From the IMG/VR virus record IMGVR_UViG_2534682255_000016: 4,003 bases of DNA; one strand, 5' to 3'. Below the pieces are notes generated by a model. It searched no databases. It saw only the letters and a program-made list of their open reading frames with translations, and was not told the DNA's origin. Origin of the DNA: a virus. Lineage: Duplodnaviria; Heunggongvirae; Uroviricota; Caudoviricetes. Positions within the stretch are counted from its first letter, which is position 1; each line of letters begins with the position of its first letter. The position numbers and the translations under genes were made by a program. This document shows, in pieces, positions 1 through 4,003 of this stretch.

Positions 1-391
1 AGCGCAGAAAATGCAGTCCGCCTCCGTCCAGAAAGGTGTATTCATGGGGACGGAAGCCCACGGACAGCCCCCTGACCAGCCCGGTCTTAATGGCCGCCCA
101 GACCTCATCCAGCCGGGCAGCCAGTTGCGACGGCATATCCGGTACGGGCTTCACCAGTGTTGCCGTGATTTCCAGCCCTTCGCTGACCCGGCGCACCGTA
201 CACTGCCCCACCGGGCGGGAATGGTCATGCTGCCAGAGAAACGGGATCGCACTGCCAAACTCCGCGCCCTCCGGCTCCAGGATGTCACCATCCCGATCCG
301 GAGAAGGCGTTGACGCAATCCCGGTGATCACCCGTTCATCCTCACTGAAGGATTTCACCGTCAGCAGGGAACAGGCCCGTTTAAGAGTCAC
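1..391 (-). CDS. HK97-family prohead (head maturation) protease, Peptidase S78/U35-like; N-terminal ~130 codons only, continues past the window start
   Basis: Hand translation of the minus strand from GTG at 391..389 gives MTLKRACSLLTVKSFSEDERVITGIASTPSPDRDGDILEPEGAEFGSAIPFLWQHDHSRPVGQCTVRRVSEGLEITATLVKPVPDMPSQLAARLDEVWAAIKTGLVRGLSVGFRPHEYTFLDGGGLHFLR with no stop to position 1. The motifs DRDGDI, LWQHD..PVG and GLSVGF match the prohead protease signature as I remember it. AGGAGG at 402..397 sits 5 nt upstream of the GTG. This ORF is absent from the supplied track (no ATG, runs off the edge). The plus-strand ORFs 11..313 and 36..404 are antisense to it. Confidence 0.75.
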   Translation of the reverse strand, partial: MTLKRACSLLTVKSFSEDERVITGIASTPSPDRDGDILEPEGAEFGSAIPFLWQHDHSRPVGQCTVRRVSEGLEITATLVKPVPDMPSQLAARLDEVWAAIKTGLVRGLSVGFRPHEYTFLDGGGLHFLR

Positions 392-404
392 ATCAGCCTC
401 CTGA

Positions 405-429
405 AAATAAAAAAACCGCCGCAGCGGTT
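405..429 (-). terminator. Weak intrinsic-terminator-like hairpin plus T-tract between terminase large subunit and protease
   Basis: Plus-strand 414..429 aaccgc-cgca-gcggtt forms a 6-bp stem with a 4-nt loop. On the minus strand it is followed immediately by TTTTTTTATTTT (complement of 405..413 and beyond). It lies 26 nt downstream of the TerL stop (455..457). The stem is short, so this may only be a pause or partial terminator. Confidence 0.35.
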
Positions 430-454
430 CATGATGGTTACAGTGTGAACAGGG

Positions 455-2116
455 TTATATGAAAAAAACCGCATATTCTTTCTTTTTCGGTTCCGGGTTA
501 AGGGACATCAGGGAGACCGCATTGAACAGCGCCATCAGCGGGTCAATTTTTCCCCGTCCACTGGCCTGTTTGGTGATAAGAATGGCGTTACCTTTAGGCT
601 CCACCCGGGCATTGCCGACACACCAGGCCATCAGGGGCTGGTCACCATGCACCAGCACCCCTTCAGCCAGTTTGCGCTCGGTGGTTTTAATGGCCCCGCC
701 CAGTTTCCAGCCCTGGCTTATCCCCACCACAATTCCGTCGGGGATCCCGGCTTCCGCCAGTGAATCCAGAATCTGCCCCACACCTGACGGGTCAATACCG
801 ATATGATCCAGTAACTCAGCCTCATGAATACGACGCACATACTCCGCCACTTCCGCCGTGTCATCCCCGACCCGACGGACAATCGTCATGTCTCCACAGG
901 CCACAAAATCCTGAAAACGGGATGCCTCACTCTTCCGTCTGACCACCGCGGTTTCATGCGCCCAGGCATGGCCCCAGCCCAGCCATTCGCGGGTCTCCCG
1001 GTCACGCCCAATCACATACATCCCCAGCAGATCATCCAGCCCTCCGCCGTCAATCCCCACCGTCACCACATCAGCACGACGCAGGATATCGTCCAGGCTG
1101 ATACAACGGCCCTGCTCTTCCCAGAAATCAGCCCCCGCCCAGCGGTCAGAGCGCAGGGCAAGACCAATTTCCACATTGGCGTGTTTTGACATGAACCCCC
1201 GGAATGTCTCTTCACCGGCTTCCCGGGCTTTACGGTACTCCCGGTACAGAAAAGCCTCATCCACCGAATAACCGAGATTCGGATTGACCATGGCGAGGTT
1301 TTCCATCAGCAGGTGAGCCCCGCTTTCCACCATTTCAGGAGGGTGTTCAAATATCACCGGCAGAAAATGCGGATCATGAATTTTGCCGTCACGGACATCC
1401 CGGGCGTACTGCAGTTTCTGTCTGAACACCCCGGCTGGCGGCTCATTCGACTGGGTGGTCGTATACACCACAAACCCTTCCGGGCGGGAGGCAAGGCCGC
1501 CTATGGCTTCACGTAACATGTCCTCCGCTTTGTACTGCTTGCCAAATAACCACAGTTCATCAATCAGCGTCCCCACGGACTTGATACCGGATACCGTATT
1601 CGGATCGGCAGCCACCACCTTAAGGGTGGTGTCCGTCACCCTGTGGGTGATGGTCCGGATATGTGTCTGCACCTGACAGAGGTCATCCAGATCATCGTCC
1701 CGTCGTACCATATCCCTGGCAGGGTTGAAGGCGTTAGCCGCCACCTCCACGGTCGGGGCCAGAATGGTGTAGCCCGCCGCCTGCCGCCAGTTCAGTAACA
1801 GCGCCGTCATCATGATCCCCGCGGCCAGCGTGGACTTACTGTTTTTCTTGGGGATAAGGATAAACACTTCCTTGATATGGCGAACACCGGTCTGCGCATC
1901 GTAGGAGCCAAACAGGGCCGCCACCAGGTCAAACACCCACGGTGCACAGGACTCCCCGAATGTCGGGCTACCCGGTGCATCCACAATTCGCAGTTGTTTA
2001 AAAATCGCCAGGGCATGTGCAGCCTGGTCCGGATAAATCGGAGCCGGAATAATCGACAGCCCCTTTTTCAGGCGCTCTGCCCAGTCCGGACATGCCGTGC
2101 TCCATACAGGTATCAT
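455..2116 (-). CDS. terL: Phage terminase large subunit (TerL), Terminase_1/HK97-like family
   Basis: 553-aa ORF. The N-terminal half has a P-loop-like ILIPKKNSKSTLAAGI (compare PRKNGKST in this family). The C-terminal half has a nuclease-domain-like VVTVGIDGGGLDDLLGMYVIGR. Size is typical for TerL. ATG at 2116..2114 is preceded by GAGGAAAG and overlaps the TerS stop as ATGA. Confidence 0.9.
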   Translation of the reverse strand: MIPVWSTACPDWAERLKKGLSIIPAPIYPDQAAHALAIFKQLRIVDAPGSPTFGESCAPWVFDLVAALFGSYDAQTGVRHIKEVFILIPKKNSKSTLAAGIMMTALLLNWRQAAGYTILAPTVEVAANAFNPARDMVRRDDDLDDLCQVQTHIRTITHRVTDTTLKVVAADPNTVSGIKSVGTLIDELWLFGKQYKAEDMLREAIGGLASRPEGFVVYTTTQSNEPPAGVFRQKLQYARDVRDGKIHDPHFLPVIFEHPPEMVESGAHLLMENLAMVNPNLGYSVDEAFLYREYRKAREAGEETFRGFMSKHANVEIGLALRSDRWAGADFWEEQGRCISLDDILRRADVVTVGIDGGGLDDLLGMYVIGRDRETREWLGWGHAWAHETAVVRRKSEASRFQDFVACGDMTIVRRVGDDTAEVAEYVRRIHEAELLDHIGIDPSGVGQILDSLAEAGIPDGIVVGISQGWKLGGAIKTTERKLAEGVLVHGDQPLMAWCVGNARVEPKGNAILITKQASGRGKIDPLMALFNAVSLMSLNPEPKKKEYAVFFI

Positions 2117-2676
2117 CCGCTTTCCTCATTCTGGTTATTCACCACCAGCCGGGGAGGTGGTGGCACCGCAAAACGGTTAGCCGCTTTTTTCGCGGCATCA
2201 CCTTTTGCCGATTTTTTACCGGCATCGCCTTTTTTATGGTGTGTGAACTGCGCCAGTCGCCAGGCCGCATCCAGTGCCAGTTTCGGGTCAATTATCAGGT
2301 TTTCCACCAGGATCTGCCCCATCGCTTTCACCGGATCGGGAAGACCATCCTCCATATATTCAATACCATGAGATATCACCGCGGGCGGAGGCATCTCCGG
2401 ATTTTTTTCGTCCGGCTGTGGTATTGCAGCCACCTCACGGCGACGGGGTTTATCCTCCTGCTCTGATTTTTTCTGCCGGTAAACAGGAACCTCATCCACC
2501 TCCACCGTCTCGCATTGTTTACGGGCTATAAACGCAAGCACCTCAGGATCTTTTGCCAGCTGCGAGCCTTTAACCCTGGCGGTCTTCGCCGAATAACCGG
2601 CGGCAATGGCTGACGCTGTTTTGTTTTTCCCGGACATGAGCGCCAGCGCAAATTTTCGTTTTTGCGTTGTCAGCAC
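2113..2676 (-). CDS. terS: Phage terminase small subunit (TerS), P27/Terminase_2-like family
   Basis: 187-aa ORF. The N-terminus LTTQKRKFALALMSGKNKTASAIAAGYSAKTARVKGSQL matches the conserved helix-turn-helix region of P27-type small terminase subunits (..KQ..F..EYL...N.TQAAI.AGYS.KTA). The start codon is GTG (2676..2674), checked by hand, with a strong SD GGGAGGAGG at 2687..2679. It sits immediately upstream of TerL and overlaps it by 4 nt. The C-terminus is K/A/G-rich followed by PPPP. Confidence 0.85.
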   Translation of the reverse strand: MLTTQKRKFALALMSGKNKTASAIAAGYSAKTARVKGSQLAKDPEVLAFIARKQCETVEVDEVPVYRQKKSEQEDKPRRREVAAIPQPDEKNPEMPPPAVISHGIEYMEDGLPDPVKAMGQILVENLIIDPKLALDAAWRLAQFTHHKKGDAGKKSAKGDAAKKAANRFAVPPPPRLVVNNQNEESG

Positions 2677-2965
2677 AGCCTCCTCCCGGGTCCAGAACGC
2701 ACTCAGCCGGGTATGGTTCAGCCCATTTTTCCCGGCGTCTCATGCCGCAAATGTTAACTGCTGCCTGGTTAACATTTGCTGAAAAAGCCTGTTAACATTT
2801 TTTCCGCACAACAAACTGAATAATAAAGATAAAAACCGCAAAAATGCCCGGGCAGCCAGTTAACATGTTAACTGCCCTGAAACGGGAATTTTTTCTCTGC
2901 GTGAGAGGGGGCGCGGTGTCCAGGGCGATCGTTTTTTTTCGCCGGATGATCCCCCCCGGGTCTGG
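2677..2965. other. Candidate cos region (cosB-like repeat cluster plus GC-rich cosN candidate) between HNH and TerS
   Basis: 289-bp non-coding gap lying between an HNH endonuclease gene and the small terminase gene, which is where cos sits in HK97-like phages. It contains five GTTAAC-core palindromic repeats (2749..2875), an A-tract-rich stretch (2811..2845) and a GC-rich block with homopolymer runs (about 2895..2960). This is a functional inference; the nick site is not identified. Confidence 0.4.
2749..2875. repeat. Cluster of five GTTAAC-core palindromic repeats (AAATGTTAAC / GTTAACATTT / ATGTTAACTGC variants)
   Basis: GTTAAC occurs at 2753..2758, 2768..2773, 2791..2796, 2859..2864 and 2867..2872. 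I found no other GTTAAC in the 4003-bp window. AAATGTTAAC (2749..2758) and GTTAACATTT (2768..2777, 2791..2800) are inverted copies of each other. ATGTTAACTGC is repeated exactly at 2751..2761 and 2865..2875. CAGTTAACATGTTAACTG at 2857..2874 is an 18-bp perfect palindrome. Confidence 0.8.
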
Positions 2966-3331
2966 TCACAGGCCAGTGATTCCGTCGGCCCTGAGCGTGC
3001 CATCAGGAAGCTCAGGCAACGTCGGATCAGGCATACCACTCGCCGCTTCACTCGCTGACTTCTGGCGATGGCATTCAGTACAGAGGGTCCAGAGGTTCGT
3101 CTCCTCATTACCACCACCGAACTGAAGTGCAATGCGGTGATCGAGTTCACTGTCACAAAGGTCAACCACACGACCACAGAGACAACAGTGTCCGGCATCC
3201 CTCCGCCAGATACGACGTTTGAGGGAAACCCGGGCACTGCCACTGACACGACGCTGTTCCCCCCTCAGGACATTTATCCGCCGGGTGTTCAGAGTTTTGA
3301 TTCTGCCCGGTAACGTACGAAGCACAGCCAT
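2966..3331 (-). CDS. HNH endonuclease (phage packaging-associated HNH, zinc-binding)
   Basis: 121-aa ORF with the HNH motif: HCCLCG (C-x2-C), ELDHRIAL (catalytic D-H), NEETNLWTLCTECHRQK (N...C-x2-C-H). ATG at 3331..3329 is preceded by GAGGA 7 nt upstream. Its position immediately upstream of TerS is typical of HK97-like cos phages. Confidence 0.85.
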   Translation of the reverse strand: MAVLRTLPGRIKTLNTRRINVLRGEQRRVSGSARVSLKRRIWRRDAGHCCLCGRVVDLCDSELDHRIALQFGGGNEETNLWTLCTECHRQKSASEAASGMPDPTLPELPDGTLRADGITGL

Positions 3332-3372
3332 GTAAAATCCTCGCCATATAGCTTGTCACCAGAGGAAAGAAA

Positions 3373-3597
3373 ATGTCATCGAAAAACCGGCCCCGCAGAA
3401 CAACAACCCGCAACATCCGATTTCCAAACCAGATGATTGAACAAATTAACATCGCTCTTGATCAGAAAGGTTCAGGAAATTTTTCAGCGTGGGTTATTGA
3501 AGCCTGCAGAAGAAGATTAATTAATGAAAAACATGCTCAATTTGTACCCAACAAAGACAAACACGACCAGAGCACCTGTTCAGACAGGTTTACTTAA
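3373..3597 (+). CDS. Small ribbon-helix-helix-like DNA-binding protein, resembling the YlcI/DUF3950 family of lambdoid prophages (family recalled from memory, not verified)
   Basis: 74-aa ORF with a basic N-terminus (KNRPRRTTTR), then a predicted beta-strand RNIRFPNQMI and two helices EQINIALDQKG / NFSAWVIEACRRRL, the usual RHH arrangement. SD AGAGGA lies 7 nt upstream of the ATG. Two 60-nt stretches hand-counted in 3421..3540 are about 37% GC, clearly lower than the terminase genes. A hairpin terminator follows 19 nt after the stop. Confidence 0.7.
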   Translation: MSSKNRPRRTTTRNIRFPNQMIEQINIALDQKGSGNFSAWVIEACRRRLINEKHAQFVPNKDKHDQSTCSDRFT

Positions 3598-3615
3598 ACG
3601 ACTTATATATGACAC

Positions 3616-3642
3616 AAAAAGCGACCACTAAAGTCGCTTTTT
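3616..3642. terminator. Bidirectional intrinsic terminator between convergent genes (RHH-like on plus, PerC-like on minus)
   Basis: AAAAAGCGAC (3616..3625), loop CACTAAA, GTCGCTTTTT (3633..3642): a 5-bp GC core that extends to 10 bp with the A/T flanks. There is a T-run after the hairpin on both strands. It sits between the stop at 3595..3597 (plus gene) and the stop at 3679..3681 (minus gene). Confidence 0.55.
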
Positions 3643-3678
3643 CTTATGGTAACAGGCAATAACGCTCTCAGATATTTT

Positions 3679-3993
3679 TTAGCATTTTTTTGACCGCGCG
3701 TTTCCGGACGTATTCTGTTCTCCTGTCCCTTTATATCGTCGGAATACCCGCCGCTCTTCAAATCCCATTCCCAACTCAGAATGTAGTCTGTTGACCGCTT
3801 GTTTTATTTCGGTCAGGTTCATCGGTGAAACCGGAGTCCGGCGCGCCTTACGCAAACACTCTGCTCGTTTCTGTGCCGCCACTTTTCTTTTCTGGTCATC
3901 ACTTAGCTGTACCATCACTTTTGCCCATCGTTCAGCTGCTCTCCGGTACAGTCCTTTTTTCTCCAGACATTCTGCCAGGTGATCATGTAGCAT
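3679..3993 (-). CDS. PerC-family (Pch-like) transcriptional regulator, prophage-borne
   Basis: 104-aa ORF. The N-terminal motif LAECLEKKGLYRRAAERWAKVM matches the PerC-family signature (..AE.LE.KG.WRRAA.RW..VM) as I recall it from PerC/Pch proteins. ATG at 3993..3991 is preceded by GAGG with a 6-nt spacer. Only 3 codons lie upstream before the window edge, so a longer N-terminus cannot be excluded. Confidence 0.65.
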   Translation of the reverse strand: MLHDHLAECLEKKGLYRRAAERWAKVMVQLSDDQKRKVAAQKRAECLRKARRTPVSPMNLTEIKQAVNRLHSELGMGFEERRVFRRYKGTGEQNTSGNARSKKC

Positions 3994-4003
3994 AAGTGAC
4001 CTC

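Follow-up and report, generated by a model that had tools for sequence, protein, structure and literature searches.

Phage lambda is packaged from a cos site cut by the Nu1/gpA terminase to leave a 12-nt 5′ overhang, with R sites, the IHF site I1 and no HNH protein, and the pacL and pacR sites of SPP1 contain several binding boxes flanked by bendable DNA. Pseudomonas phage D3, a classical 3′-cos phage, is said to have an overhang of 9 nt. HK97 has a 3′ overhang of 10 nt and an HNH protein that stimulates cleavage (Juhala 2000; Kala 2014; Chechik 2024), and its small terminase (TerS) binds one 15-bp A-tract element at +15..+29, downstream of the nick (Chechik 2024, PMC11331095). The closest described system to the DNA discussed here is the Stx1 phage Lys8385Vzw, whose virions were sequenced by Zhang et al. 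2021 and typed by PhageTerm as COS 3′, with the cohesive sequence CGCCCCCCCT at the genome end (PMC7946995). The PhageTerm statement is a single sentence with the odd coordinates "50,977-50,953", and the paper gives the end sequence only and does not describe flanking elements or repeats (PMC7946995); a second paper on Lys8385Vzw contains nothing on termini. A cos site between the HNH and TerS genes is what specialists would expect and the cohesive end of this lineage has been published, and both of these points are already known.

The stretch analysed here (the window, 4003 bp) comes from a lambdoid Stx-type prophage of E. coli in which the packaging genes all lie on the minus strand. A 451-bp query (2600-3050), which takes in the HNH-TerS gap and the adjoining ends of both genes, has 99.8% identity to the Stx2-converting phage Stx2a_WGPS6. 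Its identity to 93 phage records, among them YYZ-2008, BP-4795, 2851, 1717 and many Stx1a and Stx2c phages, is 94-99%. The genes on either side of the gap are the following.

Positions 2966 to 3331, minus strand: HNH endonuclease gene, 121 aa (Pfam HNH PF01844, E 1.3e-6), annotated as HNH endonuclease in NC_049945.
Positions 2113 to 2676, minus strand: TerS gene (small terminase), 187 aa, GTG start (Pfam Terminase_2 PF03592, E 1.8e-8, residues 2-57).
Positions 455 to 2116, minus strand: TerL gene (large terminase), 553 aa (Pfam TerL_ATPase PF03354 and TerL_nuclease PF20441).

The HNH gene is the final gene ahead of the right genome end, and the window also holds the start of a prohead protease/capsid fusion gene on the minus strand. 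A DUF3950 gene and a PerC homologue were identified upstream using Pfam.

On the ORF map the gap between the HNH and TerS genes runs from 2677 to 2965 (289 bp). The sequence-only reading of this DNA had called it a 289-bp non-coding gap, and its coordinates proved exact, with ORFs and Pfam in agreement. Only short ORFs (58 aa or less) cross 2677-2965 and none is supported, an Rfam search of the gap gave no match, and a promoter and terminator scan of the gap found no sense-strand promoter, no terminator and one weak antisense promoter-like match. The A-tract (AGAGAAAAAATTCCC, 2884-2898) and the palindrome cluster that had been pointed out in it are both real; the GC-rich block stands as a moderate enrichment (62% GC in 2890-2965 compared to 54% in the window), but an A8 run lies inside it. 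A cos feature is annotated in none of the 94 related GenBank phage records inspected, and the annotations of BP-4795, phi330, WGPS6, JLK-2012, PPompW and EH1846 carry none.

To place the DNA ends, the window was compared with the record of Lys8385Vzw (MT225100), which is 97.9% identical to the window across the gap. The record ends in ...GGACACCGCCCCCCCT (longer: ...GATCGCTCCGGACACCGCCCCCCCT), 59 nt past the HNH gene, and restarts with CTCACGCAGAGAAAAAATTCCC... (longer: CTCACGCAGAGAAAAAATTCCCGTTTCAGGGCAGTTAACATGTTAACTGG...). With a slash marking the junction, the window minus strand reads ...GGACACCGCGCCCCCT/CTCACGCAGAGAAAAAATTCCC..., a base-for-base match to the Lys8385Vzw record junction, and the longer reading across the junction is ...GATCGCCCTGGACACCGCGCCCCCT/CTCACGCAGAGAAAAAATTCCCGTTTCAGGGCAGTTAACATGTTAACTGG... 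Since the gaps are 97.9% identical, the TerL proteins share 98% amino acid identity and the junctions align, the homologous cohesive end in the window would be CGCGCCCCCT at 2906-2915. It is identical to the CGCCCCCCCT of Lys8385Vzw at 9/10 positions with identical flanks, and both variants are found among relatives. The elements around the predicted nicks, with plus signs counting from the nick, are listed here.

Positions 2951 to 2957, minus strand: run of seven G, 46-52 nt upstream of the top-strand nick, with invariant G columns in the Enterobacteriaceae alignment.
Positions 2906 to 2915, minus strand: predicted 10-nt 3′ cohesive end CGCGCCCCCT, from homology to Lys8385Vzw and the record ends of D3 and DMF5-T1.
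Positions 2897 to 2930, minus strand: conserved cos core GATCGCCCTGGACACCGCGCCCCCTCTCACGCAG, seen in the alignment and sharing an identical 15-nt stretch with the D3 right end.
Positions 2884 to 2898, minus strand: A-tract box (A-box) AGAGAAAAAATTCCC, at +8..+22 from the nick.

The nicks are predicted at 2906/2905 on the minus strand and at about 2916/2915 on the plus strand, the latter with an uncertainty of about 1 nt. Two more distant phages point to the same positions. The record of Pseudomonas phage D3 (NC_002484) has the right end GGACACCGCGCCCCCA, which stops at the same final base as the window GGACACCGCGCCCCCT; read further back the D3 record ends in ...AGGACACCGCGCCCCCA, and its 15-nt right end GGACACCGCGCCCCC matches the window at 15/15 positions. 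The linear record of Xanthomonas phage DMF5-T1, whose TerL is 59.5% identical, ends in ...CCGGACA and begins with CGCATTCGTAGAAAATTTTCCC, so that its two ends correspond to both nick positions with approximately 10-11 nt absent between them. PhageTerm expects very low coverage across the overhang of a 3′-cos phage, and the DMF5-T1 record ends are probably physical ends from which the 3′ overhang was lost in library preparation. Two other records were considered and set aside: the record start of Burkholderia phage vB_PL2a as a genome end, as it falls inside the A-box and is an arbitrary cut, and OR845833, an unverified 1.5-kb contig that is uninformative.

The earlier proposal that the gap is a cos site with termini somewhere in 2890..2965 is supported, as the counterpart of an experimentally typed cohesive end lies at 2906-2915, and judged by this homology the gap at 2677-2965 is the cos packaging site of a Stx-type prophage. 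The most familiar Terminase_2 TerS proteins are those of the pac phages SPP1 and SF6, which would fit headful (pac) packaging; the prophage might also be defective, so that this strain makes no use of the site as cos. We regard either as highly improbable: PhageTerm placed a near-identical phage in the COS(3′) class, D3 is a member of the TerL family, the core is conserved, and the ORFs of HNH, TerS and TerL are all intact.

A TerL scan using one genome per species gave at least 80 related prophage loci (Enterobacterales, Burkholderiales, Pseudomonas, Xanthomonadales and others), in which the HNH-TerS gap is usually ~100-175 nt long and follows a recurrent plan. It starts with a G-run ~45-50 nt before the nick, followed by GGA(C/A)ACCGC... 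and then the nick; after the nick comes ...CACGC.(A/G)GA(A/T)6-8CCC, which is the A-box at ~+8..+22; and it ends with a ribosome-binding site (RBS) and a TGTTAA-N4/5-TTAACA dyad lying over the TerS start codon at ~+33..+50. The G-run, core and A-box are conserved in Enterobacteriaceae, Burkholderiales, Pseudomonas and other proteobacterial relatives, and the G-run is also found in beta- and gamma-proteobacterial relatives, at the right ends of D3 and HK97, and in the islands related to phage-inducible chromosomal islands (PICI-like islands) discussed below. The 18-mer CTGGACACCGCGCCCCCT of the cos core occurs in 73 IMG/VR contigs, and the cos element is present in 1277/5426 complete E. coli genomes with a maximum of 7 copies per genome. 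Across 8 relatives, identity is 97-100% over the 229 nt between the nick and TerS, compared to 87-92% for the HNH gene, 92-97% for TerS and 95-96% for TerL, and thus the non-coding DNA is better conserved than the genes flanking it.

The A-box is kept with the TerL/HNH type whatever the TerS type, and is present at loci lacking a TerS N-terminal homologue and in DMF5-T1. Since the G-run and A-box travel with TerL and HNH and not with TerS, we assign them to the cleavage or termination complex. The G7 run is possibly a cosQ-like or cleavage-complex element, and the G-run (2951-2957), the core GGACACCGCGCCCCCTCTCACGC and the A-box (+8..+22) would together form a cleavage module that travels with TerL and HNH. 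A second 13-nt copy of the A-box at 2726-2738 was looked at as a hint of partial duplication and rejected, as a match of such length is within chance.

The remainder of the gap, from the A-box to the TerS start, is occupied by the elements below.

Positions 2857 to 2874, no strand assigned: palindrome CAGTTAACATGTTAACTG, at +32..+49, the homologue of the dyad over the TerS start codon in relatives.
Positions 2799 to 2856, no strand assigned: AT-rich spacer with T and A tracts, GC ~0.3, which diverges between the phage and the PICI-like islands.
Positions 2791 to 2798, minus strand: third ATGTTAAC motif, with its GTTAAC starting at +110.
Positions 2747 to 2779, no strand assigned: perfect 12-nt inverted repeat GCAAATGTTAAC-N9-GTTAACATTTGC, which carries motifs 4 and 5.
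Positions 2677 to 2746, minus strand: TerS leader of 70 nt, with the Shine-Dalgarno sequence GGGAGGAGG at 2679-2687 and 99-100% identity among relatives.

GTTAAC occurs five times in the 4003-bp window, every time inside 2753-2872, while 5000 dinucleotide shuffles of the gap gave a mean of 0.05 copies and a maximum of 2. All five are part of the 8-mer ATGTTAAC; allowing up to 1 mismatch, it is matched 8 times where 1.9 matches are expected, and 0/200 shuffles reach this count. The motifs are spaced 8, 68, 23 and 15 bp apart from centre to centre, showing no simple helical phasing, and the spacer at 2799-2856 may be bendable DNA. In the E. coli Stx-phage lineage the dyad is found at the usual distance from the nick, though it has lost its own RBS and ORF; the TerS start lies 190 nt downstream and reads GTG CTG ACA, without TTAAC, and the extra DNA ahead of the moved start carries the three additional ATGTTAAC motifs (+110, +133, +148).

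The presence of the dyad tracks the type of TerS encoded beside it. The dyad, searched as GTTAA-N2-7-TTAAC, was found at 37/47 loci with a TerS N-terminal homologue versus 1/29 without one (Fisher 4e-11, with shared ancestry ignored), and the core and A-box are retained at loci in which the TerS N-terminal domain has been replaced or is missing. Some of this covariation is trivial: one half of the ancestral dyad belongs to coding sequence, and linkage ties the 5′ half to the TerS gene. Codon usage offers a second line of evidence: the N-terminal Leu codon of TerS is TTA in 37/43 loci, compared to 1.9% of Leu codons in the adjacent TerL genes, and the N-terminal Thr codon is ACA in 33/43 loci, compared to 12% in the same TerL genes. 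Judged by these frequencies, the coding half of the dyad is maintained through codon choice.

Displacement of TerS separates the dyad from its coding role. TerS was displaced independently in the window and in Paraburkholderia silviterrae (L020), and in both the dyad remains at cos, with the start codon or RBS at the old dyad destroyed and the real TerS start 110-190 nt away. The relocated start in L020 encodes MALTGKKRAF using GCG CTG ACC in place of GCT TTA ACA, and the Leu2 codon of the window TerS is CTG rather than TTA. The TerS N-terminus itself is an SF6/SPP1-type helix-turn-helix (Pfam Terminase_2), and a profile of 13 TerS homologues matches the SF6 TerS DNA-binding domain (4zc3/3zqp/2cmp) with E values of 2e-4 to 6e-4. 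These comparisons lead us to infer that TerS recognises the ATGTTAAC/TTAAC motifs, with the palindrome at 2857-2874 as the candidate primary site. The suggestion of cosB-like sites at 2749-2875, made in the sequence-only reading, gains support of a comparative kind.

It is conceivable that the gap is indeed a cos site but that TerS binds the A-box (+8..+22) in the manner of HK97, whose TerS uses the 15-bp A-tract site noted above (PMC11331095), and that the ATGTTAAC copies are sites for host or phage proteins or architectural DNA. The A-box is invariant in all relatives and PICI-like islands, as a TerS site might be. However, it also persists where the TerS N-terminus is unrelated or replaced, and in DMF5-T1 and D3, whereas the dyad does not, and the HK97 TerS belongs to a different family with no Pfam match, in contrast to the Terminase_2 protein here. 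Binding of TerS to the A-box is therefore unlikely in our view, and recognition of the TTAAC motifs is preferred.

Islands that lack a terminase provide a further view of the motifs. PICIs that copy the cos of their helper are a known kind (PMC10111431). The cos of the window is shared by terminase-less PICI-like islands, namely the IMG/VR islands L114, L166 and L171 and an island located between yljB and clpS in E. coli 042. Their gene order is int, replication genes, a capsid gene and cos, and HNH, TerS and TerL are missing; in the E. coli 042 island (939312-948740) the cos is at the right edge with no terminase. The Gram-negative PICIs described as having a capsid gene and a cos like that of their helper (Fillol-Salom 2018/2019; PMC10111431) share this layout, but the described model PICIs have a lambda/80-type cos, while the 042-type islands have a D3/HK97-type cos with the five-motif array. 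The motifs are at +34, +42, +110, +134 and +149 in the islands and at +34, +42, +110, +133 and +148 in the window. Between the window and island L114 the motif columns are identical at 38/38 positions versus 60/97 of the other columns (hypergeometric P 4e-7); the non-motif columns from the dyad onward, spacer included, have 62% identity to L114, and the inverted-repeat motifs 4 and 5 are kept in both L114 and L174. The TTAAC dyad and array, their uncoupling from the TerS start and their retention in terminase-less islands appear to be undescribed in the literature that we searched.

These islands bear on two other explanations for the motifs. In the first, the ATGTTAAC copies would be non-functional relics of recombination at TerS 5′ ends after TerS replacement. 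The dyad does mark a former TerS start, where the RBS GGAGG has decayed to CAGGG and ATGTTAAC no longer precedes an ORF, and motif 3 reads ATGTTAACAGG, resembling the TerS start of Citrobacter relatives. Relics would not be expected to remain as they do in the PICI-like islands, where the five motifs are intact, with orientation and spacing kept, between spacers that are 62% identical; two copies form the perfect 12-nt inverted repeat, and the region is more conserved than the flanking genes, making decay without function quite improbable. In the second, the dyad and array would mainly control TerS expression, as an operator or as mRNA structure at the start codon, rather than signal packaging. 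The dyad and the TerS start codon do overlap in most relatives, and binding there would block translation or transcription too. On the other hand, the dyads of the window and L020 keep their distance to the nick although the TerS start is 110-190 nt away, the islands keep the dyad with no TerS gene, and the fold of the sense RNA (2905..2677) does not stand out (z −1.5, not significant). A mainly regulatory role is very improbable on this evidence.

The best explanation for the locus as a whole, which we hold with good confidence from comparison of sequences, is the cos of a D3/HK97-type 3′-cos phage with the TTAAC motifs as putative TerS recognition sites. Beyond the ends mapped by homology, we infer all steps of the mechanism that follows. 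TerS rings would bind the TTAAC motifs left of the nick through outward-facing helix-turn-helix domains, the AT-rich spacer may permit wrapping, and bound TerS would place TerL and HNH on the core. The concatemer would then be cut by TerL with HNH, whose role in cos cleavage is assumed from its gene position and family, in a staggered fashion at the minus-strand CGCGCCCCCT (2906-2915) to give 10-nt 3′ overhangs. This cut would leave HNH at the right genome end and the A-box, repeat array and TerS at the left end; the TerS-proximal left end would be packaged first, and recognition and cutting of the next cos would bring termination.

As for how the array arose, the ancestral recognition site may have been one dyad at ~+33..+50 overlapping the TerS start codon. 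In the E. coli lineage the TerS start would have moved 190 bp downstream while the dyad stayed by the nick and three motifs were added. Taken together, the dyad and array could be the cosB of an SF6-type TerS in a widespread proteobacterial 3′-cos family, in which overlap with the start codon could couple packaging recognition to TerS autoregulation, in which the two were uncoupled at least 2 times, with five sites in the E. coli Stx lineage, and from which terminase-less islands copied the site to hijack phages. We consider this joint reading an even call.

The cos determines where the virion genome begins and ends in a prophage family that about one quarter of complete E. coli genomes carry, often in multiple copies, and to which many Stx1, Stx2a and Stx2c converting phages belong. 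With the site known, prophage and virion maps can be oriented correctly, the packaging machinery shared by co-resident prophages (some without HNH) and PICI-like islands is explained, and cos-plasmid transduction assays and PhageTerm-style checks have a defined target. The repeat array is a modest addition to a known cos as a testable candidate TerS recognition site. If the assignment is true, it would offer a tractable system for the debated question of how ring-shaped helix-turn-helix TerS proteins read DNA.

By its features, the site belongs with the HNH-dependent (HK97/D3-type) 3′-cos sites: it is positioned between HNH and TerS, its TerL is of the corresponding family, and its nick region matches an experimentally defined cohesive end. 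Lys8385Vzw is of the same lineage and has the same HNH-cos-TerS layout, with a 10-mer that differs by one base. In D3, too, the right end carries HNH, TerS lies 36 nt in from the left end, a G-rich run is found upstream and the TerL is of the same family, but this TerL is only 21% identical (BLASTP E 9e-13), the D3 TerS is unrelated, with no BLASTP similarity to the TerS of the window, and there is no TTAAC dyad. HK97 follows the same plan, with HNH at the right end, TerS at the left end, a G-run some 45 nt short of the end and an A/T tract directly past the nick. It differs in having a single TerS site, no TTAAC array and a TerS of a different family that is not detectably similar to that of the window. 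Direct alignment of the HK97 and window HNH-TerS gaps found only GGGGGGGATCA in common (z 1.8, not significant), and BLASTP found no similarity between the window HNH and HK97 gp74.

The gap had also been described as organised like lambda cos, which is accurate for the order of the parts: a putative termination-side element, a nick site, repeated candidate TerS sites with possibly bendable DNA, and the TerS gene. The likeness does not extend further, as the window site has a predicted 10-nt 3′ overhang in place of the 12-nt 5′ overhang made by the Nu1/gpA terminase, a Terminase_2 TerS and not Nu1, and no match to the IHF consensus WATCAANNNNTTR with up to 1 mismatch in 2677-2965, weaker or non-consensus sites being outside that search. 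In SPP1 and SF6 the N-terminal helix-turn-helix of TerS (G1P) is homologous to that of the window TerS, and the notion of multiple binding boxes beside bendable DNA is common to both. These phages package by the headful mechanism from pac, whereas the family of the window is predicted to have fixed 3′ cohesive ends and an HNH partner.

The cos region between HNH and TerS (window 2677-2965) was found in 1277 of the 5426 complete E. coli genomes searched, with up to seven copies in a genome, and it carries no annotation in any of the 1277 genomes with a match. Because copy number reaches seven, several co-resident prophages share one cos, and prophages with a common cos could be cross-packaged.

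The window-type cos also occurs on PICI-like islands, two of which are located as follows.

L174 (E. coli 042, NZ_CP042934), approximately 3393-12821: PICI-like island with the window-type cos at its right edge
L114, 1-10960: PICI-like island with the window-type cos at its right edge

Two further loci, L166 and L171, are PICI-like islands with the same cos at the right edge. The four islands are approximately 10-11 kb in size, and their genes run in the order integrase, HTH, Icd-like, RepA/D5 primase-helicase, SSB and a capsid gene, which is a protease-MCP fusion in the strain 042 island, while the capsid part of L114 comprises a lambda E-like MCP and a gpD-like protein. Their cos consists of the G-run, the core, the A-box and all five ATGTTAAC motifs, and HNH, TerS and TerL are all absent from the four islands. 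These islands are likely satellites of the window's phage family, and the island-type cos was found in approximately 50 complete E. coli genomes.

In the PPompW prophages, the IS110-family element ISEc20 separates the Q/tRNA region from the cos region (L096, PPompW_132418, LC567822, 1046-2504); lysis genes and HNH are missing from these prophages and cos, TerS and TerL are intact, so that HNH would have to come in trans from a co-resident relative. The HNH gene of JLK-2012 is annotated as 531 nt as opposed to 366 nt and extends into the cos region (L094, NC_049942, 2135-2665), suggesting read-through after loss of the stop codon or a frameshift. In the window, the stretch from the lysis region to HNH holds two genes.

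3373-3597, plus strand: DUF3950 gene, on the opposite strand
3679-3993, minus strand: homologue of PerC-family transcriptional activators (Pfam E 2e-44)

A PerC-like protein is encoded by island L114 as well.

The 70 nt directly 5′ of the TerS start (window 2677-2746), including the Shine-Dalgarno sequence, are 99-100% identical among eight relatives, and the TerS genes of the same eight differ by 3-8%. At the other end of TerS, its stop overlaps the TerL start by 4 nt (ATGA, window 2113-2116), an arrangement typical of translational coupling. The rearrangement seen in the window is also present in Paraburkholderia silviterrae (L020, 2219-2500), where it arose independently. Here the dyad GTTAAaggggTTTAAC is retained beside cos and has lost its ATG and RBS, approximately 110 additional nt bear two further GTTAAAG copies, and TerS has a new start, GTG GCG CTG ACC, that encodes the same MALT N-terminus. 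In many other relatives (e.g., L038, L042, L029 and L034), TerS homology is limited to the C-terminal third (residues ~100-180). Loci of this type have a different N-terminal DNA-binding domain in TerS and do not contain the TTAAC dyad; this looks like domain swapping in which the TerL-facing part is kept.

The right ends of HK97 (L006, 780-833) and D3 (L010, 970-1027) both have a G-run followed by TCAAAACCTT, and D3 shares GGACACCGCGCCCCC with the window. These shared motifs hint that the 3′-cos sites of HK97, D3 and the window have a common ancestry, despite a TerL identity of only ~21%.

Follow-up and report, generated by a model that had tools for sequence, protein, structure and literature searches.

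A GTTAAC repeat array beside the inferred cos site of a widespread E. coli prophage group is probably recognized by the small terminase

Several DNA packaging systems have been described that resemble the locus studied here. In phage lambda, cosB is built as R3-I1-R2-R1, with an IHF site among the sites for gpNu1 (PMC6739421, PMC6092414). HK97 has a single 15-bp site for the small terminase (TerS) at +15..+29 from the cut, read by an arginine clamp (PMC11331095). In SPP1 and SF6, the cleavage site is flanked by arrays of direct repeats (boxA, boxB, and boxC, bound by G1P), and a proposed model has about 100 bp of bendable DNA wrapping round a ring of helix-turn-helix (HTH) domains; the small terminases of these phages are such rings and not classical dimers, and the isolated SF6 DNA-binding domain binds pac DNA without clear sequence specificity (PMC4737164). 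Satellites are known to carry related signals. The cos-type SaPIs, such as SaPIbov5, have a helper cos site and a capsid homologue (Ccm) (PMC5052747), and E. coli PICIs of the EcCICFT073 type use the helper cosN with a different cosB and an Rpp adaptor (PMC6739421).

The 4003 bases analyzed here, referred to as the window, correspond to the packaging module, HNH-TerS-TerL, of a lambdoid/Stx-type E. coli prophage. An HNH endonuclease gene (2966..3331, minus strand) lies directly upstream of cos in an HK97-type arrangement, and is accompanied on the same strand by terS (2113..2676; 187 aa, Pfam Terminase_2, with a GTG start after the strong Shine-Dalgarno sequence GGAGGAGG) and terL (455..2116; TerL_ATPase and TerL_nuclease domains, PF03354 and PF20441). 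Just upstream of the HNH gene is a DUF3950/YnfO-family gene (3373-3597, plus strand) and, further upstream, a PerC-family gene (3679-3993, minus strand). A distant YnfO-family gene is also found in both of the satellite types described below; this family recurs near packaging regions and does not track the repeat motif. The window matches lambdoid/Stx-converting E. coli phages such as YYZ-2008, 2851, 1717, and BP-4795 at 95%–97% identity. Of 5,426 complete E. coli genomes, 1,280 contain the spacer between the HNH gene and terS, some of them as many as seven times, for a total of about 3,000 copies; in about 90 phage records it is 95%–100% identical.

Within this spacer, the hexamer GTTAAC occurs five times (starts at 2753, 2768, 2791, 2859, and 2867; span 2753-2872) and is absent from the rest of the window. 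This exact count agrees with a preliminary description of the same DNA, which had reported five copies within 127 bp and none elsewhere. Dinucleotide-preserving shuffles of the window contained 0.53 copies on average, and none of 200 reached five; for a cluster of this kind in 127 bp anywhere within 4 kb, a Poisson upper bound is about 1e-6. The hexamer is not common at a similar density in related DNA: we counted 39 per kb in the array versus 0.26 per kb in a background of 396 kb of related phage and enterobacterial DNA, with cos regions excluded, a difference of ∼150 times.

The copies share more than the hexamer. ATGTTAACTGC is an exact 11-nt direct repeat (2751-2761 and 2865-2875, 114 bp apart), and AAATGTTAAC and GTTAACATTT are mutually inverted; both forms of shared flank had been noticed before, and both are correct as described. 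The repeat unit is asymmetric and reads GTTAACAT(T/G)T. Unit 1 (2749..2758, minus strand, reading GTTAACATTT; +148..+157 from the inferred cut, for which see below) and unit 2 (2768..2777, plus strand, GTTAACATTT) form an inverted pair in which unit 1 is distal. The full arms of this pair, GCAAATGTTAAC and GTTAACATTTGC, are 12 nt each (2747-2758 and 2768-2779) and are separated by a 9-nt spacer, giving GCAAATGTTAAC-N9-GTTAACATTTGC at 2747-2779. Unit 3 (2791..2800, plus strand) again reads GTTAACATTT. Sites 4 and 5 merge into a perfect 18-bp palindrome, CAGTTAACATGTTAACTG (2857-2874; +32..+49 from the inferred cut), composed of unit 4 (2859-2868, plus strand) and unit 5 (2863-2872, minus strand); its first GTTAAC hexamer lies at +34..+39. 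Relative to the inferred cut, the hexamers begin at +34, +42, +110, +133, and +148, and the units reach +157. An AT-rich segment (2809..2836, minus strand) separates the proximal from the distal sites and contains a T-rich tract followed by an IHF-like core, ATTCAGTTTGTTG (2809-2821; +85..+97), with one mismatch to WATCARNNNNTTR. The window holds seven such one-mismatch matches to the IHF consensus versus four expected, a total not above chance. The segment is largely conserved in a satellite copy of the array and is a possible bending site.

GTTAAC is a palindromic type II recognition sequence, of the HpaI type, and the preliminary description had named a cluster of restriction or methylation targets as one alternative. 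The palindromic hexamer itself is what this explanation has in its favor. However, conservation is asymmetric and extends beyond the hexamer (GTTAACAT(T/G)T), and related lineages use the non-palindromic GTTACAC, or GTTAAA, at the same position. The explanation accounts for neither the conserved asymmetric flanks nor these lineage-specific variants, and it also leaves the fixed distance to the cos core (below) unexplained; moreover, the window contains no methylase or restriction gene. We regard it as the least credible of the explanations considered, with next to no chance of being correct.

TerS relatives from about 20 Enterobacterales genera have one common layout. The HNH stop codon is followed by a poly-G tract, about 35 variable nt, a strongly conserved block (GGACACCGCGCCCCCTCTCACGCRCAGAAAAAAT), a ribosome-binding site, and then the terS start codon, which lies inside GTAAAC-ATG-TTAAC; Salmonella phage FSL SP-016 has this layout in its short-spacer form. 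The palindrome of the window aligns with this ancestral terS start of the short-spacer relatives, and the window's lineage has about 190 extra bases ahead of its present terS start (GTGCTGACA), which hold the other three units. The conserved block corresponds in the window to a cos core (2879..2923, minus strand CTGGACACCGCGCCCCCTCTCACGCAGAGAAAAAATTCCCGTTTC) common to genera and satellites whatever their TerS type. Upstream of the cut, a poly-G(7) tract (2951..2957, minus strand) is conserved in the window's family and has an analogue in HK97: a run of seven to eight G lies about 35–45 nt upstream of the cut region both here and in HK97 (L086 677-684), and is common to the two systems although the TerS and HNH proteins of HK97 are not detectably related to those of the window.

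The cut itself was placed by homology. Burkholderia phage Bcep176 belongs to the window's TerS family and has its HNH gene at the opposite end of its record, which carries an identical 10 nt, CGCACGTTCC, at both ends; the terS-side end goes on with CTCACGCGCAGAAAA. A terminal 10-nt repeat is the signature of cohesive ends, and we therefore infer a cohesive-end segment at window 2906..2915 (minus strand CGCGCCCCCT), with +1 at 2905. Judged from these homologous sequences, packaged DNA would begin at or next to 2905 (CTCACGC...) and run toward terS. The record of Acinetobacter phage fEg-Aba01 begins at the base equivalent to 2905, as does the 41-kb metagenomic contig L109, and contig L217 begins one base upstream; among the viral contigs searched for the core, none ended exactly at the cut. 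With this placement the terS start is at +230, and the array, at +34..+157, lies between the cut and terS.

Some further features of the region concern the cut and its surroundings. An A-tract block, GAGAAAAAATTC (2886-2897, minus strand; +9..+20), is conserved in all lineages whatever their TerS type and sits roughly where the TerS site of HK97 lies (+15..+29). Short-spacer relatives have an extra copy of GTAAACAT on the HNH side of the cut (L002 2560-2567; also L005, L006, and L012), about 67 bp from the proximal one, where the window has an A-run; by analogy with pacL/pacR of SPP1, this copy may be a second TerS contact flanking the cut. Two insertion sequences were found in the region. The IS110-family element ISEc20 (L003 3275-4733) has inserted at the poly-G/C tract that immediately precedes the cos core (about window 2951-2957); in a whole group of PPompW prophages, cos and terS are thereby separated from the HNH side. 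The IS66-family element ISCro1 lies between units 1 and 2 in E. coli Ec-U3 (L088 1-1500; junction near window 2762), an insertion that removes the terS side of the prophage.

We found the array in an element that has none of the packaging genes. This element of roughly 10 kb (the clpS-cspD element) is located between clpS and cspD in E. coli 2021CK-00607 (NZ_CP104665.1; L087 1460-1740, L091 500-10400). Besides an integrase, it has genes for a RepA-type helicase, a prohead protease/capsid fusion of its own, a 93-aa protein (phrog_1561), and Icd-like and YnfO-family proteins, but no homologue of TerS, TerL, or HNH. At one end it has a copy of window 2749-2923 that is 80% identical and includes the whole GTTAAC array; about 50 complete E. 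coli genomes have this type of copy, and strain DEC9B contains both this type and the phage type. Between window and satellite (2740-2878), all 44 unit positions are identical, versus 54 of the 95 other positions (57%; Fisher p=4e-9). When 50 distinct phage and satellite copies were aligned, no variation was seen in 38 of 44 columns within the units versus 40 of 95 outside them (p=5e-7). In each of the other six unit columns, all of them in unit 1, a single sequence differs; these columns adjoin the IS66 junction in L088, which probably accounts for the differences. Moreover, the number (exactly five) and the places of the copies are the same in all 31 distinct long-spacer phage variants. The repeats are thus conserved in position, and this pattern of substitution indicates that the units are under purifying selection. 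Since a satellite without terS, needing a helper terminase, has kept the array, the array belongs to the packaging signal and does not merely control the expression of terS.

The same evidence bears on whether the repeats are mainly an operator or leader element for terS expression, for example in transcriptional or translational autoregulation. The repeats do lie within the terS leader, the element overlaps the ribosome-binding spacer and start codon of terS in the short-spacer relatives, and the one promoter-like match in the spacer is made of the repeat itself. That match is on the strand opposite terS, and no convincing promoter was found in the spacer. A terminator scan of the spacer found none, and folding of the terS leader RNA was unexceptional (z=−1.5). 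The full array is conserved in the satellite with no terS downstream, and the register is fixed to the cos core and not to the terS start: the first repeat copy begins at about +33/+34 in all lineages compared, whereas terS starts anywhere from about +39 to +230. We consider expression control improbable as the main role of the repeats. Such a role may coexist in the short-spacer relatives; it is not the main function in the window's lineage. An Rfam scan of the whole window at permissive thresholds gave only two chance-level matches, both outside the array region.

The alignment of the palindrome with the ancestral terS start raises another explanation, in which duplications of the ancestral 5′ end of terS (ATG TTA ACN GG...) left the copies behind as neutral relics. 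The palindrome is homologous to that start, units 2–4 all have ATGTTAAC(N)GGC when read in the direction of terS, and the 5′ end of terS in locus L021 agrees with unit 2 at 15 of 18 positions. Yet neutral relics are expected to decay like their surroundings, and the units are invariant while their flanks have diverged by up to 43%. Neutrality is therefore very hard to credit, even more so than expression control, although an origin by duplication is compatible with a present function of the units. A 24-codon open reading frame (MLTGCPGIFAVFIFIIQFVVRKKC; 2792-2866, minus strand) begins at the ATG within the palindrome, where the ancestral terS start lies, with a weakened Shine-Dalgarno sequence ahead of it, and would give a hydrophobic product whose tail is basic. 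Of 50 distinct variants, 41 have this frame intact; it is frameshifted in some phages and only four codons long in satellites; given the truncated and frameshifted forms, we rejected coding constraint as the cause of conservation.

A second type of satellite keeps the core and changes the repeat. The sibling satellite L333 (3446-11944, E. coli GCA_012987925.1) combines this core with two GTTACAC repeats and encodes a W-type TerS of its own but neither TerL nor HNH; compared with the clpS-cspD element, its RepA is 76% and its 93-aa protein 88% identical. This suggests that such sibling satellites redirect packaging through their own TerS while retaining the cut site of the helper. More generally, sibling satellite-like elements (L333; L092-L094; L097/L098) have their own divergent TerS (P0065 and P0054 types), a 307-aa capsid-like protein, the same 93-aa protein, and GTTACAC repeats beside the same cos core. 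We also considered the repeats as replication iterons for the satellite RepA and rejected this, as the phage array lies in a packaging module at a fixed register to the cos core; the window has no RepA-type gene, and the identity of only 76% between the satellite RepAs is not decisive by itself on the iteron idea.

We turn to the protein that may read the repeats. In an AlphaFold model, TerS has a four-helix N-terminal domain (residues 1–55, pLDDT 92–96), a disordered linker (residues 60–110), and then a helical C-terminal region. The N-terminal domain, a predicted HTH DNA-binding domain (window 2512-2676, minus strand), matches the SF6 small terminase 4zc3 in Foldseek with a TM of 0.84, an rmsd of 1.6 Å, and 30% identity, and the sequence profile of TerS matches 4zc3, 2cmp, and 3zqp. 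The residues that covary with the repeat lie in helix 33–41 (ARVKGSQLA), which by analogy is taken to be the HTH recognition helix.

Across lineages, the same core combined with a different TerS helix goes with a different repeat at the same distance from the core. Helix ...ARSKGSQL occurs with GTAAAC-AT-GTTAAC, ...ARSQGSRL with GTTAAC-GT-GTTAAC, ...AKVKGSQL with two copies of GTTAACC, ...ARVKG(W/C)QL with one to four copies of AAAAGTTACAC (the GTTACAC type), ...AMQQGAKL with three copies of AAAAGTTAACTTTT, and ...ASATGSRL with TTGTTAAA; the TerS of fEg-Aba01 is found with three copies of AAGTTAAA. One GTTAAC of the short-spacer form overlaps the Met-Leu-Thr codons of terS and could reflect coding constraint, so we retested the covariation on the noncoding proximal element only. 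Of 46 distinct loci with an S-type helix, 45 had RTWAAC, and all three loci with a W/C-type helix had GTTACAC, although the W/C class consists of three distinct loci, perhaps from a single clade, and the counts are not independent events. The repeats thus covary with the N-terminal domain of TerS. Locus L098 has the architecture of the window with the other motif (GTTACAC type): in its 221-nt spacer, a proximal copy is followed by an AT-rich center, where an IHF-like core is found, and by distal copies, among them an inverted pair. The HNH protein, by comparison, is 60%–64% identical to that of the window in the GTTAAC and GTTACAC classes alike, and in other lineages no homologues of PerC or of the window's DUF3950 protein were found near the array, which speaks against an RHH or PerC-like reader, the other alternative suggested earlier. 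Among the proteins compared, the DNA-binding domain of TerS alone tracks the repeat.

Taken together, the GTTAAC cluster is probably a cosB-like part of an HNH-dependent (HK97-style) cos, functioning as an array of recognition sites for the HTH domain of TerS. The array is most likely the address label beside the cut site that the small terminase reads for packaging. TerS had been the leading candidate in the preliminary description, and both positional conservation and helix covariation support that choice, with physical binding of the repeats by TerS inferred from these sequence patterns. The same description spoke of repeated binding sites of a dimeric protein: repeated TerS sites are supported, but the dimeric state is not established, the SF6/SPP1 relatives being rings (PMC4737164).

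Some observations count against a TerS array. The centre-to-centre spacings of the units (8, 15, 23, and 68 bp) are no simple multiples of a helical turn, and non-specific pac binding by the isolated SF6 domain (PMC4737164) points in the same direction. The position equivalent to the HK97 TerS site is occupied here by an A-tract that is the same whatever the TerS type; the contacts of TerS may therefore extend beyond the repeats, or the repeats may have another reader. The repeats could be part of cos and be read by a host nucleoid protein or by the phage HNH or TerL. In favor of this, the array adjoins the cut site, at which both TerL and HNH have to act; there are AT-rich flanks as well as an IHF-like core; and an isolated TerS domain of the SF6 type binds DNA non-specifically (PMC4737164). 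On the other hand, the repeat differs between lineages in the same hosts while the core is constant, and different motifs in elements of one species are not expected of a host protein. HNH is equally similar (about 60%–64%) in phages of the GTTAAC and GTTACAC types, and the satellite that brings TerS only, without HNH or TerL, has an altered repeat. Another reader is accordingly unlikely, though it is the strongest of the competing explanations.

If TerS does read the array, packaging could proceed as follows. TerS oligomers on concatemeric DNA would bind the proximal palindrome (+32..+49) and the three distal units (+110..+157). The AT-rich segment would let the DNA bend or wrap, possibly with IHF, allowing cooperative engagement of the sites. 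TerL and HNH would thereby be placed on the adjacent core, where staggered nicks 10 nt apart (2906-2915) would create the cohesive end, and packaging would run from the cut through the array toward terS.

This arrangement resembles lambda cosB (R3-I1-R2-R1, gpNu1) in having several short TerS elements between the cut and terS (PMC6739421, PMC6092414). The likeness extends to the order of elements, with a near-cut site, an AT-rich/IHF-type segment, and further sites including an inverted pair, all on the side that is packaged first. In spacing, the comparison with lambda cosB concerns an array of roughly 120 bp. In contrast to lambda, the window has a TerS domain of the Terminase_2/SF6 type instead of the winged helix of gpNu1, its cos lies next to an HNH endonuclease gene, and the IHF site is a weak match to the consensus; the cos core is presumably unrelated to the lambda cosN sequence. 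Given the different TerS type and cut site, the array would work like lambda cosB, by analogy, while standing outside that homologous family.

The locus is like HK97 in its HNH-cos-terS-terL order, in having the same TerL family, in the upstream poly-G tract, and in a GC-rich cut region (ACCGCCGCC versus ACCGCGCCCCC). Both have an A/T tract just after the cut (a T-tract in HK97), and the cohesive end of roughly 10 nt in HK97 has a putative counterpart here (PMC9410871, PMC11331095). HK97 has its terS at +50 and one TerS site, whereas the window has five units located further from the cut, from +34 to +157. No sequence similarity was detectable between TerS or HNH of HK97 and the window proteins (BLASTP versus HK97 gp1, E=1.1), and we rejected HK97 as a homologue: its layout is analogous, but these proteins are not detectably related. 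The closest solved relative of the window's TerS DNA-binding domain is instead found in the SPP1/SF6 pac system (TM 0.84). That system differs in packaging by headful (pac), in working without HNH, and in having repeat sequences unrelated to those of the window. The window's family does not fit the headful type, with defined cohesive ends, as judged from the 10-nt terminal repeat of Bcep176, and an HNH gene beside the site.

The two satellite types also have parallels. Like the cos-type SaPIs (SaPIbov5), the clpS-cspD element has a helper-type cos and its own capsid/protease protein without terminase genes; it differs in host, proteins, and cos sequence, and mobilization of the E. coli element is putative. 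Satellite L333, like the EcCICFT073-type PICIs, keeps the helper cut site and changes the TerS-specific part of cos. It differs from them in using its own TerS paralogue with GTTACAC and no Rpp adaptor, and its cos is of the HNH type and not of the lambda type.

These comparisons allow a bolder proposal, which we put forward tentatively and consider somewhat short of an even bet. The array may serve as a modular "packaging address," distinct from the cut site and read mainly through one position of the TerS recognition helix. By a similarly tentative code, ARVKGSQL would go with GTTAAC and ARVKG(W/C)QL with GTTACAC, and two satellite families would exploit this code in opposite ways. Conceivably, one of them copies the five-site address of its helper, and the other keeps the cut site and carries a re-coded TerS together with a re-coded address.

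The open-access literature searched on GTTAAC in connection with terminase and cos, and on satellites of this kind, gave no description of the array or of the cos site. The kind of signal is known; for this very common E. coli prophage group it is apparently undescribed. The module is found in about a quarter of complete E. coli genomes (1,280/5,426) and in many Shiga-toxin-converting phages, and, being so widespread, its cos site governs which DNA moves in pathogenic E. coli. A defined cut region together with a TerS address provides a sequence signature for finding satellites that ride on these phages, and the pairing of TerS residue 38 with the GTTAAC or GTTACAC repeat is a testable specificity rule. 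The locus also offers a multi-site counterpart to the single-site HK97 model of HNH-dependent cos packaging. If the address is indeed modular, the packaging specificity of Stx-type prophages would be predictable from sequence and could be reprogrammed by a single substitution and a repeat swap.

Follow-up and report, generated by a model that had tools for sequence, protein, structure and literature searches.

The group 1 pch genes are master switches of attaching-and-effacing virulence in EHEC. In K-12, a ler::lacZ fusion on the chromosome is activated 4-fold or more by PchA, PchB or PchC, but little by PchD and PchE (PMC5931665). The group 1 genes, each a 315-bp gene encoding a 104-aa protein, are told apart by nucleotides 16, 172 and 183, and pchC is induced approximately 8-fold after SOS/prophage induction in the O157:H7 strain PA20 (PMC5931665). 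Activation of LEE1 by Pch depends wholly on silencing by H-NS/StpA/Hha/YdgT; Pch cuts H-NS binding at LEE1 both in vivo and in vitro, the latter with a reconstituted complex, and co-operates with Ler at the other LEE promoters (PMC4764244). Virulence requires pchABC, with LrhA activating pchA and pchB, and butyrate inducing pchA via Lrp/LeuO (PMC4456613).

The effect of related proteins on the LEE is varied. Expression of the LEE in EPEC is PerC-dependent only conditionally, whereas that of EHEC depends on Pch (PMC4764244), and EcCIMP1_025, a PICI-encoded PerC-like protein, represses LEE1 (PMC11773190). Membership in the PerC family alone is insufficient to infer LEE activation, as relatives can be neutral or repressive. 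A further group of small regulators, the ANR proteins, are smaller than 10 kDa, are composed of approximately 60-70 aa and contain three alpha-helices (PMC5570504).

Here we describe a pch locus at one end of a 4,003-nt stretch of DNA, referred to below as the window, which is the entire 4003-bp draft contig AOEO01000043.1 (GCA_000335455.2) and stops 10 nt short of the pch start codon. The original prediction for this DNA was a prophage-borne PerC/Pch-family regulator, carried as accessory cargo next to the packaging genes.

Identification of the pch gene

The minus-strand open reading frame identified in the ORF list is intact, has an ATG start and 104 codons, and spans exactly positions 3679-3993. 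Its product is matched by the Pfam PerC model (PF06069) with an E-value of 2.2e-44 and a score of 150.1 bits, the gathering score being 22.6, and the match covers essentially the whole model, with protein residues 1-89 aligned to model positions 1-89 of 90. The corresponding PHROG is phrog_994 (E 2e-45). All twelve residues of the PerC motif (D4, A7, L10, E11, G14, R17, R18, A19, A20, R22, W23 and C46), defined as the nearly invariant columns of a 76-sequence alignment of the PerC family, are present in the window protein.

Comparison with the Sakai proteins identifies the gene more precisely, as the window protein is 100% identical to PchC (ECs_2737), 99% identical to PchB and 98% identical to PchA. 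The window gene and Sakai pchA, pchB and pchC differ at nucleotides 16, 172 and 183 only, which places the gene in group 1. The window allele reads C/A/C at these three positions, encodes exactly the PchC protein, and is separated from Sakai pchC by a single synonymous change at nucleotide 183. It is the residue-for-residue identity to PchC, and not membership in the PerC family, that settles the function of the window gene.

The PerC HMM search and the alignment to PchA/B/C, which had been suggested as checks of the original prediction, thus both bear out a prophage-borne PerC/Pch-family regulator. The accompanying term "PerC-like" is right about the family but should not be read as indicating a new gene, since the protein is the known PchC and the matching DNA is labeled "PerC family transcriptional regulator" by RefSeq in hundreds of genomes. 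The feature is a pchC allele, one of the virulence regulator genes already known and characterized by experiment, and its prophage surroundings are likewise known and common. We conclude that the open reading frame is almost certainly a group 1 pch gene (PchC variant) and that a lambdoid prophage of Shiga-toxin/EHEC-type E. coli carries it as a moron-like cassette.

A chance reading frame at positions 3679-3993 is ruled out by the identity of the minus-strand product to a characterized protein, and the plus-strand open reading frames at 3791-3982 and 3825-3995 were rejected as real genes on the same grounds. A sequence search of the PDB with Pch returned nothing meaningful.

Signals around the pch gene

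The original prediction had given the gene its own ribosome-binding site, and this can be read directly from the letters as a Shine-Dalgarno-like GAGG at positions 4000-4003 on the minus strand, with a 6-nt spacer before the pch ATG. The surrounding region, GAGGTCACTTATG, is the same in Sakai pchA and pchC, and Sakai pchB has GAGGTTACTTATG.

A terminator belonging to pch had also been proposed. A symmetrical hairpin of the form A5-GCGAC-(7 nt loop)-GTCGC-T5 is found at positions 3616-3642 and is identical in Sakai pchA/B/C. It lies 36 nt beyond the pch stop codon and 18 nt beyond the stop codon of the convergent gene ylcI, and RNA folding gave z-scores relative to shuffled sequences of -2.1 for the minus strand and -3.2 for the plus strand. 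A simple consensus terminator scan of positions 2650-4003 called no terminator; it probably missed this hairpin because the A and T runs pair with each other, which gives a longer stem. Judged from its sequence, the hairpin looks like a shared, bidirectional terminator-like element and is a candidate intrinsic terminator. A terminator-like structure is therefore present as proposed, although it is common to pch and ylcI and not exclusive to pch.

Since the contig ends 10 nt upstream of the ATG, the pch promoter lies outside the window. In promoter scans, promoter-like sites were no more numerous than in shuffled sequences, both in the window and in the homologous stretch upstream of pch in contig AETX01000176.1, and we therefore do not claim a promoter. 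No RNA family was detected in the window with Rfam.

One contig break interrupts the capsid gene and the other lies 10 nt before pch. These positions would fit an assembly that collapsed where several lambdoid prophages of the host share repeated sequences.

Neighboring genes in the window

The remainder of the window is mostly occupied by a packaging module on the minus strand. At its far end is the 5' end of a prohead protease/major capsid fusion gene (2-403), cut by the contig end and matched by phrog_617 (E 1.9e-58), phrog_80 and HK97 proheadase; the matching capsid gene in the O157:H7 strain AC-5 is annotated as a 1938-bp major capsid protein. It is followed by the TerL gene (455-2116; Pfam TerL_ATPase and TerL_nuclease, phrog_9 E 3.3e-146), the TerS gene (2113-2676; Pfam Terminase_2 E 1.8e-8, phrog_641 E 8.8e-68) and an HNH endonuclease gene (2966-3331; Pfam HNH E 1.3e-6, phrog_589 E 1.4e-38). 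The terS and terL genes overlap by 4 nt (2113-2116) in an ATGA-type coupling.

The prophage type to which this module belongs can be seen in strain AC-5 (7454-11116), where the protease/major-capsid fusion directly follows terL and the portal gene is located further downstream; this differs from the usual order terL-portal-protease-capsid. The portal gene is frameshifted in strain AC-5.

Between the HNH gene and pch, on the plus strand, is a gene of the ylcI/ynfO family (3373-3597) encoding a 74-aa protein with a DUF3950 domain (Pfam E 9.9e-20; NCBIfam YlcI_YnfO_N). The original prediction had described the neighbor of pch as a low-GC gene, in agreement with the composition observed: GC content is 40.9% in ylcI, 48.9% in pch and 53-62% in the packaging genes. 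That neighbor had further been labeled RHH; a permissive Pfam scan of YlcI gave DUF3950 only, and there was no PDB match by sequence, so that the label found no support.

The spacer between the HNH and terS genes contains five GTTAACAT octamers in both orientations (2751-2872), compared with 0.07 expected, and none of 200 shuffled sequences reached five. It also contains a 12-nt perfect inverted repeat (2747-2758 and 2768-2779) and a palindrome (2857-2874). From its sequence, the GTTAACAT cluster may represent a candidate terminase recognition or cos-proximal region of an HK97-like packaging module.

Prophage context and the exchangeable pch module

The gene order beyond the window was obtained from two longer relatives, the O157:H7 strain AC-5 (96.7% identity over the whole window) and contig AETX01000176.1 (95.4%). 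In these, the order is holin, lysozyme, an Rz-like gene, a spacer of approximately 466 bp, pch, ylcI on the opposite strand, HNH, TerS, TerL and capsid. The lysis genes of both relatives are upstream of pch on the same strand, and no terminator-like site was found on the minus strand between them and pch. A position after the lysis genes and before the packaging genes, as originally predicted from the window, is thus seen in relatives that extend past it, and the same position is found for the pch genes of Sakai Sp4, Sp11 and Sp14.

Homology breakpoints delimit a swappable pch module of approximately 960 bp, of which the part inside the window covers positions 3508-4003. Positions 1-3507 are also found, at 95-97% identity, in phage YYZ-2008 and in Stx-converting phages, which lack pch. 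In YYZ-2008, which is otherwise collinear, the 961-bp pch segment (12507-13467 in strain AC-5) is replaced by an unrelated segment of 465 bp (7508-7972), and the proposal that the gene is accessory cargo finds support in this replacement. The left breakpoint falls inside ylcI, at approximately codon 46, just past the DUF3950 domain, so that the C-terminal tail of YlcI differs between backbones with and without pch. On its right side the module runs past the end of the window and stops at the 3' end of the Rz-like gene.

Additional breakpoints are provided by the Sakai prophages. In Sp11 and Sp14 homology runs from the start of ylcI (3373) to position 4003, and the neighboring terminase is of lambda type. 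In Sp4 homology starts at window position 3516, right where an IS629/IS1203 copy ends, and we therefore consider that the insertion sequence truncated ylcI and parted pchA from the packaging genes in this prophage. The IS629/IS1203 copy occupies 32131-33203 of the Sakai Sp4 record, and pchA is at 33366-33680. The homology with Sp4, Sp11 and Sp14, together with the differing terminases, indicates that pch, accompanied by the whole of ylcI or a part of it, forms a mobile cassette, which moves between prophage backbones with different packaging modules.

Distribution of group 1 pch genes

Of 5426 complete E. coli genomes, 673 contain DNA matching the 406 bp at the pch end of the window (99.8% identity, with at least 99% required), with a median of 3 copies, and the HNH-ylcI-pch arrangement is found in 261 complete genomes. 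The exact PchC protein is on record in at least 1000 contigs. The best matches to the whole window are from O157:H7 and O26:H11 strains, which are LEE-positive EHEC serotypes. A pch gene on the contig therefore marks its origin as a lambdoid prophage of an EHEC/STEC-like strain; it adds one more copy and allele, and changes nothing of what is known about the gene.

A tblastn search of 50,697 deposited phage records (E ≤ 1e-5) detected PchC only in OR845833.1, a 1570-bp fragment. With a single phage record carrying PchC, we interpret group 1 pch as a feature of resident EHEC prophages. It seems confined to resident, largely non-Stx prophages, even though Stx phages commonly have the packaging module that flanks it.

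A few plasmids of isolates from pigs and milk also carry near-identical pch copies. Separately, the conjugative Salmonella Muenchen plasmid pLG26p2 carries a PerC-family gene (1462-1785) with hha (2339-2545) two genes downstream. As hha encodes an H-NS co-repressor, this pairing is suggestive of a link between PerC-like proteins and the H-NS system outside E. coli.

Proposed function and mechanism

Activation of ler and displacement of H-NS are attributed to the window protein by analogy with the literature on identical or 98%-identical proteins. According to this proposal, the pch product, a small, all-helical protein with a basic tail, would associate with the LEE1 (ler) promoter region and with other H-NS-silenced, horizontally acquired loci. 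There it would lower the occupancy of H-NS, StpA and Hha, leading to de-repression of ler; Ler, aided by Pch, would in turn de-silence the remainder of the LEE type III secretion island as well as non-LEE effector genes.

The gene itself is most likely transcribed from its own upstream region of approximately 466 bp, outside the window, and transcription would end at the hairpin shared with ylcI. Late-operon read-through upon prophage induction probably adds to its expression, because pch is on the same strand as the lysis genes and directly follows them, with no minus-strand terminator-like site in between.

How Pch displaces H-NS is less clear than the outcome. Displacement in vitro was obtained with PchA-containing cell extracts, not with purified protein, and in the same work Pch is described as having no homology with DNA-binding proteins already known (PMC4764244). 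For these reasons, and because its predicted fold is interaction-like (see below), direct DNA binding by Pch is less secure than the genetic outcome.

Predicted structure of Pch and relation to the ANR family

A single-sequence AlphaFold model of Pch was poor (pLDDT 50.4) and was superseded by a model based on the alignment of 76 sequences, with pLDDT 83.9 overall and 95-98 over residues 1-50. This model has predicted helices at residues 5-13, 16-29 and 33-50, a fourth at 60-73, and then a basic tail of low confidence. The predicted fold resembles helical hairpins involved in protein interactions and not a DNA-binding domain. With Foldseek, the model had no significant match in either PDB or BFVD; the weak PDB neighbors are hairpins of the TPR/MIT type. 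An ANR-annotated Aeromonas phage protein superposes on the Pch model with 0.6 Å over 40 columns.

The ANR family also emerges from profile comparisons. The window protein itself scores 13.6 bits against the NCBIfam ANR model (NF033650; cutoff 32) with an E-value of 0.046, and differs from ANR proteins in size (less than 10 kDa, approximately 60-70 aa, three helices), having 104 aa, a fourth helix and the basic tail. For six divergent plasmid-encoded PerC-family proteins, ANR is the top or only match, in one register, with E-values from 3.3e-4 to 0.046. We extended the comparison to the family as a whole using an exhaustive phmmer search of 1.84 billion representative sequences, which yielded 84 PerC-family proteins; 76 were kept, all of which pass the Pfam PerC model. 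The ANR model is matched by 70 of these 76 at E ≤ 0.1, with a best E-value of 2.2e-8, whereas no other family is matched by more than two members. Several members of the PerC family reach 27-31.6 bits on the ANR model, just below its cutoff of 32.

In the reverse direction, an HMM built from the 76 PerC-family sequences scores all six ANR proteins tested, with P-values from 3e-5 to 6e-3, and the number of shuffled sequences reaching the observed score was 0, 0, 1, 7, 18 and 114 out of 2000 for the six proteins. Other comparisons gave less. An hhalign comparison of PerC with an ANR alignment that was thin and confined to Escherichia (E. coli and E. albertii) was weak, with P 0.06 and then 0.014; pairwise BLASTP of Aar and PchC produced no alignment; and the ANR proteins were not matched by the Pfam PerC model. 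On account of these three results we treat the ANR link as a lead and not as membership.

An ANR resemblance was noted in passing for one PICI PerC-like protein in 2025 (PMC11773190). We found no account in the literature of a family-wide relation between PerC and ANR or of its implication for PchABC. The observations suggest, as a possibility that we put forward tentatively, that the N-terminal approximately 50 residues of PerC/Pch are a divergent ANR-type module, that the activators PerC and PchA/B/C and the repressors Aar, Rnr and EcCIMP1_025, all acting on one H-NS/Ler virulence circuit, form one superfamily, and that anti-silencing by Pch proceeds at least partly via contacts with H-NS-family proteins or other partners, rather than by conventional activation through DNA binding. 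Such relatedness could help explain how a protein without a recognizable DNA-binding fold counters H-NS.

An alternative keeps the same gene and outcome but has Pch acting mainly by protein contacts, through an ANR-like three-helix module that binds H-NS, StpA, Ler or another partner, and not by sequence-reading DNA binding. It draws on the ANR matches of 70 of the 76 PerC-family representatives, on the shuffle-controlled PerC HMM scores of six out of six ANR proteins, and on the structural data, namely the confident AlphaFold2 three-helix N-domain, its weak neighbors among TPR/MIT-type interaction modules and the superposition of the ANR-annotated phage protein (0.6 Å over 40 columns); ANR proteins, furthermore, bind H-NS and Ler. 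It has to be weighed against the reports that PchA neither co-precipitates with H-NS nor binds Ler (Fukui et al., unpublished observations) and that ChIP puts Pch on DNA at specific loci (Fukui et al.), as well as the weak hhalign result (P 0.014), the lack of a significant structural match and the failure of ANR proteins to match Pfam PerC. Taken together, we regard a mechanism working mainly through protein contacts as rather unlikely.

Activity of the window copy

We infer that the window copy is expressed and that its host carries the LEE. The gene could instead be intact but idle in this host, either because the strain lacks the LEE or because the copy is silent, and would then be hitch-hiking prophage cargo. 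Compatible with an idle gene are the position of the promoter outside the window, the near-identical copies on a few plasmids of pig and milk isolates, and the redundancy of group 1 copies, with a median of three per genome. However, the coding sequence is clearly conserved, with one synonymous change relative to Sakai pchC, the closest relatives over the whole window are O157:H7 and O26:H11 strains, and pchC is expressed and inducible in the O157:H7 strain PA20. We therefore consider an idle gene improbable and favor an active group 1 pch gene.

A neutral or repressive effect on the LEE, as for PchD, PchE and the PICI-encoded PerC-like proteins including EcCIMP1_025, is extremely unlikely: whether a protein activates or represses cannot be read from the family, given that ler hardly responds to PchD and PchE and that EcCIMP1_025 silences LEE1, but the window protein is not a distant member and is identical to PchC, an activator of ler::lacZ.

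Comparison with known systems

The closest counterparts of the window gene are the Sakai genes for PchC (ECs_2737, Sp14), PchB (ECs_2182, Sp11) and PchA (ECs_1091, Sp4), whose products have 104 aa like the window protein. They share with it the ribosome-binding region, where pchB is one base off after the GAGG, and an 81-nt downstream stretch that includes the hairpin. They too follow the lysis genes of a lambdoid prophage, with ylcI linked in Sp11 and Sp14. The difference lies in the packaging side, as the window cassette adjoins HNH, HK97-type TerS/TerL and a protease-capsid fusion, whereas the Sakai cassette adjoins a lambda-type terminase.

EPEC PerC, encoded by perABC on EAF-type plasmids such as pEC404/03-1 of O119:H6, belongs to the same Pfam family and has the same LEE1 target. 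For this comparison PerC was taken from the true per locus, downstream of perA. It is 48% identical to the window protein over residues 2-88, with the common motif A-x2-LE-x2-G-x-YRRAA-x-RW. Unlike the window protein, PerC is plasmid-borne and encoded downstream of the AraC-type gene perA, and at 89 aa it is without the basic C-terminal tail. The window contains no AraC-type gene.

PchD and PchE of Sakai, YfdN of K-12 and EcCIMP1_025 are also PerC-family proteins, likened here to the window protein by their description in the literature; PchD and PchE show little or no ler activation, unlike PchC.

The ANR family, including Aar of EAEC and Rnr of EPEC and Citrobacter rodentium, likewise comprises small helical regulators that are encoded on mobile elements and act in H-NS/Ler/AraC circuitry. 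Their likeness to Pch is at the profile level and concerns Pch residues approximately 5-54, which form the predicted three-helix domain. In contrast to Pch, ANR proteins are negative regulators that bind AraC-type activators and H-NS, with no reported DNA binding. Finally, Ler, an H-NS paralogue, was, like Pch, acquired horizontally and acts as an anti-silencer, lifting the repression of the LEE and of effector genes by H-NS, but the two proteins are unrelated, as Ler has an H-NS-type DNA-binding domain that is absent from Pch.
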